IMG/VR virus record: IMGVR_UViG_3300038313_000260 | Direction: 5' to 3' (one strand) | Source of the DNA: a virus | Length of the DNA stretch: 44,538 nucleotides | Shown here: positions 1-44,538 of the stretch, one piece after another | Layout: every line of letters begins with the position of its first letter | Position numbering within the stretch: the stretch's first letter is position 1 | Notes under the pieces: model-generated | The model's database searches: none | What the model was told of the DNA's origin: nothing | What the model saw: the letters and a program-made list of their open reading frames with translations, nothing else | Translations under genes and position numbers: made by a program

Positions 1-99
1 AAACCTGTTAAGCCTAAAATATTACTACCTACTAATGCTAATATTTTAAAACCAATAAAAGCTAATATTTCAAAAGCTATTAAAGCAACTCAATTAGCA
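1..99 (+). repeat. Terminal overlap copy 1 (identical to 44440-44538)
   Basis: Direct comparison of the first 99 nt with the last 99 nt shows they are identical. Both copies lie inside the tape measure reading frame. Confidence 0.95.
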
Positions 100-918
100 C
101 TTAATAGTACTTCAAAACGTGTAGCCGCATTTTTAAATAAATCAAAACAAGGTTGGAGTATGGCAGCTAAAGATGTTGAAAAGACTGTTACAAAACATAT
201 CAATACTATGAAAAAGAAATTCAATGATCTGAATAAAATACCAACGGTTAAAATAGGAAAAAATATAATGAAAGGTTTTATATTAGGTATTGAATCTTTG
301 ATTGAAAATGCTGGAAAAACCATTTCACGAGTTGCAGATAGAGTTATTTATGTGTTTGAAACTGAATTTGGCATACATTCTCCAAGTAGGGTTTTTTATG
401 GATTCGGTTGCAATATTGTAGAAGGACTTATAAATGGTATAAAATCTATGTTTAGAAAAGTAAGTAATGTTATTACAAGTTTAGCCAACAAAGTGAAAAG
501 TGGATTTAAAGAACTATTAGGTATTAATTCTCCCAGTAGAATATTTTTTCAATACGGTGGATTTATAGGCGAAGGACTTATACAAGGCATAGATGGACAA
601 GAAGGTGCTATAGAAAGCAAATTCAAAGGGCTAGCTAATAAAATTAAATCTTTAGGAAATGTTAAGCCTGATTTTGATTTTAGGGGGCTTAATAATTTAG
701 CTTTAAGTGGAACTTATGGTAGCGGTAGTGAATTTAATAACATTAGCAATAGTAATAAGAATATGGGAGTAACACAAAATGTAAAAATGTATATAACAAT
801 ACCAAATGCAGATAAAGAAGGTGCCCAAAAAATAGCAACAGAATTTAAGAGTATGACACAAGCAAGCTTAAAAGATGAAATGACAGAGTTATTTATGAAT
901 GATGTATTAAGAGATTAG
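1..918 (+). CDS. Tail tape measure protein, C-terminal part (continuation of 41914-44538 across the circular junction)
   Basis: Frame 1 is open from base 1 with no stop before 916-918, so the tracked ORF 160-918 is only its internal Met. It contains the GI(H/N)SPSR...GL(I)xGI repeat modules also seen at 43825-44050. Confidence 0.9.
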   Translation, partial: KPVKPKILLPTNANILKPIKANISKAIKATQLALNSTSKRVAAFLNKSKQGWSMAAKDVEKTVTKHINTMKKKFNDLNKIPTVKIGKNIMKGFILGIESLIENAGKTISRVADRVIYVFETEFGIHSPSRVFYGFGCNIVEGLINGIKSMFRKVSNVITSLANKVKSGFKELLGINSPSRIFFQYGGFIGEGLIQGIDGQEGAIESKFKGLANKIKSLGNVKPDFDFRGLNNLALSGTYGSGSEFNNISNSNKNMGVTQNVKMYITIPNADKEGAQKIATEFKSMTQASLKDEMTELFMNDVLRD

Positions 919-929
919 GAGGTGGCTTT

Positions 930-1364
930 ATGGACTTAGGTAGGATAAAAGATTTTAAATTAGATTTATTATATGAAGATGGTACAAATACAGGTGCTGT
1001 TATAAGTAGTTATAAGCCACCCAGACCTGCTTATTTTCGTAAAGGAATTAGAACTATAGATGGATATACTTATTTTCAAAAGGATATTAAAAGTGATTGT
1101 ATAATTGATTTTACAATTGCATTTCAAATTAAGGGTAAAACGGATAGTGAAACTCTATCTAATATAAATAAATTTATAAAATTTAGGAATAGATATACTG
1201 AAAGATTTATATTTATAGATGAGTTTGGAACTACTTATAAAGGCTATTTTCAAAATAAATATGACTTAGATACCCCCATAGAAGGTGATATCTATTATAT
1301 AAATTTAGAGCTTTTATGTAATCATGAGGTATCTGGATGGGTGAAAGATAATGGCAAGGTGTAG
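930..1364 (+). CDS. Tail-module protein directly after the tape measure (distal-tail position), function unassigned
   Basis: AGGAGGTGG RBS 5 nt upstream of the ATG. Tightly packed with neighbouring tail genes. Called by synteny only. Confidence 0.6.
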   Translation: MDLGRIKDFKLDLLYEDGTNTGAVISSYKPPRPAYFRKGIRTIDGYTYFQKDIKSDCIIDFTIAFQIKGKTDSETLSNINKFIKFRNRYTERFIFIDEFGTTYKGYFQNKYDLDTPIEGDIYYINLELLCNHEVSGWVKDNGKV

Positions 1365-2436
1365 AGTAGAATTTTATAAAAAAAATGGATACAGAGCTTT
1401 TGAAGAAGGTGATGCAAATAAAGTTATATTGGAACATAGTTTAATATCTGTAAAAATAAATAGAAGCTTAGATACACCTACTGCTGAGGCTACGATTACA
1501 GCACAATATGAAAATCTACCTACTGCCATATTTGCTGGTGGTACACAAGGTATAATAGATAATTTTGCACAAGTTAAAATATATATAGATGATGTAATAC
1601 AATTTACAGGAGTAATGAAAAATTATGACTATAATACATTAGATAAAACAATAGAAATGACTTGCCACGATATGTATTATAGAATGTTAAATTTATGTGA
1701 TAAAGAATTAAAATTTTATAATAAAACAGCAGCAGATATAATTTCTACTGTTGTATCTGATGCTAAATGCAATTTTTATAGAAGTGGTGGAACTAATTAT
1801 ACTGTTTCAAAATTAGAATGTGAAATAGGCACCATGTATAATGATATAATTACTAATTTAGTAGAAACTATGTACGCTAGAGTAAGGGCAAGAAAAGATG
1901 GGACTATTGTATTAGAGGAACAATATCCCCTATATGATGAATCTAACCATGAATTATACCCCTATGATTATACTATAACTACTTCAGATTTAAGCAGCGA
2001 AACTGCTAGTAGAAATGCTAATTTATTAAGAAACATTTTGAAGATTTGTTGTAATGATGAATATTCAATTTTTGAATCCAAAACTATGACGAGTTATTTA
2101 AATGGCGAAAAGTGGGTAGATATAATAGATAACCCATTGGCAACAACACAGGAATTAAAGCAAAAGGCAGCGGGACATAAATTTTTAGATATGTGGAGAG
2201 GTAGTACAGCATTAAATATATTGCCAGTTAAAGGAACACCTAACATAGATTTAGGACAAGTTATTAAAATAGTTAGTAATGATAGAGGAAATGGATGGTA
2301 TTTAATAATTGGGATTAATACAGAAGTAAGTGCAAATACATATACAGATACATTGCAACTACAAGGCATGAGGGATAAAAGAAAAGTATATGACCAATGC
2401 AATCTAATAGGAAGTGGTAAGTTAAAGCAGCAATAA
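1351..2436 (+). CDS. Tail tip/baseplate hub-like structural protein (361 aa), function by synteny
   Basis: Overlaps the upstream gene by 14 nt. Size and position fit a tail-tip or hub protein. No motif recognised with certainty. Confidence 0.55.
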   Translation: MARCRVEFYKKNGYRAFEEGDANKVILEHSLISVKINRSLDTPTAEATITAQYENLPTAIFAGGTQGIIDNFAQVKIYIDDVIQFTGVMKNYDYNTLDKTIEMTCHDMYYRMLNLCDKELKFYNKTAADIISTVVSDAKCNFYRSGGTNYTVSKLECEIGTMYNDIITNLVETMYARVRARKDGTIVLEEQYPLYDESNHELYPYDYTITTSDLSSETASRNANLLRNILKICCNDEYSIFESKTMTSYLNGEKWVDIIDNPLATTQELKQKAAGHKFLDMWRGSTALNILPVKGTPNIDLGQVIKIVSNDRGNGWYLIIGINTEVSANTYTDTLQLQGMRDKRKVYDQCNLIGSGKLKQQ

Positions 2437-2448
2437 GAAGGTGATAAT

Positions 2449-2790
2449 ATGGCGCATATGGGGTATAAAAACTTTAGGGAACCAGTAGTTTATATATTAA
2501 ATCAAGAGTTAAGAAAAAGAAATTTTAAAAATCAAATAAATACGCAAGAAGATCCAATATATTCTGGTGAGTTACCAGAGTATCCTTGCAGAATAATTAG
2601 AGATAGCAATAATAAAGCATATAAATTTATATATGCTAATGGAACAGATTTGCAATGGGAAGAGGAATTGATTAGAGATTCAGGGGGTAAAGTATGTAGA
2701 ATTAAAACAATTTATCCAGATGGTAATTCTAAAACAATACAATTAATTAAAAATACAGATAACAAATTAGAAATTATAGATTATGTATAG
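2449..2790 (+). CDS. Small tail/baseplate-module protein (113 aa)
   Basis: GAAGGTG RBS. Sits in the co-oriented tail operon. Confidence 0.55.
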   Translation: MAHMGYKNFREPVVYILNQELRKRNFKNQINTQEDPIYSGELPEYPCRIIRDSNNKAYKFIYANGTDLQWEEELIRDSGGKVCRIKTIYPDGNSKTIQLIKNTDNKLEIIDYV

Positions 2791-2804
2791 GAGGCTGAGA
2801 TAAT

Positions 2805-3353
2805 ATGGGGTTACCTTCCTATGTAGTCAACTTTGATGAACTCTCAGATTTAATTAAAGATTATTTGCAAAATGGTATTAATGTAGATATTGGTGACATA
2901 ACATTTTCTACTGCTGAAATAGAAAAATTGCTTAATGAAATTAAAGATAAAATACAGGGTGTAGACTATAATGATTTAATAAATGCTTTAAATGAATTAG
3001 GTGTAAAATTAGAAAATTTAAGCGATAATTCAGGTATATCTGGCATACAAAAAATATATGGGAAAATGTTAGAGATTCCTGCAATAAAGGGACAATATGT
3101 AATAGAGGCTAATTATACTGGGAAACTAACAGGCATAACTTATAGTCAATCTAATTGGAGGTTTGAGGATAGTTGGGATTTAGTCATAGGAGATAAAAAA
3201 ATATTTGATGGTGTTAGGACTAAAGAATATGGGGAACATAAATATTTAAATGTTTTTTATAATATAGATGGGATGATTAAATTTATTTATAATAATATTA
3301 GTGGAACTAGTAAAGTCCTATGGGTGGATTTTAATGTGTTAGAAGGTGTCTAA
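2805..3353 (+). CDS. Tail-module protein, paralog A of a tandem pair (182 aa)
   Basis: AGGAGG RBS. Shares LP(S/K)Y(V/I)VNFDEL, IPAIK and KE(Y/I)GEHKY(L/F)N motifs with the next gene. Confidence 0.6.
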   Translation: MGLPSYVVNFDELSDLIKDYLQNGINVDIGDITFSTAEIEKLLNEIKDKIQGVDYNDLINALNELGVKLENLSDNSGISGIQKIYGKMLEIPAIKGQYVIEANYTGKLTGITYSQSNWRFEDSWDLVIGDKKIFDGVRTKEYGEHKYLNVFYNIDGMIKFIYNNISGTSKVLWVDFNVLEGV

Positions 3354-3354
3354 T

Positions 3355-3903
3355 TTGAGTTTGCCTAAATATATAGTTAACTTTGATGAACTTACAGATG
3401 ATCTAAAAAATAGTCTATTAGATTCAATAGATGCTAATATAAAAACTAACTATCCTGAAATAAATGCAAGTAATATATATGGTTTACTGAATCAATTGGA
3501 AAGTTTATTGCCAGATGTAAAATATAAAAAATTGGGGCAAAAGATAAACGACCTTATATGTAAAAATATTGAGGGTGATCAAAAGGTTAAGGGTATACTA
3601 TTAGATATTCCAGCAATAAAAAATGATTATAAGGAACAATTTAAATTTGATTATGATGTACTTATTACAGGATTACATTTTAACCAAACAGGATGGAAAA
3701 AAGATGATAGATATAGTTTAGAGGTTAATAGAACAAAAATAATAGATAATGCAACTATAAAAGAAATAGGTGAGCATAAGTATTTTAATACTTATTATCC
3801 CGTTATAAGGGATACTCCTATTTCTTTTATTTTACATAATTTGAGCGGAAATAGTAGACAAACAATTATAGATTTAGAATATATAAAAGGGAATATGCTA
3901 TAG
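3355..3903 (+). CDS. Tail-module protein, paralog B of the tandem pair (TTG start preferred over tracked GTG 3346)
   Basis: TTG at 3355 follows the GAAGGTG RBS and the upstream stop (3351-3353). It makes the N-terminus align residue for residue with paralog A (M-S-L-P-K-Y-I-V-N-F-D-E-L). Confidence 0.55.
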   Translation: MSLPKYIVNFDELTDDLKNSLLDSIDANIKTNYPEINASNIYGLLNQLESLLPDVKYKKLGQKINDLICKNIEGDQKVKGILLDIPAIKNDYKEQFKFDYDVLITGLHFNQTGWKKDDRYSLEVNRTKIIDNATIKEIGEHKYFNTYYPVIRDTPISFILHNLSGNSRQTIIDLEYIKGNML

Positions 3904-3953
3904 ATGTAGCTGAAACTAACAAATATAAAGGTATAATTTAGGAGGTTGATTAA

Positions 3954-5192
3954 ATGGCGGAAGAAAACTTTTATTATTCAGAAGGAAGTTGCCAAGTAAA
4001 AGATTTAGTTAACACATTAGTAAAAGAAATTACACAAAATGCTGGAATTTATAAATGGGATTTAGTTTACCCTGATAGTATAGATAAAATAGGATCATCA
4101 GGGGGAGAAAGCACAATAAATCTTATAACAGATGATTCCGTAACAAGTAAGGTAGACACTGTATTTACAGTAGGCTCTCAAGATGATAAGTGCATTATAA
4201 AGGCTAATACAACTTATGGGAAAGAATTTTATTTGAAAATAGATAGGGGAAAAGCAGATTTAAGCAAAGAAGAAAAAAAGGCATTAATTGACTTTGATAA
4301 GTTGCATACCTATTATAATTACAATGGAAATAGTCTTAGTAGAACAGATGCGCAAGTATTAGAAGTAATGGCTGGAGTTTCTGATGAATGGAGCAAAAGT
4401 GGAGATTATACCACTTATGTTAGCGCAAAGACTAAAAGTAATTCTATAAACAATATAAGATTGCAGATATCTGATAAATTAAATAAAGATAACACTGATT
4501 TAGATATACCCAGTAATATACAAAAAGATTATAACTACAGATTGGCTTGGTATAGAAAATTACAACCAGAAATTAAAGATTTTTTACCAATTCAATATTG
4601 GATAAATGTAACTAAAGATAGTATAAATTTAGTATTACGAGGAGATCCATCAGCAGATGTTGAACCCTATGAAAACTATCTTACATCTTATGCATATATA
4701 GGAGCATTAAAACCAGTAGAAGATTCAGCTTTTACAGATGATAAATATAATTTTGGTATAACTGTATCTTCTGATATAGAGCCTAATTATGCTAAGCCTT
4801 ACGGGGAAAGAACTGCAACAGGAGTAACAGATGTATGTATGATAGCTAATAAAATAGGCATGCCATATCAACCCCATTATCCTGCTTTTTATACTGCAAA
4901 TCCATTTATAGACAAGTGTAATGTGGAGGGCTCAAGATGGAATCATAAAAAACATCAGTTTTCAGATATAACACTTGTACATCCAGTAGATATGGAACGT
5001 GGAAAAATGGAAAATGTGTTAATTGGTGATGCTAGTTCTATTTATGATACAGATAAATTAGCTTACAAAAAAGATACCGAGGAAGAGGAATATTATAAGA
5101 AATTTAAAATTACTGCACCTTTTAATTTTCTTAATAATAGTGCTAATATAAACTATTGCATAGCAATAAGATGCCCAAAAACATCAGAATAA
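3954..5192 (+). CDS. Tail/baseplate structural protein (412 aa), function unassigned
   Basis: AGGAGG RBS. Position in the tail operon. Confidence 0.55.
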   Translation: MAEENFYYSEGSCQVKDLVNTLVKEITQNAGIYKWDLVYPDSIDKIGSSGGESTINLITDDSVTSKVDTVFTVGSQDDKCIIKANTTYGKEFYLKIDRGKADLSKEEKKALIDFDKLHTYYNYNGNSLSRTDAQVLEVMAGVSDEWSKSGDYTTYVSAKTKSNSINNIRLQISDKLNKDNTDLDIPSNIQKDYNYRLAWYRKLQPEIKDFLPIQYWINVTKDSINLVLRGDPSADVEPYENYLTSYAYIGALKPVEDSAFTDDKYNFGITVSSDIEPNYAKPYGERTATGVTDVCMIANKIGMPYQPHYPAFYTANPFIDKCNVEGSRWNHKKHQFSDITLVHPVDMERGKMENVLIGDASSIYDTDKLAYKKDTEEEEYYKKFKITAPFNFLNNSANINYCIAIRCPKTSE

Positions 5193-5206
5193 AAGAGGTG
5201 ATATAA

Positions 5207-7198
5207 ATGCCCCTACATCAAATACCCCTATGTGGATTCAACTATGTAGGGGATTTTAATTTAGCCACATTTGATTATAAAGCTGAAAAAGTAAGCTTAG
5301 GTAATTTTAAATATGCTATTGATGTTATTGGAGGAGCTACTTTTAAATATGATACAACAGAAAGAATAAAAAAGAATGAAAATAAATTATTCTATAGGGA
5401 TAAAGTAATTAAAATTAATAAAGTAAATAGTAGATATATGTATGATGAATTAAAAACTATTTATAAAAGTAACACTAAATCCATGTATGATGATGTGAAA
5501 GTTGTAGATAAAAATAATAATAAATTATTAAAGAAGAATATTAGTGAAATTGTTGTTTTAGATAGTAAAGACTTAGAAGTAAAAGATAAAGAAATTAGAA
5601 TTCAAAATACTAAAAACTTAGATATAAAAACTAGAGAAATACAAAAAGAAAAAGACAAAATAATATTTAATGAAGATATTATAGAATTTAATAAAAATAG
5701 CAGCTTAGAATTAGGAATGATTAATATAAGACAAGCGAATATTAGTAGAAACAAACAATTAGTAGATACAGATAATTTAAAAATTAATAAAGAGAGTAGT
5801 TTGGAATTAGAAAACTCTACAGTAAAAGGATTTAATAAGAAGGATAATATTCTAAATTTGGAAAACAAGATTAAAGAATTGCATAAGGATGTTATATTTA
5901 GTTTAAAAGATTTAAATACATCATATTTAACTAAAGATCATAGTAATAAATTTATTACTAAAGAAACTATAAAGAACGTAGATAGTAATAACAATAAATA
6001 TTATTTCTATACTAATCAAGAGAAAAAAATAAGCCAATATATTTATAGGTATGTTAATGTGTTTAATAATAAGCGAATTGATAAAAACAACAGAACCAGC
6101 TTATTGTATAGAAATAAGTTTACATATTTATATAAATTTAATAGTAAAGGACTAGATAGAATAAACAGTACAAATATAGCTTTAAATATAATGAATAAAT
6201 TGATGTATAGAGATAATATAAAAAATATATATAAAAAATATACTGGATATTATGTTCATAGAATAGATCTAAAATCTATAGATAAAGATATAAATAAAAG
6301 ATACTTTTATAGAGAAAGATTGAAAGATATAGATAAATATTATAATAGATACTTAGATAGAGAAGCTATAACATCTATACAAAAGGATAATGAAAAGTAT
6401 TTAGATTATATACCTTTAATAAATATATATAAACAAATAAAAAAAGATTTATTAGATTTGACTATTTGGGATATTTATAAAGAACATGATAGGCAATTAC
6501 AAGGTACTCTTATAAAAGATATATATAAGGTAGGCAATAATAAATTTATTGAAGTAACCCAAAGATGGTGGTGGTTAAGGCCTACAGCTCCAACAGATAG
6601 AATAATTGTTCCTAATAAAGATTATGCAAGAATGAAAGAACTATTAGAAAATGCTAACTATGAATATTTGAGATACAACGAACATCCTATTGAATGGGGT
6701 AAACAATGGGGAATAGATTATAATATTCCACCTTATGCAGTAAGTATTGAAATTATGTTAGATTTAATAAATATATTAATTATGATATGGCATAAGAATA
6801 CTCAAGGTTGGTTATGTTGTAGTGGAAAAGAAGCTATGCAGTTTATTATGGAGTTACTTTATGATTGGTATACTATGGAGACTTCAACACCTAATACAGA
6901 TTATATAAGAGCTTATAGATGGATAAGGTGGGAAGCTGAAAAAGTTTATTTCTTAAACACAGAAAATGGATTACAAGCTATAGGAATACTTATAGCTAAC
7001 TTAATAGATTATATGAAGTACCATCATTTTGATTTAGTCCTATTATGGAGAAATCCGAAAGCTATGGATATTGAAAGAAACTTTAATAAAATAGCAACTA
7101 ATGGAGATATTATGAAGGATTTAGACAAGCTAAAAGGCAATAGACATTATTATATAGAAACACAAAACTTTGAAAGAAAAAATATATTTGGAGAGTGA
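5207..7198 (+). CDS. Large tail-module protein (663 aa) with an Asn/Lys/Tyr/Ile-rich degenerate-repeat centre and a Trp-rich C-terminal domain
   Basis: AGAGGTG RBS. Low-complexity periodic region at about 5400-6500. The C-terminus has a WWW and many W/Y residues. Confidence 0.55.
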   Translation: MPLHQIPLCGFNYVGDFNLATFDYKAEKVSLGNFKYAIDVIGGATFKYDTTERIKKNENKLFYRDKVIKINKVNSRYMYDELKTIYKSNTKSMYDDVKVVDKNNNKLLKKNISEIVVLDSKDLEVKDKEIRIQNTKNLDIKTREIQKEKDKIIFNEDIIEFNKNSSLELGMINIRQANISRNKQLVDTDNLKINKESSLELENSTVKGFNKKDNILNLENKIKELHKDVIFSLKDLNTSYLTKDHSNKFITKETIKNVDSNNNKYYFYTNQEKKISQYIYRYVNVFNNKRIDKNNRTSLLYRNKFTYLYKFNSKGLDRINSTNIALNIMNKLMYRDNIKNIYKKYTGYYVHRIDLKSIDKDINKRYFYRERLKDIDKYYNRYLDREAITSIQKDNEKYLDYIPLINIYKQIKKDLLDLTIWDIYKEHDRQLQGTLIKDIYKVGNNKFIEVTQRWWWLRPTAPTDRIIVPNKDYARMKELLENANYEYLRYNEHPIEWGKQWGIDYNIPPYAVSIEIMLDLINILIMIWHKNTQGWLCCSGKEAMQFIMELLYDWYTMETSTPNTDYIRAYRWIRWEAEKVYFLNTENGLQAIGILIANLIDYMKYHHFDLVLLWRNPKAMDIERNFNKIATNGDIMKDLDKLKGNRHYYIETQNFERKNIFGE

Positions 7199-7202
7199 TA
7201 GT

Positions 7203-7457
7203 ATGTTAATAAGTACAATAGATTTTAAAAAACCTAGACAAAAAATGTGGGGAATATTAAAAGATAAACAATTAGTATCTTTGCCATATGGGCATGAAAC
7301 TGATGAGGAAGGAAAAGAATTAACTAGCTATGCAACTAATTGCTATAAGGATGCATTAGAAGAAGCACATACATTATTAGCACAAGGTACAGGAACTAAA
7401 AATATACAAGTAATAGAATTTGTTCCATACGATTATATTATACAACCTAGAGTATAA
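7203..7457 (+). CDS. Small tail-module protein (84 aa; ATG 7203 preferred over tracked 7170)
   Basis: GGAGAG RBS 7 nt upstream of ATG 7203. A start at 7170 would overlap the previous gene by 29 nt and has no RBS. Confidence 0.5.
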   Translation: MLISTIDFKKPRQKMWGILKDKQLVSLPYGHETDEEGKELTSYATNCYKDALEEAHTLLAQGTGTKNIQVIEFVPYDYIIQPRV

Positions 7458-7471
7458 TAGGAGTTGATAAT

Positions 7472-8473
7472 ATGAAACTTATAAAAGTTAAGGATGGATT
7501 AATAGAGGTTGAGAATTTTTTCTTGACCTCTTTATTTTCTGATTTTGCAAAAGAAAGTAATGTAACAAGAGATATTAAAACAGGTAAATTAAAATTAATT
7601 TCTAATAATAAAATTGAAAGAAAATTTAATTATGATGAATTTGTAATTGAACTTGAAAAAGAAAATTTTAATAGTATGAATGAAGATGATTACTCCATGA
7701 TTTATTTAGGAAATAATGAGTATACTTTTGGTATTAAGGATGTGAAATTAAATGAACAAAATAAATATTGGAAGGTTTTAAGACAAGATGGTTATATACA
7801 AGCCTATTCAAGTGCTGATGGAATAACTTATAAAAATATTGGTGGTATGAAGTTTGATGAACCTATTACCAAACAAGGATTTATGAAGCATTGTAATGAG
7901 GACTTTATATTAAATAATTATAAAGTATATGCTAATCCTTACATTACGATTCAAAATTTCCCAGAAAATACTTTGTGTGAATTATATGATTTAGAAGGAA
8001 ATTTATTAAAGGCTAGAAAATTTGATAGTAATTTAGAGTGCAAAGTGTACTTAGATAGTAATAATATGGGGGGATATTTTACATTTAAAGACATAGATAA
8101 TAATCTGATTTATACTACAACACATCTATCTCTACAGTATGGTGATATTTATGTATGTAGTCCTTACAACTTTGAAATAATTTATAGAGGTAATGTAGTT
8201 ACTAATGTTAATCCAGCTTTATTGCAGGATTTAGACGAATTGATAACTATTAAAAATATAGATGATAAAGATTATACCAATATTAAAATTGGTACAGAAA
8301 CAAATTCTAATGATTTAATAGAATTATCTTTTGATGGTGAAAATTATTCAGATACAGTTACTATAGATAGAATTGAACAAGGTGAGAGCAGAGATATATT
8401 TGTTAAGATTATAAAAAATGTAGAAAATCATAATTTTAATGTAAGAGATTTTCAACTAGTTATAAATGAATAG
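7472..8473 (+). CDS. Tail fibre/receptor-binding-region protein (333 aa), by position
   Basis: TAGGAG RBS. Distal end of the tail operon. Confidence 0.45.
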   Translation: MKLIKVKDGLIEVENFFLTSLFSDFAKESNVTRDIKTGKLKLISNNKIERKFNYDEFVIELEKENFNSMNEDDYSMIYLGNNEYTFGIKDVKLNEQNKYWKVLRQDGYIQAYSSADGITYKNIGGMKFDEPITKQGFMKHCNEDFILNNYKVYANPYITIQNFPENTLCELYDLEGNLLKARKFDSNLECKVYLDSNNMGGYFTFKDIDNNLIYTTTHLSLQYGDIYVCSPYNFEIIYRGNVVTNVNPALLQDLDELITIKNIDDKDYTNIKIGTETNSNDLIELSFDGENYSDTVTIDRIEQGESRDIFVKIIKNVENHNFNVRDFQLVINE

Positions 8474-8484
8474 GAGGTGGTTTT

Positions 8485-9570
8485 GTGAGTAAGTTTTTTA
8501 ATATAATTTTAGATAAAGAAATAGTCCTTGATGATAGTGTAATAAGCACTTCTACAGGTTGGACAAGTGATAAAATCTATAAAACTATAATTGATAAAAG
8601 GATAACCAAGTTTGAAGAATTAGAAGATGTAGACGTAGTAAATAAAAAAGATAAACAATTAGTAGCTTATAGTGAGGATACAGGAAAATTTACAACTATA
8701 GATGGTGCAGAAGCAGGGGATATTACTGGTGCAGGAATGAAACAAGTATCTAAAATGGGTATTGTAGGAAGTCCAGAAGAACCAAGAATAGTAAATATTC
8801 CAGTAAATACAGTTGACTTTAAAGTTCCTAGAGTTAATATTTTAAAATACGATACAGAGGGAACTCAAGACAAAATAATAACTGAAAATGAATTTACTAA
8901 TGGAGAATCTAATGATTTTCTTGAAGATGATATGATGGTTTTTGATGGAAAGTCACATCTAAAGACAGAACATATATCTAATTTTACATTCAACAGAGAA
9001 GTAAACACTAAATTAGAGTATACTGTTCCTTTTGAAAAGTCTAAATTTAAAAAAGTAGAAGGTTTTGAAATAGGAGAAGATGGAGTAATCAAAACCTTAA
9101 CAACTAAAGCAGTACCATTTGATAGATTGCTAATTCCTACAGGTGATATGAACCTATCCAACGCAGAACACATAGATTATTTTAAATTAACCGCTGTAGG
9201 TAAGAATATAAGAGTAGTTTGCAGTGTAGATTCAGGTACCGCATGGAAGACATTTAAAACAGATAAGTGGGTGGATATAAATTTAAATGTAGAAAGCGTT
9301 AGAACTGATGGTATGATTGTAGAAACTTTTAATAGTATAAATGATGTATTCTGGAATGAGTTGGTGACAACTAAAAAAATAAGATTTGCTTATCTATTTT
9401 CTATGGACAGTATTGCAGACGTAGAAGAATTAGACAATTTAGACCTACAGTACGATGGTGTTGGTAGATGGATACAGGTCAAAGAGGATTTATTTAATGT
9501 TATATATGCAAGTAATACATTGTTACAGGTAGAATGTAAATTTAGTGGAGATATAAAAATTAATTATTAA
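8485..9570 (+). CDS. Tail fibre/receptor-binding-region protein (361 aa, GTG start), by position
   Basis: AGGAGGTGG RBS before the GTG. Last gene before the tail-operon terminator. Confidence 0.45.
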   Translation: MSKFFNIILDKEIVLDDSVISTSTGWTSDKIYKTIIDKRITKFEELEDVDVVNKKDKQLVAYSEDTGKFTTIDGAEAGDITGAGMKQVSKMGIVGSPEEPRIVNIPVNTVDFKVPRVNILKYDTEGTQDKIITENEFTNGESNDFLEDDMMVFDGKSHLKTEHISNFTFNREVNTKLEYTVPFEKSKFKKVEGFEIGEDGVIKTLTTKAVPFDRLLIPTGDMNLSNAEHIDYFKLTAVGKNIRVVCSVDSGTAWKTFKTDKWVDINLNVESVRTDGMIVETFNSINDVFWNELVTTKKIRFAYLFSMDSIADVEELDNLDLQYDGVGRWIQVKEDLFNVIYASNTLLQVECKFSGDIKINY

Positions 9571-9599
9571 AGAGTAGCTTATTTAAGTTACTCTTTTTT
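9571..9599 (+). terminator. Rho-independent terminator ending the tail operon
   Basis: Stem AGAGTAGC (9571-9578) pairs with GTTACTCT (9587-9594), with one G-U pair. The loop is 8 nt and is followed by TTTTT. Confidence 0.75.
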
Positions 9600-9718
9600 A
9601 TTATATTAAAAGATAGATTTTAAGATAATTTTATAGTTGAAAACATGAGGAAAACGGAGTAAATGGAAGATAAACAGAGATAAAAATAAGATTTTTTAAA
9701 AAAAAGAGGAGTGATAAT

Positions 9719-10846
9719 ATGGCAAATGGTAATTTTGCAGGTGGAGATGGAACAGTTAACAATCCATATTTAATAGAGGATGCACATGACTTAAATGCGG
9801 TTAGAAATGAATTAGATAAACATTATAAATTAATAAAAGATATAGATTTAAATGTACCGCCTTATAATGAAGGTGAAGGGTGGATACCCATAAAAGATTT
9901 TAATGGGGTTTTCAATGGAGAAGGAAATAAAATAGAAAATTTATTTATTGACATACCAAGTAGCTATATTGGTGAATTTTGTGGAGGCTTTTTTGATAAT
10001 GTGCTTTGTGCTTCTATAGTGAAAAATTTAATGATAAAAAACGCTAATATAAGTATAAATACTACAAATAGTCAAGTTGGTGTTCTAGCCAGAGTCTGTT
10101 ACGGAAAAATATTGAATTGTTCAGTAACAGGAGGAACTCTTTTTACGGTGGGTAGTAATAATATTGGAGCTTTTGCAGGTGCATTAGTACATAAGGAAGG
10201 CACAAGCTCACCTGCGTTATTACAAAATTGTCATTCTAACATAGTCATCAATGCCACCAACACAGGGAATACCAGTTTAGGTGGTTTGATAGGAACTAGC
10301 AACGGGGGAAGCATAAAAAATTCATACTACACAGGTTTAAATCCTAATGGAAAAGGGGGGTTAGTGGGTAGACTATTCGACAATAGTGGTTTACTTAGTT
10401 CAGTGACAGATTCTTTTTGGGACAAAGAGTCCACTGGGCAACTAACTTCGCCAGGAGGAGGTACAGGCTTAACAACTCAGCAAATGCAAACAGCACAAAC
10501 ATTTATAGATGCTGGTTGGGATAAAGAAGTGTTGGAAGATGGAACTCCTATATGGATATTAAAAGACGGACAATACCCTAAACTATGGTTTGAAAAAACA
10601 CCTTATAAATTTCTTATAAAACAAAACAACCAATATTACACAATAAAACCAGAATTTTATTCAAATGGACAATTTCAACCTTTAACATTAGAAGGTGGAG
10701 AACAACCTAATGAAAATGATTATGAAAACTTTGGATTTGAGAATATAGATGTATTGACAAAAGAAATGACTGTGGACGTAGAAACATTTAGACCATATGA
10801 GAAACTAAATGATGAGTTTGAAATTTTAATGTACGTTGATAAGTAA
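9719..10846 (+). CDS. GLUG-motif beta-helix protein (adhesin/fibre-like), own transcription unit
   Basis: N-terminus G-G-DGT-NPYLI...L...YKLIKDIDL...W-PI..F-G-F-G-GNKI-NL. Repeated GGLIG/GGLVG motifs. C-terminal FWD-E-TG...GG-GLTT-QM...GWD...W...YPKLW signature of GLUG-domain proteins. GAGGAG RBS. Confidence 0.7.
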   Translation: MANGNFAGGDGTVNNPYLIEDAHDLNAVRNELDKHYKLIKDIDLNVPPYNEGEGWIPIKDFNGVFNGEGNKIENLFIDIPSSYIGEFCGGFFDNVLCASIVKNLMIKNANISINTTNSQVGVLARVCYGKILNCSVTGGTLFTVGSNNIGAFAGALVHKEGTSSPALLQNCHSNIVINATNTGNTSLGGLIGTSNGGSIKNSYYTGLNPNGKGGLVGRLFDNSGLLSSVTDSFWDKESTGQLTSPGGGTGLTTQQMQTAQTFIDAGWDKEVLEDGTPIWILKDGQYPKLWFEKTPYKFLIKQNNQYYTIKPEFYSNGQFQPLTLEGGEQPNENDYENFGFENIDVLTKEMTVDVETFRPYEKLNDEFEILMYVDK

Positions 10847-10890
10847 TAACTAAAAAAGTCTTTTTTATTATGTAAAAGGAAGGTATAGCA

Positions 10891-11124
10891 ATGAATGATG
10901 AACTAATAGAGCATAAGTTAGGAGTCCATGACACTAAACTTAATGACCACAGCAAGCGAATAGATGAATTAGAAAAGAGTAGAGCTGCTACAGATGTTAT
11001 GATGGAGAACCTGTGTGAAAAGCTTGAAGCACAAACAAAAAGTATAAATTGGTTAATAGGACTTATGGCAACTAGTTTGTTAGGGTTCTTTTTTTATGCA
11101 ATTCAGCACAATTTATTTAAATAG
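10891..11124 (+). CDS. xhlA: XhlA-like lysis-associated membrane protein
   Basis: 77 aa. N-terminal coiled coil with H-D-KLNDHSKRIDELE, and a C-terminal TM helix. Lies immediately upstream of holin and endolysin, as in PBSX-type cassettes. Confidence 0.7.
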   Translation: MNDELIEHKLGVHDTKLNDHSKRIDELEKSRAATDVMMENLCEKLEAQTKSINWLIGLMATSLLGFFFYAIQHNLFK

Positions 11125-11140
11125 AAAGGTAGGTGTGTAA

Positions 11141-11335
11141 ATGAAGTTTTTAGAGCAATTTCTACAAATAAAAAAGATAATAGCATTATTAACTACTATA
11201 GTATTTTGTATTTTAGCTTGTAGAGGAAATATAAGCAGCACAGAATTTTTAACTATATTTAGTATGGTTATAGCATTTTATTTTGGACAGTCTAGTGCTA
11301 GACAAGCGGCTAAAGAAAGTAAGGAGCAGGAATAA
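11141..11335 (+). CDS. Holin (64 aa, two TM helices, charged C-terminus)
   Basis: Hydrophobic segments IIALLTTIVFCILA and FLTIFSMVIAFYF, then the tail KESKEQE. Lies directly before the endolysin. Confidence 0.75.
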   Translation: MKFLEQFLQIKKIIALLTTIVFCILACRGNISSTEFLTIFSMVIAFYFGQSSARQAAKESKEQE

Positions 11336-11377
11336 AAGCCTGTCCTTTTTTTATTAAATTTATAGGAGGTAATGTAA

Positions 11378-12217
11378 GTGTTAAAAGGTATAGATGTAAG
11401 TATGCATAATGGTAACATTAATTTTAATGCTGTAAAGAATAATGATATTAATGTAGTCATTGTAAAGGCTACCGAAGGGGTTAATTATATAGATCCATTT
11501 TTAGGGCAACATTATAATGGAGCTAAAGCAGCAGGAATAAATATAGGTTTTTACCACTTCATGTCGGAGAAAACAAGCCCTACTCAACAAGCTACAGATT
11601 TTTGGAACGCTATTAAAGATAAACAATTTAATATAATTCCAGCTTTAGACATAGAAACCAATAATATGGGTAGGAGTGCTAAAGAAATATCGGATAGATG
11701 TATAGAATTCTTAACTAAATTTAAAGCTCTTAGTGGAATGAATTGTATGATTTATACAGGCGGTTATTTTGGAAGGGACAACTTAGATAGCAGGGTTAAA
11801 AAATATCCTGGTTGGATAGCTCATTATGGGGTAAATGCTCCTATGGAAACTGGATTTGAAGTTATAGGGCACCAGTATACGGAGCATGGAATAGTTAATG
11901 GCATTAATGGCAATGTAGACTTAAACAATTTCTCAGAAAAAATATTTTTAAATGCTAATAAAGAGGAGGAAAAGAAAGTGGAGAATTTAGTAGTATATAA
12001 TAATATAGCAGACCAAAGGGCGGCAGAGTACTTAGCAGACCATTTAAATTGCCCTACTATATTGGGAAGCAGACCGTTTAATTATAATTGCGTTAAGAAT
12101 GTAATAGGTGTAGGCGGTAAGAAAGAGCAATACACAACCTACCTAACGAAGCTTATATCTGGGAGAAGCCGCTTCGATACTATGCAGGCAGTGCTAAACT
12201 ATATAAATAAGAAGTAA
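11378..12217 (+). CDS. Endolysin: GH25 muramidase domain plus clostridial-type C-terminal domain
   Basis: N-terminus LKGIDVS-HNG-INF..V......VIVKATEG..Y.D......Y.GAKAAG...GFYHF is typical of GH25 lysozymes. AGGAGG RBS before the GTG start. Confidence 0.85.
   Translation: MLKGIDVSMHNGNINFNAVKNNDINVVIVKATEGVNYIDPFLGQHYNGAKAAGINIGFYHFMSEKTSPTQQATDFWNAIKDKQFNIIPALDIETNNMGRSAKEISDRCIEFLTKFKALSGMNCMIYTGGYFGRDNLDSRVKKYPGWIAHYGVNAPMETGFEVIGHQYTEHGIVNGINGNVDLNNFSEKIFLNANKEEEKKVENLVVYNNIADQRAAEYLADHLNCPTILGSRPFNYNCVKNVIGVGGKKEQYTTYLTKLISGRSRFDTMQAVLNYINKK
11964..11980 (+). promoter_or_regulatory. In-frame internal translation start candidate inside the endolysin (AGGAGG-8 nt-GTG)
   Basis: AGGAGG at 11964-11969 and GTG at 11978-11980, in the endolysin frame, exactly at the linker/C-terminal-domain boundary (..NKEEEKK-V-ENLVVY..). 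Confidence 0.45.
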
Positions 12218-12222
12218 ATTTT

Positions 12223-12263
12223 AGAGGTAGCTGAGGGAATATCCTTTGCTACCTCTTTTTTTA
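12223..12263 (+). terminator. Rho-independent terminator after the lysis cassette
   Basis: Stem AGAGGTAGC (12223-12231) pairs with GCTACCTCT (12248-12256), followed by TTTTTTT. Confidence 0.85.
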
Positions 12264-12568
12264 TTTTATAAGCAAAAAGAAAACTTAAACTTAAAAAGCG
12301 CTCCCTATAAATTCTAAAATCCCATAAAAACATACATAAGGTTTTAAATAAAAAGCAGTGCGAAATAGGCAAAAGTTGCAAATATCGAAAAGCATATGCA
12401 TATGGCAGTTGTAAAATGCACTGCCTTTTACAACAAATTTTAAAAATAAAAATATAGATAAATAAAGATCCATAACCTTGTCCAATGTATTTTTTGCTCT
12501 ATAAATTTTTAAGCGAAGATTCTATAAATAAAATGGGATGCAAAACTATTGTTAGGGCAGCACTATAT

Positions 12569-12603
12569 AAAAAAGCGGGGGAAGGTATCATGCATTCCCT
12601 CGC
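12569..12603 (-). terminator. Rho-independent terminator (minus strand) downstream of the 12688-12870 gene
   Basis: On the minus strand, GCGAGGGAA pairs with TTCCCCCGC (plus-strand coordinates 12575-12583 and 12595-12603), followed by TTTTTT (plus-strand A-tract 12569-12574). Confidence 0.7.
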
Positions 12604-12687
12604 CCGTATAGCTGCACTATTTTTATATTTATATATAGGAAGGAATAAAAAAATAGAAATAAAAAAGCACTATCCCTCTAAACATTT

Positions 12688-12870
12688 TTAATACCATTCT
12701 ACAGCTCCATTTAACTTCTGGTACACTCTAATCCAGCTACCGTTTTTAAAATTTACTTTAACACTACATACCACATTCTTCATTTCAAAATCTTCATATC
12801 CTTTAATTTCTTCTCTAAATTCCTCAGACTGTAAATCATAGTAATAATTAAATAATTCTTTTTTATTCAT
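12688..12870 (-). CDS. Small reverse-strand moron protein (60 aa; start at the MNKKELF Met)
   Basis: AAGGAGG RBS 7 nt before the internal ATG at 12870. Own terminator. Located between the lysis cassette and attP, the typical lysogenic-conversion slot. Function unknown. Confidence 0.6.
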   Translation of the reverse strand: MNKKELFNYYYDLQSEEFREEIKGYEDFEMKNVVCSVKVNFKNGSWIRVYQKLNGAVEWY

Positions 12871-12914
12871 TTTGAAACCTCCTTGAATTTTAACACTCAA
12901 TTAGTACTTTCACT

Positions 12915-12934
12915 TTCCCACATCTTTCCCACAT
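12915..12934 (+). repeat. Arm-type repeat pair TTCCCACAT x2 (11-bp spacing), left of the attP core
   Basis: TTCCCACAT at 12915-12923 and 12926-12934. The same motif recurs at 13123-13142 and 13182-13202. Confidence 0.6.
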
Positions 12935-13042
12935 TAGTTTTAAAATAGTGTATATTAATATAGAATGTAACAGTGAATGAAGTCCACTATACCAATGGTT
13001 ATAGGGGAAAGCATTTAATTAAATATTTATTTATATCAAATC

Positions 13043-13070
13043 AGGGGTTCGATTCCCCTTGGAGCTACCA
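13043..13070 (+). other. tRNA 3' fragment (T-arm, acceptor 3' strand, discriminator, CCA), probable attP core
   Basis: AGGGG-TTCGATT-CCCCT-TGGAGCT-A-CCA is a canonical T stem-loop and acceptor end. No matching 5' acceptor strand (AGCTCCA) occurs within 100 nt upstream, so it is not a complete tRNA. Confidence 0.7.
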
Positions 13071-13083
13071 TATGTTGAAATGC

Positions 13084-13118
13084 AAGAGTTTACAAAGATG
13101 TAAGCTCTTTTATTTTTG
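13084..13118 (+). terminator. Rho-independent terminator just downstream of the tRNA fragment
   Basis: Stem AAGAGTTTA (13084-13092) pairs with TAAGCTCTT (13101-13109), followed by TTATTTTT. It would terminate the reconstituted tRNA gene after integration. Confidence 0.6.
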
Positions 13119-13122
13119 CATT

Positions 13123-13142
13123 TTCCCACACTATTCCCACAT
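13123..13142 (+). repeat. Arm-type repeat pair TTCCCACA(C/T) x2 (11-bp spacing), right of the attP core
   Basis: TTCCCACAC at 13123-13131 and TTCCCACAT at 13134-13142. Confidence 0.6.
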
Positions 13143-13181
13143 TAGAAAAGTATAAAAATAAAAAGATATAAACAAAGTAGT

Positions 13182-13202
13182 TTCCCACATTTATTCCCTC
13201 AT
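13182..13202 (+). repeat. Third arm-type repeat pair (TTCCCACAT plus the variant TTCCCTCAT) abutting the integrase 3' end
   Basis: 13182-13190 and 13194-13202. Confidence 0.5.
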
Positions 13203-13208
13203 CTAAAT

Positions 13209-14372
13209 TTATATAAATAAGCTATTTAATTTTTCAACCGCTGAAATTTTTTCTTTAGGCATTACATGAGTATATATATTAGCTGTGATTGAAATGTCAG
13301 AATGTCCTAGAAGGGTTTGAACAGTTTTAAGAGGGACATTTGCTTCAAATAATTTCGTGGCATAAGTATGACGCAAGGCATGAAATTTCTTGTGAGGTAT
13401 TTTAGCTTTTTTTAATAGATTTTTATAACTCATGAATAAATTTTTAGTGCTTAAAGGATTTCCAGTTGCAGTAGCGAAAATAAAATTATTATCCAAATAG
13501 GAAGGACCTGCTTTTATTTTTTCTAATTTTTGTTCTTTCTCATGTTCTTTTAAAACAGGAATTAAGGTTGAAGGAATAGGAACAATCCTATTAGATGTTT
13601 TGCTTTTAGGAGCCTGGGTTATAACTTCATGTCTTGAAGAACCATCAGATTCTATTATTTTTACACGTTTTATAGTTTTTTCAACCTTAACTTCCTTTAA
13701 GTCTGTGTCAATATCACTCCATTTTAATGCTAGGAGTTCTCCTTGCCTTAAACCAGTACCCAAAGCCATAAGTATTAAGCATTTCAATCTGTGCCCATTT
13801 AAAGCTTGTTTTAAAGTGTCTATTTCAGCATCAGTAAATATTGCAATTTCTGTGTCTTTAACATCTTTTTTACCTGGAATAATTATTTTTTTACCAGAAC
13901 AAGGATTCTTTAAAATATATCCTTCATCAACTGCGTAATTTAAAAATTGATTTAATAATTTATTTAGGCTTTTTATTGAACTACTGCTTTTACCATTATT
14001 GTAAAGATTATTATAGTATCTTTGAACTTGAAGGGATTTTAAGTCAGATAGTTTTAAGCTATATAATTCACTTTCTTTTATATAATTTCTGTATATTCCT
14101 TCGTAGCGTTCAAAAGAAGTTGGTTTAACTTTTATTTTCACAACTTCAAATAACCAAGTGTGCATTAAATTCCCTAATATTGTATCTTTATAATTTATAT
14201 TAAGACCATTTTTTATATTATTTATATATTCATCACGTTTATCCTCAGCTTCTGTTTTACTTTTACCATAGAATTCTTTCCTAATTAGCTTACCATTAGC
14301 ATCTCTCCCTATAGAGGTTGTTACTCTAAAATAATCATTACCGTTTTTGGTGTAGTTAGTCTTACGCGCCAT
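13209..14372 (-). CDS. int: Tyrosine integrase with N-terminal arm-type DNA-binding domain
   Basis: C-terminus HALRHTYATKL...LLGHSDISITANIYTHV (R-H-R-Y catalytic set). N-terminus MARKTNYTKNGNDYFRV...GK..RKEFYGKSKTEAE is typical of the AP2-like arm-binding domain. Adjacent to the attP candidate. Confidence 0.92.
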   Translation of the reverse strand: MARKTNYTKNGNDYFRVTTSIGRDANGKLIRKEFYGKSKTEAEDKRDEYINNIKNGLNINYKDTILGNLMHTWLFEVVKIKVKPTSFERYEGIYRNYIKESELYSLKLSDLKSLQVQRYYNNLYNNGKSSSSIKSLNKLLNQFLNYAVDEGYILKNPCSGKKIIIPGKKDVKDTEIAIFTDAEIDTLKQALNGHRLKCLILMALGTGLRQGELLALKWSDIDTDLKEVKVEKTIKRVKIIESDGSSRHEVITQAPKSKTSNRIVPIPSTLIPVLKEHEKEQKLEKIKAGPSYLDNNFIFATATGNPLSTKNLFMSYKNLLKKAKIPHKKFHALRHTYATKLFEANVPLKTVQTLLGHSDISITANIYTHVMPKEKISAVEKLNSLFI

Positions 14373-14491
14373 AAGCTTCCCCTTCCTTCTATAAATTTAT
14401 TATTTGCTCCAAAGCCTTTAGTTTCATTTAAATCTTTATATTTTACTTTGATGTCTAAATAAGAAATTATTTTTAACGGATTTCTTGTGTT

Positions 14492-14522
14492 ATATTTTGC
14501 TATAGTTAGTTTTGCGTGCTAT
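14492..14522 (-). pseudogene. Decayed duplicate of the integrase 5' end (ATA-GCA-CGC-AAA-ACT-AAC-TAT...)
   Basis: 14501-14522 matches 14351-14372 at 17/22 positions, exactly 150 bp away. The start codon is mutated ATG to ATA and a stop follows after 10 codons. Confidence 0.5.
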
Positions 14523-14536
14523 ATAATATCTACCCC

Positions 14537-14797
14537 TTATTTAATTCTTCTCAAAATAACTTCTTCGTGTTTTGCAACTTCATGTTCAATTCTGTTAAGC
14601 TGTTCGCTATTTTGCTTATAGCCATCAAATAATGCATTAAGTTTTTCTCCATGTTCATTCTCAATTTTAATAACAGTTTTTTCAACATTAGCTAATCGAG
14701 AACTTAAATCATCTTGCCCCTTCTTTAAATTATCTTGACCATCTTTTAAGTCAGCATACATCTTCTCCATTAAGTCAAATATTTTTTCACTTTCCAT
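14537..14797 (-). CDS. Coiled-coil protein, paralog 1 of 3 (87 aa from the MESEK start)
   Basis: GGGAG-N10-ATG. N-terminus MESEKIFDLMEKMYADLK is shared with the next two genes. Heptad-rich. Confidence 0.65.
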   Translation of the reverse strand: MESEKIFDLMEKMYADLKDGQDNLKKGQDDLSSRLANVEKTVIKIENEHGEKLNALFDGYKQNSEQLNRIEHEVAKHEEVILRRIK

Positions 14798-14823
14798 TTT
14801 TATCATTCTCCCTTTCATAAATT

Positions 14824-15252
14824 TTAAACAGGTCTACGTTTCAATATCTCAATATCTACTTGATGATGCCCGATAATATCCTTCATTGCTTCAATAGTTT
14901 CCTTGCTTTCCTTTACATCTTGTGTCGTACTTTTTAAAGCTGTTTCAACTAAATCAAAATGTTCGTTAACCATAGCATCTGAATTCTTAAAAGAAAGTTC
15001 ATTTTGTTCTTTATGAGCAGTTTGGACTTCAGCAACAGTATTAATCTTATTTTCTATAGATTCAAGGGATACAGAGTTCTTTTTAACTTCTGTTTCAACA
15101 TTAGCTGATCGGGAACTTAAATCATCTTGACCTTTTTTTAAATTATCCTGACCATCTTTTAAACCATTGATGTCACCTTTTAAGTCATTGATGTCGCCTT
15201 TCAAGTCAGCATACATCTTTTCCATAAGCTCAAATATTTTTTCATTTTCCAT
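14824..15252 (-). CDS. Coiled-coil protein, paralog 2 of 3 (142 aa)
   Basis: GAGGAG RBS. N-terminus MENEKIFELMEKMYADLK. Contains a 21-bp tandem duplication encoding LKGDINDLKGDINGLK. About 100 nt are near-identical to paralog 1. Confidence 0.7.
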   Translation of the reverse strand: MENEKIFELMEKMYADLKGDINDLKGDINGLKDGQDNLKKGQDDLSSRSANVETEVKKNSVSLESIENKINTVAEVQTAHKEQNELSFKNSDAMVNEHFDLVETALKSTTQDVKESKETIEAMKDIIGHHQVDIEILKRRPV

Positions 15253-15296
15253 TTTATCAGTCTCCTCTACTTTTTATACTTATATCCAATTAGCTC

Positions 15297-15773
15297 TTAA
15301 CCTTGCATCTTTTCATCTAAGCGTCTTTCAAATTCAATAACTTTATTTTCGGTTTTTACTGCCTTAGAAGTAGTGGTATTAACGTCAATTTGTAAATCAT
15401 CTATTTTTTCACTTAGTTTATTAAAGTTTTGGCCTAATGTTTTAGATGTATTGCTGACGGCAAGCTCTATAACATCAAGTCTGTCATTTATACTTCTCTT
15501 ATCATCATTATTATTGCGCCCTATTTGGCTCCTGAATGATTCTTGACCTTCTGCAAGTAATTTTACATTGCTATCAACTTTTTCAAGTAATATAGAGCTT
15601 TTAGCAGTATCAGCTTTTAAGTCTTTAACATTACTTTCAACATTGCTGAGCCTGTTATTCATTTTCTGCATTTCTGAATACATGTTATCCATTCTTGAAG
15701 TCATTTTGTCGAACTTGTTGTTCATTTCAGAATACATTTTAGACATTAAATCAAAAGTCTTATCGCTTTCCAT
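15297..15773 (-). CDS. Coiled-coil protein, paralog 3 of 3 (158 aa from the MESDK start)
   Basis: AAGGAG-N10-ATG. N-terminus MESDKTFDLMSKMYSEM. More diverged than the other two. Confidence 0.65.
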   Translation of the reverse strand: MESDKTFDLMSKMYSEMNNKFDKMTSRMDNMYSEMQKMNNRLSNVESNVKDLKADTAKSSILLEKVDSNVKLLAEGQESFRSQIGRNNNDDKRSINDRLDVIELAVSNTSKTLGQNFNKLSEKIDDLQIDVNTTTSKAVKTENKVIEFERRLDEKMQG

Positions 15774-15822
15774 CTTTATCAATCTCCTTTTCATTTAAGA
15801 TATTTATATTAACCTTAATGGG

Positions 15823-16287
15823 TTAAAACTTTTTTATAATCCCAAAATGGGGTTCGAACATTACTATGTAATTATCTATTTCAAAGTAGGCGCCATACTT
15901 TTCTCTATAATGCTGAATTGCTTCCTCTAAAAATTCCTCTGTAACTTCTAGGTATTCAGCTAATTCACATCTATTTCTGGCACCACTATTATAGGCATTT
16001 ACTATGTCAATAATACCTACTAATTTTTCATAACCCCAGTTGCGAGCTTTCTTCTCCTGTTTTACATTTTCAATTTTGTTTTGGTTGGTAATATTACCTA
16101 CAGTTTTATTATAATGCCCTAATTCTTCCGCTAGAATAACGTGTTTTTGTTTATCAAGTAAATTTCTATTTATTAATACTTTATTATTAGAGTAATAGCC
16201 ACATTCCTCACAATCCCCAAAATCTATCTCTTTAATTTTTATCTTATGTTTTTCAGCTTCAACTAATAAACTTTCGTATTTTGTCAT
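15823..16287 (-). CDS. ImmA/IrrE-like (M78-type) peptidase homolog with variant EELGH motif
   Basis: VILAEELGHY sits where the family has HExxH. Size is about 150 aa. Lies directly downstream of the XRE repressor in the same operon, the ImmR/ImmA arrangement. Confidence 0.7.
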   Translation of the reverse strand: MTKYESLLVEAEKHKIKIKEIDFGDCEECGYYSNNKVLINRNLLDKQKHVILAEELGHYNKTVGNITNQNKIENVKQEKKARNWGYEKLVGIIDIVNAYNSGARNRCELAEYLEVTEEFLEEAIQHYREKYGAYFEIDNYIVMFEPHFGIIKKF

Positions 16288-16304
16288 GTAACCCCCTTAT
16301 GAGA

Positions 16305-16733
16305 TTATTCCTCATCCATCTCTTTAAAAATCTCTTTTGCTTTATTTAATCTTTCTTTAGATTTTTCAGGGGATAATCCATCATCATGTGCTGCTAAGGT
16401 ATAAATTTCATTTTCTTCTTGTGTATATTTATTTATTTCAGTTAATTCAGATACTCTTTTGATAGCTTCATCTTTACCGGTTTCATTTAGTTTATTGAAG
16501 TTTGATATTAATGTTGTTTCTTTTTTATCTTTAATTTCAATGTCATCATCAAAATCGTCAAGTGTGCACCCTAATACTTTTGATAAAGCTTTTAGCGTTT
16601 CTAATTTAGGGTCTTTGGTAGTTCTATTTAATATTTTGTTTAAAGTTCCCAATGGCACTCCAGACATTTCGGAAAGTTCCTTTGATGTAAGATTCTTTTT
16701 CTTTTTTAATTCTTCTATAATTTCTAGTCCCAT
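16305..16733 (-). CDS. CI-like XRE-family repressor
   Basis: N-terminal HTH LTSKELSEMSGVPLGTLNKILNRTT. Divergent from the Cro-like gene. AGGGAG RBS. Confidence 0.85.
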   Translation of the reverse strand: MGLEIIEELKKKKNLTSKELSEMSGVPLGTLNKILNRTTKDPKLETLKALSKVLGCTLDDFDDDIEIKDKKETTLISNFNKLNETGKDEAIKRVSELTEINKYTQEENEIYTLAAHDDGLSPEKSKERLNKAKEIFKEMDEE

Positions 16734-16754
16734 ATTATCACTCCCTTGATATAC

Positions 16755-16880
16755 ATTATATAACGGTAATATTTTACCGTCAACTATTATTTTACCGTTA
16801 AATATAAAAATATTTTAAAAAAGGCATTGACTTTTACCGTTGAAGGGTATATTATATGATTAAACAAACCGTTAATGGTA
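16755..16880. promoter_or_regulatory. Lysis-lysogeny switch: divergent sigma-A promoters with ACGGTAA/TTACCGT operator sites
   Basis: Leftward promoter TTGACG-17-TATAAT (plus-strand coordinates 16778-16783 and 16755-16760), with the palindrome ACGGTAA-N4-TTACCGT (16763-16780) in its spacer. Rightward promoter TTGACT (16827-16832)-17-TATTAT (16850-16855), with TTACCGT (16834-16840) in its spacer. Further half-sites at 16792-16798 and 16868-16879. Confidence 0.7.
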
Positions 16881-16895
16881 AATGGAGATGATAAA

Positions 16896-17111
16896 ATGTA
16901 CCGCGAACTATTAGGAGAAATAGTAAAAAAGGGCCTAAATAGAAAGAAATTAGCTGAAAAAATTGGGGTTTCTGAAAAAACACTAAGAAATAAGTTAAAT
17001 GGGAAAACAGATTTTACATGGAGTGAAGTAAAAAAAATAAGAGATATCGTTGCCCCAGAGTATACTTTAGAAAAATTATTTGAAAAATCAGATACCAAAA
17101 ATCTAAATTAA
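16896..17111 (+). CDS. Cro-like HTH protein (71 aa; ATG 16896 preferred)
   Basis: GGAG RBS before ATG 16896. HTH LNRKKLAEKIGVSEKTLRNKLNGK. First gene of the rightward operon. Confidence 0.7.
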   Translation: MYRELLGEIVKKGLNRKKLAEKIGVSEKTLRNKLNGKTDFTWSEVKKIRDIVAPEYTLEKLFEKSDTKNLN

Positions 17112-17125
17112 AAGGAGGAACTTAA

Positions 17126-17230
17126 ATGGCATTAAAAACATTAACATTAGAAAGGCAAGCAGATAAAAATAAGGTTAAAAGAATTGAACAAGAAAGCAAA
17201 GGGGCAAGATTAGGATTTAGAAATAGTTAA
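17126..17230 (+). CDS. Possible 34-aa basic peptide ORF
   Basis: AAGGAGG RBS 7 nt before the ATG. Fills the gap between cro-like and ant. No other support. Confidence 0.3.
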   Translation: MALKTLTLERQADKNKVKRIEQESKGARLGFRNS

Positions 17231-17243
17231 AGGAGGGGATAAG

Positions 17244-18005
17244 ATGAACAACTTACAGATTTTTAATAATCAACAACTTATACCATTAAAAGAAAATGAA
17301 ACTGGTGAGGTAATAATAAGTGGTAGGGATTTGCATGAGTTTTTGGGAATAAAAACCGAATATAGAAAGTGGTTTCCACGAATGACTGATTATGGTTTTA
17401 TTGAAAATCAAGATTATATAAGGGTGTCCCAAAAATGTCCTACCCCTGGAGGAGAACAGGAAATTGTAGACCATGCGATTAAATTAGACATGGCAAAAGA
17501 AATAGCAATGATACAGAGAAATGGAAAAGGTAAGCAGGCAAGACAATATTTTATAGCAGTAGAAAAAGCATGGAACAGTCCTGAAATGATTATGAAGAGA
17601 GCTTTGGAGTTTGCAAATAAGAAAGTTATTGAATTGCAAGATAAAATCCAAATAGATAAGCCAAAGGTCATATTTGCAGATAGTGTTACAGCTTCAAGAA
17701 CTTCAATATTGGTCGGAGAGCTTGCAAAGATTATTAAGCAAAATGGATATGATATAGGGCAGAACAGGCTATTTCAATGGCTCAGGGATAATGGATATCT
17801 GATAAGTCGTAAAGGTACTGATTATAATATGCCAACACAGAAATCTATGGAACTGGGACTGTTTGAAATCAAGGAGACATCTATCACACATTCAGATGGA
17901 CACATAAGTGTAAATAAAACACCAAAAATTACTGGTAAAGGGCAGCAGTACTTCATTAATAAATTTATTGAGAATGAAGCAAAAGAAGAAACAGCTTGTA
18001 ATTAA
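17244..18005 (+). CDS. Antirepressor 1 (AntA-like N-terminal domain plus KilAC/ANT C-terminal domain)
   Basis: SGRDLHEFLGIKTEYRKWFPRMTDYGFIENQDY (AntA-type) and LVGELAKIIKQNGYDIGQNRLFQWLRDNGYL (KilAC-type). Confidence 0.8.
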   Translation: MNNLQIFNNQQLIPLKENETGEVIISGRDLHEFLGIKTEYRKWFPRMTDYGFIENQDYIRVSQKCPTPGGEQEIVDHAIKLDMAKEIAMIQRNGKGKQARQYFIAVEKAWNSPEMIMKRALEFANKKVIELQDKIQIDKPKVIFADSVTASRTSILVGELAKIIKQNGYDIGQNRLFQWLRDNGYLISRKGTDYNMPTQKSMELGLFEIKETSITHSDGHISVNKTPKITGKGQQYFINKFIENEAKEETACN

Positions 18006-18022
18006 AAATTAAATTAAAAGGA
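17966..18022 (+). repeat. 57-bp direct repeat, copy 1 (3' end of ant1 plus downstream RBS region)
   Basis: Identical to 19425-19481. Encodes IENEAKEETACN, the stop codon and TAAAAATTAAATTAAAAGGA. Confidence 0.9.
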
Positions 18023-18033
18023 AGAGTGATTAA

Positions 18034-18216
18034 ATGAGCAATTTAGAAAAAAATCAAAACAAAAAAGAAGTTGCCCAGGAACCATTAATAAAAAAATATA
18101 CATTAACAATACCAGATGGACTATTGAAAGAAATTAAGGGAAAGGCTAATCAACAAGGGATGTCAGTTAACGCATACATCTTATTATCAATTAGCCAAAC
18201 GTTAAAAGAAAAGTGA
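18034..18216 (+). CDS. Ribbon-helix-helix (Arc/CopG-like) small protein
   Basis: YTLTIPDGLLKEIKGKANQQGMSVNAYILLSI matches the beta-strand/helix/helix RHH pattern. Confidence 0.55.
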   Translation: MSNLEKNQNKKEVAQEPLIKKYTLTIPDGLLKEIKGKANQQGMSVNAYILLSISQTLKEK

Positions 18217-18218
18217 TA

Positions 18219-18365
18219 TTATTTTAAATTCTTTTGTGTATATTCTTTTAAAACCATTTCAATTTCTTTATTTACGGAACGGCCGTTGTTTTGAGCTATA
18301 ATTTTCAATTTGTCTAATAACTCTTTTGGTATACGTAATGTAAATTTAGGTAATTGAGAAGTCAT
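18219..18365 (-). CDS. Arc/Mnt-like RHH repressor (48 aa, not in the ORF track)
   Basis: MTSQLPKFTLRIPKELLDKLKIIAQNNGRSVNKEIEMVLKEY is the classic Arc-family pattern (F-L-R-P-EL...A..N-RS-N-EI). AAGGAGG RBS. Divergent from the arc-like/ant pair. Confidence 0.7.
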   Translation of the reverse strand: MTSQLPKFTLRIPKELLDKLKIIAQNNGRSVNKEIEMVLKEYTQKNLK

Positions 18366-18488
18366 TAAAAAACCTCCTTTTAAAAGTCGTCATAATGACA
18401 TCACTATTATAGCATAGAAAACATTTTAAAAAAAGTATTGACGGCATAATGACGGCATGGTAACATAATGATAAGAGGTGACGGCAAA
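18366..18488. promoter_or_regulatory. Divergent control region of the immI-like module with repeated operator motifs
   Basis: CATAATGA(C) occurs three times (18391-18399 inside the palindrome GTCATAATGAC, 18445-18453, 18464-18471). TGACGGCA occurs three times (18439, 18450, 18479). Rightward promoter TTGACG-17-TAACAT. Leftward extended -10 TGCTATAAT (plus-strand coordinates 18406-18414). Confidence 0.6.
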
Positions 18489-18641
18489 GTGAATTTAAAG
18501 CAAAGACTTACAATACGAATGCCAAGTGAACTAAATACAAAACTGTCAATTAGGGCACAAAAGATAGGAATAAGTAAAAATAGCTTAGTTTTACAAATAT
18601 TATGGGAAAAGGTACAAAAGGAGGATATAAAAAGTGTGTAA
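18489..18641 (+). CDS. Arc-like RHH repressor (50 aa, GTG start, not in the ORF track)
   Basis: NLKQRLTIRMPSELNTKLSIRAQKIGISKNSLVLQILWE fits the RHH pattern. GAGGTG RBS 8 nt upstream. Its 3' end overlaps the start of the Bro-type antirepressor. Confidence 0.65.
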   Translation: MNLKQRLTIRMPSELNTKLSIRAQKIGISKNSLVLQILWEKVQKEDIKSV

Positions 18642-19464
18642 TGATTTACAGGTTTTTAAGAATGAACAGTTCGGAGAAGTAAGAGCTTTGATACTCAAAA
18701 ACGAACCTTGGTTTGTAGGAAAAGACGTGGCTAAATGCTTAGGGTATAAAGATACCAAGGATGCTATAAGACAACATATAGATAATGAAGATAAAACTAT
18801 AATTCAAAAGGGGCAAATTACCACCTTAGAAATTCCAAATAGAGGATTAACAATTATAAATGAAAGCGGGTTATATAGCTTAGTATTAAGTTCAAAATTA
18901 CCAACAGCAAAGAGGTTCAAAAGATGGGTTACATCAGAAGTGCTGCCACAAATAAGAATACATGGAGCATTTATGACAGATGATACTTTGGAAAAGGTAT
19001 TAACAAACCCTGATTTTCTTATAAAATTGGCAACAGAACTTAAGGAGGAAAAAGAACAACGCAAGGCACTTGAATTACAAAATAAGCAGAAAGAGCAAAT
19101 CATAGGAGAGCTGAAACCTAGAGCAGACTATACAGATAGAATTTTAAAGAACAAAGGGCTTGTAACAATAACACAAATTGCTAAAGATTATGGAATGACT
19201 GGAATAGAGTTAAATAGGTTATTGCATGACTTAAAAGTGCAATATAAACAAAGTAATCAATGGCTTTTATATAAAGAGCATAGTGGTAAGGGATACACAC
19301 ATTCCGAAACTGTAGATATTGTCAGAAATGATGGTAAACCAGATATAAAAATGAACACTAAGTGGACACAAAAAGGTAGATTATTTTTATATAACTTACT
19401 TAGGAAGAATGGAATATCACCAACTATTGAGAATGAAGCAAAAGAAGAAACAGCTTGTAATTAA
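18634..19464 (+). CDS. Antirepressor 2 (Bro-N domain plus ANT-like C-terminal domain)
   Basis: FGEVRALILKNEPWFVGKDVAKCLGYKDTKDAIRQHIDNEDK is a Bro-N signature. GGAGGA RBS before the GTG. Same C-terminal tail IENEAKEETACN as antirepressor 1. Confidence 0.8.
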   Translation: MCNDLQVFKNEQFGEVRALILKNEPWFVGKDVAKCLGYKDTKDAIRQHIDNEDKTIIQKGQITTLEIPNRGLTIINESGLYSLVLSSKLPTAKRFKRWVTSEVLPQIRIHGAFMTDDTLEKVLTNPDFLIKLATELKEEKEQRKALELQNKQKEQIIGELKPRADYTDRILKNKGLVTITQIAKDYGMTGIELNRLLHDLKVQYKQSNQWLLYKEHSGKGYTHSETVDIVRNDGKPDIKMNTKWTQKGRLFLYNLLRKNGISPTIENEAKEETACN

Positions 19465-19481
19465 AAATTAAATTAAAAGGA
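19425..19481 (+). repeat. 57-bp direct repeat, copy 2 (3' end of ant2)
   Basis: Identical to 17966-18022. Confidence 0.9.
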
Positions 19482-19491
19482 GGAAATATAG

Positions 19492-19749
19492 ATGGATATT
19501 ACAGCAGAACAGCTAAAAGACATTATAAGGGATGCCGTTAAAGAAGCGGCACCTGAACCCCAAAAAGCAACTATGACAATACAAGAGTGTGCTAAATACA
19601 GCGGCATAGGAAAAGACAAGCTCATGGAATTAGCGCATAGTACAAATTCAGATTTTCCAGCTTTTAGAGTAGGTAAAAAGTTTCTAATTAATAAAGAGTT
19701 ACTAGATAATTGGCTAGAAAATATAAGCAAAGAAAAGAAAACACTATAA
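19492..19749 (+). CDS. xis: Excisionase-type HTH DNA-binding protein
   Basis: MTIQECAKYSGIGKDKLMELA...FPAFRVGKKFLINKELLDNWL is typical of the MerR-like excisionase family. Confidence 0.65.
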   Translation: MDITAEQLKDIIRDAVKEAAPEPQKATMTIQECAKYSGIGKDKLMELAHSTNSDFPAFRVGKKFLINKELLDNWLENISKEKKTL

Positions 19750-19770
19750 GGATAATTAAAGGGGATAAAA

Positions 19771-19944
19771 ATGTTAGAACTGAAAACACAGTATGGAACT
19801 TTTGGAAACTTTAGAGACCTATATAGATTTATGTTAGAAGAAGATATAGAGAATGTAAGAGTAACTACTTATTATATTTTTGATAAGTTAAGCACTTTAA
19901 ATTTGAGCCTACAAGAAATAAAGAATTTAGCATATAGCAAATAA
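19771..19944 (+). CDS. Hypothetical early protein (57 aa, not in the ORF track)
   Basis: GGGGA RBS. Fills an otherwise empty gap in the early operon. Confidence 0.4.
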   Translation: MLELKTQYGTFGNFRDLYRFMLEEDIENVRVTTYYIFDKLSTLNLSLQEIKNLAYSK

Positions 19945-20037
19945 TTAACTAAGGCTGAATAGCCTTTTATAAAAAACTGTTTTATCAATCTAGGGATATA
20001 CTCGCCCAATATATGTATATGCGAAAGGAGTGAGAAT

Positions 20038-20247
20038 ATGAGCAACATTTTAAAAGTAGTATTAACCAATGCTGTTAGAAATACAGAGATACAAAAGGCT
20101 GGTGAAATTTTAGGCATATCTCGTAAGCAAGTAATCAAGCTAAGAAAAGGAGAAAGTGCCAATATAAACAGTGATAAATTACTTGGTTTCATACTTGATT
20201 ATATGGCACATCCTAGATTAATTATAAAAGAACATTTTATAGATTAA
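20038..20247 (+). CDS. Small putative HTH protein (69 aa)
   Basis: AAGGAG RBS. AGEILGISRKQVIKLRKG looks like an HTH. Confidence 0.5.
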   Translation: MSNILKVVLTNAVRNTEIQKAGEILGISRKQVIKLRKGESANINSDKLLGFILDYMAHPRLIIKEHFID

Positions 20248-20689
20248 TAAATTTTAAATTATTAAATTGTGAATCAGAATTATCAAAGTAGGTATTTTGG
20301 GCATAACTTTTAATATCATTTAAACTGTTATCGGGTTGGAAACTATCGTTGGCAAAAACATCATCTATATTAGTCCATTCGTTCAATATGCTATATAGGA
20401 AGATGTCAATTTGGAACAATCTATTACAACATATTTTAAAATCCAATACATCCCTCTTGTTGTAAAGTTCGATTGCTTCAAGCTTTAGTTGGTTGAACTT
20501 ATTTATAAGTATTTCTCTACATTTAACAGGATTAAATAAATGTTTTTCGACACTAGGTTCGCCATCACCATATTGACTAATAGTTTCAGCAACTTTACCG
20601 TCAGGATAATCCCTAAGAGCTTCTTGATAAATAGATTCCCAACCACAGGGTATATCCTCAATATTTAAATCCCATAAAAACTTAACCAT
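20237..20689 (-). CDS. Reverse-oriented hypothetical protein (150 aa) embedded in the early operon
   Basis: AAAGGTGGTG RBS. Candidate extended -10 (TGGTAGAAT) upstream on the minus strand. Converges on and overlaps the previous gene by 11 nt. Confidence 0.6.
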   Translation of the reverse strand: MVKFLWDLNIEDIPCGWESIYQEALRDYPDGKVAETISQYGDGEPSVEKHLFNPVKCREILINKFNQLKLEAIELYNKRDVLDFKICCNRLFQIDIFLYSILNEWTNIDDVFANDSFQPDNSLNDIKSYAQNTYFDNSDSQFNNLKFINL

Positions 20690-20760
20690 AAATAATCACC
20701 ACCTTTCACCAAAATTCTACCATGATGGGGGCGAAAAGTAAAAATGCAGGAGGGACGGAT

Positions 20761-20943
20761 ATGATAAGAAAGTTATTAGAAGATAACGGAATTACATCCA
20801 CGGATGCAGAGTTTAAAGAGCTTATGGATTCCGTTACCGAGTATATAAAGCTTAACCAAATCAGGTTCGGCAAAAGGACAAATCTTTATGAGGTTTTAGG
20901 AATATCTTTAAGAACAATTAACGTGCTTAGGAGGTGTAGCTAA
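20761..20943 (+). CDS. Hypothetical early protein (60 aa; ATG 20761 preferred over 20722)
   Basis: GGAGGG RBS 6 nt before ATG 20761. There is no RBS before 20722. Confidence 0.45.
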   Translation: MIRKLLEDNGITSTDAEFKELMDSVTEYIKLNQIRFGKRTNLYEVLGISLRTINVLRRCS

Positions 20944-20945
20944 AA

Positions 20946-21242
20946 ATGTATTTTGAAAATCTTGTAGCTTTGCATATAGCAATAGAAAAGCAATGCCCGC
21001 AAGAGACAGCATTTAAATATTTGGATAGGCTTTTGGATGGTAAATCAAGAAAACATAATAATAAGCCTAAATTTATATGGACTAGTGATGATATAGAGGA
21101 CATAAAGAGATTTAGAAAACAAGGGCTTACTTATAAGGGAATAGCAAAAATATATTTTACAACAGATGATACTATTTTCCAAGTGTTAAGGAGAAATAAA
21201 AAAAAAGCCCTTTGCAGAGGGCCAATAATTAAAAAACACTAA
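20946..21242 (+). CDS. Hypothetical protein with possible C-terminal HTH (98 aa)
   Basis: GLTYKGIAKIYFTTDDTIFQVLRR resembles a resolvase/Psq-type HTH. Confidence 0.4.
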   Translation: MYFENLVALHIAIEKQCPQETAFKYLDRLLDGKSRKHNNKPKFIWTSDDIEDIKRFRKQGLTYKGIAKIYFTTDDTIFQVLRRNKKKALCRGPIIKKH

Positions 21243-21276
21243 CTACAGTTTACATGGAAATGGAGGTTTTGTAAAG

Positions 21277-22197
21277 ATGGATAAGCTTAAATGGCTCCAA
21301 GAAAGACAAAAAGGTATTGGCGGAAGTGATGTTGGAGCAATAATGGGAGTTAATAAGTGGAAAACACCGTTCGAAATTTATTTAGAAAAGACAGAGGAAA
21401 TACAAGAAGTTAACGAGCAAAGCGAATCAGCATACTGGGGAGATCAGTTCGAAGAAGTAGTCGCTAAAGAATTTGAAAAGAGAACAGGTAAAAAAGTACG
21501 AAGGGATAGAAGACATTTTCAGCATCCATCATATCCATTTATGGTTGCAAATATTGACAGGAGAGTAGTGGGAGAAAATGCAGTATTGGAATGTAAAACA
21601 GCTAACCAATTCTTAGCTAAAGAATGGGAAAGTGAAGAAATACCAGCAAGCTATTTATTACAAGTACAACACTATCTAGAAGTTACAGGAGCGGAAAAGG
21701 GTTATATAGCTGTTTTAATAGGTGGGCAGAGATTTGTTTGGAAAGAGATACCGAGGGATGACGAACTAATAAGGATTATTGTTCAAATTGAAAAAGATTT
21801 TTGGATGGAACATGTTGAGAAGAGAATACCACCAGCTTTGGATGGAAGTAGCGCTGCAGAGAAATATCTTTCAGAAAAATATAAGGGATCAAATTCAGAG
21901 CTAAGTATTGATTTAAAGTCGGAATATACAGAAAAAATAGACAAGCTTTTAGAGCTAAAGAACACAATTAAGCAATTAGAGAACCAGGCAAAAGAAATTG
22001 AGAATAACATAAAAAATGAACTTGGAGAAGCTGAAATAGGCTATACTCCACAGTTTAAAGTTAGTTGGAAGGCAGTTAGCTCTAATAGAATAGACAGTAA
22101 ACTTCTAAAAGAAAAGTACCCAAATGTTTATAAAAAAGTATGTAAAGAAAGTATGTCAAGAAGATTTACTATTAAAAACTTGAAGGAGGAAAATTAA
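21277..22197 (+). CDS. YqaJ-type (lambda Exo-like) recombination exonuclease
   Basis: WLQERQKGIGGSDVGAIMGVNKWKTPFEIY is the hallmark YqaJ N-terminus. Directly upstream of RecT. Confidence 0.85.
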   Translation: MDKLKWLQERQKGIGGSDVGAIMGVNKWKTPFEIYLEKTEEIQEVNEQSESAYWGDQFEEVVAKEFEKRTGKKVRRDRRHFQHPSYPFMVANIDRRVVGENAVLECKTANQFLAKEWESEEIPASYLLQVQHYLEVTGAEKGYIAVLIGGQRFVWKEIPRDDELIRIIVQIEKDFWMEHVEKRIPPALDGSSAAEKYLSEKYKGSNSELSIDLKSEYTEKIDKLLELKNTIKQLENQAKEIENNIKNELGEAEIGYTPQFKVSWKAVSSNRIDSKLLKEKYPNVYKKVCKESMSRRFTIKNLKEEN

Positions 22198-22198
22198 C

Positions 22199-23008
22199 AT
22201 GACAACAGCAAGTGAATTAAAGAATCAACTAGCAACTAGAAAGGAAACAGGAGTAGGGAGTGCTGGTAATACAGTAAAGGGGTTATTAGAAAGCCCAGCA
22301 ATTAAAAAAAGATTTGAAGAAGTTTTAAAACAGAGAGCACCACAATATATGAGTTCTATAGTTAATCTAGTTAACGGAGATGCAAATCTTAAAAAGTGTG
22401 ACCAGATGAGTGTAATAGCAAGTTGTATGGTTGCTGCTACTTTGGATCTTCCAGTTGATAAAAATTTAGGATATGCATGGGTAGTACCTTATGGCAATAA
22501 AGCACAATTCCAGCTTGGTTATAAAGGATATGTACAACTAGCACTTAGAACAGGGCAGTATAAATCTATAAATGTAATAGAAATACATGAAGGTGAATTA
22601 ATTGAATGGAATCCTCTCACGGAAGAATTAAGGATTGATTTTGAGAAAAAAAAGTCAGATGCAATTATAGGTTATGCAGGATATTTTGAATTAATAAATG
22701 GCTTTAGAAAATCAACCTATTGGACTAAAGAACAAATAACCAAACATAAAAATAAATTTAGTAAATCAGACTTTGGTTGGAAAAAAGACTTTGATGCTAT
22801 GGCTAAAAAAACAGTGCTTAGGAATATGTTAAGCAAATGGGGAATTTTAAGCATTGAAATGCAAAACGCTTACACAGCAGACCAAGAAACTATAAAAAGT
22901 GAAGTGCTAGAAACCGGGAACATTAAAGAGAATGTTGAGTATGTAGAGGCAGACTTTGATGTTGATTTTGAGGGTACCCCATTTGAAGAAGGTGTAACTA
23001 ATGAGTAA
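22199..23008 (+). CDS. recT: RecT-family single-strand annealing protein
   Basis: Size, position after the exonuclease, and conserved GY.W.VPYG..A.FQLGYKG...LA core. Confidence 0.85.
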   Translation: MTTASELKNQLATRKETGVGSAGNTVKGLLESPAIKKRFEEVLKQRAPQYMSSIVNLVNGDANLKKCDQMSVIASCMVAATLDLPVDKNLGYAWVVPYGNKAQFQLGYKGYVQLALRTGQYKSINVIEIHEGELIEWNPLTEELRIDFEKKKSDAIIGYAGYFELINGFRKSTYWTKEQITKHKNKFSKSDFGWKKDFDAMAKKTVLRNMLSKWGILSIEMQNAYTADQETIKSEVLETGNIKENVEYVEADFDVDFEGTPFEEGVTNE

Positions 23009-23180
23009 TATCCCAGATTGTTGTTATGATTATCGTTATGAGCAACCACAAGCGCAGATAGTTGACACTTGCGACATATGTGGTGAGGGTATATATGAAG
23101 GTGAAGAATACTACAATATTTGCGAAATGAACATTTGTGAAGACTGCATTTTAGACTTTAAGAAAACAGCAGAAATTTAA
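23001..23180 (+). CDS. Small Cys-rich (zinc-ribbon-like) protein, 59 aa, not in the ORF track
   Basis: ATG overlaps the recT stop. Contains C-D-I-C-G and C-E-D-C pairs. Confidence 0.45.
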   Translation: MSNIPDCCYDYRYEQPQAQIVDTCDICGEGIYEGEEYYNICEMNICEDCILDFKKTAEI

Positions 23181-23202
23181 TATATTTAAAGGAGCAAATA
23201 GC

Positions 23203-23919
23203 ATGGCAGGGGAAGGAACCAACAAAGGATGGATAAGTATATATAGGAAAATCGAAGATGGTTGGTTGTGGGAAGATAAGCCATTCGCTAGAGGACAAGC
23301 TTGGATTGACCTTCTCCTTCAAACCAACCATAAAGATAAAAAGACATTTTCAAAAGGTGAATTAATTGAAATAAAACGAGGAAGTTTTCTAACATCTGAC
23401 CAAGAATTGGCGGACAGATGGGGGTGGAGCAGGAATAAGGTCAGGGGCTTTTTGGAGGTACTAGTTGAGGAACGGATGATTACACTTAAAAGGTCACCAA
23501 AAGGTACAAGCTTAAGCATTGAAAACTATAGCTTTTACCAAGGTTGTGGTACAACAGAAAGTACAACAGAAAGTACAACAGAAGGTACAACAGAAAGGCA
23601 ACCGAAGGTACAACAGAAAAACACTAACAATAATGATAATAATATAAATAATGATAATAATGGGAATAAGAGAATAAGAGAAGAACCACCTCAACCTCCT
23701 TCTACTCCATCCAATCTGTCTAAAATAGAAAAACTTATTTTAAATAGCTTTGGAGAAATAGCTTATAAGACATGGTTTTCTAATTGCAAAATTACAGAGC
23801 ATGAGAAAGAAGTTGAGATTGTAGCAACAAGTAGTTTTGTAGCTGGAATGATTACTCAAAAATATAAAGAAGCACTGGAAAAGCTTTGTGGTAAAAAAGT
23901 AATAGTTAAGGAGGAGTAA
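23203..23919 (+). CDS. Replisome organizer / replication initiation protein (DnaD-like N-terminal winged-helix region)
   Basis: GWISIYRKI.D.W.W.DKPF.RGQAWIDLLL.....D is typical of phage replication initiators. Contains the iteron array and an AT-rich tract. Confidence 0.65.
   Translation: MAGEGTNKGWISIYRKIEDGWLWEDKPFARGQAWIDLLLQTNHKDKKTFSKGELIEIKRGSFLTSDQELADRWGWSRNKVRGFLEVLVEERMITLKRSPKGTSLSIENYSFYQGCGTTESTTESTTEGTTERQPKVQQKNTNNNDNNINNDNNGNKRIREEPPQPPSTPSNLSKIEKLILNSFGEIAYKTWFSNCKITEHEKEVEIVATSSFVAGMITQKYKEALEKLCGKKVIVKEE
23548..23618 (+). repeat. Iteron array (5 copies of (A/G)GTACAACAGAA) followed by an AT-rich tract; candidate ori
   Basis: Four exact tandem 12-mers at 23548-23595, one degenerate 11-mer, and a fifth copy at 23607-18. 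An A/T-only-rich run follows at 23620-23680. Confidence 0.6.
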
Positions 23920-23922
23920 ACA

Positions 23923-24132
23923 ATGGAAATATTAACAAATACATTACTTATAGCAAATTTAGTGGTGGTAGCTGCAGGAGCTACCGTAATAGCAAAAGAA
24001 ATAGACAAGCTAAACAAAAGGGTGGAAATGCTAGAGAATAGTTTAGACTTAAAAGAATTTAAAAAGGAACTAAAAGACCATATAAGCAAAGAATTTATGG
24101 GATTATCCTTCAGGGGGATAAAAATAAAATAG
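23923..24132 (+). CDS. Small membrane-anchored coiled-coil protein (69 aa)
   Basis: N-terminal hydrophobic helix LLIANLVVVAAGATVIA. Translationally close-packed after the rep gene. Confidence 0.5.
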   Translation: MEILTNTLLIANLVVVAAGATVIAKEIDKLNKRVEMLENSLDLKEFKKELKDHISKEFMGLSFRGIKIK

Positions 24133-24143
24133 GAGATATGGAC

Positions 24144-24311
24144 ATGAAAGAGTTAAGAAGAAAGGTTGTTAATATAGCCGCAGAGCTAGCACAGCAGGAA
24201 GTTGAGAGAACAGGTAAAGATTATAAGGCGTGCATAGATAAGGCGCTAGATGAAGCTTGTATAAGGCTAGGAGTAAATAGAAAGCAGTTTATAGAAATGT
24301 TCTTAAGATAA
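24144..24311 (+). CDS. Hypothetical protein (55 aa, not in the ORF track)
   Basis: AGGAG RBS 8 nt before ATG 24144. Confidence 0.4.
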   Translation: MKELRRKVVNIAAELAQQEVERTGKDYKACIDKALDEACIRLGVNRKQFIEMFLR

Positions 24312-24376
24312 GACAGAATCTGAAATTTAGACGACGTAAATCCAAAATATTAAAATGGAGTAATTCTAGATAAAGT

Positions 24377-24403
24377 GTGTGGCCACACCTCCAGACGTGG
24401 AGG
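24377..24403 (+). promoter_or_regulatory. Two GC-rich dyads upstream of the methyltransferase start; the second sequesters the RBS
   Basis: GTGTGGCCACAC (24377-24388) is a perfect palindrome. CCTCCA (24388-24393) pairs with TGGAGG (24398-24403), and the 3' arm of that pairing is the Shine-Dalgarno for ATG 24412. Confidence 0.45.
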
Positions 24404-24411
24404 GAAAGAAA

Positions 24412-25218
24412 ATGGGAAGTAGTAAAAAAATTAAAACAGAGTTATACAATGATAATTTCCAAAATTATAAAAGATATGGGATACCAAAAGCACAGCTGGT
24501 AATAGCAGATATACCTTATAACATTGGGAATAACTTTTACGGAAGTAATCCAATGTGGTACAAGGGTGGAGATAACAAAAATGGGGAGAGTAAGTTAGCT
24601 AAGAAAGCTGCATTTAATAGCGATTTTAATTTTAATATTGCTGAGTACTTCCATTTTTGTAATCGACTATTAAAAAAAGAGCCAGAAAAAAGCAATGGGC
24701 GAGGGAAATCATCAGATGCGCCTTGTATGATTGTATTTTGTTCTTTTGAACAAATACAAACAGTAATTAAATACGCTGAAAAATATGGATTTAAGCATAA
24801 CATACCTTTGATTTTTTGCAAGAACTATAGTCCTCAGGTGCTTAAAGCAAATATGAGAATTTGTGGTGCAACTGAATATGCATTAGTGTTGTACCGTGAA
24901 AAGCTTCCGAAGTTCAGGAATAATGGGAAAATGATTTTTAATTGGTTTGAGTGGCACAGAGATAAAACAAAGGTTTATCCTAAAATACATCCAGCCCAAA
25001 AGCCAGTAAATCTTTTAAAACAACTTATAAAGATATTTACAGATGAGGGCGACGTTGTAATAGATCCAGTAGCGGGGAGTGGAACAACCTTAAGAGCAGC
25101 TAGGGAATTAAATAGAAATAGTTATGGATTTGAAATATCTAAAGATTTTTATAAGAAAGCAAAAGAGCAAATGTTAGCTGAAAACAAAAGTGAATTTGAA
25201 CAATTATCTATAGTTTAA
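24412..25218 (+). CDS. Orphan beta-class DNA methyltransferase (N6A/N4C type)
   Basis: The motif IV variant ADIPYNIG lies N-terminal to motif I VIDPVAGSGTT, which is the beta permutation. No adjacent endonuclease gene. GGAGGG RBS before ATG 24412. Confidence 0.8.
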   Translation: MGSSKKIKTELYNDNFQNYKRYGIPKAQLVIADIPYNIGNNFYGSNPMWYKGGDNKNGESKLAKKAAFNSDFNFNIAEYFHFCNRLLKKEPEKSNGRGKSSDAPCMIVFCSFEQIQTVIKYAEKYGFKHNIPLIFCKNYSPQVLKANMRICGATEYALVLYREKLPKFRNNGKMIFNWFEWHRDKTKVYPKIHPAQKPVNLLKQLIKIFTDEGDVVIDPVAGSGTTLRAARELNRNSYGFEISKDFYKKAKEQMLAENKSEFEQLSIV

Positions 25219-25280
25219 ATTCAAACAGTTAGCCTGCATTTCAAAAAATAAGGCCATATGTGAGTATTGTTGTAAATTAT

Positions 25281-25314
25281 TATTACTTGATTATCATATG
25301 ATAATCAAGTAATA
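25281..25314. repeat. 34-bp perfect palindrome TATTACTTGATTATCA|TATGATAATCAAGTAATA
   Basis: All 17 pairs verified by hand, centred between 25297 and 25298. No flanking T-tract. Confidence 0.9.
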
Positions 25315-25334
25315 ATAATAAGGGAAGTGATTTT

Positions 25335-25520
25335 ATGAGTATTAAGGTAATGACTAAGGCGGAGTTTATGGCTAGGTATAGAAAAGACTTAGAAATGAAA
25401 AATAGAAAAAAGCAAAGAGATGCAGATGGAGCAATAGCTTTCTTAAAGAAAAGTGTATCCGGGAAAAGTAGTCCTATCGCTAATTCTACCAGGAGAGATA
25501 ACATATATGGAGGGTTTTAG
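25335..25520 (+). CDS. Hypothetical basic protein (61 aa)
   Basis: GGGAAG RBS. Abuts the next gene (stop 25520, start 25521). Confidence 0.45.
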   Translation: MSIKVMTKAEFMARYRKDLEMKNRKKQRDADGAIAFLKKSVSGKSSPIANSTRRDNIYGGF

Positions 25521-25940
25521 ATGGATAAAAATTTAGGCAAAATATTTGAAGAAGATTTTAAAAAATCAGTGCCAGACTGGTGTTGGATATATAGATTCAG
25601 AGATGGAACAGCAAATTTTGCAGGAGAGAAGAACCAGAATGTTAGATTTCAAGCTCATAACATATGTGATTTTGAAGTTATGGCAAATAACAACTTGTTT
25701 CTCTTAGAGCTTAAGAGTTATCAAGGTGTGAGTATTCCACTAAGTGGCATAAGAAAAAACCAACTAGAAGGAATGATTAAAGCTAGTAGCTATAGGAATA
25801 TATACCCTTATTTTATACTCAATTTTAGGGGTGTACAGCGTGTTTATGCAATAAAGGTACAAACACTCTGTAACTTTATTTTAACAGCAAATAGGAAATC
25901 TATACCGTTAAAATGGGCTATGGAAATCCAGAACTCTTAA
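25521..25940 (+). CDS. RecU-like PD-(D/E)xK Holliday junction resolvase
   Basis: CDFEVMANNNLFLLELKSYQGVSIPLSGIRKNQLEGM matches the RecU D-(F/Y)...(F/L)E-K...(F/I)P...I...Q pattern. Confidence 0.55.
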   Translation: MDKNLGKIFEEDFKKSVPDWCWIYRFRDGTANFAGEKNQNVRFQAHNICDFEVMANNNLFLLELKSYQGVSIPLSGIRKNQLEGMIKASSYRNIYPYFILNFRGVQRVYAIKVQTLCNFILTANRKSIPLKWAMEIQNS

Positions 25941-25950
25941 AGGAGGCTAA

Positions 25951-26094
25951 ATGATGGGAGTAGTAGCGTTAATATATATTTCTATGGCAGTATGTTTAGT
26001 AGTAGGGATATTAAGTGCCAGGTATGCGATTAGAAAGGTTAAGAGCGTAGAGATAGAAAGAACGGATTTAATAAAAACATGCAAAAATAGCTAA
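25951..26094 (+). CDS. Small single-TM protein (47 aa, not in the ORF track)
   Basis: AAGGAGG RBS. Hydrophobic helix GVVALIYISMAVCLVVGIL. Confidence 0.45.
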   Translation: MMGVVALIYISMAVCLVVGILSARYAIRKVKSVEIERTDLIKTCKNS

Positions 26095-26170
26095 GGAAAG
26101 ATGACTTAGGTGTAAAAATATTTAAGGCTAAACATAGATAATAATTAAGATTTTAGGGGAGGATTTCGGT

Positions 26171-26698
26171 ATGGTAGACGATAAAGCATTTAAAGAGATG
26201 GAACAAAAACTTTTTAATTATTTCAATAAAGATAAAAGGGTGAGTGTTCTAAATAAAAGGTTAGAGATTTTGAAAAAGCAAATATCTGAAATAGAGTACA
26301 AGTTAAGAAATGTTGATGTGGACCTCCCCGAAGAATCAAGAGCTGTTGGCTATAATGAAAGGGTTCAAACAAGTCCTACCGACGAAAGTTATGCCGAGAG
26401 AGCTTGCATGCATATAACGGATAAGTTGCTAAAGGAACAAGCTTGGAAAAAAGAACAGACCGCTGATATAGAAGAAACTATCAGGAATATTGAAGCAGAT
26501 AATGCATTTATTGAAGCTAATATAAAAGATCTAAGAGTTGAGGATCAGGAGTTTTTAAAAGAAAAATATAAATATGGAAAAACGGACTGGCAACTGGGGA
26601 TGAGGTTTGGTATGTCACAATCTACAGCTACAAGAGTAAAAAAACAATTAGTTCAAAATATTATTAATTGGGATGAATGGATAAAATGTATTGGTTAA
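26171..26698 (+). CDS. Late-gene transcriptional activator candidate (sigma-70 region-4-like HTH; RinA/ArpU-type by position)
   Basis: C-terminal HTH DWQLGMRFGMSQSTATRVKKQLVQNI. Last gene of the early/middle region before the packaging module. Confidence 0.5.
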   Translation: MVDDKAFKEMEQKLFNYFNKDKRVSVLNKRLEILKKQISEIEYKLRNVDVDLPEESRAVGYNERVQTSPTDESYAERACMHITDKLLKEQAWKKEQTADIEETIRNIEADNAFIEANIKDLRVEDQEFLKEKYKYGKTDWQLGMRFGMSQSTATRVKKQLVQNIINWDEWIKCIG

Positions 26699-26745
26699 AT
26701 TTATATGCAGTTGCTTCATTAATATACAATAATACATTGATTTAC

Positions 26746-26773
26746 TTGACTAATTTTTAAAATATGGTATGAT
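26746..26773 (+). promoter_or_regulatory. Sigma-A promoter of the 26797-28800 two-gene module
   Basis: TTGACT (26746-26751), 16-nt spacer, TATGAT (26768-26773), with an extended -10 TG at 26765-26766. Confidence 0.6.
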
Positions 26774-26796
26774 TACTATATTAATTTAATTAGAGG

Positions 26797-27585
26797 GTGG
26801 GTTATGTGTTAAAAAGTTCTATTCCAAAAGATGTTTTGGCTGAGAGATATGTTAGATTGGTGATTAAAGCAATAAATGATTCTAAAGAACAACAATATCA
26901 AGAATTGAATGGAAGAGGCTTTAATATCAATAATGGTAGATATCAGGATAGATGGAACTATTTATTTCATAATATAGAAGTATTATTTTCTGACAAGCCA
27001 TTTAAATGTTATGAAATCTGTAGGAGTGCATTATGGGGATTTGTAGCAATTTATAATTTGGGAAGCAAGATTTTATATATTATATTAAAAAAAGATAGAT
27101 TTAACACTATAAAGAATGATCATGAAAGTATGTATCATTATGTTAAAGTTTTAGATTCTATAAATTCAAATAAACCTTTTATCACTATATCTAAACCAAA
27201 ACAAATTTCATTATTTCCTACAAAGGAACCTTCATCGGAACATATATTTGATGATTTAGAAAGCATGTTAAGTGATATAAAAGATGAAATTAAATGGTGT
27301 GTAGATATACTTTTCACAGAAAATGCTAATGGAGTAGATTCAATATCAGGTAACTTGGCAACATATGATTTAGATATTTTTAAAACATATAATTGGAATA
27401 AGTATATTGTTCCTACTATTACAGAGATTAGTGATACTAAAGAAGGTGGAATTGTTAAATCTGATAAAAATCCACCAATTGAATTAAAGATTAGAAAAGG
27501 GAAACCTAGGGAATATAAAGAACAAGACATGGTTGCTAAAAAAGAGAAAGATGATAGGGGTAAAAAAAATACTGATGGGAATTAG
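26797..27585 (+). CDS. Unknown 262-aa protein, upstream partner of the HTH-peptidase fusion (candidate toxin/effector)
   Basis: GAGGGTGG RBS. The GTG start is ambiguous (26797 or 26806). No motif I recognise. The C-terminal 45 aa are strongly Lys/Glu/Asp-rich. Confidence 0.55.
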   Translation: MGYVLKSSIPKDVLAERYVRLVIKAINDSKEQQYQELNGRGFNINNGRYQDRWNYLFHNIEVLFSDKPFKCYEICRSALWGFVAIYNLGSKILYIILKKDRFNTIKNDHESMYHYVKVLDSINSNKPFITISKPKQISLFPTKEPSSEHIFDDLESMLSDIKDEIKWCVDILFTENANGVDSISGNLATYDLDIFKTYNWNKYIVPTITEISDTKEGGIVKSDKNPPIELKIRKGKPREYKEQDMVAKKEKDDRGKKNTDGN

Positions 27586-27618
27586 TTACATTTAGCATTT
27601 AGGAGGTTAACAGGTAAA

Positions 27619-28800
27619 ATGTTAAATACTAGTAAAAAAAGACATAGTAATTTTAATGGAGAAAGACTTAAATTCGCAAGGAAATATAGGGGGAAAACTA
27701 TAGCAGACTTGGCTCAAGACATAGGAATATCTAAACAAGCAATTTCTCAATTTGAAAATGGAAGATCATTCCCACTATTTGAAACATTAATGAAACTTAT
27801 AAATGTTTTAAAATTTCCACATGAATATTTTTACGAAGACGATGATATAAATATAGAATTAGGGAATACTTATTTTAGATCATCAAGTAAAATGACTAAA
27901 AGGGAGGAAAGCATTCAGAAAGAAAAAACTAAATTAATAGGGAAAATTTTTAGTTTTCTAGATGAATATATAGAATTTCCTAAATTAAATTTGCCTGAGT
28001 TTAAAGCAGATCTGACAATTGAAGAAATGGCTATAAAACTCAGAGAGCATTGGGGACTTGGAGAAGAGCCTATTAAAGATATAGTATATGTGCTCGAAAA
28101 AAATGGTGTAATAGTCACGTCAATGAATACTAATACTGATACTATAGACGCATATAGTCAGCAACAAAATATAAACGGGGAAAAACATTTTATAGTTGTA
28201 TTAGGGAATGACAAGCATTCAGCTACGAGAAGACAATTTAGTCTTGCACATGAGCTTGGGCATATAGTAATGCATGATAGTTTCTTAGATGTGGAAGATC
28301 TCACTAAAGAAGAGATTAGAAATATGGAAAATGAGGCACATACTTTTGCTTCAGCATTTCTATTGCCAAGGGATAGTTTTGGTAGGGATGTGAGTATATA
28401 TCCAACAGATTTGAACTACTATAAACAGTTAAAGAAGAAATGGAAGACCTCAATTTCTGCTATGTTGGTAAGAGCAAATCATTTAGGTATACTTACTAAT
28501 AGTTCATATCAGGTTGCTATGAAGAAAATGAGCAAACTTGGATGGAGAAAATGTGAACCTTTAGATGATACTTTGATAATGAATAGACCAACAGTTTTAA
28601 GAAGAGCGATTGACATCTTAATAGATAATGATATTTTAGATGAAAGTGGTATACTAAAAGAACTGTCTAATAGAGGATTGACGTTACCAACAGAAGAAAT
28701 TGAAATGTTGTTAGGGCTAGACAATGGAAAATTAAAGCCTAAGAATATAGACAACAATGATATAATACAAATACCATTAAGAAAAGAAAGTATGAATTAA
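27619..28800 (+). CDS. XRE-family HTH fused to an ImmA/IrrE (M78, COG2856) zinc peptidase domain
   Basis: N-terminal HTH KTIADLAQDIGISKQAISQFENGRSFP. Intact peptidase motif FSLAHELGHIVMH. AGGAGG RBS. Confidence 0.85.
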   Translation: MLNTSKKRHSNFNGERLKFARKYRGKTIADLAQDIGISKQAISQFENGRSFPLFETLMKLINVLKFPHEYFYEDDDINIELGNTYFRSSSKMTKREESIQKEKTKLIGKIFSFLDEYIEFPKLNLPEFKADLTIEEMAIKLREHWGLGEEPIKDIVYVLEKNGVIVTSMNTNTDTIDAYSQQQNINGEKHFIVVLGNDKHSATRRQFSLAHELGHIVMHDSFLDVEDLTKEEIRNMENEAHTFASAFLLPRDSFGRDVSIYPTDLNYYKQLKKKWKTSISAMLVRANHLGILTNSSYQVAMKKMSKLGWRKCEPLDDTLIMNRPTVLRRAIDILIDNDILDESGILKELSNRGLTLPTEEIEMLLGLDNGKLKPKNIDNNDIIQIPLRKESMN

Positions 28801-28918
28801 AGTTGCATTAAATATGAATTTGTTTTGCATTAAAATCTTTTCAAAATGTAATATAATAAGCATATAGGCAAGTGAGCCTAGATAAAATTCACTACAATAT
28901 ATTGTATTAATATGGAAT

Positions 28919-28950
28919 AAGCATCCAGCATTACCTAGGTGCTTATTTTT
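28919..28950 (+). terminator. Rho-independent terminator after the HTH-peptidase gene (member of the TAGGTGCTT terminator family)
   Basis: AAGCATC (28919-28925) pairs with GGTGCTT (28938-28944), followed by ATTTTT. Confidence 0.6.
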
Positions 28951-28958
28951 ATGCCTAT

Positions 28959-28997
28959 AGCCATATGGATGTGAACTAATTTCACATCCATATGGCT
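28959..28997. repeat. 17-bp-stem perfect hairpin between convergent units
   Basis: AGCCATATGGATGTGAA (28959-28975), loop CTAAT, TTCACATCCATATGGCT (28981-28997). Lies 11 nt from the hicB stop. Confidence 0.8.
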
Positions 28998-29007
28998 GAG
29001 ATAATTA

Positions 29008-29412
29008 TTAGTTTTTAATATTAAGTTTTTCTTTAAGAGCTGATTGAATAACTTGTGAAAAATTTATACTGTTTTTTTCGGCTAAATTTTTCAACCATTG
29101 AGGCATAGTAACAGTTGTTTTAACAGAAGTATTCTGAATAGCTTCACGATATAATGGCATATAAACATCTACTAGTAAAGGTATTTCATTTTTATTGACT
29201 TTAATTTTATTTATTGGTGATGGGCCTGGTATTTCAATATTATCTTTTTCCATACCAAATAAGTGCAATGCTAAGACTTCTTTAGCACTTTTAACAGCAT
29301 CATCCATATTGTCAGCATTTGAAACACAACCAGGTAGATCAGGGAAAGTTATACCTACATTGTCTTTATATTGAGTTAATATAGCTGGATAAATATAAAC
29401 ATCTTTTTTCAT
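29008..29412 (-). CDS. hicB: HicB-family antitoxin (module 1)
   Basis: YPAIL...GITFPDLPGCVS.ADNMDDAVKSAKEVL.LHL is the HicB N-domain. The C-terminal TVTMPQWL...A...INFSQVIQSALKEKL is RHH-like. Confidence 0.85.
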   Translation of the reverse strand: MKKDVYIYPAILTQYKDNVGITFPDLPGCVSNADNMDDAVKSAKEVLALHLFGMEKDNIEIPGPSPINKIKVNKNEIPLLVDVYMPLYREAIQNTSVKTTVTMPQWLKNLAEKNSINFSQVIQSALKEKLNIKN

Positions 29413-29466
29413 GTTAGCTTAACCTCCTAATAATATATATTAAACTTTCAAGGGATAAGGGAGGGA

Positions 29467-29658
29467 TTAAGAAAATTTAATCCCCGTTTGTTTTTCAATA
29501 CTCTTTATGTTTTTTATACCTAAATCTTTAACAGGGTGCCTAATGGTTGCTAATTTATGCCCATCAGTGTATTGGTAATGGTCGCCGATCACTCTTTTTA
29601 AGTACCAGCCATGCTGTTTGAGTATCTTAATTACATCCCTTGATGAGTAAGATTTCAT
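29467..29658 (-). CDS. hicA: HicA-family mRNA interferase toxin (module 1)
   Basis: 63 aa. S-RDVIKILKQHGW...R..GDHYQY....KLATIRHP.KDLGIKNIKSIEKQTG is the HicA pattern. Confidence 0.85.
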   Translation of the reverse strand: MKSYSSRDVIKILKQHGWYLKRVIGDHYQYTDGHKLATIRHPVKDLGIKNIKSIEKQTGIKFS

Positions 29659-29681
29659 TTAACTTTCCTCCCTATAATTAT

Positions 29682-29710
29682 AGTATAGCACGTCTTTAAA
29701 GACGTGTCAA
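29682..29710 (-). promoter_or_regulatory. hicAB-1 promoter with palindromic operator in the spacer
   Basis: Minus strand TTGACA-17-TATACT. The 18-bp perfect palindrome CACGTCTTTAAAGACGTG (29689-29706) spans the 17-nt spacer and overlaps the -35 element by 2 nt. Confidence 0.7.
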
Positions 29711-29783
29711 ATAAAATAAGAAAATAATTTACTAGGTTGGGGCGAAATTTTGTGGCTTCAGCCATGTTAGGTCACGGCAGAAA

Positions 29784-29815
29784 TAAAAAAGCTATAGATA
29801 ATTGCATCTACAGCT
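29784..29815 (-). terminator. Rho-independent terminator of hicAB module 2
   Basis: Minus strand AGCTGTAGAT pairs with ATCTATAGCT (10 bp, one G-U pair), followed by TTTTT. Confidence 0.8.
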
Positions 29816-29825
29816 TTTATTAACT

Positions 29826-30233
29826 TTATTTATAATCTTTAATTTTTAGTTGCTCTTTAATGGCAGCTTGAAGAAGTTGGGAGAAGTTAATTTTGTTATC
29901 TTCAGCTATTTTATTTAACCAATAAGGAATAGTCAATGTTTTCTTGACAGCTTTATTAGCCATTTCATTTCTTATCAGTGGCATATAAGCTTCAATAGGC
30001 GCTATAAAAGAATTATTAGAAACTTTAATACTTTCAGGAGAAGATGGTAATGGAATTTTTTCATTATCATCTTCTAAGTTATATATATAAAGTTCTAAAG
30101 CATCTTTTGCCATATACATGGCTGACTTTAAATCATCACCTTCAGTTATACAACCAGGTAAGTCAGGAAATGAAATACAGTAGCCACCATCTTCGCTAGG
30201 TTCAAATATAGCTGGGAAAATAAAAGTATCCAT
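29826..30233 (-). CDS. hicB: HicB-family antitoxin (module 2)
   Basis: FPAIFEPSEDGGYCISFPDLPGCITEGDDLKSAMYMAKDAL, plus the C-terminal LTIPYWL...INFSQLLQAAIKEQL. Confidence 0.85.
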   Translation of the reverse strand: MDTFIFPAIFEPSEDGGYCISFPDLPGCITEGDDLKSAMYMAKDALELYIYNLEDDNEKIPLPSSPESIKVSNNSFIAPIEAYMPLIRNEMANKAVKKTLTIPYWLNKIAEDNKINFSQLLQAAIKEQLKIKDYK

Positions 30234-30296
30234 ATTTTAAGACCTCCTTAATTTTTTAAATTATTTTTTATATTAAACCTTTTTACAAGAGGGCTT

Positions 30297-30479
30297 TTAT
30301 TTAAGCCCTGCTTGTTTAAGTATTGAATTTAATGTCCCTGGCTTTAAGTCTTTGTTATGATTAGGTATTGTCAGTTTACCAGGTTTCGTTTTGTGTGCTA
30401 GGTAGATGTGGGAACCTCTTTGGCTCTTTATCTCCCAGCCTTCTTTAGTTAGTATTTTTAGTATTTCTTTTGGTTTCAT
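30297..30479 (-). CDS. hicA: HicA-family mRNA interferase toxin (module 2)
   Basis: 60 aa. KPKEILKILTKEGWEIKSQRGSHIYL.H...PGKLTIPNHNKDLKPGTLNSILKQAGL. Confidence 0.88.
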   Translation of the reverse strand: MKPKEILKILTKEGWEIKSQRGSHIYLAHKTKPGKLTIPNHNKDLKPGTLNSILKQAGLK

Positions 30480-30501
30480 CCCCCTTCCTCCTTACAATTA
30501 T

Positions 30502-30530
30502 ATTATAATACGTATTAGCACACGTGTCAA
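30502..30530 (-). promoter_or_regulatory. hicAB-2 promoter
   Basis: Minus strand TTGACA-17-TATAAT. The spacer starts with the ACACGTGT dyad. Shares ACGTGTCAAA-AAAAT with the module-1 promoter. Confidence 0.7.
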
Positions 30531-30601
30531 ACAAAATGAGAATATAGCACTTAAAAAACTATGCCCAAAACAAACAACATGTGAGGTGGTGACTATGTAG
30601 A

Positions 30602-31291
30602 ATGACAGATATAAGAGGACCAGATATAAGAGATCAGGCAAAACAAGATTACTTACAAGGTATGAAATATAAAAATCTTGCTGAAAAGTATGAAGTGAGT
30701 TTAAATACAATAAAGTCCTGGGTAAAAAGATATGGTTGGTCAGAAGAGAAAAAGAAGGGCGCACACAAAAATAAAAAGGGTGCGCCCTTAAATAATAAGA
30801 ACGCAGTAGGCCATGGAGCTCCGATAAGGAATAGGAATGCGGAGAAACATGGCTTTTTCTCTAAGTATCTTCCTGAAGAAACTTTAGATATTATTCAAGA
30901 TATAGAAACAAAAGCTCCTTTAGATATGCTTTGGGATCAAATAACGATACAGTATGCAGCAATTATAAGGGCACAAAAGATTATGCATGTTGAATCCAAA
31001 GATGAAATGATAAAAGAATTAAAAAAGACAAAAGATTCATGGGGTGATAAGGGCTCATCGGAAGAAAAAGAATATGAATTCCAGTTTGCTTGGGATAGAC
31101 AGGCTACTTTTTTAAATGCACAGAGTAGAGCTATATCAGAGTTAAGAAGTTTAATTAAAAACTATTTAGAATTAGAAGGATTAGATAAAGAAAAATCTAA
31201 AGCTGGTATTAAAGATTGGAAATCAGCTATTCAGGAGATTGCTAAACGTAGAGAAAAGAAGCAACAATCTGAGGTGAATTCAAATGGATGA
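30602..31291 (+). CDS. terS: Terminase small subunit
   Basis: N-terminal [37 protein letters not shown], followed by [23 protein letters not shown] repeats common in Firmicute phage TerS. Directly precedes and overlaps terL. Confidence 0.8.
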
Positions 31292-32741
31292 TTCTAATAT
31301 ATTTGTTGAATTATTAGATATTTATTGGGATAATCCAGTAGCTTTTGCTGAGGATATGTTAGGCTTTTATCCTGATGAATGGCAAGCTAAAGTAATGATG
31401 GACATTGCAAATACTCCTAGGGTATCTGTAAGGAGTGGCCAAGGAGTAGGTAAAACAGGATTAGAAGCGACTATAATTATATGGTTTTTATGTTGCAGAC
31501 CATTCCCTAAAGTAGTAGCTACAGCCCCAACAATGCAGCAGTTATATGATGTACTTTGGGCAGAGGTTGCTAAATGGCTTAACAAGAGCAAGGTTAAAGG
31601 CTTCCTTAAATGGACAAAGACTAAAATATATATGATAGGTGAAGAGGAAAGATGGTTTGCTACTGCTAAAACGGCAACAAAGCCAGAAAATATGCAAGGA
31701 TTCCATGAAGATTATATGCTTTTTGTAATTGATGAAGCTTCTGGTGTTGCTGACCCCATTATGGAAGCTATACTTGGTACTTTATCAGGAGCGGAAAATA
31801 AGCTCTTAATGTGTGGAAACCCTAATAAAACAAGTGGAGTTTTTTATGATAGCCATAATAGAGATAGGGCTCATTATAAAATTCATAAAGTAAGTAGCTT
31901 AGATAGTCCTAGGACTTCAAAAGAAAATATTGAAATGCTTAAGGAGAAATACCATGAGGATAGCGATGTCTACAGGGTAAGAGTTTTAGGCGAATTTCCT
32001 AAAGGTGATCTCGATACATTTATATCTTTAGAGTATGCTGAATTAGCAACACAATATGAGCTTGAAGCAATAGATTTTATTCTTCATTTTGGAGTGGACG
32101 TTGCTAGATATGGGTTGGATGAAACGATTATTGCTCCTAGAATAGGTGATAAGGTATTTAAATTAAATTCATATAGTAAGCAAAGCACAATGGTTACTGT
32201 TGGTTATATAATAAAAACATTCAGAAGTTATTTTGAAAAGTATCCATTCCTTAAAAGATGTAAAGTTAAGATTGATGATACTGGTGTAGGAGGTGGAGTA
32301 ACAGATAGGCTTGAAGAGGTAGTAAAAGAAGAGAATTTACCTATTGATGTTATCCCAGTAAATAATGGTGGGCAATCATATGATTTATACTATGCTAATT
32401 TAGGTACATGCATATGGGGAGAAGTTAGGGATACCTTAGAAGAAAATTTTTCAGCTCATATGAGAAATGAAAAGCCTAAAATACAATTACCTCAGGATGA
32501 AAGATTAATAAGCCAGCTTACTACTAGAAAATATAGGATAACAAGTAAAGGTAAACTTATACTTGAGTCTAAAGAAGGCATGAGGAAAAGAGGGTTAACT
32601 TCACCGGATCGAGCTGATGCAGTAGCATTAACATTTTATGATAGAACAGTATCTTATGATAAGAAGGTATATGAAAAAGGCATGGGACTTAAAGAAAATA
32701 TTCTTAAACAATATAAAAAGAGAGGAGGAAATGTGTTCTAA
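31284..32741 (+). CDS. terL: Terminase large subunit
   Basis: Walker [12 protein letters not shown] and Walker [11 protein letters not shown]. 485 aa. Its stop overlaps the portal start (TAATG). Confidence 0.9.
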
Positions 32742-34183
32742 TGGCTGATATAAAACAAACTTTATTAAAATTTACTGATGATCAAAAGAAAGAATTAGAG
32801 GAAATTAAAGCAGATTATTATTTTTATCATGGTGCAGTAACTGATAAAGATAAAGCTTTATTAGATAAAACTTTATTAGGTCAAAGCTGGATAAACGCTG
32901 ATGATTTGGATTATGTTCCTTCACAAGTTATAGACAATAAAATAAAATCATTAATTCATAGGCAGGCTCGTTTCTTTTTAGGGGAAGAACCTGTTTTATT
33001 ATTTAAACCAAGGCATAGTAAAGATAAAAGCACATGTGAAGAACTAAGAATATTTATAGATGATATTCTTAGTGGTAGCCAGTTTTGGAGTGAAACGATG
33101 AAGGCTTTTAGATTAGCAACTGTAACTAGAAGAGTACTTTTAAGAATGGAAGCCAACCCTGAAGAAAAAATAAGATTATATTACCATGATGTAAATGACT
33201 TTAATTATGAGCTAGATCCAAAAGATCCAAGAAAGCTTTTATCAGTTACATTTGTTAGATTAAAACAAAAAATAAATACTACTGAGATATGGAGTAGATA
33301 TACTTATAAAATGGGCAAGGTCAATAAAAAAAGCTTAGAAGAAACATGTTTGTTAACTATAGAAACATTTAATAATTTAGATTTAGAAAATCCTATAGAA
33401 GCAAAAACCATAGATACAAAATTAAGTAAGATACCTTGCTGGATAATGATTAATGAACAGGATTTAATAAATAAAAATGGTAAAAGTGATATTACAGATT
33501 TAAAACCGCTACAAAATAGCTATAATCACAGGTTATCAGACTTTAATGATGCTTTAAGATTCCTGATGTTTGGACAAACGGCTGTAATTGATGCAACAGA
33601 TGATACAGTAAATGCTTGTAGAATAGCTCCTAATGCATTAATGCCCCTAGTTAGTATAGATGGGAGACAAGCATCAGCCCAAAGAGTTGAAAGTTCATTT
33701 AGCAATGCTGAACCAGTTAAAATGTTCCTTGATATTTTAGATAAAAGTATGCATGACAAATTAAGCATACCTACTGATGACAAGCTTAAAAATGTTCCAT
33801 CAGCAAAAACTATCAAATATATATATAATGACTTAATAGCTAGAAGTGAAGAAAAATGGCATGATTGGGAACCTAACATTAGGAGTATGCTTAGATTATT
33901 AGTAGAAGCTTGCAGTAAATTTAAATGCTATAAACTATGGAATCCAGAATGGAATAACCTAGAGTATTCCATAGTATTGGATAAGCGCTATCCTATCCCT
34001 GAAGATGAAGAAGATAGGAAGAAGTTAGCCATGGAGGAGGTAAGAACCAATGTAAGAAGCCATAAGAGCTACATAAATGACTTCACAGATGATGAAGATG
34101 TAGATAATGCATTAAAAGAAATATGCGAGGATATAACTTCTATTACTGCAGCTGAAAATGAACAATTTTTAAAGGATACATAG
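32741..34183 (+). CDS. Portal protein (SPP1 gp6-like by size and position)
   Basis: 480 aa. Immediately after terL and before the MuF-family head protein. Confidence 0.8.
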   Translation: MADIKQTLLKFTDDQKKELEEIKADYYFYHGAVTDKDKALLDKTLLGQSWINADDLDYVPSQVIDNKIKSLIHRQARFFLGEEPVLLFKPRHSKDKSTCEELRIFIDDILSGSQFWSETMKAFRLATVTRRVLLRMEANPEEKIRLYYHDVNDFNYELDPKDPRKLLSVTFVRLKQKINTTEIWSRYTYKMGKVNKKSLEETCLLTIETFNNLDLENPIEAKTIDTKLSKIPCWIMINEQDLINKNGKSDITDLKPLQNSYNHRLSDFNDALRFLMFGQTAVIDATDDTVNACRIAPNALMPLVSIDGRQASAQRVESSFSNAEPVKMFLDILDKSMHDKLSIPTDDKLKNVPSAKTIKYIYNDLIARSEEKWHDWEPNIRSMLRLLVEACSKFKCYKLWNPEWNNLEYSIVLDKRYPIPEDEEDRKKLAMEEVRTNVRSHKSYINDFTDDEDVDNALKEICEDITSITAAENEQFLKDT

Positions 34184-34205
34184 GTACCAAAATTCCCCTT
34201 GATTA

Positions 34206-34214
34206 TGCTATAAT
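34206..34214 (+). promoter_or_regulatory. Extended -10 promoter element (TGCTATAAT) of the 34233 moron
   Basis: TG-C-TATAAT lies 19 nt upstream of ATG 34233, in the only intergenic gap of the packaging/head block. Confidence 0.5.
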
Positions 34215-34232
34215 TTACATAGGAATAGGGGG

Positions 34233-34676
34233 ATGGCTATGGAATTGGTGATTATATTTTATATACTATTTATAATATTTCTTTGTGCATTACTTGTAGC
34301 AGCTTTAACAGGTAGTAAAATACTAAAACATAAAAAGGATGCAATTGTTGTATATTCAATGGGAACTATAATTTATGGAACTTTATTTGTTTTAACTTTA
34401 AGGTTACAACTTAATGGTTATGACTATGTATATGTTGAGCCGACGAATAATACACCTATTAATAGACAAGCTAGTAGTGAAGCTGGTGGAAATAACAAAG
34501 GTAATCCACAAGGGGACGGGCATGAAGGTAAAATAAAAGGGAATATTAATAAAAATACAGGAGAAAAAATATACCATGTTCCAGGTAGCACTTATTATGA
34601 TAGAACTAAAGCAGAAAGATGGTTTAATACTGAAGAAGAAGCTAAGAAAGCTGGATACAGAGCACCTAAAAGATAG
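34233..34676 (+). CDS. Moron: two-TM membrane protein with C-terminal YH-PG--YY---K----F-TEEEA--AGYR--K motif
   Basis: TM helices [21 protein letters not shown] and [18 protein letters not shown]. The C-terminus [36 protein letters not shown] resembles what I recall being annotated as a sunset domain. Confidence 0.6.
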
Positions 34677-34689
34677 GTGCTTTTATTAT
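34661..34689 (+). terminator. Rho-independent terminator overlapping the moron stop codon (TAGGTGCTT family)
   Basis: AGCACCTA (34661-34668) pairs with TAGGTGCT (34674-34681), followed by TTTATTAT. Confidence 0.7.
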
Positions 34690-34710
34690 GCCTGAAAGTG
34701 AGGCAGTGAT

Positions 34711-36150
34711 ATGAATAAATACTTAGAATTAGTAGATAAAGCACAAAAACAAAGGATAAGGCTCACTAATCAACAAATAAAGAATATAAGAGATTTATAT
34801 AAAGATGTGGCGAAAGACTTAGGGAGAAGAGCTAAAGGAGCAAATAAGGGCAGTTTAAATGAAAGATGGTTAACAGATTATCAAAAACAGTTTAAATTAG
34901 ACATAAAAGAATTAAATAAGATACTTAGAAGAGGCATAGAAAGCTCCATGTTAAAGGGGGCTGAATATGCAACAGGTATTCAGATGAATTTCTTTAATTT
35001 ATTAGATGTTAAATACAAACTAAACTCAAAGGAAACTTTCTCCAATATGTTTTCTAAAATACCACAGCAAGCACTAGAAGAACTTGTAAATGGGCAGTTT
35101 TATAAAGATGGTAGGGGACTTTCGGAGAGAATATGGCTCAACGAAATTAAAGCTAATGCAGATTTTGATTATATAATTCAAAAGGGATTAGCGGAAAAGA
35201 AAAACGTTTATGATTTGGCAAGAGACTTATCGGATTATGTTAATCCAGATGTAAAAAAGGATTGGAACTTTAAAAATATTTATCCAAGTGTAGGCAATAA
35301 AAAAATAGAATATAATAGTTTTAGGTTAGCTGTAACTTCTATAAGCCATGCATATCAATTGTCTATGCAAAGGTCTTGTAAGGCTAATCCATTTGTAGAG
35401 GGAATAGAATGGCATACTTCTAATAGTCATAGAGGGCCATGCTCTTTATGTAGCGGAAGAGAAGGAAAGGTATATAAGCCTGATGAATTGCCTTTAGACC
35501 ATCCAAATGGAGTTTGCTACTTCACACCAGTTATAACTAAAAGTATGGAGGACATTGGGTCAGAGCTTCATGATTGGTTATATGGGGGAAGCAACAGTAA
35601 ATTGGATGATTGGTATAAGGAATATGTTGAAAATAGCTCAGAAACAATAGCAGGAGAAAAGAAAACTCAAAATAAATCTAGCGATAAAAAGCAATTTGAA
35701 AACTATAAGAAAGTTTTAGGAAAAGAAATGCCCAAATCCTTTGATAAATTCCAGGAGTTAAAGTATAATAATGTTAATGAATGGATATCTTTAAAAATTA
35801 ATTATAGAGATACGAAGAGATATAATAAAATAGTTGGAGAGGCTAGCCATTTAAATATTAAAGGAATACCGATTAAGAATATAGATAGAATTGACTTAGA
35901 AGAATATGAATTTGATTATAAGCATATTAACAATGAAAGACAGCATGGTGTTACTAAGGACATGGCTCAGAAGTTTATAAACAATTCTAAAGCTGCATAT
36001 AGTAGATGGAATGGGCAAATAGTTGTATATGTATCGGAAGATGGATGCAGTGTTGTTAATATCAAGGATAAGAAAGTAAGTACATCATATAAAAGTGGTG
36101 AATATGACGATAAATTCAAGAAATTAATGGAGGTATTGAAAGATGATTAG
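34711..36150 (+). CDS. MuF/SPP1 gp7-family minor head protein with a roughly 200-aa C-terminal extension
   Basis: The MuF core ends at WHTSNSHRGPCSLCSGREGKVYKPDELPLDHPNGVCYFTPV (about aa 275). An additional domain runs to aa 479. Confidence 0.85.
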   Translation: MNKYLELVDKAQKQRIRLTNQQIKNIRDLYKDVAKDLGRRAKGANKGSLNERWLTDYQKQFKLDIKELNKILRRGIESSMLKGAEYATGIQMNFFNLLDVKYKLNSKETFSNMFSKIPQQALEELVNGQFYKDGRGLSERIWLNEIKANADFDYIIQKGLAEKKNVYDLARDLSDYVNPDVKKDWNFKNIYPSVGNKKIEYNSFRLAVTSISHAYQLSMQRSCKANPFVEGIEWHTSNSHRGPCSLCSGREGKVYKPDELPLDHPNGVCYFTPVITKSMEDIGSELHDWLYGGSNSKLDDWYKEYVENSSETIAGEKKTQNKSSDKKQFENYKKVLGKEMPKSFDKFQELKYNNVNEWISLKINYRDTKRYNKIVGEASHLNIKGIPIKNIDRIDLEEYEFDYKHINNERQHGVTKDMAQKFINNSKAAYSRWNGQIVVYVSEDGCSVVNIKDKKVSTSYKSGEYDDKFKKLMEVLKDD

Positions 36151-36307
36151 GTGTCCTATAATTAATGAGGATATAGATATAGGGGAATGCGTAACTATAG
36201 TTGATGTTTGCGAAGAATGTATAAAAGAAACCGTAATATCAGATAAGATTAAAAAGATAGATAACTGGAAAGAAATATGTAAGAAATGTGAAAACCATAA
36301 TAATTGA
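36143..36307 (+). CDS. Cys-rich 54-aa protein translationally coupled to the MuF gene (not in the ORF track)
   Basis: GGAGGT RBS 8 nt upstream. ATGATTAG overlap with the MuF stop. Six Cys including C-EE-C and C-KK-C pairs (zinc-ribbon-like). Confidence 0.55.
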   Translation: MIRCPIINEDIDIGECVTIVDVCEECIKETVISDKIKKIDNWKEICKKCENHNN

Positions 36308-36308
36308 T

Positions 36309-36347
36309 AAGCACTTACTAAATAAAAATAGTAGGTGCTTTTATTAT
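36309..36347 (+). terminator. Rho-independent terminator (TAGGTGCTT family)
   Basis: AAGCACTTAC (36309-36318) pairs with GTAGGTGCTT (36331-36340), followed by TTATTAT. Confidence 0.7.
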
Positions 36348-36371
36348 GCTCTGGGAATGGGGTGAAAGTTA

Positions 36372-36665
36372 ATGAATATATCAAGTAAGGTTAAGATAGG
36401 TGGAGTTAATTATAAAGTTATTGAATGTAATAATCCATCAGAAGAAGATCCTAATGTAGATGGGCAGATATTATATTCGAAGCAAGAAATAAGACTTAAA
36501 AATGACATGTCTAGAGAATATAAAGAAAATATATTTTTACATGAAATTATTCATGGGATATTTGAACACATTGGTTTTGAACAAGATGAAGCGATTGTTA
36601 TTAGATTAAGCAATGCACTACATGGATTCATAAAAGATAATCCAGAAATATTCAAGGATGAATAG
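36372..36665 (+). CDS. 97-aa HExxH-motif protein (minimal metallopeptidase-like)
   Basis: FLHEIIHGIFEH contains HExxH plus a third His five residues later. Sits between MuF and the scaffold gene. Confidence 0.5.
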   Translation: MNISSKVKIGGVNYKVIECNNPSEEDPNVDGQILYSKQEIRLKNDMSREYKENIFLHEIIHGIFEHIGFEQDEAIVIRLSNALHGFIKDNPEIFKDE

Positions 36666-36679
36666 GAGGTAGTTGAATA

Positions 36680-37204
36680 ATGCCAAAATTAAATGAAATA
36701 TTAGGAGAAAGTTTTAAACAGATACCAGAGGATTTACAAAAGAAGTACAAGGATGTGGATTTAGTTGACAGTTCTAACTATGTAGAGAAAAAGGATTTAG
36801 AAACTGCGAATAATTCAATTAAAGAATATAAGAAGAAGAATGAGGACACTACAAAAGAATATGAAAATAAGTTAACTAAGTTAAACTTTGATACTAAGTT
36901 TGAAAAAGCTGTAGTAGGATATAAAGCTAAGAATCTTAAAGCATTAAGAGCTCTTTTGGACATGGATAAAGTAAAACTTGTTGATGATACCTTTATAGGG
37001 TTAGACGAACAGGTAAAAACTCTTAAAGAGAGTGATCCTTATTTATTTGAAGAGGAAACTCCAGGAGGTACTGGGAATATAGGAGGCGATCCATCTTACA
37101 TAATTGATACTGATGAAGGGAAGTTAAGCTTAGGCGCACGTTTGGCTAAAGAAAGAACAGAAGCTTCAAAAGTAACAGAAGCACAAAATAAATTTTTTTC
37201 ATAG
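36680..37204 (+). CDS. Scaffolding protein (GP20-like)
   Basis: Coiled-coil acidic protein. L.E.L.....IPE.L..KY......D.S.YV.K.DL is reminiscent of phage GP20 scaffold proteins. Lies upstream of the capsid genes. Confidence 0.7.
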   Translation: MPKLNEILGESFKQIPEDLQKKYKDVDLVDSSNYVEKKDLETANNSIKEYKKKNEDTTKEYENKLTKLNFDTKFEKAVVGYKAKNLKALRALLDMDKVKLVDDTFIGLDEQVKTLKESDPYLFEEETPGGTGNIGGDPSYIIDTDEGKLSLGARLAKERTEASKVTEAQNKFFS

Positions 37205-37217
37205 GAGGTAGAAAAGT

Positions 37218-37574
37218 ATGAGTATTGAAACAAAACAAACTTATATGGGAGAAAATAAGACAATATTGCAATTTGCAGGAGAATTATTTCAAAATGCAAT
37301 GATAAAGGCTAAAAAAACTGATGTGAAAGAAGTAGAAGGTAAGAGAATACTTAAAGCGGGTACAGTAATAAGTAAAGATGGCAAAATAGTTGATGGATCT
37401 ATAGTTACAAATGATAAGGCTTTTGGTTTAGTTTACAGAGATGTAGATTTTACTTATAGCAGCGGCACTGAGATTGTTCCAGTAACTATTTTTGGATTTA
37501 TAAAAGAATCGACATTACCTGAAACTATTTCATTAGAAGCTAAAACGGCTATGAAGATGCTTATGTTTTTATAA
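37218..37574 (+). CDS. Head decoration/cement protein candidate (gpD-like position)
   Basis: 118 aa. Between the scaffold and a gpE-type major capsid gene. Confidence 0.5.
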   Translation: MSIETKQTYMGENKTILQFAGELFQNAMIKAKKTDVKEVEGKRILKAGTVISKDGKIVDGSIVTNDKAFGLVYRDVDFTYSSGTEIVPVTIFGFIKESTLPETISLEAKTAMKMLMFL

Positions 37575-37595
37575 TTTAGAAGGAGGAATGAGTGA

Positions 37596-38630
37596 ATGGA
37601 TTGGAGAGATATTATAAACGTAAAAGAAATAGCAACTTACATTAAAGAGCTTCCACCAGAAGTAACTATTGGTGAAGCTCTTTTTCCTAGAAAAAAACAG
37701 TTGGGAATGGAATTAAAATATATTAAAGGCGCAAAGAAAAAACCAGTTATATTAAAACAATCTGCTTTTGACGTAGCAGTAAAAATCAGAGCATTAAAAG
37801 CACAAGTAGATGAAATTACTAAACAAATGCCATTTTTTAAAGAATCAGTGCTTGTTAATGAAAAAGATAGACAAGACTTACTATTAGCTACACAGGCTCA
37901 AAACAAAAATGTTATTGATATGATTATCACTAAAATTTTTGATAATTATAAAGACCTTGTAGATGGTGGAGATATGCAAATGGAAAGAATGAGAATGCAA
38001 TTACTTTCTGATGCAGGAGTAATTTCTATTGTTTCAGAAGATGGAGATATTGTATTTGATTTTGGTGTTCCTGAAAAGCATAAGGAAGTATTAGCTGGCA
38101 CTGCTAAATGGTCAGATACTGTTAATTCAAATCCTGTTTTAGACATAATTAGATGGAAAAGACTGATGAAAGAAGAAGGTTATATAGTAGATAGAGCTGT
38201 ACTAGATTCTATTACCTTTGGGTGGATTACTGCTAACAAAAATATAGTTAAATCAGGATGGCCACAAAACCCAGACTACTTGGCTTCAGATGATGAAATT
38301 AAAGAATATATAAAAAAGAAAACAGGTGTAACATTAGCTGAAGTAAGCGGGTCTTATAAATTAGAAGATGGCAGTGAACAGCCTTACTTCCCAAGCGGAA
38401 AATTTACATTAATACCTACAGGAGCATTAGGAGTAACTTATTATGGAACAACCCCAGAAGAGGCTGATAAGATGTTCTCACAAGGTTCTAATGTAGAAAT
38501 AGTAAGAACAGGTGTAGCAATTATGACAATGAAAAAGGATGACCCCGTAACAGTCCAAACAAAGGTGTCTCAATTAGGGATGCCTTCATTTGAAAGAGCT
38601 GATGAATGTTTCTTCGCTACGGTTAACTAG
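37596..38630 (+). CDS. Major capsid protein (lambda gpE-like family)
   Basis: 344 aa. The N-terminal ...IGEALFP.KK......YIKG....P pattern and its position fit. Followed by a hairpin terminator typical of highly expressed capsid genes. Confidence 0.78.
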   Translation: MDWRDIINVKEIATYIKELPPEVTIGEALFPRKKQLGMELKYIKGAKKKPVILKQSAFDVAVKIRALKAQVDEITKQMPFFKESVLVNEKDRQDLLLATQAQNKNVIDMIITKIFDNYKDLVDGGDMQMERMRMQLLSDAGVISIVSEDGDIVFDFGVPEKHKEVLAGTAKWSDTVNSNPVLDIIRWKRLMKEEGYIVDRAVLDSITFGWITANKNIVKSGWPQNPDYLASDDEIKEYIKKKTGVTLAEVSGSYKLEDGSEQPYFPSGKFTLIPTGALGVTYYGTTPEEADKMFSQGSNVEIVRTGVAIMTMKKDDPVTVQTKVSQLGMPSFERADECFFATVN

Positions 38631-38655
38631 GAGTGGTTATTTTAGCCACTCTTTT
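38631..38655 (+). terminator. Hairpin/partial terminator after the capsid gene
   Basis: GAGTGG (38631-38636) pairs with CCACTC (38646-38651), followed by TTTT. Confidence 0.55.
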
Positions 38656-38682
38656 AGATTCTAAGTAAAAAGGATGGTTAAT

Positions 38683-38847
38683 ATGGCAAATAAAAAAACA
38701 ATAAAAGCTAAAGCTTTAGTAAACTTAAAATATGATAAAGATTGTTTTAAGATAGGGAATGAATTAAAAGTTAGAATAGAAGACGCGTTAGATATGGTTG
38801 AAAAAGACCATATTGAACTTTTAGAAGAATTATCAGAGGAAAGCTAA
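38683..38847 (+). CDS. Hypothetical 54-aa protein (not in the ORF track)
   Basis: AAGGATGG RBS-like sequence 6 nt upstream. Fills the capsid-connector gap. Confidence 0.4.
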   Translation: MANKKTIKAKALVNLKYDKDCFKIGNELKVRIEDALDMVEKDHIELLEELSEES

Positions 38848-38887
38848 AGGGAAGAAATATGTGAATCCATAGGGAAGGTGGATAAGT

Positions 38888-39169
38888 ATGTCTACACCGT
38901 TAGAAGTTTTAAAATTTAATCTCCAAGAGAGGGAATACCCTTATTTTGAGGACAAGGAACTAGAACTGCTACTTGAAACTAATTACAATGATATTAAAAA
39001 GGCTAGTTATAATGGATGTTTATTGAAAGCTGCAGCTGATGATAAATTAGAAGTAGCTGGAGTTAAACTTGAAAGTAATAGGCAATACTGGCTTACATTA
39101 GCTGAAACGTTTAATGAGAAACCTAGTTATAATTATATAACCAGCATGGAAAGGGTCGATGGTTACTGA
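38888..39169 (+). CDS. Head-tail connector/adaptor protein (by position)
   Basis: GAAGGTGG RBS. First of four small overlapping head-tail joining genes. Confidence 0.55.
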   Translation: MSTPLEVLKFNLQEREYPYFEDKELELLLETNYNDIKKASYNGCLLKAAADDKLEVAGVKLESNRQYWLTLAETFNEKPSYNYITSMERVDGY

Positions 39170-39534
39170 TGAGTGGTATAAATAGGGCAAAGATAAGCCA
39201 AAGAATATACAAGCAGTTGTATAGAAAAGGCTTATTAAAAGAAATTAGAATTTTAAGAAATGGTAAAAATGCTTATGGCGAAAAACTAGAGGATCTATAT
39301 GTAACAACTATAAATGGATATTATTACAGAGAAAAAAGTAAAATAAACATTAGTCCAGGTGCTGCAGCAACTGTAACCGCTAATTGTTATGATAAATTGC
39401 TTATTGCTTATAGTGAAGAAAGTAAAAAAATAAAAAAAGATGATTATTTTATTTTAGATGGCGCTGAATTTAGGATTATAGATCCTAACAATATTGAAAA
39501 CATAGTATTAGATATGTATTTGGATAGGATGTGA
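39169..39534 (+). CDS. Head closure / head-tail adaptor protein (by position)
   Basis: TGATG stop-start overlap with the upstream gene. Confidence 0.5.
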   Translation: MSGINRAKISQRIYKQLYRKGLLKEIRILRNGKNAYGEKLEDLYVTTINGYYYREKSKINISPGAAATVTANCYDKLLIAYSEESKKIKKDDYFILDGAEFRIIDPNNIENIVLDMYLDRM

Positions 39535-39538
39535 TGTT

Positions 39539-39883
39539 ATGGGCTTAAAAATTGATATAGAAGACGTACTTAATGGACTATATGGATTTGAAATTAAGTC
39601 TAAAGCTGCTATAGGAGTTTATGCCGATACTGCAGGGAAAAAGTTAGAGAAACATGCAAAGGATAATGCACCATGGACAGATCGAAGTGGATTGGCGAGA
39701 AAAACTATAGAAGGTGGTAAACAGTGGGAAGGTGATAAATGCAATGTTTATGTAGCTGGCAATATGCCGTATTCCCCATTCCTGGAATTGTGCAATGATA
39801 AACGATATACTGCATTAAAACCAGCAGTAGATCAGCTATCGCCTGAAATACTAAGGGGTATGAATAATTTGTTAGGAAAGTGA
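39539..39883 (+). CDS. HK97 gp10-like tail-component protein
   Basis: A...YAD.AGKKLEKHAKDNAPWTDRSGLARKTIEG matches the gp10-family pattern. Confidence 0.6.
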   Translation: MGLKIDIEDVLNGLYGFEIKSKAAIGVYADTAGKKLEKHAKDNAPWTDRSGLARKTIEGGKQWEGDKCNVYVAGNMPYSPFLELCNDKRYTALKPAVDQLSPEILRGMNNLLGK

Positions 39884-39887
39884 TTAA

Positions 39888-40307
39888 ATGAGTAATTTTA
39901 ATTATAAAGTCCCAGGTGATGGTCTGCAAGAAGATCTAATAAATAATACAGTTGCTCAAACTGTATGGCAAAAGATATTTTTACATCTAAAAAGAATGGG
40001 ATATGAGGTATATTCTCCTGGACAGAAAAGTGATAAATGTACTAGTGACTATGTAGTTATAAAAGAGAATGGGACTTATGCTATGAACGGTAATGTTAAT
40101 GGATATAAGTTGTTTGACATTATTATTTATCATCCCATGTCTAATTATTCTACTATGGAATTTTTATTAGAAAATATAAAACAGGTCATGAAAGGTATAG
40201 AAGAATTAAAACCTACAGGTAATGAAACATCATCTATTATTGATGATAAAGTAGAAGCTTATACTTCAAGTGTAGAGTATATACAATATAAAAAATTAAG
40301 GAGGTAA
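39888..40307 (+). CDS. Tail completion/terminator protein (by position)
   Basis: 139 aa, immediately upstream of the major tail protein. Confidence 0.5.
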   Translation: MSNFNYKVPGDGLQEDLINNTVAQTVWQKIFLHLKRMGYEVYSPGQKSDKCTSDYVVIKENGTYAMNGNVNGYKLFDIIIYHPMSNYSTMEFLLENIKQVMKGIEELKPTGNETSSIIDDKVEAYTSSVEYIQYKKLRR

Positions 40308-40315
40308 TAATCTAT

Positions 40316-41176
40316 ATGGTAGATGAAGGTAAAACATTAGTTAATGTTGTTAAAGTAAACTTTATTGACGAAGTTAAAAATACAAATCATACAATTGAAA
40401 CTTCTGATGAAATAGATATAGAACCTATAAAAAGTGAAGGCAAGAGAGATATATTAAGGGTTAAAAATAGGATATATGGAATAAATGAAACAGAAGATAT
40501 TGTAATAGGTTATACATTAAAATTTAAAGATAATTTGTTCAATATGCAAACCATGGCACTTGTTGATGGCGGAACTATAGAAGGAGATAAGTATTGTGGA
40601 ATCGAAGCAGGAGTTGTGGCAGAAAGGCATCCGTTCACAGTAGAAATATTTACAGAGGAAAAGGATTATTCGAGGACTGTAGGTTATGCTAAATTTACTT
40701 ACAAGCATTGCAAAGGCAAACCCGCAAAATATAAAGTTAAAGATGGAGCATTCTTATTACCAGAATATGAAGCGGAGTCAATTCCATTTAGGGGAGAAAA
40801 ACCAGTAGAAATAGAATTTATAAATACTTTACCAACGGATCCAATTCCAACAACACCTGAGATGAAAGTAGATGGGGGAACTGTTACAAATAGTAATGAA
40901 GATGTAAGTGTAGAAATAACTTCTAATGTGAAATGGACATTTGGGAAAGCTATAAATCAAGATGATGTAACTGCTAATAATTTTGTAGTTAAAAAGAAGT
41001 CTGATGGGAGTGTTGTAAATGGGAATGTAACTATAGATGATACTAAGAAAATAGTAACGTTTATACCAATTAGTATTGAAGAATTCGTGACTTATATTGC
41101 TGAGGCTAAGGCAGTAAATTTACTTGATGGCAGTGGAACAACTACACCTATAAGTGTAGAATTTACAACTATATAA
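40316..41176 (+). CDS. Major tail protein with C-terminal Ig-like domain
   Basis: 286 aa. No sheath-sized gene is present, which indicates a non-contractile tail. The C-terminal VTANNFVVKKKSDGSVVNGNVTIDDTKKIVTFIP is Ig-like. Confidence 0.75.
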   Translation: MVDEGKTLVNVVKVNFIDEVKNTNHTIETSDEIDIEPIKSEGKRDILRVKNRIYGINETEDIVIGYTLKFKDNLFNMQTMALVDGGTIEGDKYCGIEAGVVAERHPFTVEIFTEEKDYSRTVGYAKFTYKHCKGKPAKYKVKDGAFLLPEYEAESIPFRGEKPVEIEFINTLPTDPIPTTPEMKVDGGTVTNSNEDVSVEITSNVKWTFGKAINQDDVTANNFVVKKKSDGSVVNGNVTIDDTKKIVTFIPISIEEFVTYIAEAKAVNLLDGSGTTTPISVEFTTI

Positions 41177-41207
41177 TAAAACAAATAAAATTTTGAGGAG
41201 CAATAGT

Positions 41208-41648
41208 ATGGAATTAAAAGTAACTAATATAGAAGATTTAAAAAGAATGGCAGAATATGAAATAATAGAATTACCAAGATTTAAGAAAGAGATACCTTTT
41301 AATGCTAAAGTTAAGAGAGTATCTCTTTTAAATTTAGTTAGAAAAGGTGTAATACCTAATAAACTTTTAAGTGCAGCAGAAGAGCTATTCTATGGAAAAC
41401 AGGCAAGTGAAGGCAAGGTAGACTTGGCACAGCTTACTAATGTAATGTTTATTATGGCAGAAAATGCATTAGTAGAACCTAGTATTAAAGATTTAGAAGA
41501 TGTGGGATTAGAATTAACTGATGAACAGCTAGTTGCGTTATTTAATTATACGCAAGAGGGTACATCTGATTTGGAATCTTTTCGTGAGGAGCCAGAGGAT
41601 AGTGAGCGTAATAGCAATGAGCCAACAATACAGGGTAAGACCGAGTGA
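41208..41648 (+). CDS. Tail assembly chaperone (G-like; ATG 41208 preferred over TTG 41193)
   Basis: GAGGAG RBS. Acidic C-terminus. Lies between the major tail protein and the tape measure. Confidence 0.75.
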   Translation: MELKVTNIEDLKRMAEYEIIELPRFKKEIPFNAKVKRVSLLNLVRKGVIPNKLLSAAEELFYGKQASEGKVDLAQLTNVMFIMAENALVEPSIKDLEDVGLELTDEQLVALFNYTQEGTSDLESFREEPEDSERNSNEPTIQGKTE

Positions 41649-41829
41649 AATAATAGGCTTAGTTAATGATTATGAAGCGTTTTGTTTTGACGAAGCATGC
41701 GCTTATATAATGTCTAAAATGCAAGAAGAGGATAGCCCTAAGCCAAGATTTATAGATGATGAAAATAAAAACAAACAAAATAACAATGATGTGATTGAGT
41801 GGCTAAAAGTTAATAATGAAAAGGGGTGA
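41533..41829 (+). CDS. Frameshift extension ORF of the tail chaperone (GT-like product), reached by a +1 (or -2) shift
   Basis: Frame (pos mod 3 = 1) is open from 41533 and overlaps the G frame (mod 3 = 0) by 116 nt. There is no RBS or plausible start near the meaningful part (SEIIGLVNDYEAF..). Confidence 0.6.
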   Translation: MRYLIIRKRVHLIWNLFVRSQRIVSVIAMSQQYRVRPSEIIGLVNDYEAFCFDEACAYIMSKMQEEDSPKPRFIDDENKNKQNNNDVIEWLKVNNEKG

Positions 41830-41913
41830 TTTAAAAATTTCAAGTCAATATAAGGAAGTTTATGGAGCATAGAAATATGCTTCTTTTATTTTGCCCAAAA
41901 GGGGTGAGAGTAT

Positions 41914-44538
41914 ATGTCGGTAAATGTGGGGACTGCAGTAGCATTTTTAACATTAGACCGTTCAGGAATGAAAAATGGACTAAAGGCAGCTGGAGCAGAT
42001 TTAAAAAACTTTGCTAAGGGCACAGGTGGAGCAGAAGAAAGAATAAAAAGTTTAGGTAGTGCTATGACTGGTGCTGGAGCTGTTATGGCTAAAAAATTAA
42101 CAATACCATTAGCAGGAGCTGGAGCAGTAGCAACTAAAGCTAGCATGAATTTTGGAGCACAAATGTCTAAAGTTAAGGCCATTAGCGGCGCTACTGGTTC
42201 TGATTTTAATAAATTAAGAGAGCAAGCTATTAAGTTAGGAGCTGACACAGCCTTTAGTGCTAGCGAAGCTGCTGAAGGTATGGAAAATTTAGCATCCGCA
42301 GGTTTTAGTGTAAATGAAATAATGCAAGCTATGCCAGGAATGTTAGACTTAGCAGCAGCAGGTGATGTAAGTATTGCAGATGCTAGTGATATAGCAAGTA
42401 GTGCATTAAGGGGTTTTGGTATGGAAGCCGATAAAACCTCTCATGTTTCGGATGTCTTAGCAAAAACGGCAGCTGATACTAATGCAGGAATAACAGATAC
42501 CGGAGAAGCTATGAAATATGTTGCTCCAGTTGCACATTCACTTGGAATCAGCTTCGAAGATACGGCGGCTGCTATCGGGTTGTTAAGCAATGCTGGAATC
42601 CAAGGAAGCCAGGCAGGTACTACATTAAGGAGCGCTTTAACTAATCTTGCAAGTCCTACTAAACGGGCAAGCAAGGTTATGCAAGAATTAGGTATGAATT
42701 TTTTTGATGCACAGGGTAAGATGTTACCTTTAGGGCAAATAATACAGCAATTACAAGATAAAACTAAAGGGTTAACAGAACAACAAAAAGCTAGTGCTAT
42801 GGAAACACTTTTTGGAAAAGAAGCTATGAGCGGAATGCTTGCCCTAGTTGATCAGGGACCCGATAAATTTAATAAGCTTACAAAAGGGCTAAAAAATTGT
42901 GATGGTGAAGGTCATAAAATGGCAACTACCATGCAGGACAATTTAAAAGGAAGTATTGAAGAATTAAAAGGAAGTTTAGAAACTGCATTGATAAGTATAG
43001 GTGATGTATTAGCACCAACGATTAAAAAAATAGCCAACTTTATAAAGATATTAGTTAATGCTTTTAATTCTTTACCTAAGCCAGTGCAAAAGGTGATAGT
43101 TAACACGGGATTATTACTGGCTGCACTAGGCCCTGTGCTTTTAATCTTAGGTAAATTAGTAAGTAGTGTAGGCTTAGTGGGAGGAGCGTTTGCTAAGTTA
43201 GGCAGAGCAGCAAGTGCTTTCTTGAAGATACCAGCTATGGTTAGCAAAGGTGGAAAAGGTACATTAACCGCATTATCCGTTCTCAAAAAAGGTATAAACA
43301 CGATATTTAAAGGAATAAGTAAATCAGTTACAGGAGGAATAAAAGTATTCTCTAAAATTCCATTGTTCGCTAAAAAATGTTGCAGCGGAGCACTTAAAGC
43401 ATTTCAACTTTTAGGGAAAGGTGTGGGTAAAATATTTAGTGGCATAGGTAAAGCAATATCAAAAGGTGTAAGTATATTTGCTAAATTGCCTGCATTACTT
43501 AGACCACACATACTTTTAACAGTAAGTTTAATAGCAGGGATAGGATTGATTGTATACGAAGTTATTAAAAACTGGGATGAACTAAAAAAGGCAGCTGAAA
43601 ATTTATTTAAACATTTGGAGAAAGTTTTTTCTAAAATAGGAGACTTTTTTAAAAAGAGTGTAGAAGGCTGGAAACTTACTTTCAAAGGGTTAGGAGACTT
43701 CTTTTTTAAAGTAGGGCATTGGATAACTGATGGATTATTGGGAGGACTAAAAAAAGGTTGTAATAAGGTTAAAAGTTTTATTGGTAAAATGGCAAATGGA
43801 ATAAAAAGTACGTTTAAAAATATTTTAGGAATACATTCTCCTTCAAAGGAATTTCAGGGTTATGGTAAATTTATAACATTAGGGCTTATCGAGGGGCTTA
43901 AAGAAGGGCAACCTTTTGTAGATTATAGAATTACGCAATTGGGTAAAAATATTAAAAGAATATTCAAAGAGGGGTTAGGAATACATTCTCCTTCAAAAGA
44001 ATTTAAAATGTATGGTAAATTTATTGATGAAGGTTTAGCAAAAGGTTTAGATGAAAATTCACTTTTCCCAGAGGAAGCAATAAGAAAAAATATGGAAAAG
44101 ATGCAACAAGCAATTCAAGACACAGACATAGGGGAATTTACATGGCATAATGAGCAAAGTAATGAGTCAATAAGAGCTTCCAAATTAGCCTTCGAGCACA
44201 TAGACAGCAAGCCTGTTATGGGAACAAAAGAAGAATGGAATGCAACAAAAACTAAAATAAAACTCTTAAATAAAGTCCAACAAGCTCAAACTCGTACAAT
44301 ATTATTAATGGAAGTTGTAAAATCAGGTTGGCAAATCATAGGTAGAGGTTGGCAACTTCTTATAAGGGAAACTACTGGTTATAATGTAGGCCTAGATAAA
44401 GCCAAAACAAAAACAGCAGAATTGCAAAACCAATTAAATAAACCTGTTAAGCCTAAAATATTACTACCTACTAATGCTAATATTTTAAAACCAATAAAAG
44501 CTAATATTTCAAAAGCTATTAAAGCAACTCAATTAGCA
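41914..44538 (+). CDS. Tail tape measure protein, N-terminal 875 codons (continues at 100-918 after the junction; about 1147 aa total)
   Basis: ATG 41914 with a GGGGTGAGAG RBS. TP901-type TMP core (LGADTAFSASEAAEGMENLASAGF, AKTAADTNAGITDTGEAMKYVAP, GSQAGTTLRSAL). Open to the window end. Absent from the ORF track because it has no stop. Confidence 0.92.
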   Translation, partial: MSVNVGTAVAFLTLDRSGMKNGLKAAGADLKNFAKGTGGAEERIKSLGSAMTGAGAVMAKKLTIPLAGAGAVATKASMNFGAQMSKVKAISGATGSDFNKLREQAIKLGADTAFSASEAAEGMENLASAGFSVNEIMQAMPGMLDLAAAGDVSIADASDIASSALRGFGMEADKTSHVSDVLAKTAADTNAGITDTGEAMKYVAPVAHSLGISFEDTAAAIGLLSNAGIQGSQAGTTLRSALTNLASPTKRASKVMQELGMNFFDAQGKMLPLGQIIQQLQDKTKGLTEQQKASAMETLFGKEAMSGMLALVDQGPDKFNKLTKGLKNCDGEGHKMATTMQDNLKGSIEELKGSLETALISIGDVLAPTIKKIANFIKILVNAFNSLPKPVQKVIVNTGLLLAALGPVLLILGKLVSSVGLVGGAFAKLGRAASAFLKIPAMVSKGGKGTLTALSVLKKGINTIFKGISKSVTGGIKVFSKIPLFAKKCCSGALKAFQLLGKGVGKIFSGIGKAISKGVSIFAKLPALLRPHILLTVSLIAGIGLIVYEVIKNWDELKKAAENLFKHLEKVFSKIGDFFKKSVEGWKLTFKGLGDFFFKVGHWITDGLLGGLKKGCNKVKSFIGKMANGIKSTFKNILGIHSPSKEFQGYGKFITLGLIEGLKEGQPFVDYRITQLGKNIKRIFKEGLGIHSPSKEFKMYGKFIDEGLAKGLDENSLFPEEAIRKNMEKMQQAIQDTDIGEFTWHNEQSNESIRASKLAFEHIDSKPVMGTKEEWNATKTKIKLLNKVQQAQTRTILLMEVVKSGWQIIGRGWQLLIRETTGYNVGLDKAKTKTAELQNQLNKPVKPKILLPTNANILKPIKANISKAIKATQLA
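44440..44538 (+). repeat. Terminal overlap copy 2 (identical to 1-99)
   Basis: Same comparison as copy 1. 44439 is divisible by 3, so the reading frame is preserved across the junction. Confidence 0.95.

What the first reader, a model, noticed from the sequence alone, without database searches (positions are those of the whole stretch)
14537..15794. Array of three paralogous coiled-coil genes inside the lysogeny operon
Three consecutive minus-strand genes lie between int and the ImmA/CI pair. They share the N-terminus ME(S/N)(E/D)K(I/T)F(D/E)LM(E/S)KMY(A/S)(D/E) and a near-identical translation initiation region (GGAG-A-nTGATAAA-ATGGAAA). Paralogs 1 and 2 keep about 100 nt of near-identity. 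Paralog 2 additionally contains a 21-bp tandem duplication (LKGDINDLKGDINGLK). The C-terminal halves differ completely. They have no TM segment and no enzymatic motif; all three are heptad-rich. Their orientation implies expression in the lysogen. A diversifying family of coiled-coil proteins at the int-cI junction is the classical position for superinfection exclusion or defence genes, but I do not recognise the family.
Basis: partly seen in the sequence, partly recalled or inferred. Interest (0 to 1): 0.62.

Follow-up and report, generated by a model that had tools for sequence, protein, structure and literature searches.

The report
Prophage trio of coiled-coil rod genes
Three small neighbouring genes in the lysogeny operon of a Clostridium phage encode single-helix rod proteins from a large, uncharacterised Clostridia family with a fixed N-terminal motif and a length-variable 7-residue repeat array; their function is still unknown.

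Summary
Three minus-strand genes (86, 142 and 158 aa) lie between the tyrosine integrase and the ImmA/CI pair. They share a ribosome-binding region and an N-terminal motif. Paralogs 1 and 2 share a 134-nt block at 93% identity, broken by a 42-nt (two-heptad) indel.

New here: they belong to an unnamed Clostridia family (2,666 cluster representatives at E<=1e-3, 549 at E<=1e-10). No Pfam, NCBIfam or PADLOC model covers it, only PHROGs of unknown function. Members have an ME(D/N)KxFELLxKMY head, an in-frame 21/42-nt tandem array (2-11 copies in 36 of 66 genes) and exchangeable C-terminal modules. AlphaFold2 predicts one uninterrupted helix (pLDDT 94).

Paralogs 2 and 3 share a homologous core, so "C-terminal halves differ completely" is only partly right.

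About ten prophage lineages carry such genes inside the cI-(immA)-int operon. The commonest neighbour elsewhere is a site-specific recombinase. Some copies sit on plasmids. Most copies are stand-alone chromosomal genes with strong sigma-A-type promoters, found in 71 of 297 related genomes.

Nothing supports or excludes a defence role. Best guess: lysogen-expressed, non-enzymatic binding rods.

The parts
14537..14797 (-). par1, 86 aa: N-motif MESEKIFDLMEKMYADL, two to three heptads, then an 'HGEKLNALFDGYKQNSEQLNRIEHEVAKHEEVILRRIK' core and tail
   Evidence: phrog_15901, 2e-32; single helix 2-85, pLDDT 93.9
14824..15252 (-). par2, 142 aa: N-motif, heptad array (LKGDIND LKGDING LKDGQDN LKKGQDD), 'KNSxxLE...AEVQTAHKEQ' core, 'DIEILKRRPV' tail
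   Evidence: phrog_15040, 5e-13; single helix 2-139, pLDDT 93.9
15297..15773 (-). par3, 158 aa: N-motif MESDKTFDLMSKMYSEM, degenerate M-x6 heptads, 'KSSILLEKVDSNVKLLAEGQESF' core homologous to that of par2, and a third type of C-terminal module (...IDDLQIDVNTTTSKAVKTENKVIEFERRLDEKMQG)
   Evidence: (phrog_15040, 2e-16)
15093..15273 (-). 5' block of par2 (SD plus first ~55 codons) that is 93% identical to the par1 block apart from a 42-nt insertion
14680..14815 (-). matching 5' block of par1 (SD plus first ~40 codons)
15117..15208 (-). in-frame 21-nt tandem repeats of par2 (heptad array)
   Evidence: period 21; 2.1-2.4 copies; 80-91% match
14704..14753 (-). weaker 21-nt tandem repeat of par1
   Evidence: period 21, 2.4 copies, 75% match
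15823..16287 (-). immA-like Peptidase_M78 gene, immediately upstream in the same operon
   Evidence: PF06114, 8e-7
16305..16733 (-). cI-like HTH_3 repressor, first gene of the operon
   Evidence: PF01381, 9e-13
16755..16783 (-). best sigma-70-like promoter match on the minus strand (TTGACG-17-TATAAT), upstream of cI; presumed operon promoter
   Evidence: consensus match only
13209..14372 (-). tyrosine integrase, last gene of the run
   Evidence: PF00589, 2e-33

Best explanation
The three genes are accessory cargo of the prophage's cI-immA-...-int operon. They encode cytoplasmic, non-enzymatic coiled-coil rods of an unnamed Clostridia-wide family.

Each protein is one long helix built from three parts:
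- a constant, strongly amphipathic N-terminal head (ME-x-x-K-x-F-E/D-L-L/M-x-K-M-Y);
- a spacer of heptads encoded by an in-frame 21-nt tandem repeat that expands and contracts;
- an exchangeable C-terminal module.

Shown: paralogy, architecture, family size, repeat dynamics, recurrent placement in lysogeny operons and next to site-specific recombinases, and presence on plasmids and chromosomes.

Inferred: the genes are co-transcribed with the repressor in the lysogen. The proteins oligomerise as parallel coiled coils, dock through the shared head onto one common partner (or onto each other or a host homologue), and use their different C-terminal modules to bind different targets. They would therefore act stoichiometrically, by sequestering or blocking a protein.

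The most likely benefit is to the resident element, either protection against competing phages or mobile elements, or stabilisation of the lysogen. That last step is the weakest.
For: - Paralogy and shared 5' block.
- Single-helix models at pLDDT 94. No TM segment.
- Family size: 2,666 cluster representatives at E<=1e-3 and 549 at E<=1e-10. Nearly all are 78-193 aa, and most matches start at about residue 1 of the protein. No domain fusions.
- The head is the most conserved part: M13 and Y14 invariant; F7, L9 and K12 >=90%.
- 36 of 66 family genes carry period-21/42 DNA arrays starting 45-110 nt into the gene, with 2-11 copies at up to 100% match.
- Near-identical alleles differ only in copy number: P0021/22/23, P0037/43/46, and L019 versus L021.
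- C-terminal modules recombine with the same heads.
- About ten prophage lineages place a member inside cI-(immA)-int. It sits between cI and immA in L009 and L099, and after immA in the window, L012, L020/L101, L047 and the C. tetani phages. In L010 and L100 it follows cI, with no immA detected beside it. In L076 two members follow cI and precede a 181-aa gene and int.
- The commonest neighbour family is a large serine recombinase (14 of 73 loci, always on the same strand), then tyrosine integrase (6 loci).
- Members also occur on Clostridium plasmids.
- Patchy distribution: 71 of 297 genomes of the family of C. caldaquaticum, 1-3 matches each; 9 matches, roughly seven genes, in one Ruminiclostridium genome.
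- Operon layout without an internal terminator-like site.
- The trio is kept intact in free and integrated copies of this phage in metagenomes.
Against:
- No partner, oligomeric state or phenotype is known.
- PADLOC, Pfam and NCBIfam give only coiled-coil noise below cut-offs. PDB profile and fold searches give nothing specific.
- About three quarters of the sampled loci have no recombinase, cI or immA within 6 kb. They sit among housekeeping genes (topoisomerase, gyrA, alaS, radical SAM, HAD) and have their own TRTGnTATAAT-type promoters. The ancestral role may therefore be cellular rather than phage-related.
- Defence genes are not clearly enriched beside them.
- The sample of loci was seeded with N-motif patterns and is biased.
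Confidence: 0.35

Rival explanations
1. Host-physiology modulators by mimicry. The family is primarily a cellular coiled-coil protein of Clostridia, for example a cytoskeletal or regulatory adaptor. The prophage copies co-assemble with, or compete against, the chromosomal homologue through the shared head, and so change a host process in the lysogen (growth, division, sporulation or stress response).
For: - Most members are stand-alone chromosomal genes with strong sigma-A-type extended -10 promoters and short leaders, set among housekeeping genes.
- One lineage has members flanking cotJA/cotJB and sigK.
- The head is conserved between the phage and chromosomal branches.
Against: - The distribution is patchy (24% of sampled related genomes), and copies occur on plasmids and phages. 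This fits an accessory gene better than a core cellular one.
- There is no conserved synteny beyond close relatives.
- It is not known whether the host of this phage has a chromosomal copy, because no genome is held.
Confidence: 0.25
2. Accessory factors of the lysogeny switch or of site-specific recombination. The rods would modulate ImmA/CI (for example by gating repressor cleavage) or the integrase (a directionality- or stability-type cofactor). This would explain why they sit inside the cI-immA-int operon and next to recombinases.
For: - Members lie between cI and immA with 5-30 nt gaps in L009 and L099.
- Recombinase is the commonest neighbour, and the large serine recombinases are always on the same strand.
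- Known directionality factors for serine recombinases are small, unrelated, often acidic proteins. One example is CD1234 (72 aa, pI 5.5, 'no significant similarity', PMC5025042). par1-3 have pI 4.9-5.4.
Against: - The same family accompanies both tyrosine and serine recombinases, and in some prophages there is no immA.
- About 75% of loci have none of these partners.
- A directionality factor expressed with the repressor would destabilise lysogeny.
- One to three divergent copies per phage is odd for a dedicated cofactor.
Confidence: 0.1
3. Functionally neutral or selfish hitch-hiking cargo. The repeat-prone small ORFs would persist in a permissive slot and be shuffled by recombination at their conserved 5' ends, with no role in the phage life cycle.
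For: - Abrupt mosaic boundaries and a 93% identical 5' block.
- A variant with an 11-aa deletion in par3 exists (P0029).
- Copy number per prophage varies from 1 to 3.
Against: - The head and core motifs are strongly conserved across thousands of clusters.
- All repeat changes are in frame.
- The trio is identical in layout in all ten contigs shown of the 22 that carry par1.
- The structure models are confident.
All of this points to purifying selection on a working protein.
Confidence: 0.1

Closest known systems
PHROGs 15901, 5553, 15040, 12015 and 34579 (phage protein clusters, function unknown)
   Same: par1 matches phrog_15901 end to end (2e-32). par2 and par3 match phrog_15040 (5e-13, 2e-16). 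42 and 39 of 69 family members match phrog_15901 and phrog_5553.
   Different: These are unannotated clusters, not a described family. They split one superfamily by C-terminal module and say nothing about function.
Hypothetical proteins of Clostridium tetani phages phiCT453A, phiCT9441A, phiCT19406A and phiCTC2A (e.g. phiCT453A_02 and _09)
   Same: They are the only close relatives among 50,697 phage records. A par1-type gene (57-64% identity) lies directly upstream of the recombinase in the cI-immA operon. A par3/par2-type gene lies as a lysogeny-strand insert in the early region.
   Different: The recombinase there is a large serine recombinase, not a tyrosine integrase. There is one copy per site rather than a tandem trio. 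A DUF948-like coiled-coil gene sits beside it. All are annotated hypothetical.
Superinfection-exclusion genes of the int-repressor slot (Ltp of S. thermophilus TP-J34; Sie2009 of lactococcal phages) - from general knowledge
   Different: Those are a lipoprotein and membrane proteins acting at the cell envelope. par1-3 have no signal peptide or TM segment and show no sequence similarity to them.
Generic coiled-coil Pfam families XhlA (PF10779), DUF1664 (PF07889), DUF7310 (PF23991), FlaC_arch (PF05377)
   Same: Weak, repeat-driven matches in a minority of members, at most 14 of 69.
   Different: The window's own proteins and those tabulated individually all score below the gathering cut-offs for these families. 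No single family is hit consistently. XhlA has a C-terminal TM segment, and the window's real XhlA homologue is at 10891-11124 in the lysis cassette.
Recombination directionality factors of large serine recombinases (e.g. CD1234 of skinCd, PMC5025042)
   Same: Small, acidic, database-orphan proteins encoded near a recombinase that carries its own coiled-coil motif.
   Different: The integrase here is a tyrosine recombinase. The genes are in the repressor operon. No sequence comparison with CD1234 could be made.
Borrelia Bdr proteins (recalled from memory; not tested)
   Same: A paralogous family of small proteins on prophage-like replicons, with a central tandem repeat whose copy number varies.
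   Different: Bdr proteins have 11-residue repeats and a C-terminal membrane anchor. This is an analogy only, with no homology implied.

Membership tests
Unnamed Clostridia rod family (N-motif / heptad array / C-module; PHROG 15901-5553-15040 group) | N-terminal motif M-E-x-x-K-x-F-[ED]-L-[LM]-x-K-M-Y at residue 1 | tested here: met
   All three genes carry it. M13 and Y14 are invariant, and F7, L9 and K12 are >=90% conserved in 69 members.
Unnamed Clostridia rod family (N-motif / heptad array / C-module; PHROG 15901-5553-15040 group) | In-frame 21/42-nt tandem repeat directly after the motif | tested here: met
   par2 and par1 have TRF arrays. par3 has only degenerate protein-level heptads (MNNKFDK MTSRMDN MYSEMQK). 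36 of 66 relatives have such arrays.
Unnamed Clostridia rod family (N-motif / heptad array / C-module; PHROG 15901-5553-15040 group) | One of the recurrent cores (ALFDGYKQ type or KNSxxLE...AE.Q type) and profile match | tested here: met
   par1 matches the A7 profile at 6e-48, par2 the A6 profile at 1.5e-47, and par3 the A5 profile at 3e-51. All three cross-match the other profiles. Each is itself a row of its best profile, so the cross-matches and the PHROG hits are the independent evidence.
Unnamed Clostridia rod family (N-motif / heptad array / C-module; PHROG 15901-5553-15040 group) | Small stand-alone protein predicted as one continuous helix | tested here: met
   AF2 predicts helix 2-139 for par2 and 2-85 for par1, pLDDT 93.9. 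Relatives are 78-193 aa without fusions.
Superinfection-exclusion proteins of the int-repressor slot (Ltp / Sie2009 type) | Encoded between integrase and repressor on the lysogeny strand | tested here: met
Superinfection-exclusion proteins of the int-repressor slot (Ltp / Sie2009 type) | Signal peptide/lipobox or transmembrane anchor | tested here: not met
   Maximum 19-residue hydropathy is <=0.34. The proteins are acidic, all-helical rods.
Superinfection-exclusion proteins of the int-repressor slot (Ltp / Sie2009 type) | Blocks infection by other phages | not testable with these tools
   Needs plaque assays.
Catalogued anti-phage defence systems (PADLOC-DB 2.0) | Significant match to a defence-protein model | tested here: not met
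   Only coiled-coil-region hits to JetC, LmuB, ZorA and DruC, at E 6e-5 to 0.5.
XhlA (PF10779) | Score above the Pfam gathering cut-off and a C-terminal TM helix | tested here: not met
   par2 scores 14.3 bits against a cut-off of 34.7. There is no TM segment.
Recombination directionality factor of a large serine recombinase | Partnered with a serine recombinase and expressed when excision is wanted | tested here: not met
   The window's integrase is PF00589 tyrosine type. The genes lie in the repressor operon. Timing of expression was not testable.

The most novel reading that the evidence does not exclude
The family is a previously unrecognised modular 'adaptor rod' system of Clostridia and their mobile elements. 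A universal N-terminal docking helix would plug into one conserved cellular machine. A slippage-tunable heptad spacer would set reach. Swappable C-terminal modules would set target specificity. Prophages would carry arrays of divergent copies in the repressor operon to widen the range of competing phages or plasmids they sense or block, or of host processes they control. That would make it a new effector-less, binding-based immunity or lysogeny-control principle.
Probability: 0.15. Interest if true: 0.8.

Novelty: new variant of a known kind. Interest (0 to 1): 0.45.

Why it matters
Genes expressed with the repressor are where temperate phages keep functions that pay for lysogeny. Those of Clostridium phages are almost unexplored.

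This finding ties a phage gene trio to a sizeable family that no curated database covers. The family is easy to recognise (head motif plus dynamic heptad array) and recurs inside cI-immA-int operons, beside recombinases and on plasmids.

If the rods turn out to block other phages or to tune induction or sporulation, that would add a non-enzymatic, length-tunable mechanism to prophage biology. It would also annotate thousands of 'hypothetical' genes in industrial and gut Clostridia. If they do nothing measurable, they remain a clean example of repeat-driven length variation in a cytoplasmic protein.

Tried and rejected
- **Curated family, structure and literature searches.** Pfam, NCBIfam and PADLOC scans of the three proteins and of 69 relatives gave only sub-threshold coiled-coil matches. 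A PDB profile search gave only trimeric coiled-coil noise such as haemagglutinin HA2. A Foldseek search with the par1 model gave no hit. Four literature searches found nothing on the family.
- **Phage DNA search.** A megablast of the module against 50,697 phage records found no match.
- **Defence-island test.** PADLOC on 70 upstream and 70 downstream neighbours found a few defence-type hits. These were one JetC3, three DpdF-like, one Snf2/DrmD-like, and one each of PDC-S03 and mad3 on both sides. There was no clear enrichment.
- **ParM link.** A plasmid copy lies upstream of parM. However, the 387-aa neighbour of its chromosomal orthologue is unrelated to ParM. Rejected.
- **RDF idea.** Considered because of the serine-recombinase adjacency and the interrupted sigK locus. 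Judged unlikely because the window has a tyrosine integrase and the genes sit in the repressor operon.
- **Sporulation promoter idea.** The upstream motifs are TRTGnTATAAT extended -10 sites of the sigma-A type, not sigma-E or sigma-K.
- **BMC encapsulation peptide and membrane-targeting helix.** Both were considered for the head and set aside. The loci are not microcompartment loci, and the head carries net negative charge.
- **Pooled-alignment locus search.** The first related-loci run with the pooled alignment failed for lack of a conserved stretch.
Full report
**1. Observation**

The window region holds three consecutive minus-strand genes:
- par1: 14537-14797, 86 aa.
- par2: 14824-15252, 142 aa.
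- par3: 15297-15773, 158 aa.

They lie between a tyrosine integrase (13209-14372; PF00589, 2e-33) and an ImmA-like Peptidase_M78 gene (15823-16287) preceded by a CI-like HTH_3 repressor (16305-16733).

All three begin ME(S/N)(E/D)K(I/T)F(D/E)LM(E/S)KMY. Each is preceded by GGAG-N3-4-GATAAA(A/G)-ATG. Pairwise BLASTP E-values are 2e-20 (par1/par2), 4e-11 (par2/par3) and 6e-9 (par1/par3).

par1 and par2 share 125 of 134 ungapped nucleotides (93.3%), from the Shine-Dalgarno sequence to ...AATGTTGAAA. par2 has 42 extra nucleotides (two heptads) inside this block. Similarity stops abruptly, as at a recombination joint.

TRF reports 21-nt tandem arrays in par2 (15117-15208) and a weaker one in par1 (14704-14753).

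The proteins are acidic (pI 4.9-5.4) and have no Cys or Trp. They have no hydrophobic segment, with a maximum 19-residue hydropathy of <=0.34. AlphaFold2 with family alignments predicts a single uninterrupted helix for par2 (residues 2-139) and par1 (2-85), both at mean pLDDT 93.9.

par2 and par3 are homologous well beyond the N-terminus. They align over about 113 residues and share the core KNSxxLE...N.K.LAE.Q...Q. Only par1 has a different core (IENEHGxKLxALFDGYKQNSE...KHEEVIxRRxK).

**2. What family this is**

Pfam, NCBIfam and PADLOC give only sub-threshold coiled-coil matches. A scan of 69 relatives shows no Pfam family hit by more than 14 of them.

PHROGs does hold the proteins, in clusters of unknown function. 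These are phrog_15901 (par1, 2e-32), phrog_15040 (par2 and par3), phrog_34579 and phrog_5553. Of the 69 relatives, 42 match phrog_15901 and 39 match phrog_5553.

Word-indexed searches found few close relatives: 23 for par2 and 33 for par3, all 'hypothetical'. A pattern-seeded scan of one genome per species returned 75 loci, almost all Clostridia.

A profile of 69 members was searched against 1.84 billion cluster representatives. It found 2,666 proteins at E<=1e-3 and 549 at E<=1e-10. The best 150 are nearly all 78-193 aa. Most matches begin at about residue 1 of the protein; in about a fifth the best-scoring stretch lies further in. There are no domain fusions. Two giant proteins in the list are probably coiled-coil noise. 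A search with a typical chromosomal member gave 291 relatives, and no source gives any of them a meaningful name: the NCBI names shown read 'hypothetical' and the JGI labels are disparate automatic ones.

**3. Anatomy of the family**

Members have three parts:
- **Head.** ME(D/N)K(T/I)FELL(T/S)KMY(S/G)E(F/M). M13 and Y14 (par1 numbering) are invariant. F7, L9 and K12 are >=90% conserved.
- **Heptad array.** It varies in unit sequence and number. Examples are RLDGVEN x about 11 in L038, KIGTIEG x about 10 in L019 and DISGVKN x about 11 in L030.
- **Core plus tail.** These occur in a few recurrent types: ALFDGYKQ...VEIRVIKGGK; HGxKLDALFDGYKQ...KHEEVIxRRVK; KNSxxLE...AEVQTAHKEQ...DIxILKRRPV; ...IQDHLKIIK; ...IDDLQIDVN...VIEFERRL.

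The same head is found with different cores and tails, so modules are shuffled.

At the DNA level, 36 of 66 genes carry a period-21 or period-42 tandem array. The arrays begin 45-110 nt into the gene and have 2-11 copies at up to 100% match.

Near-identical alleles differ only in copy number. Examples are P0021/P0022/P0023 (79, 93 and 100 aa) and P0043/P0037/P0046/L011 (130, 151, 165 and 179 aa). The two R. cellobioparum subspecies also differ, with TRF counts of 10.4 versus 6.5 copies.

**4. Where the genes live**

*Prophage lysogeny operons.* Among 50,697 phage records, only four C. tetani phages have close homologues. Each has a par1-type gene directly upstream of a large serine recombinase, after cI, immA and a DUF948-like gene. 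Each also has a par3/par2-type gene on the lysogeny strand within the early region. IMG/VR added nine loci, four of them these same C. tetani-type prophages.

Together with genome loci, about ten prophage lineages carry a member inside the repressor-to-integrase operon:
- cI-CC-immA-int: L007/L009 and L099.
- cI-immA-CC(-CC)-int or serine recombinase: the window, L012, L020/L101, L047 and the C. tetani phages.
- cI-CC-int: L010 and L100.
- cI-CC-CC-x-int: L076.

*Beside recombinases.* Clustering all neighbours within four genes shows that the commonest neighbour family is a large serine recombinase (14 of 73 loci, always on the same strand). Tyrosine integrases (6 loci), HTH regulators (6 loci) and ImmA (3 loci) also recur. 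17 of 73 loci have a recombinase within three genes.

*Plasmids.* Members occur on small Clostridium plasmids of C. estertheticum, C. carboxidivorans, C. kluyveri and C. tetani.

*Chromosomes.* About three quarters of the sampled loci show no recombinase, cI or immA within 6 kb. They are flanked by ordinary genes such as topoisomerase, gyrA, alaS, radical-SAM and HAD enzymes. Most of these have their own TRTGnTATAAT or TGATAAAAT extended -10 element 20-30 nt before the start codon, which suggests vegetative sigma-A transcription.

*Distribution.* 71 of 297 genomes of the family of C. caldaquaticum have a match at E<=1e-6, usually 1-3 matches. One Ruminiclostridium genome has 9 matches, roughly seven genes, at E<=1e-4. 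The distribution is patchy, as for accessory genes.

The locus sample was seeded with head-motif patterns and is biased, so these proportions are rough.

**5. This phage**

The same phage occurs in fermentation metagenomes as a free or circular form (int next to the lysin) and as an integrated form (int next to a host branched-chain amino-acid transporter gene). In every place shown that is long enough to include all three genes, the trio has the same layout. One contig carries a par3 allele lacking 11 residues near the C-terminus.

Intergenic gaps in cI-immA-par3-par2-par1 are 17, 49, 44 and 26 nt, followed by 164 nt before int. The best minus-strand sigma-70-like site (TTGACG-17-TATAAT, 16783-16755) lies upstream of cI. 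No terminator-like site lies on that strand before the end of int.

**6. How it most likely works**

Shown: the proteins are small, soluble, acidic, single-helix rods with heptad periodicity, a constant head, a length-variable spacer and exchangeable ends.

Inferred:
- They form parallel coiled-coil oligomers. The repeat units typically place L/I/M/F and V/I at a and d, and an R/K...E pair at g and e.
- The head has a hydrophobic face (F, L, L, M, Y, F over about 160 degrees) that is wider than a simple a/d stripe, and it carries net negative charge. It is probably a protein-protein docking or capping element rather than a membrane anchor.
- The different C-terminal modules bind different targets.

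A trio of divergent copies sharing one head then looks like three specificities plugged into one partner, or a hetero-oligomer.

With no catalytic domain, action would be stoichiometric, by sequestration or blocking. Placement with the repressor points to a function needed in the lysogen.

I rank the possible roles as follows:
- Protection or competition for the resident element comes first. The family is accessory, borne by mobile elements, multi-copy and fast-changing.
- Host modulation by mimicry of the chromosomal homologue comes second.
- A role in the switch or in recombination comes third.

None of these is demonstrated. The defence reading has no support from PADLOC or from the neighbours of chromosomal members.

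**7. Comparison with known systems**

The closest entries are unannotated PHROG clusters and hypothetical proteins of C. tetani phages.

The genes share the slot of Ltp/Sie2009-type exclusion genes but lack their defining membrane anchor. They do not meet the thresholds of XhlA or other coiled-coil Pfam families. They do not fit a directionality factor, because the integrase is a tyrosine recombinase and the genes sit in the repressor operon.

The family as described here (head motif, dynamic heptad array, modular tails, recombinase-proximal placement) was not found described in the literature searched.

An earlier first-reader note of this scan (e1-4885567) flagged one chromosomal member, with a VENRLG array next to an SMC-like cassette, in another genome. 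It had no follow-up. That member appears to correspond to L039, whose upstream neighbour is presumably the single JetC3-type hit.

**8. Verdict**

The trio is a real, conserved member set of an uncharacterised Clostridia rod-protein family that recurs in prophage lysogeny operons. Function is unknown. The most likely mode of action is non-enzymatic binding in the lysogen.

Interest is moderate. The architecture and distribution are new and testable, but there is no functional evidence yet.

Noticed in passing
L019:6397-6840 (also L021, L042, L063; intact in L029): In Ruminiclostridium-like genomes, family members flank cotJA/cotJB and lie next to a 147-aa ORF. That ORF is the 5' part of a sigK-like sigma factor (Sigma70_r2 only, ending ...ARCIENAI). 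A 540-aa large serine recombinase sits about 2 kb upstream. L029 has a 240-aa ORF of the same neighbour cluster at that position, probably the intact sigma gene. This looks like a skin-type intervening element in sigK.
   Followed up: partly
upstream 100 nt of about 60 loci, e.g. L018:5895-5994, L059:860-959: Stand-alone family members almost always have a TRTGnTATAAT or TGATAAAAT extended -10 element 20-30 nt before the start codon. A group of MAGs also shares a conserved ~70-nt upstream block (TTGACnGAAnTCCTnTAGTAnTTT...TGATAAAAT).
   Followed up: partly
window 14798-14806, 15253-15261, 15774-15783: The spacer between SD and ATG in all three genes reads TGATAAA(A/G)(A)ATG. In par1 and par2 this forms a TGnTAAAAT extended -10-like string ending at or overlapping the start codon. 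This may be coincidence or a trace of the promoters seen in stand-alone relatives.
   Followed up: no
L001:4950-5366 (phiCT453A_09) and L002:4902-5366: C. tetani phages carry a second family member as a reverse-oriented insert among early lytic genes, in addition to the copy beside the recombinase.
   Followed up: partly
L096:797-1240 (P0029): A metagenomic copy of the same phage has a par3 allele lacking 11 residues (VIEFERRLDEK) near the C-terminus.
   Followed up: no
L003:1-3989: A par2-type chromosomal homologue (P0008) lies downstream of a protein of at least 1,476 aa with four or more AAA ATPase domains and three small unknown genes, near a sortase locus.
   Followed up: no
L104:3953-6084 (pCM034-33) and L105:1180-4164 (p19): Plasmid-borne family members lie close to partition genes (ParM/StbA, or ParA plus an RHH protein). 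The ParM link is not conserved in the chromosomal orthologue.
   Followed up: yes
window 10891-12217: The lysis cassette comprises an XhlA-like coiled-coil/TM protein (10891-11124), a small holin-like ORF (11141-11335) and a GH25 endolysin (11378-12217). The XhlA gene is the window's true XhlA homologue and is unrelated to the trio.
   Followed up: partly

Follow-up and report, generated by a model that had tools for sequence, protein, structure and literature searches.

A conserved three-gene ribbon-helix-helix module in the early region of clostridial temperate phages: a candidate second switch in series with CI/Cro

Background

In Salmonella phage P22, the antirepressor Ant binds and inactivates the primary repressor, while Mnt and Arc bind operators. 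Regulators of the ribbon-helix-helix (RHH) fold are known from tandem sites, Arc occupying its 21-bp operator as a tetramer and omega, ParG and CopG acting on repeated short boxes. Lysogeny control in clostridial phages, including those of C. difficile, is poorly understood. Many putative repressor and antirepressor genes have been described in these phages, with unknown or speculative functions (PMC11172241). In phiCDKH01, repression by the XRE repressor was shown for the promoter ahead of the first antirepressor gene, and both antirepressor genes of this phage have been treated as driven from that XRE-repressed promoter (PMC11172241). Papers on P. larvae phages mention duplicated Arc-like genes only, and no description of a module built on three RHH genes was found in the literature searched.

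Here, we present a comparative analysis of positions 18023-19481 of a Clostridium phage record (IMGVR_UViG_3300038313_000260), whose whole 44,538-nucleotide stretch is hereafter called the window. An earlier note had read this segment as a second immunity region of the P22 immI type, bounded by a 57-bp direct repeat. Antirepressor and Arc-like genes were already known in C. difficile phages; what is new is the definition of a compact and conserved three-gene module, including a third RHH gene (RHH3).

Results

Organization of the early region

15823-16287, directly downstream of the XRE/CI-like gene: ImmA-type metallopeptidase (Peptidase_M78, 8e-7)
16305-16733, minus strand: XRE/CI-like primary repressor (Pfam HTH_3, 8.8e-13)
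16757-16881: primary switch, with five TTACCGTyrA operator-like sites and divergent promoters
16875-17111, plus strand: Cro-position DUF739/HTH gene (Pfam DUF739, 2.7e-6; 71 aa in public gene calls), first gene of the early rightward operon
17244-18005, plus strand: Ant1, AntA + ANT/KilAC (Pfam ANT 3e-38, AntA 1.7e-25)
18034-18216, plus strand: RHH3, conserved core 18088-18213
18219-18365, minus strand: Arc-family RHH gene in the "mnt position", 48 aa (Pfam Arc 8e-12)
18489-18641, plus strand: RHH gene in the "arc position", 50 aa (Pfam HicB 6e-6, Arc 2.4e-4)
18634-19464, plus strand: Ant2, Bro-N + ANT/KilAC (Bro-N 1e-28, ANT/KilAC 2e-35), GTG start
19492-19749, plus strand: HTH_17/Tn916-Xis-like gene (Pfam Tn916-Xis, 2.8e-8)

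The module follows the order ant1, rightward RHH3, leftward Arc-family RHH gene, control region, rightward RHH gene, ant2 and xis-like gene. Ant2 matches PF02498 (100 bits), PF03374 (122 bits) and PHROG 130, "anti-repressor Ant" (1.9e-103), and its C-terminal half shares 84-88% DNA identity with a C. tetani phage "KilAC antirepressor". Such Bro-N/KilAC proteins owe the name "antirepressor" mostly to annotation. The Xis-like gene probably belongs to the same rightward operon as ant2; C. butyricum also has an HTH_17 gene behind its antirepressor-type gene, and in C. aromativorans such a gene lies directly after the promoter.

Three small ribbon-helix-helix genes

All three small proteins belong by sequence to the Arc/CopG ribbon-helix-helix superfamily. 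The minus-strand protein scores 45 bits against Pfam Arc (cutoff 20.4), has P22 Arc as its top match among solved structures (PDB, E = 7e-8), with ~55% identity over residues 3-35, and is 100% identical to a database protein named "Arc-like DNA binding domain protein [Clostridium liquoris]". The arc-position protein matches the N-domain of P22 Mnt (E = 0.0045) and reaches 21.3 bits against Pfam Arc (cutoff 20.4). Its gene, missing from the public gene calls of this phage, starts at GTG 18489 behind the RBS AAGAGGTG, at an aligned position common to its homologues; an ATG at 18468 was rejected in favour of this start, as it falls within the promoter. Both genes are therefore real where the earlier note had placed them, and so is the overlap of the arc-position gene with the Bro-N gene, the ant2 start preceding the RHH stop by 8 nt. 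RHH3, which the same note had seen as a third RHH gene at 18034, is weak in Pfam (CopG 9e-4, Arc 0.005; 17.1 bits for an Arc cutoff of 20.4). Its affiliation comes from a PHROG match ("Arc-like repressor", 1.5e-6) and from profile-profile comparison (hhalign), with 97% probability for the Mnt-position family and 94% for the arc-position family. The N-terminal 18 codons of RHH3 are found in this phage alone.

These three paralogous genes are under purifying selection, with dN/dS of ~0.06-0.3 wherever dS is measurable: 0.06-0.13 for the minus-strand gene (where dS is not saturated) and 0.09-0.25 for RHH3, the arc-position gene showing dN of 0.13-0.24 with dS near or beyond saturation. Similar beta-strand residues were found in all three proteins, which may bind the same boxes. 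Weak Pfam matches of the small genes to CopG_antitoxin, HicB and FitA-like families, and PHROG matches labelled "partition protein ATPase", were also obtained. Among the window ORFs, no toxin-family member (Pfam) adjoins any of the three genes, and a type II toxin-antitoxin system (CopG/HicB) was rejected on this ground.

Conservation of the module among clostridial elements

Comparison with relatives delineated a conserved core of ~550 bp (18088-18634) rather than the repeat-bounded 1.46 kb. This core was found in C. butyricum, C. baratii and P. sordellii prophages, in plasmid-like elements, and in phiC2 and phiCDKH01, with an invariant orientation of the trio that extends to a Clostridium MAG and to IMG/VR contigs. 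In 18 more distant loci, the RHH trio directly follows cro, and the trio occurs in ordinary integrating prophages. RHH3 is present in every close relative with the divergent pair and in most of the distant ones, always convergent with, or overlapping, the minus-strand RHH gene, the two stops lying between 2 nt apart and a ~74-nt overlap in all relatives examined. It is the final gene of the early transcript ahead of the convergent minus-strand gene, and no terminator or stable hairpin was detected between the two. From this distribution, RHH3 is read as an integral part of the conserved core and not as an extra passenger, and the 18023-19481 segment as the central part of a module that is conserved in the early region of temperate phages of clostridia.

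The flanks of the trio are more variable. The order of an ant gene, the RHH trio and a second ant gene recurs in phiC2, phiCDKH01, C. butyricum and P. sordellii, and the arc-position RHH gene with its ~8-nt ant overlap is conserved in four lineages, including phiC2, phiCDKH01 and C. butyricum. The gene after the arc-position RHH is of antirepressor type in 6 of 8 close contexts, with swapped domains, as illustrated by the P. sordellii prophages (ORF6N, pRha, AntA/ANT and Bro-N/ORF6C). Replication/partition or small early genes lie downstream in L127-type elements (ParA and ParB), in C. baratii and in the distant modules. In the distant relatives, the trio precedes ordinary early or replication genes without any antirepressor, suggesting, because these downstream genes are not antirepressors, that control of ant is a lineage-specific use of the module and not its defining function. 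In C. aromativorans, the promoter and boxes are kept and the rightward RHH gene is missing. In C. tetani phages, cro is directly followed by one ant gene, without RHH genes.

Promoters and operator-like boxes of the control region

The 123-bp intergenic region (18366-18488) between the divergent RHH genes holds the following elements:

18438-18466, plus strand: predicted rightward promoter, TTGACG-17-TAACAT with an upstream TG
18406-18414, minus strand: predicted leftward promoter, extended -10 TGcTATAAT, read by eye
18439-18446 and 18450-18457, plus strand: boxes 1 and 2 (TGACGGCA), 11 bp apart, covering the rightward -35 and spacer
18479-18486, plus strand: box 3 (TGACGGCA), between the RBS (18473-18480) and the GTG start
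18384-18402: leftward operator-like site with the palindrome GTCATAATGAC (18389-18399), covering the predicted leftward transcription start

Two divergent promoters are predicted, as in the earlier note, a TGnTATAAT-like leftward element being kept in 10 of 10 aligned relatives. The repeated motifs that the note had listed are all present, though they differ in standing. TGACGGCA occurs at 18439, 18450 and 18479, and four times in the whole 44.5-kb window for 0.13 copies expected, the tandem pair of boxes 1 and 2 being found once. By contrast, CATAATGA (18391, 18445 and 18464) shows no window-wide enrichment (6 copies against 3.1 expected) and is not conserved in relatives. What is conserved as a predicted operator unit is TGACGGC(A), with an 11-bp phase; CATAATGA is specific to the window.

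Across an alignment of 10 relatives, box positions are kept. The box sequence varies by lineage, with positions usually retained and a recurrent tandem layout: TGACGCAA boxes in L154, phiC2 and phiCDKH01, GATATC-type boxes in L153, L166 and L186. In 28 non-identical control regions, identical 6-mers repeated exactly 11 bp apart were counted 76 times for 1.4 expected. At box 3, GGAGGTGACGGC is kept in all close relatives, this position being occupied by a fresh TGACGCAA pair in L154 and by GTGACGGCAA spanning the start codon in phiC2; as box 3 shares bases with the RBS, it may be conserved partly as a translation signal. The leftward site comprises a perfect 5+1+5 palindrome (GTCATAATGAC) and, in minus-strand orientation, a pair of degenerate boxes, TGATGTCA-tta-TGACGACT, with an rTCAwwwTGAy core kept in relatives. 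Operator-like boxes overlap the rightward -35/spacer, the rightward RBS/start and the leftward transcript start, the strongest sitting on the rightward and not the leftward promoter.

CI-type operators (TTACCGTyrA) are absent from 18366-18488. The likeness of TGACGGCA to the CI operator/-35 sequence TTGACGGTA was dismissed as fortuitous, the TGACGGC boxes being retained in relatives whose CI operators differ. No clean box-to-protein assignment came out of a correlation of beta-strand residues with box sequences, and Rfam returned no family in the whole window. A scan of IMG/VR for TGACGGCAN3TGACGGCA yielded mostly unrelated matches, L094 alone proving to be a related module; similar promoter-like sites were seen in L024 and L108.

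The 57-bp direct repeat

17966-18022, plus strand: direct repeat copy 1, the Ant tail IENEAKEETACN with its stop, then an RBS linker
19425-19481, plus strand: direct repeat copy 2, with a tail native to the Ant2 lineage

The two copies are identical over 57 of 57 positions, as the earlier note had reported (59/60 when extended), and just beyond them ant1 and ant2 share only ~50% identity, i.e. chance level. Copy 1 contains the last 12 codons of Ant1, and its linker AAATTAAAAGGAGG is found at 17105 too. The Ant1 orthologue of phiC2 (gp52) ends differently (...YFINKF-KKNNQISMLG), so that Ant1 has exchanged its tail, with the left end of the repeat as the exact breakpoint. The copy 2 tail is native to the Ant2 lineage, a C. 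tetani phage Ant ending in TIEQEAEREVACN and the stop. The repeat is best read as a recombination scar, composed of a shared Ant tail and a recurrent RBS linker. A genuine recombination footprint is thus retained from the earlier interpretation, without the newly acquired cassette that the repeat was thought to delimit, because the ant-RHH trio-ant order recurs across clostridial lineages. Flanking repeats are absent in L094, L144, L145 and L146, and elsewhere they fall beyond the limits of the conserved block (18088-18634). No match to the 52-bp repeat of the L127 family was found in the IMG/VR scan.

Such a repeat can give rise to deletions, or allow the cassette to leave as a circle. The easy loss predicted by the earlier note was not borne out: exact Ant1 and Xis protein look-ups, together with repeat-core scans of IMG/VR and of the metagenome collection, revealed no deletion or empty-site variant, the cassette being kept in all of the ~20 metagenome contigs of this phage and in all full-length contexts. 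Other arrangements around the repeat were observed: L120 carries Ant1 with this tail and then an unrelated gene, and in L141 an Ant2 variant leads into the repeat and xis. In a 690-bp contig of low coverage (L125, 1.8x), the Ant2 3' end, the repeat and RHH3 are joined, exactly as would be expected of an excised circle or of a tandem copy. It may also be an assembly chimera, since the 57-bp repeat exceeds the k-mer of 55 assumed for the assembler, and this contig was left out of the evidence. No recombinase was found among the ORFs of the repeat-bounded unit, and a transposon-like cassette with target-site duplication was rejected, given the lack of transposase or integrase and repeats that are absent or off the conserved boundaries.

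Discussion

A candidate relay between two switches

On balance, we consider it probable that the module acts as a second repressor/operator switch in series with the CI/Cro switch, coupled to it through RHH3. The minus-strand RHH would be made in the lysogen, because its gene is co-oriented with CI, and would serve as the maintenance repressor, two dimers binding boxes 1 and 2 one helical turn apart. It would close the strong rightward promoter, keeping ant2 and the downstream early genes silent, and autoregulate through the weaker boxes of its own leader, the arc-position RHH exerting an Arc/Cro-like feedback on the same boxes. RHH3, last in the CI-controlled early transcript, would relay the absence of CI to the second switch, by antisense transcription through the maintenance gene and/or by competition or mixed dimers with the maintenance repressor. 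Ant2 (Bro-N/KilAC) would then act on a repressor. These assignments of boxes, proteins and states derive from orientation and analogy alone. A more ambitious version is possible, although we lean against it: the trio would be a portable, self-contained relay switch, in which RHH3, made only once the CI-controlled promoter fires, disables the tail-to-tail repressor by convergent transcription and/or through mixed RHH dimers or competition for the boxes and so opens a second, CI-independent promoter, and the ~550-bp unit spreads by recombination. With or without an antirepressor, this unit would pass from one phage or plasmid-like element to another, repeated RBS-linker or ant-tail sequences serving as sites of homologous recombination, and may travel as an excised circle.

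Other readings share part of this evidence. The opposite polarity, a generic second CI/Cro-like bistable switch in which the rightward RHH represses the leftward gene in a Cro-like manner, would accommodate the replication/partition or small early genes downstream in L127-type, C. baratii and distant modules, the promoter and boxes kept without a rightward RHH in C. aromativorans, and the similar beta-strand residues that perhaps let all three proteins bind the same boxes. The leftward RHH would then be transient (e.g. acting at establishment) and Ant2 one of many downstream early genes. We find this polarity, and that division of roles, rather unlikely: the leftward gene runs in the same direction as the lysogeny genes and is preceded by a conserved extended -10 of its own, and the strongest boxes occupy the rightward promoter. 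A strict P22 immI analogue, recently inserted as a 1.46-kb cassette between ant1 and xis with RHH3 as a passenger and only the divergent pair and ant2 of importance, is doubtful, and equally doubtful are the roles it implies, with a Mnt-like protein maintaining, an Arc-like protein shutting off and Ant2 inactivating CI. The homology of the RHH proteins to Arc and Mnt, the arc-ant overlap, the exact 57-bp repeat with identity falling abruptly beyond it, and the single ant gene without RHH genes in C. tetani phages all speak for it. They are opposed by the retention of RHH3 with the pair in every close and most distant relatives, by a common block that is not the repeat-bounded unit, by the ant-trio-ant order in phiC2, phiCDKH01, C. 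butyricum and P. sordellii, by an Ant2 unrelated to P22 Ant and a missing Mnt C-domain, and by the failure to find any empty-site or deletion variant. Finally, orphan antitoxin-like or partition-type (ParG/omega-like) proteins that take no part in ant2 control would account for the weak antitoxin and partition labels and for ParA and ParB downstream in L127-type elements; since the window shows neither a toxin nor ParA nor a centromere-like array next to the genes, the boxes are placed exactly on promoter elements, and the trio is found in ordinary integrating prophages, this origin seems highly improbable.

If the serial switch is real, induction in such phages goes through two successive switches, which would bear on prophage induction, on antirepressor cross-talk between co-resident prophages and on the engineering of strictly lytic C. 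difficile phages, and would offer synthetic biology in Firmicutes a small portable RHH-based switch. The analysis yields predictions at the base level, namely two promoters, three box positions and an 11-bp phasing.

Comparison with known systems

The resemblance to P22 immI noted earlier holds for the architecture: a short control region separates divergent RHH genes of the Pfam Arc family, of which the rightward one precedes an antirepressor-type gene in a predicted operon. It does not extend to the parts or their setting. P22 Ant is built of P22_AR_N/C (PF10547, PF10548), whereas Ant1 and Ant2 contain only AntA/Bro-N + ANT/KilAC and show no similarity to it (BLASTP E>1); P22 Mnt has 83 aa with a PF11423 (Repressor_Mnt) C-domain, whereas the window protein has 48 aa and the Arc domain alone. 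By sequence, the P22 positions are even reversed, the mnt-position protein being closest to Arc and the arc-position protein to Mnt. The clostridial unit further includes a third RHH gene, has 8-bp direct boxes 11 bp apart as predicted operators instead of P22 operators, and leaves no intercistronic space for a sar-type RNA, because the arc-position gene and ant overlap. While the P22 region adjoins the tailspike gene 9, among late genes and remote from immC, the window region lies in the early operon, about 1.3-1.5 kb downstream of cro and thus beside the CI/Cro switch.

Among the C. difficile phages, phiC2 (gp52-gp55) and phiCDKH01 (gp20-gp24) share all five genes, identically ordered and oriented, together with the layout of promoters and boxes, and phiMMP03 and CDKM9 also carry the phiC2-type module. 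They differ in boxes 1 and 2, which read TGACGCAA, in proteins that are ~52% identical, and in their flanks, with a 722-bp repeat of 88% identity in phiCDKH01 and a 30-41-nt linker in phiC2. Their records call the small genes only "Arc-like repressor" or hypothetical, and RHH3, for which a role is proposed here, is unannotated in phiC2.

As in lambda CI/Cro, two divergent small repressors would share operators between back-to-back promoters, one being co-oriented with the lysogeny genes and the other heading the lytic operon; unlike lambda, the fold is RHH and not HTH, a third paralogue is present, and the RHH switch would be downstream of, and additional to, a genuine XRE/ImmA-type CI/Cro switch. 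With the tandem-site RHH regulators, the module shares short boxes about one helical turn apart, which suits cooperative dimers on one face of the DNA, although binding is here predicted and the box sequences are unrelated to the Arc, Mnt and omega sites.

Genomic context and identity of the small RHH genes

The window derives from a temperate Clostridium phage (roughly 30% GC) that recurs in fermentation metagenomes, on about 20-30 contigs of 38-46 kb.

Features of the lysogeny module and of the region under study
13209-14372, minus strand: integrase (lysogeny module)
15823-16287, minus strand: ImmA-type peptidase (lysogeny module)
16305-16733, minus strand: XRE repressor (lysogeny module)
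16757-16881: primary switch region with five TTACCGTyrA sites, between the XRE repressor and the Cro-position gene
Between switch region and Ant1: Cro-position DUF739 gene, then a 34-aa ORF
17244-18005: Ant1 (AntA+KilAC), upstream neighbour of the region under study
18034-18216, plus strand: RHH3, third ribbon-helix-helix (RHH) gene
18219-18365, minus strand: RHH gene in mnt position
18366-18488: control region
18489-18641, plus strand: RHH gene in arc position
18634-19464, plus strand: Ant2
Beyond the region: HTH_17/Xis-like gene, then YqaJ/RecT recombination genes

All elements listed in the earlier note were recovered, including the three small ORFs, the Bro-N/KilAC gene and its 8-nt overlap. 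For all three RHH genes dN is far below dS between lineages, which marks them as real genes. The minus-strand 48-aa protein clearly belongs to the Arc family (Pfam 8e-12), with E-values of 7e-8 to P22 Arc and 5.6e-5 to P22 Mnt; tblastn with it retrieved P22-like Arc, 54-58% identical across residues 3-35, and it is 100% identical to the NCBI entry "Arc-like DNA binding domain protein [Clostridium liquoris]". Because the plus-strand 50-aa protein is instead nearest to the Mnt N-domain (E=0.0045), the sequence affinities of the divergent pair run opposite to their positional names. Both are Arc-sized and lack the C-terminal domain of Mnt. RHH3 has a weak Pfam score, and profile-profile comparison links all three RHH families at 93-97% probability.

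A conserved trio in mosaic surroundings

Homologues of the minus-strand protein led us to the genomic contexts of relatives, in which RHH3, the opposite-strand Arc-family gene and the rightward RHH gene recur as a trio.

Contexts of the trio in relatives
C. butyricum prophage: cro, ORF6N/ORF6C, HTH_17, Bro-N, RHH3, opposite-strand Arc, small RHH, Bro-N/ORF6C, HTH_17
P. sordellii contigs: same Arc protein; ORF6N, Phage_pRha or AntA/ANT after the rightward RHH
Clostridium MAG and one IMG/VR phage: downstream gene encodes an ORF6C protein
C. baratii and a serine-recombinase/Rep/ParA/ParB element family: trio heads small early and replication genes, no antirepressor
phiC2: gp52 ANT, unannotated RHH3, gp53, gp54, gp55 Bro-N, exactly as in the window
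phiCDKH01: gp20-gp24, exactly as in the window
18 more distant loci (Oscillospiraceae, Lachnospiraceae, Ructibacterium, others): trio, usually straight after cro, then small non-antirepressor genes

All close relatives match the window in DNA only over 18088-18634, and this block is therefore the conserved unit; mosaic additions to it are the first 18 codons of the window RHH3 and the two ant genes. The module can be seen in C. difficile phage genomes already published, where its small genes are labelled no more than "Arc-like repressor" or hypothetical. In phiC2 (L246, NC_009231), the unannotated RHH3 is a 45-aa ORF between gp52 and gp53 (locus 3680-3817, minus strand), and a second divergent "Arc-like repressor" pair, gp60/gp61, lies further along the early region. 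We found no description or test of the module in the literature searched, and the sole experimental paper on a phage that bears it, phiCDKH01, examined the XRE repressor alone (PMC11172241).

Organization of the control region

The motif TGACGGCA occurs three times within 48 bp of the control region, against 0.13 copies expected over the whole window, and no second copy of the tandem pair TGACGGCA-N3-TGACGGCA exists in the window even if three mismatches are allowed. CATAATGA, also reported earlier in three copies, is clustered locally, but is neither enriched window-wide nor conserved in relatives. The rightward promoter (18438-18466) reads TTGACG-17-TAACAT with an upstream TG; the leftward one is an extended -10, TGcTATAAT (minus strand, 18414-18406), kept in all aligned relatives. 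Alignment of ten close relatives reveals conserved blocks, in order the leftward RBS, rTCAwwwTGAy where the leftward transcript begins, the extended -10, a tract rich in A, TTGACGGC (box 1, which is also the -35), ATGACGGC (box 2), TAATAT and AGGAGGTGACGGC (RBS and box 3).

Other lineages have boxes of different sequence, yet tandem boxes phased at 11 bp are again found around the promoter: TGACGCAA stands at two or four positions in the control regions of L154, phiC2 and phiCDKH01, and GATATC-type boxes in those of L153, L166 and L186. Across 28 non-identical control regions, identical 6-mers no more than 25 bp apart were spaced exactly 11 bp apart 76 times, against 1.4 in shuffles. Such a spacing, one helical turn, is what side-by-side binding of RHH dimers should show, as in the Arc tetramer. 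In an unrelated context, about ten IMG/VR viral contigs (36-40% GC; L005, L031, L044, L048, L063, L072, L074, L076, L092) share a conserved stretch, GTCATGACGGCATCATGACGGCATCAGATTTCATCACGGCAG, whose TGACGGCA boxes are likewise phased at 11 bp.

At the primary switch, the -35 and -10 of the rightward Cro promoter enclose one TTACCGTyrA site and another is close to the cro RBS, a layout resembling that of the boxes at the second promoter. The A-rich upstream tracts and -35 elements of these two promoters (16807-16831 and 18418-18442) are identical at 22 of 25 positions (AAAAyATTTTAAAAAAAGkATTGAC), which may reflect a shared UP element or a common origin.

Flanking repeats and cassette dynamics

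The 57-bp direct repeat (17966-18022 and 19425-19481) is genuine, with 57/57 identity falling to chance level immediately beyond. The phiC2 orthologue of Ant1 ends ...YFINKF-KKNNQISMLG; in the window, the part after INKF is swapped for the tail IENEAKEETACN, native to the Ant2 lineage (the Ant of a C. tetani phage terminates in TIEQEAEREVACN). An RBS linker, AAATTAAAAGGAGG, makes up the right half of the repeat; it is present three times (17105-17118, 18011-18024 and 19470-19483; 0.15 expected), always in the early operon, before the 34-aa ORF, RHH3 and the xis-like gene. An analogous triple linker follows gp52, gp55 and gp58 in phiC2. The two ant genes of phiCDKH01 share a 722-bp repeat at 88%, the two ORF6C genes of C. 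butyricum end in a 25-nt repeat, and in the plasmid-like serine-recombinase/Rep/ParA/ParB family (L126-L133) an exact 52-53-bp direct repeat, covering the entire intergenic spacer, flanks the bare trio (oriented coordinates about 3797-3850 and 4417-4470), the flanking genes varying between elements. No flanking repeat was found in several relatives.

Flanking repeats are thus common around the region, but not at fixed module boundaries; the pattern fits recombination between paralogous ant genes or linkers in a mosaic region, and not a transposon-like insertion. The 57-bp repeat could mediate deletion or the formation of a circle, the more plausibly because the phage encodes RecT. The YqaJ-type exonuclease and RecT genes (21277-23008), which are phage recombination functions, could use stretches of homology no longer than this repeat. 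Every full context found, however, keeps the 1.46-kb cassette, for which the earlier note had predicted easy loss. In one 690-bp contig (L125, ENA ERZ724038 NODE_85121, coverage 1.8) the 3' end of Ant2 runs into the repeat and on into RHH3 and the minus-strand gene, a junction that an excised circle or a tandem cassette duplication would give, and equally an assembly chimera through the repeat.

Proposed mechanism and comparison with known switches

No CI-type sites of the primary switch were found in the second control region, so that the rightward promoter must have a repressor of its own. The minus-strand RHH gene shares the orientation of CI, ImmA and integrase and has its own predicted promoter, which suggests that its product would be the maintenance repressor of the second promoter; it would also autoregulate by way of the degenerate boxes where its own transcript begins. 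The arc-position RHH, first of the rightward genes, would give Arc/Cro-like feedback. One relative (L150, Clostridium aromativorans NZ_JAJJPB010000035) keeps the promoter and all three boxes and has an HTH_17-like gene instead of the arc-position gene, a natural variant without the proposed feedback gene. A short GC hairpin (AAGGCTGAATAGCCTT, 19951-19966) 3' of a 57-aa ORF is a possible endpoint of the operon that the second promoter drives.

The putatively CI-controlled transcript always has RHH3 as its last gene. The RHH3 stop codon and that of the minus-strand gene range, among the relatives examined, from 2 nt apart to about 74 nt overlapping, and no terminator was found between the two genes. 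In any phage in which essential early genes sit behind the second promoter, its repression would have to lift on induction, which makes RHH3 and convergent transcription the obvious candidates for the relay.

Existing C. difficile phage systems make the module directly testable. The region would work as a second CI/Cro switch and, by analogy, similarly to P22 immI, whose logic the earlier note had seen in it; this likeness stands for the Arc/Mnt-family RHH proteins, but fails for the Ant family, the Mnt C-domain, the genomic position and the operators, and the window region has an extra conserved component.

Follow-up and report, generated by a model that had tools for sequence, protein, structure and literature searches.

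This locus raises the question of what a pair of genes lying between a late-regulator-like gene and the terminase genes of a phage is, and how its products might act. The window, by which we mean the whole stretch of viral DNA analysed (44,538 nucleotides), had been described in an earlier note as carrying two co-oriented genes behind a sigma-A promoter. That description stands, with open reading frames at 26797-27585 and 27619-28800 and a promoter that is kept in nine related loci. We refer to the genes as rmrT and rmrA, and the pair is very probably a new member of the known RosmerTA system and not a new family. This assignment is based on matches of both products to RmrT and RmrA models, on homology of the antitoxin, and on the same order of the pair in all complete loci. 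The features of the module are as follows:

26746-26773, plus strand: sigma-A-type promoter, TTGACT-16-TATGAT with a TG extension (TG-n-TATGAT); 10/12 in a consensus scan
26797-27585, plus strand: rmrT, toxin gene (DUF5986); longest open reading frame, 262 aa, GTG start
27202-27216, plus strand: encodes RmrT residues 136-140 (QISLF), a candidate motif for beta-clamp binding, in the coil that joins helices 115-124 and 147-158; the RmrT peptide that is a candidate for DnaN binding is KPKQISLFPTKE
27448-27582, plus strand: charged C-terminal tail of RmrT, residues 218-262; 51% charged, pLDDT 51-64
27472-27498, plus strand: PPIELKIRK, a conserved short motif in the RmrT tail
27619-28800, plus strand: rmrA, antitoxin gene; 393 aa, ATG start
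27658-27834, plus strand: XRE helix-turn-helix of RmrA (HTH_19/HTH_3), residues 14-72, followed by a linker
28105-28476, plus strand: M78/ImmA-IrrE Zn-peptidase domain of RmrA (Peptidase_M78), residues 163-286
28249-28263, plus strand: HELGH of RmrA, residues 211-215
28477-28797, plus strand: C-terminal region of RmrA, about 105 aa
28916-28952, plus strand: terminator-like hairpin AAUAAGCAUC...GGUGCUUAUU with U tract, from RNA folding
28959-28997, no strand assigned: perfect 17-bp hairpin between the convergent genes rmrA and hicB, from folding and sequence

The two genes are separated by 33 nt in the list of open reading frames. The start of rmrT is probably the GTG at 26806, giving a product of 259 aa instead of 262 aa, since a predicted ribosome-binding site (AGAGGGTGGG, 26792-26801) lies upstream and the homologues and aligned loci begin there. 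The promoter is found as ACTTGAC-N17-TGGTATAAT in the nine related loci, where the upstream flanks are otherwise unalignable. Its conservation despite divergent flanks places the site beyond chance, and we count it in favour of the autonomy of the module. The promoter is flanked by the two arms of a perfect inverted repeat of 9 nt, ATTAATATA/TATATTAAT (26718-26726 and 26777-26785), a possible operator, although this reading is weak because the region is AT-rich. RmrA is the probable autorepressor of the module.

The earlier note placed a terminator after the pair. RNA folding supports a hairpin there (28916-28947, a 10-12 bp stem followed by a U tract; z-score -5.0 for the fold of 28795-29010), but it lies about 115 nt past the rmrA stop and does not follow it directly. 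A consensus terminator scan listed no terminator after rmrA, this hairpin included, and the window as a whole has no match in Rfam. The 17-bp hairpin, common to rmrA and the convergent hicB, is likely to act as a bidirectional transcription stop. A gene resembling late regulators (phrog_36, 26171-26698) precedes the module, and the two terminase genes, small and large, lie from 30602 onward. The reported order of late activator, module and terS therefore holds, but two HicAB pairs intervene and terS is not adjacent. No ICE genes adjoin the module.

We compared both products with family models. RmrT matches Pfam DUF5986 (PF19448) with 254.3 bits (gathering threshold 25 bits; E 1.5e-75; profile positions 1-238 of 238), the PADLOC RmrT model PDLC03930 (E 2e-59; positions 7-244 of 247; the only RmrT model matched) and phrog_26280. 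The 262-aa protein had previously been taken to belong to no recognised family, and perhaps to an undescribed family of effectors; neither suggestion survives, since it is already present in Pfam, in PHROGs and among the PADLOC RmrT models. The link to RosmerTA, made in the earlier note through the architecture of the second protein, was correct. RmrA matches the PADLOC RmrA model PDLC03944 essentially end to end (E 4e-177; positions 3-380 of 384), and also matches the capP and capH models of PADLOC and phrog_2439, which is labelled "transcriptional regulator". Because both proteins match PADLOC models over their full length, PADLOC would label the locus RosmerTA automatically, and DefenseFinder would presumably flag the pair too. 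The locus itself is thus a routine, PADLOC-recognisable RosmerTA.

The XRE helix-turn-helix and M78 peptidase originally read in the 393-aa protein are both recovered as Pfam domains, and its HELGH is intact. Across 12 RmrA sequences, H211, E212, H215, E237, A240, F243, F247, L248, L249 and P250 are invariant. The pattern of an HExxH zinc site with a downstream conserved Glu/FAxxLLxP segment is that of a predicted M78 peptidase, and the peptidase segment aligns with the active-site region of CapP (7t5t), the closest solved relative by sequence. RmrA has the XRE helix-turn-helix and M78 Zn-peptidase chemistry in common with ImmR/ImmA, DdrO/IrrE and CapH/CapP. In those systems the two functions are separate and the partner is a regulated operon, whereas RmrA fuses both in 393 aa with an extra C-terminal region and is partnered by a toxin. 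We considered and rejected a CapH/CapP or ImmR/ImmA switch, since the functions are fused and no CBASS genes were seen near the module. A better ImmR/ImmA candidate is the separate lysogeny module beside the integrase, which consists of an HTH_3 repressor-like gene (16305-16733) and a stand-alone M78 gene (15823-16287).

The verified RosmerTA of E. coli OLC-716 protects against some phages, and its delta-rmrA mutant could not be transformed, toxicity being a possible cause (Millman et al. 2022). Both systems are two-gene operons with the toxin first. The two RmrA proteins, each an XRE helix-turn-helix joined to a Zn-peptidase in about 370-390 aa, share 32% identity over 307 aa (E 2e-45). The two RmrT proteins are of similar size (about 240-260 aa) and each has a charged C-terminal tail and a mid-protein motif resembling a clamp-binding motif (CBM; QLKLDL in E. 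coli and QISLF in the window), but they share no detectable similarity (BLASTP E 0.76; hhalign 0.2%) and match different PADLOC models, PDLC03935 for E. coli and PDLC03930 for the window. The hosts differ too, a low-GC Clostridium-type phage in the window as against E. coli. The dissimilarity of the toxins means that the defence phenotype does not transfer through toxin homology. It does not exclude membership of RosmerTA, because RmrT is explicitly described as variable in the literature.

The association of the two genes is conserved. An exhaustive search of representative sequences for RmrT relatives gave 340 matches, less sensitive protein homologue searches gave 6 and 8, and a profile scan of genome contigs with the RmrT alignment gave three loci. 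DUF5986 precedes RmrA in 10 of 10 complete loci, so that the adjacency of toxin and HTH-M78 gene, which the earlier note had proposed to examine in other genomes, is found in every complete locus examined. The order is unchanged in both phage and non-phage defence contexts. Even a DUF5986 member with only 20% identity still precedes an HTH and M78 gene. Homologues of RmrA were examined in 75 viral loci; in 69 of these a same-strand open reading frame directly abuts the homologue on its upstream side, and 38 of the 69 frames are DUF5986. Divergent DUF5986 loci include a tandem double pair, neighbours of an OLD/AAA_21 nuclease gene, and ParA-bearing elements.

Several phages carry the pair in the same place. 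A DUF5986-RmrA pair is encoded by C. tetani prophages of two distinct backbones and by one Logan metagenome contig, and in phiCT9441A of C. tetani and in phiCD27 and phiCD418 of Clostridioides difficile it lies, as in the window, downstream of a RinA-like late activator and upstream of the terminase. The phiCT9441A and phiCD418 toxins are also DUF5986 (E 1.1e-69 and 1.7e-75), and their RmrA proteins are of the same type as that in the window (70% and 42% identity). The toxins of phiCT9441A and phiCD27/phiCD418 are 24-42% identical to RmrT, and the flanking cargo there differs from that of the window and lacks HicAB pairs. Clostridium and Clostridioides temperate phages thus carry such defence or toxin-antitoxin cargo at a fixed hotspot between late activator and terminase, beside other toxin-antitoxin cargo. 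In phiCD27, phiCD418 and the C. tetani phages the pair is unannotated or mis-annotated, with the genes given only as a hypothetical protein and an "XRE regulator" or "cI-like repressor".

We propose that the product of the first gene is a soluble toxin. RmrT lacks transmembrane segments (KD19 peaks at 1.55, within a modelled beta-hairpin), and its AlphaFold2 model has a pLDDT of 85 and a pTM of 0.76. The Foldseek comparison proposed in the earlier note, run with this model against PDB and BFVD, returned nothing below E 0.06, and a profile search of PDB sequences with RmrT gave no match. A PD-(D/E)XK nuclease was rejected as a candidate, as the matches concerned (EcoRV, NucC) have E values of at least 0.3 and TM scores of about 0.2, and the catalytic residues are not conserved.

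The closest functional guide to RmrT is the RipA/RipB pair of Streptococcus pneumoniae (Spr1630/Spr1629), a Rosmer system that targets the DnaN clamp (Maziero et al., PLoS Genet 2025; PMC12795458). The toxicity of RipA is relieved by RipB supplied in trans; loss of ripB is tolerated only in cells that lack ripA, and it is ripA that makes clpX essential. Suppressors of RipA toxicity cluster in the hydrophobic peptide-binding pocket of DnaN, to which H183, L185, Y249, Y333 and L371 of the pneumococcal protein belong, and yeast two-hybrid assays also report an interaction (PMC12795458 / bioRxiv 10.1101/2025.09.02.673660). RipB is 30% identical to RmrA (E 3e-46) and has HELGH; the gene order is that of the window, and a -10 element with a similar TG extension is found in the promoter. 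With a published primer sequence as the probe, we obtained the complete RipA from metagenome contigs. RipA matches a different PADLOC model from RmrT, PDLC03931 (E 1.6e-80; the only model matched), and falls below the Pfam DUF5986 threshold. Compared as profiles, RipA and DUF5986 align collinearly over 174 columns (hhalign 84%, E 7.6e-6), and the Staphylococcus members of PDLC03931 reach 92.5% against DUF5986. At the level of profiles, and only there, DUF5986 is a remote homologue of RipA; since RipA lies under the family threshold, function may have diverged. Comparison of DUF5986 with two further groups of RmrT (clusters 1 and 4) is likewise collinear, with E values of only 0.01-0.025. The RipAB system is chromosomal, the output studied was competence induction and not defence, and dependence on ClpX is known for RipAB only. 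No paper mentioning DUF5986 was found in the searchable literature.

A candidate for the part of RmrT that contacts the clamp is the QISLF segment. The CBM consensus is QL[S/D]LF or QxxLF, and the motif of PolC is QLSLF (PMC12309361). In the AlphaFold2 model QISLF is coil by DSSP, so that it is predicted to be a pentapeptide of this form in an accessible segment, as in clamp clients; the fairly high pLDDT of the loop (80-89) means that the motif could be packed and not free. The DUF5986 family consensus at this position is QLSLF, identical to the PolC and canonical motif. Among 69 diverse members the motif columns hold Q in 63, L/I/M in 47, S/T/D in 47, L/F/M/I in 67 and F in 45, followed by acidic residues, and the columns lie in an indel-rich loop. 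Of 146 DUF5986 representatives, 30 (about 20%) contain the strict motif, in each case within residues 118-141; shuffles give 0.8. The QxxLF form is present in about 50%. The motif is degenerate in some close relatives of RmrT (for example QTSFI and KINMF). CBM-like motifs are also enriched at residues 112-155 in other RmrT families (15 of 30, where 4.3 are expected), the QLKLDL of the verified E. coli RmrT among them. In RipA, QMELV aligns under the Q-x-S-L-F columns of DUF5986 with its V under the F column, and is less canonical than the QISLF of the window or the QLSLF of the family. No such clamp motif is described in the RipA paper, from which the word "motif" is absent (PMC12795458). The conserved peptide suggests that DUF5986 toxins may dock on the clamp and stop DNA replication.

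We therefore favour a reading in which the module is a RosmerTA system of the abortive-infection type, borne by a phage or prophage as an autonomous "moron" under a constitutive-type promoter of its own, and in which RmrT would arrest the clamp; taken as a whole, we consider this account probable. In the lysogen, RmrA would neutralise RmrT as RipB does RipA in trans, possibly with assistance from ClpX. A trigger, such as infection by a second phage or replication or DNA stress, would inactivate or outrun RmrA. The freed RmrT would dock through QISLF into the peptide-binding pocket of DnaN and compete with PolC and other clamp clients, and replication of both the cell and a clamp-dependent invading phage would stop. 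For the individual parts of this account we are more reserved. That RmrT acts by targeting DnaN has about an even chance of being right. The wider claim, that DUF5986 toxins, and possibly the majority of soluble RmrT families with an RmrA partner, are sliding-clamp poisons mimicking the PolC/DnaE peptide, is advanced tentatively and falls a little short of even. A DUF5986 toxin combines a canonical clamp motif with remote kinship to RipA, the one Rosmer toxin whose target (DnaN) is known, which provides a concrete and cheaply testable mechanism for a widespread defence toxin. If the wider claim is true, RosmerTA would largely be a "replication-arrest" immunity, with RipA one instance of a family-wide, motif-encoded mechanism, and clamp targeting could account for the way in which phages reliant on the host replisome are blocked by RosmerTA.

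The strongest competing explanation keeps the RosmerTA assignment but has RmrT kill by other means, through membrane damage, nuclease or other enzymatic activity, or a different target, with QISLF serving, for example, recognition by RmrA or ClpX. RmrT families are diverse and their mechanisms are not uniform: RmrTA of Gordonia phage Kita is a RosmerTA encoded, like the pair in the window, by a phage; its antitoxin is of the ImmA type and the system gives protection from some coliphages, yet its toxin RmrT-D5 has predicted transmembrane regions and depolarises membranes (Ernits et al. 2023; PMC10440598). The RmrT of the window is soluble and lacks such segments. Its fold is without assignment, and the only recurring Foldseek matches, far from significant, are the PD-(D/E)XK nucleases; the conserved residues W53, W80, H114-Y115 and N123 suggest a pocket, but no acidic or lysine residues of the nuclease type are among the conserved positions. 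The clamp motif is degenerate in part of DUF5986, but the family consensus is exactly the canonical CBM in an indel-rich loop, and RipA, alone among homologous toxins in having data on its target, implicates the pocket of DnaN. On balance we regard killing by a route other than the clamp as unlikely, although it is the rival that fares best.

A second explanation casts the pair chiefly as a module for addiction or stabilisation, or as a stress-response switch of the prophage, without meaningful anti-phage function. RipAB is chromosomal and drives competence signalling in S. pneumoniae, with a phage link raised only as a possibility, RosmerTA homologues of S. thermophilus are weak against the majority of phages assayed (PMC12322248), and rmrA is essential in Tn-seq, as in classic addiction modules. 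Against this, the E. coli OLC-716 and Kita systems do protect against some phages, DUF5986-RmrA pairs adjoin OLD/AAA_21 defence genes and occupy prophage accessory hotspots beside HicAB, and a single toxin-antitoxin system can serve addiction and defence alike. We judge the purely addictive or stress-related role to be quite unlikely, and the case for a real anti-phage role of rmrTA in its native host to be evenly balanced.

That the 393-aa protein is instead a lifecycle regulator (a cI-like repressor or ImmA-like anti-repressor) and the 262-aa protein an accessory phage protein, with no toxin-antitoxin system at all, is very improbable: GenBank labels ("putative cI-like repressor" or "transcriptional regulator"), the phrog_2439 label and an architecture resembling a fused ImmR/ImmA or CapH/CapP favour it, but the window already has its separate lysogeny module at 15823-16733, the pair is not confined to phages, being found also on ParA-bearing elements and as a tandem duplicate, and homologous antitoxins become essential only in the presence of the cognate toxin.

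Returning to RmrT as a RosmerTA toxin, an analogue in function only is SocAB of Caulobacter crescentus, whose toxin and antitoxin have no sequence or structural homology to the pair in the window; SocA is a ClpXP adaptor, in contrast to the HTH-peptidase antitoxin found here. The charged tail of RmrT noted earlier was confirmed, as 51% of the last 45 residues are K, R, D or E. Alternating-hydrophobic motifs similar to PPIELKIRK are present in the tails of other RmrT families, and we considered whether a C-terminal PxIxLxI[RK]K might be a universal RmrA-docking peptide. This was not upheld: a two-residue alternation is expected by chance, and conservation of the tail motif is therefore solid only within a family. 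Within the tail of RmrT, P226, I228, L230 and I232 are invariant across close homologues.

The two genes of the module lie where the earlier note placed them, the 262-aa one at 26797-27585 (+, GTG start) and the 393-aa one at 27619-28800 (+). The 262-aa protein, RmrT, in which the note had recognised no family, matches Pfam DUF5986 over its full length (E 1.5e-75), as well as phrog_26280 and the PADLOC RmrT model PDLC03930 (E 2e-59). The idea that the effector might represent a family not yet described is therefore wrong, since the toxin type is already catalogued. The suspected link to RosmerTA holds: the partner of this toxin, RmrA, matches the PADLOC RmrA model PDLC03944 (E 4e-177) and has the expected XRE HTH (residues 14-72) and M78 peptidase (163-286) with HELGH at 211-215. 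The final 45 residues of the 262-aa protein are 51% charged, in line with the tail described, and are modelled as disordered by AF2. Against the verified E. coli OLC-716 system (sequences from Table S2 of Millman et al.), the RmrA proteins are clear homologues (32% over 307 aa, E 2e-45), whereas the RmrT proteins are unrelated in sequence. PADLOC holds approximately 12 RmrT models, among them those of the verified E. coli toxin (PDLC03935), DUF5986 (PDLC03930) and the Staphylococcus type (PDLC03931). Given both model matches and the antitoxin homology, every sequence criterion agrees that the module is very probably RosmerTA, its toxin being of a catalogued type; a literature search found no paper naming 'DUF5986'. 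The locus is a fresh case of an already known system that standard tools would flag, so its intrinsic interest is modest. Features of the module are as follows.

26792-26801, ribosome-binding site AGAGGGTGGG ahead of the rmrT start at GTG 26806
27202-27216, QISLF, candidate clamp-binding motif (CBM) from the DUF5986 alignment, RmrT residues 136-140
27472-27498 (+), conserved tail motif PPIELKIRK, RmrT residues 226-234
RmrT W53/W80/H114-Y115/N123, residue cluster
28916-28952, hairpin (28916-28947) with U tract, downstream of the rmrA stop
28959-28997, perfect 17-bp hairpin common to rmrA and the convergent hicB

The promoter reported for the module, TTGACT-16-TATGAT with TG in front (26746-26773), was recovered by a promoter scan and by an upstream alignment of nine loci. 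The scan alone is little proof, because such sites are common in the AT-rich window (38, with 27 expected). Across nine related toxin genes, ACTTGAC-N17-TGGTATAAT is kept and sequence farther upstream cannot be aligned; the module therefore brings its own promoter along everywhere. A perfect 9-nt inverted repeat flanks the promoter on both sides and might be an operator for RmrA, although the region is AT-rich. The upstream alignment, homologue N-termini and ribosome-binding site together place the real rmrT start at GTG 26806, giving a predicted protein of 259 aa. A terminator-like hairpin is present, though not directly after the rmrA stop codon. The intervening 115 nt (28801-28915) have no match in Rfam. 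They contain TTGCATTAAA as a direct repeat (28803-28812 and 28825-28834, at a 22-nt spacing) as well as a promoter-like TTAAAA-16-TATAAT (28830-28857); the stretch could yield a short RNA of about 85 nt that stops at the hairpin of 28916-28947, or be a protein-binding site.

The gene pair is conserved. A DUF5986 gene is followed by an HTH and M78 gene in all ten complete loci found with either protein, and this order is seen in C. tetani prophages of two distinct backbones and on one Logan contig. A DUF5986 member just 20% identical is still paired with an HTH and M78 gene on ParA-bearing elements, in one case with two pairs in tandem and in the others adjoining an OLD/AAA_21 nuclease gene. 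RmrA homologues (27-80% identity) are encoded on 75 viral contigs, and in 69 of these an ORF on the same strand abuts the gene upstream; 38 of the 69 ORFs are DUF5986, and the remainder fall into about 12 other clusters. An exhaustive profile search yielded 340 DUF5986 representatives at 50% clustering, nearly all of 230-270 aa. The tandem arrangement occurs on the metagenomic ParA-bearing element L013 (1-5975), with two DUF5986-RmrA pairs about 3 kb apart; in its sister contigs L014-L016 a DUF2971 gene together with a Gabija/PARIS-like AAA_21/OLD-TOPRIM gene takes the place of the first pair, which looks like cassette exchange in a defence island. On four contigs (L062, L063, L065 and L066), RmrA homologues 41% identical to that of the window follow a 162-170-aa ORF rather than a toxin of about 250 aa; this ORF lacks DUF5986 signal and ends about 150-170 nt before the RmrA gene. 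Such RmrA homologues may be antitoxins that are orphaned or have been remodelled.

AF2, given an alignment of 69 diverse homologues, models RmrT with confidence (pLDDT 85, pTM 0.76). Two long N-terminal helices precede a three-stranded sheet with helices and a long coil (125-146), after which come one more helix, another three-stranded sheet and the disordered tail. Foldseek with this model returned no significant match in the PDB or BFVD, and a profile search of PDB sequences returned none. QISLF falls in the most conserved short segment of DUF5986 outside the core (Q in 63/69 sequences, L/I/M in 47/69, S/T/D in 47/69, L/F/M/I in 67/69, F in 45/69), with acidic residues after it and indels on its flanks. 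The canonical CBM is QL[S/D]LF, more generally QxxLF, and the conserved PolC motif of Firmicutes is QLSLF (PMC12309361). The DUF5986 consensus, QLSLF, is a canonical CBM identical to that PolC motif. Among 146 full-length DUF5986 representatives, the strict pattern occurs in 30 (0.8 in shuffles) and QxxLF in 75 (12.7 in shuffles), always at residues 118-141. Other RmrT clusters have CBM-like motifs at residues 112-155 in 15 of 30 sequences, which are not independent of one another, with 4.3 expected; QLKLDL of the verified E. coli RmrT is one of these motifs. The tail motif PPIELKIRK lies in variable, charged, disordered surroundings. Similar alternating-hydrophobic motifs lie close to the C-terminus in unrelated RmrT families (L017-L107), a candidate likeness: the verified E. 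coli RmrT has TPDIDLDILK, toxins of Gordonia phages have LPQIDLSE, and RipA has EIIPRIEK. PPIELKIRK could be where RmrA docks or cleaves, or a signal connected with ClpX.

One Rosmer toxin has a known target. Spr1630 (RipA) and Spr1629 (RipB) of Streptococcus pneumoniae have been named a Rosmer TA: RipA acts as a toxin that RipB can neutralise in trans, and ripB can be deleted only without ripA (Maziero et al., PLoS Genet 2025). RipA interacts with the beta sliding clamp DnaN by yeast two-hybrid, and all suppressors of its toxicity lie in the DnaN hydrophobic peptide-binding pocket (Maziero et al., PLoS Genet 2025). We obtained RipA sequences from metagenome contigs matched by the 5' ripA primer (S2 Table, Maziero et al.). 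An ORF of the same length, 243 aa, is present in 9 of 15 contigs matched in this way. In contig L111, translated in full, its final residues are those encoded by the reverse ripA primer, and a 383-aa HTH and HELGH protein that shares 30% identity with RmrA of the window (E 3e-46) begins 14 nt after it. In 5 of 15 contigs with the exact ripA start (L110, L112, L114, L116 and L122) the ORF is cut to 27-71 aa, which suggests that natural inactivation of the toxin is frequent in streptococcal populations. RipA matches PDLC03931 (E 1.6e-80) and not Pfam DUF5986. Profile-profile alignment nevertheless joins it to DUF5986 (84% probability, E 7.6e-6, collinear over 174 columns), as it does Staphylococcus members of PDLC03931 (92.5%); DUF5986 is thus a remote sister family of RipA. 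RipA PIQMELV aligns under the Q-x-S-L-F columns, the DUF5986 motif being the more canonical.

In the mechanism we propose, RmrA would bind and neutralise RmrT and probably autoregulate via its HTH. An infection or stress signal would inactivate RmrA, or toxin would outpace antitoxin. ClpX may take part, by analogy with pneumococcus, where clpX essentiality is explained by RmrT toxins (Tn-seq preprint). Free RmrT would fill the DnaN pocket via QISLF, ousting PolC and other clients and arresting replication in the host and in phages relying on the host clamp. We give this clamp mechanism an even chance. If true, the canonical CBM conserved across DUF5986 and the profile-level link to RipA, a by-product of the analysis, would imply a general, motif-encoded mechanism for RosmerTA. 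RmrT may instead kill in another way, as the Kita RmrT-D5 toxin does by depolarising membranes; this is doubtful, and RmrT has no transmembrane segment, which speaks against a Kita-like action. Slightly less probable again is a pure addiction or signalling role for the pair, without defence.

The window resembles a complete genome, circularly permuted, of a temperate siphovirus type from a low-GC (30.7%) Clostridium-like host, and also carries genes for replication and recombination as well as a DNA methylase. Features around the module are as follows.

13209-14372 (-), tyrosine integrase
15823-16287 (-), stand-alone Peptidase_M78 protein
16305-16733 (-), HTH_3 repressor-like gene
26171-26698, phrog_36 late-regulator-like gene ahead of the module
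29008-29658 (-), HicA/HicB pair 1
29826-30479 (-), HicA/HicB pair 2

The phage's own lysogeny module, with integrase, stand-alone M78 and HTH_3 repressor-like genes, spans 13209-17098 (-). It is a putative switch of the ImmR/ImmA type, which would give the two M78 peptidases of the genome separate roles. In phiCT9441A and phiCD27/phiCD418 the DUF5986-RmrA pair directly follows a RinA-like activator and is annotated as a hypothetical protein and an 'XRE regulator' or 'cI-like repressor'. The lifecycle regulator implied by the phiCD418 annotation is unlikely, because the window already has this separate integrase-linked HTH and M78 pair and DUF5986-RmrA pairs also occur outside phages. The phiCD418 (L018, MW512573.1 49186-51123) and phiCD27 (NC_011398.1, ~48.4-49.6 kb) pairs, labelled hypothetical protein and 'putative cI-like repressor' or 'phage DNA-binding protein', are probably mis-annotated RosmerTA modules.

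Gene order runs from the late regulator through the RosmerTA module and the two HicA/HicB pairs (opposite strand, 29008-30479) to terS, terL and portal; three TA modules therefore share a hotspot of about 3.8 kb. Nucleotide-level matches among GenBank phages are to C. tetani phages only, over the HicAB region, and one HicAB pair is 74% identical in DNA to phiCT19406B. The HicB proteins are 134 and 135 aa and the HicA proteins 63 and 60 aa, and each pair has a near-consensus promoter (29710-29682, 11/12 with TG; 30530-30502, 12/12). Farther upstream, an N6/N4 DNA methylase (24379-25218, +; PF01555, E 3.6e-30) with no adjoining restriction gene may be anti-restriction cargo, and is followed by a RecU-like resolvase (25521-25940, +) just 5' of the late regulator.

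Follow-up and report, generated by a model that had tools for sequence, protein, structure and literature searches.

The MuF-type head protein encoded in the window (the whole 44,538-nucleotide stretch of DNA that was analysed, which is from a temperate Clostridium phage or prophage) ends in a C-terminal domain (CTD) that is followed by a small overlapping ORF, and the two are exchanged between phages as a cassette. We consider it probable that this exchangeable MuF cassette specifies a virion-delivered RNase-like effector and its cognate zinc-binding inhibitor. The mobile behaviour concerns window positions ~35670-36350, comprising the linker that joins the CTD to the head protein, the CTD itself, the small ORF and a terminator.

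The ORF at 34711-36150 (+ strand) encodes a MuF/SPP1-gp7-like protein of 479 aa. Its backbone, residues 1-305 (34711..35625, + strand), is of the MuF/SPP1-gp7 minor head protein type by homology to PHROG families and to phage phiCT19406A, and it is the presumptive virion-anchoring part of the protein. The N-terminal part matches PHROG 21401, 1657 and 115 (E 4.5e-175 to 3.6e-27), and 'head morphogenesis' proteins from many phages were matched in tblastn with residues 1-305; the same part stays below threshold against Pfam PF04233 and reaches only E 0.012 against NCBIfam TIGR01641. Upstream lies an SPP1-type portal gene (32741-34183), with a 147-aa ORF between it and the MuF gene, and scaffold and capsid genes are found downstream. 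The MuF gene sits in the late operon of a phage that can be called temperate because an integrase gene is present at 13209-14372. An earlier note on this DNA had used ..HPNGVCYFTPV as a landmark for the MuF core and had described a C-terminal extension beyond it: the landmark is present at residue ~275 and the extension is real, with ~175 extra residues by our count. Within the extension, FENYKKVLGKEMPKSFDKFQELKY corresponds to residues 329-352, and both DYKHINNERQHGVTKDMAQKF and SRWNGQIVVYVSEDG fall within the last ~110 residues of the protein.

Comparison with other phages reveals a mosaic organization. The MuF protein of phiCT19406A, the closest phage, is 79.7% identical in amino acids to that of the window over residues 1-305, after which it continues into an unrelated HEMGH (HExxH) domain accompanied by a different overlapping 66-aa ORF (identities of 80%, none and none for backbone, linker and CTD, respectively). 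In phiCT453A, the backbone is 34% identical over 70 aa and the same linker (63% identity) leads to a Pfam EndoU_bacteria nuclease domain (E 9e-26) that has no identity to the CTD and is followed by an acidic ORF of 115 aa; an HExxH domain occupies the same slot in phiCD418. Six other loci combine backbones that are 19-27% identical, or cannot be aligned, with linkers and CTDs that are 53-67% and 63-80% identical to those of the window, and linker, CTD and small ORF ride on at least six unrelated MuF or min_cap2 backbones. The CTD is polymorphic in both directions, one N-terminal region being found with unrelated CTDs and one CTD on unrelated N-terminal regions.

The helical linker (residues ~306-382; 35626..35856, + strand; AF2 helices extend to residue ~381) contains a conserved junction motif, SDKKQFENYKKVLGKEMPKSFDKFQELKYNN (35680-35772, + strand), which is common to MuF proteins with different C-terminal domains. 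It is 53-67% identical in phiCT453A, P0007 and the six other backbones and is absent from phiCT19406A. At the DNA level, homology with phiCT19406A breaks at 35626 and 36308, while other Clostridium backbones have only 35669-36349 in common with the window, with a left edge at 35669-35683. On the right, homology with phiCT19406A and phiCT453A is back exactly at the terminator, at 90-98% identity. Both the CTD and the small ORF lie inside the exchanged segment. Linker, domain, small ORF and terminator travel between phages as one cassette, with recombination occurring in the linker and at the terminator, and it is the conservation of these two flanks that reveals cassette exchange between phages at nucleotide resolution. 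The finding of different C-terminal domains at one junction in homologous MuF genes (HEMGH in phiCT19406A, EndoU in phiCT453A) answers a check proposed in the earlier note, whose suggestion of an exchangeable MuF-anchored effector with an adjacent partner gains support from the occurrence of CTD and small ORF on at least six other backbones. The same note had also considered a universal structural extension of gp7 homologues next to an unconserved small ORF. The mosaic pattern rules out the former, and the small ORF is conserved.

The CTD (residues ~383-479; 35857..36150, + strand) was characterized by AF2 modelling, Foldseek, conservation and profile search, the HMM envelope covering residues 364-479. 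Its family consists of 348 clusters (profile search, E<=1e-3). The domain lies at the extreme C-terminus in 148/154 members, and in 52 of the 56 long members the protein it is fused to is of the MuF type (30 Phage_min_cap2 and 22 Phage_Mu_F), the 56 containing no other toxin-trafficking domains. Family members come mostly from metagenomes and from prophages of Clostridia/Lachnospiraceae, and are almost absent from isolated phages. A tblastn search of 50,697 phage records with the CTD and small ORF gave no match, and for a distant family member the search of phage records gave one match only, the faecal metagenomic phage MT835552. Apparent 'standalone' CTD proteins of 130-220 aa were rejected as separate genes, most of them being fragments or frameshifted or interrupted MuF genes. 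The MuF gene is split in L004, intact in the isolate genome L028 and broken up by an insertion of three genes in L021. L015-L017 represent a genuine MuF-less case. CTDs occur on MuF or min_cap2 proteins or beside head genes.

The earlier note could not assign the terminal domain to a known toxin fold by sequence, and our profile searches led to the same outcome: no family was found for the CTD in Pfam, NCBIfam, PADLOC or PHROG, including with 23 diverse members, and for these 23 the Pfam models PBECR1-5, Colicin_D, Ntox50, EndoU and DUF6883 gave no match at E<=10. PDB sequence and profile searches returned nothing relevant. Alignment of the CTD profile with the phiCT453A EndoU domain was not significant (hhalign E 0.35), and the C-terminal domain of P0007, considered as a distant homologue, was dropped for the same reason (hhalign E 0.13). 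Two confident AF2 models (pLDDT 86.7 and 92.7; >90 across the domain) predict a pre-alpha helix, an alpha helix, four strands and a further alpha helix, which is the topology of colicin-D/E5-like (BECR) domains; the helices span residues 403-409, 416-424 and 467-476, and the strands 428-432, 437-441, 445-450 and 455-461. Foldseek, as recommended in the earlier note, gave colicin-like matches that are short of significance: the only small-domain matches covering the whole target were the colicin E5 ribonuclease domain, CdiA-CT NC101 and a phage 'Colicin D' protein, the first two recurring near the top with two independent models (TM 0.46-0.55 on the target) at E-values of 0.2-1.5, not significant alone, and 13-21% sequence identity. 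The phage 'Colicin D' protein, from BFVD, matched the CTD with a probability of 0.98 and an E-value of 0.046.

Conserved positions of the CTD include H405, N407, E409, R410, H412, W433, G435, G445 and T458. Among 109 CTD representatives, H405 is invariant (109/109, 100%), R410 and H412 reach 94% and 93%, and T458 is found in 107/109 (98%), with one Ser. The AF2 model places H405 on the first (pre-alpha) helix and T458 on the last strand. As modelled, this His/Thr set matches the 'His in N-terminal helix plus C-terminal Thr/Ser' arrangement reported for colicin D and MuF-fused PBECR domains (PMC5512222; PMC3482391; 10.64898/2026.08.28.747851). An RNase-like site at KHINNERQH, offered as a guess in the earlier note, is favoured by the predicted BECR topology and by the conserved His/Arg/His/Thr set, of which this stretch forms a part, while the fold matches remain below significance. 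Considering its modelled topology, we class the CTD as a new, BECR-like family; because it has no significant profile match to established BECR models, we assign it to none of PBECR1-5, Colicin_D, Ntox50 and EndoU. The CTD core is not basic (pI ~7 in the window, family median 8.1), which, with the weak Foldseek scores and the failure of BECR and toxin sequence models to match, counts against an RNase-like effector.

A very different interpretation is that the CTD is non-enzymatic, serving MuF as an extension that is structural or binds nucleic acid or the portal in head assembly, DNA packaging or ejection, with the zinc protein as an assembly partner. We regard this as very unlikely. A parallel would be phage Mu gp30, for which a catalytically inactive MuF-C domain has been proposed, and the presence of the CTD exclusively on MuF or min_cap2 proteins or beside head genes, its absence from other toxin delivery systems, the lack of a matching toxin model and the weakness of the fold matches could all be understood in this way. 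However, unrelated domains take its place in close relatives whose backbone, portal and capsid genes are the same, and because these relatives do without the CTD it is not needed to assemble this type of head. The near-invariant His, Arg, His and Thr residues, moreover, lie at colicin-like BECR catalytic positions and not at a hydrophobic interface, and the linker slot is common to the CTD and to a bona fide nuclease domain, EndoU.

The small ORF (36143..36307, + strand) encodes an acidic 54-aa mini-protein, zinc-ribbon-like and with six cysteines, which matches PHROG 27009 (E 4e-20) and is recognizable through its homologues. Its ATG (36143-36145) precedes the MuF stop codon TAG (36148-36150), giving an 8-nt overlap within ATGATTAG, and a GGAGGT Shine-Dalgarno sequence (36129..36134, + strand) is read 8 nt upstream. 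A scan located an intrinsic-terminator-like hairpin with a 12-bp stem and a T-run at 36309..36350 (+ strand), which forms the right edge of the cassette. The earlier note had pointed to this six-cysteine 54-aa ORF, stop overlap, GGAGGT ribosome-binding site and terminator, and each of them is confirmed from the sequence. All six cysteines are present as well, with the reservation that only C4, C16, C46 and C49 are conserved and that C23 and C26 vary. The GGAGGT element coincides with Glu-Val codons in the last CTD helix, both residues being invariant or near-invariant in the alignment. GGAGG is found at the same place ahead of the small ORF in 12/12 distinct loci, and similar hairpins lie 3' of it in most close loci. 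The match to PHROG 27009, at least 18 homologues and the GGAGG sequence in all 12 loci indicate a conserved gene and not a chance ORF.

Residues C4, P5, C16, C46 and C49 are invariant in 18 small-ORF sequences. The four conserved cysteines are arranged in two knuckles, with C4 in a CP knuckle and C46/C49 as CxxC, and a beta-hairpin is modelled at the first of them; on account of these four invariant cysteines we regard the protein as a putative zinc-binding one. No Pfam family matched it, and PDB searches returned nothing relevant except a weak LysW zinc knuckle (profile E 0.048). The protein is acidic in 17/18 members (median pI 4.8, net charge -3), and so are the ORFs found downstream in the EndoU and HExxH cassettes. 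The best sigma-70-like promoter match in the region, TTGATA-17-TATAAT (11/12; 35741..35769, + strand), lies inside the linker coding sequence. Matches of >=10/12 precede the CTD in 8/12 loci, among them the unrelated L015 with 12/12; promoter-like sites are overall no commoner than in shuffled sequence. Any role of 35741-35769 as an internal promoter for the small ORF is speculative, and its conservation may reflect coding alone because the site overlaps conserved codons.

The association between CTD and small ORF is strict. The small ORF comes after the CTD in 26/26 loci with downstream sequence, overlapping it by 8, 11, 20 or 23 nt or directly abutting it, and these loci include members that are only 30-40% identical to the window CTD and that were fetched via the CTD alone. 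The linkage is reciprocal: loci fetched with the small ORF all carry the CTD, and those fetched with the CTD all carry the small ORF, the homologues P0008-P0016 of the small ORF all being located downstream of a CTD. Natural in-frame fusions of the CTD and the small protein exist in two lineages, one represented by P0120 (3 contigs) and its variant P0199, the other by P0124. A concatenated model of the CTD and its partner, computed from an unpaired MSA to which the two natural fusions were added, reached a pTM of 0.76; together with the acidic pI of the small protein, this confident model favours binding of the partner to the CTD. We infer an 'immunity' role for the small ORF, a label that the natural fusions complicate, and the fusions also argue that separation of CTD and partner may not be obligatory.

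Fusions are not what is usually seen in toxin-immunity pairs, and they would fit a cofactor or accessory domain just as well. The mini-protein could then be an accessory or cofactor subunit, involved in folding, RNA or ribosome recognition or packaging, that travels into the capsid and the next host instead of an inhibitor. The recurrence of in-frame fusions in two independent lineages (one of them on 4 contigs, with 2 sequence variants), a linkage that is strict across deep divergence and that persists in L015-L017 despite altered CTD N407/H412 positions, the stoichiometric coupling of the CTD and mini-protein and the high pTM of the concatenated model are all compatible with such a subunit. 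We nevertheless consider it unlikely, given that acidity is a family-wide property of the mini-protein (median pI 4.8, net charge -3), typical for inhibitors of nucleases and atypical for zinc ribbons that bind RNA, and that small acidic ORFs unrelated to it hold its gene position in the EndoU and HExxH cassettes, as expected of cognate immunity genes.

According to the effector-inhibitor explanation that we prefer, the MuF protein would belong to the 'MuF polymorphic toxin / polyvalent effector' class, in which residues 1-305 would act as a head- and portal-associated carrier, the conserved helical linker (~306-382) as the junction and residues ~383-479 as the effector domain, its BECR fold being colicin D/E5-like. 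This effector would most likely be a metal-independent endoribonuclease that relies on His405 in the first helix and Thr458 in the last strand, with Arg410 and His412. The 54-aa protein would be made near-stoichiometrically through translational coupling, and this acidic zinc-binding partner would bind the effector domain and most likely hold it inactive in the producing cell, in an immunity-like manner. RNase activity, partner binding and inhibition are what we infer for the cassette; packaging in the head and delivery with the DNA are expected by analogy, because of published work on SPP1 gp7 and MuF toxins. MuF-anchored effectors are thought to be packaged in the head and injected with the phage DNA (PMC5576092; PMC5512222).

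What an injected RNase would do in a new host is a separate matter. It could serve the phage itself, in takeover or in countering RNA-based defence (CRISPR RNAs), instead of acting as an inter-bacterial toxin or lysogeny modulator. This role, which is a question of target and is compatible with the proposed RNase-inhibitor mechanism, appears to us a serious though doubtful possibility: the family is restricted to MuF, as are PBECR domains, to which Iyer et al. have suggested giving this role (PMC5512222), and the gene belongs to the late operon, whereas Jamet et al. favour toxin or lysogeny-decision roles (PMC5576092). More tentatively, and on balance rather improbably, the CTD and mini-protein may constitute an undescribed phage-exclusive two-component family, a colicin-like RNase gated by a zinc-dependent acidic mini-domain, with gating possibly relieved at ejection. 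The mini-domain would come in two forms, as a translationally coupled subunit of its own or as a tail fused to the C-terminus, and relief would come about as the protein unfolds and loses zinc during ejection through the tail. If true, a polymorphic BECR toxin would for the first time have a zinc-ribbon 'immunity', and the virion effector would be self-arming. The locus provides one family of MuF extensions with a predicted fold, candidate catalytic residues, a putative zinc partner and exact cassette boundaries. Should RNase activity and zinc-dependent control both prove true, it would also yield a new small RNase-inhibitor module and a handle on what phage heads deliver besides DNA.

With PBECR domains (PMC5512222) and the 'colicin-like' BECR group (10.64898/2026.08.28.747851), the CTD appears, from its models, to have in common a pre-alpha helix, an alpha helix and a four-stranded sheet, and it resembles PBECR in its C-terminal fusion to MuF and its restriction to phages. 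Unlike PBECR, it lacks a profile match to Pfam PBECR1-5 or DUF6883, and its conserved Arg410/His412 pair and C-terminal helix are additional features. The obligate putative zinc-binding partner is another difference, described neither for PBECR (PMC5512222) nor for the 'colicin-like' BECR group, zinc being nowhere mentioned in the text of the 2026 bioRxiv classification (10.64898/2026.08.28.747851).

The best whole-domain structural matches, at Foldseek E-values above 0.2, are the tRNase domains of colicin D, colicin E5 and CdiA-CT(NC101) (PDB 3ao9, 2djh, 5i4q/5i4r). The colicin D signature H..[ED] ... [ST] ... [TS]xxK (PMC3482391) resembles H405...E409 and T458xxK461 of the CTD. These systems also have an adjacent small acidic inhibitor gene, inhibition being putative here, whereas delivery would occur by analogy through the phage head and not by colicin translocation or CDI. 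ImmD, ImmE5 and CdiI are not known to be zinc proteins. In the MqsR-MqsA pair, a BECR (RelE-like) RNase is bound by the small four-Cys zinc-binding domain of its antitoxin, which may offer a functional parallel to the pairing of a zinc mini-domain with a BECR RNase. Nothing similar to this pair was detected at the sequence or profile level, the small-ORF profile matching only LysW (E 0.048), and the cysteine spacing differs (C-11-C...C-2-C here, CxxC...CxxC in MqsA). MqsA also has a DNA-binding domain, and its setting is a TA operon, as opposed to the phage head gene here.

Among MuF polymorphic toxins (PMC5576092; PMC3482391), the cassette departs from the usual pattern in several respects. 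Its MuF part is below the Pfam PF04233 threshold, its partner has four invariant cysteines and is fused to the CTD in some lineages, and the CTD belongs to no catalogued toxin family, which would place it in the 'extension with unknown domain' class of Jamet et al.; in their 2017 survey (PMC5576092), no domain was assigned to about two thirds of the C-terminal extensions of MuF proteins. Most MuF toxin domains also occur in other polymorphic toxin families (PMC5576092), whereas the CTD has so far been found on MuF-type proteins only, a difference that speaks against the explanation we prefer. On the other hand, the N-terminal MuF-superfamily head protein encoded next to the portal gene, the variable CTD swapped between otherwise related proteins, the temperate phage and the Firmicute host are all as in MuF polymorphic toxins. 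So is the small ORF (<150 aa) immediately downstream, 89% of MuF toxin genes being followed by an ORF of this size (Jamet et al., PMC5576092). The EndoU and metallopeptidase-type domains that occupy the slot in sister phages are both among the listed toxin domains, and the cassette would add to the known "MuF toxin" class, not being a new kind of system.

The gene for the 479-aa MuF-type head protein (34711–36150, + strand) and the ORF coding for a 54-aa small protein with six cysteines (36143–36307, + strand) overlap by 8 nt, the ATG of the small ORF lying within ATGATTAG ahead of the TAG stop of the upstream gene. The Shine-Dalgarno sequence of the small ORF, GGAGGT (36129–36134), is located 8 nt upstream, and a hairpin with a 12-bp stem followed by a T-run occupies positions 36309–36350. 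These coordinates bear out the anatomy described in the earlier note, namely a 479-aa ORF, an overlapping six-cysteine ORF, its ribosome-binding site and a terminator. An SPP1-type portal gene is found upstream and scaffold and major capsid genes downstream; this setting, together with an integrase gene at 13209–14372, identifies the window as a temperate phage or prophage. Its nearest relatives are Clostridium tetani prophages, and a metagenome contig matches it almost perfectly (99.86% over 4.2 kb).

Residues 1–363 of the head protein match PHROG 21401 (E 4.5e-175), annotated in PHROGs as "pilot protein for DNA ejection", and residues 1–311 match PHROG 1657 "head morphogenesis" (E 4e-84). 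In the Pfam scan, PF04233 remained below threshold. Jamet et al. needed separate models, MuF3 and MuF4, for divergent MuF members (PMC5576092), and by sequence the window protein is a divergent member of the MuF superfamily of this kind. Matches obtained using tblastn in 100 phage records were all restricted to about residues 1–305.

We compared the backbone (residues 1–305), the linker (306–363) and the C-terminal domain (CTD, 364–479) separately, as amino-acid identities to the window protein. The related phage phiCT19406A shares 80% identity over the backbone and none over the linker or CTD, while phiCT453A shares 34% over 70 aa of the backbone, 63% over the linker and none over the CTD. 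Six further loci (L005, L009, L024, L026, L027 and L028) exhibit 63–80% identity in the CTD and 53–67% in the linker, with backbones 19–27% identical or without identity. At the nucleotide level, homology to phiCT19406A extends from the portal gene to 35626 and restarts at 36308, at the terminator, whereas the match to other Clostridium backbones is confined to 35669–36349. The earlier note had proposed looking for different C-terminal domains at one junction in related MuF genes, and such domains were found. In phiCT19406A the CTD slot holds an HEMGH-motif domain, and the overlapping ORF behind it (66 aa) is a different one. The linker motif (DKKQHKRYMDVLGNGVPKIFDKFQELKYNN) recurs in phiCT453A, where it leads into an EndoU_bacteria nuclease (Pfam, E 9e-26) and, behind that, an acidic ORF of 115 aa. 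The linker, the CTD, the small ORF and the terminator behave as one modular cassette, whose two recombination arms are the linker and the terminator. Phages that share these head genes carry unrelated domains in place of the CTD, which makes a purely structural role for it unlikely.

Two terminator-like hairpins (34661–34691 and 36309–36350) flank the MuF gene and small ORF, both ending with the 18-mer TAGGTGCTTTTATTATGC (34674–34691 and 36332–36349). The second is 90–98% identical in phiCT19406A and phiCT453A despite the differing cassettes ahead of it. The first overlaps a 147-aa ORF (34233–34676, + strand) at its stop codon; this ORF is located between the portal and MuF genes. Its product is a predicted membrane protein that has a conserved C-terminal tail and a match to PHROG 21287 "membrane associated protein". 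phiCT19406A has this ORF as well, and the homologue in locus L013 has a Pfam ArfC match. Directly past the cassette, a 97-aa ORF (36372–36665, + strand) contains an HExxH motif (FLHEIIHGIFEH) and aligns with PHROG 1233 (function unknown) over the first third of that profile, with no match found in Pfam. A gene with 90% DNA identity occupies the same place in phiCT453A, whose MuF domain is of the nuclease type, whereas phiCT19406A lacks it and bears an HExxH domain on its own MuF protein. Speculatively, this ORF could encode a separate peptidase that processes the MuF effector.

A word-indexed search returned 7 relatives of the CTD; an exhaustive profile search returned 348 clusters at E≤1e-3, of which 199 also passed E≤1e-10. 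In 148 of 154 proteins, at most 10 residues separate the CTD from the C-terminus. Among the 56 representatives that are 300 aa or longer, Phage_min_cap2 was detected in 30, Phage_Mu_F in 22 and VG15 in one, and LXG, Rhs, CdiA or other trafficking domains in none. The CTD is associated exclusively with MuF-type head proteins. Among GTDB species representatives, the subfamily close to the window CTD was seen in Clostridium spp. and Zhenhengia yiwuensis; the CTD itself is nearly missing among 50,697 deposited phage genomes. No model of the domain was found in Pfam, NCBIfam, PADLOC or PHROG, including a scan of 23 diverse members. In locus L021 (1630–4663), the Phage_min_cap2 gene is split into a MuF part (255 aa) and a linker/domain part (220 aa) with three small ORFs between them, one of which has a weak match to AP2, a domain seen in homing endonucleases, and for that reason suggests a mobile insertion or intron. 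Simpler frameshift-type splits affect the same kind of gene in L003 and L004, and the gene is unsplit in the isolate genome L028. L015–L017 (e.g. L015, 4001–4706) encode a 177-aa CTD protein and a 60-aa partner with four conserved cysteines, directly preceding an S78 prohead protease and major capsid gene. Upstream there is neither a MuF nor a portal gene, and the whole resembles a small satellite or phage-like element. Their HIN motif is shortened (HV-AER) and Arg replaces His412, possibly denoting an inactive variant.

AlphaFold2 modelling of residues 301–479 (pLDDT 86.7) placed four helices in the linker and an alpha/beta domain after them. Residues 368–479 modelled jointly with the small protein (pLDDT 92.7, pTM 0.76) comprise two helices, the first of them short and bearing H405, then four antiparallel strands, the fourth of which bears T458, and a helix at the end. 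This is the same "pre-alpha + alpha + beta1-4" topology as colicin-like BECR RNases (2026 bioRxiv, 10.64898/2026.08.28.747851). In both Foldseek searches of the PDB, the only small domains close to the top that aligned from end to end were the colicin E5 ribonuclease domain (3ao9, 2djh, 3vj7, 2a8k) and CdiA-CT NC101 (5i4q, 5i4r), with TM scores of 0.46–0.55 on the target but E values of 0.2–1.5. BFVD matches included a "minor capsid protein" of the MuF type (E 4e-4) and, with probability 0.98, a phage protein that bears the name "Colicin D". Across 109 representatives, H405 (100%), N407 (83%), E/D409 (85%), R410 (94%), H412 (93%), W433 (96%), G435 (98%), G445 (100%) and T458 (98%) are conserved. 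H405 and T458 mirror the configuration of colicin D and MuF-fused PBECR domains, with His on the N-terminal helix and Thr/Ser on the C-terminal strand (Iyer et al., PMC5512222). Of the colicin D pattern H..[ED], [ST], [TS]xxK (Zhang et al., PMC3482391), H..[ED] and [TS]xxK compare with H405...E409 and T458xxK461. From predicted structure and residue pattern, without a significant match, the CTD is probably a BECR-like RNase; its topology, its conserved His/Arg/His/Thr set and the slot shared with EndoU suggest a metal-independent enzyme.

All nine database homologues of the small protein are encoded directly 3′ of a MuF or min_cap2 gene whose product has the CTD at its end. Reciprocally, the small ORF was present in every locus fetched through the CTD, including members 30–40% identical to the window domain (26/26 loci with downstream sequence, about 11 distinct contexts), overlapping the CTD gene by 8, 11, 20 or 23 nt or directly abutting it. 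GGAGG precedes its start codon in 12/12 distinct loci and lies in the Glu-Val codons (..MEVL..) of the last CTD helix; both residues are invariant or near-invariant family-wide and under double constraint since their codons carry this Shine-Dalgarno sequence. The CTD and its acidic mini-protein with four invariant cysteines are obligately linked and translationally coupled. C4, P5, C16, C46 and C49 are invariant while C23 and C26 vary, in a zinc knuckle plus CxxC pattern for which profile and family searches found no family model. A near-consensus sigma-70-type promoter match (TTGATA-17-TATAAT, 35741–35769, + strand) lies inside conserved linker codons (FDKFQELKYNN); matches of at least 10/12 occur upstream of the CTD in 8/12 loci, with a perfect 12/12 in the unrelated L015 (at 4187). 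Nuclease colicins have internal immunity promoters, and by analogy this site might drive the small ORF constitutively; the match might just as well result from conserved codons in AT-rich DNA.

Two lineages have the mini-protein joined in frame to the end of the CTD: protein P0120 (three contigs) with its sequence variant P0199, and P0124 with a different connector. Direct concatenation of the two window proteins reproduces the exact P0120 spacing. Linkage, natural fusions and the confident joint model suggest that the partner binds the CTD. The small protein is acidic in 17/18 members (median pI 4.8), as are the small ORFs in the EndoU and HExxH cassettes (pI 4.4–4.5), which are unrelated to it. 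Because of this acidity, and because sister cassettes fill the same gene position with other small acidic ORFs, the partner may inhibit the CTD in the producer cell. Mainly because of the fusions, the mini-protein could instead be an accessory or cofactor subunit.

Published work on SPP1 gp7, MuF toxins and polyvalent proteins suggests that the MuF protein would be packaged whole and delivered along with the DNA. Polymorphic effectors anchored on MuF, among them MuF-fused BECR RNases, are already known as a class. New here are the CTD family, unmodelled in Pfam, PHROGs, NCBIfam and PADLOC, and its restriction to MuF-type proteins, its putative zinc-binding and at times fused partner, and the exchange junctions at the nucleotide level. 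The architecture of carrier, junction, variable domain and cognate small gene is the same as that of polymorphic MuF toxins (PMC5576092, PMC3482391).
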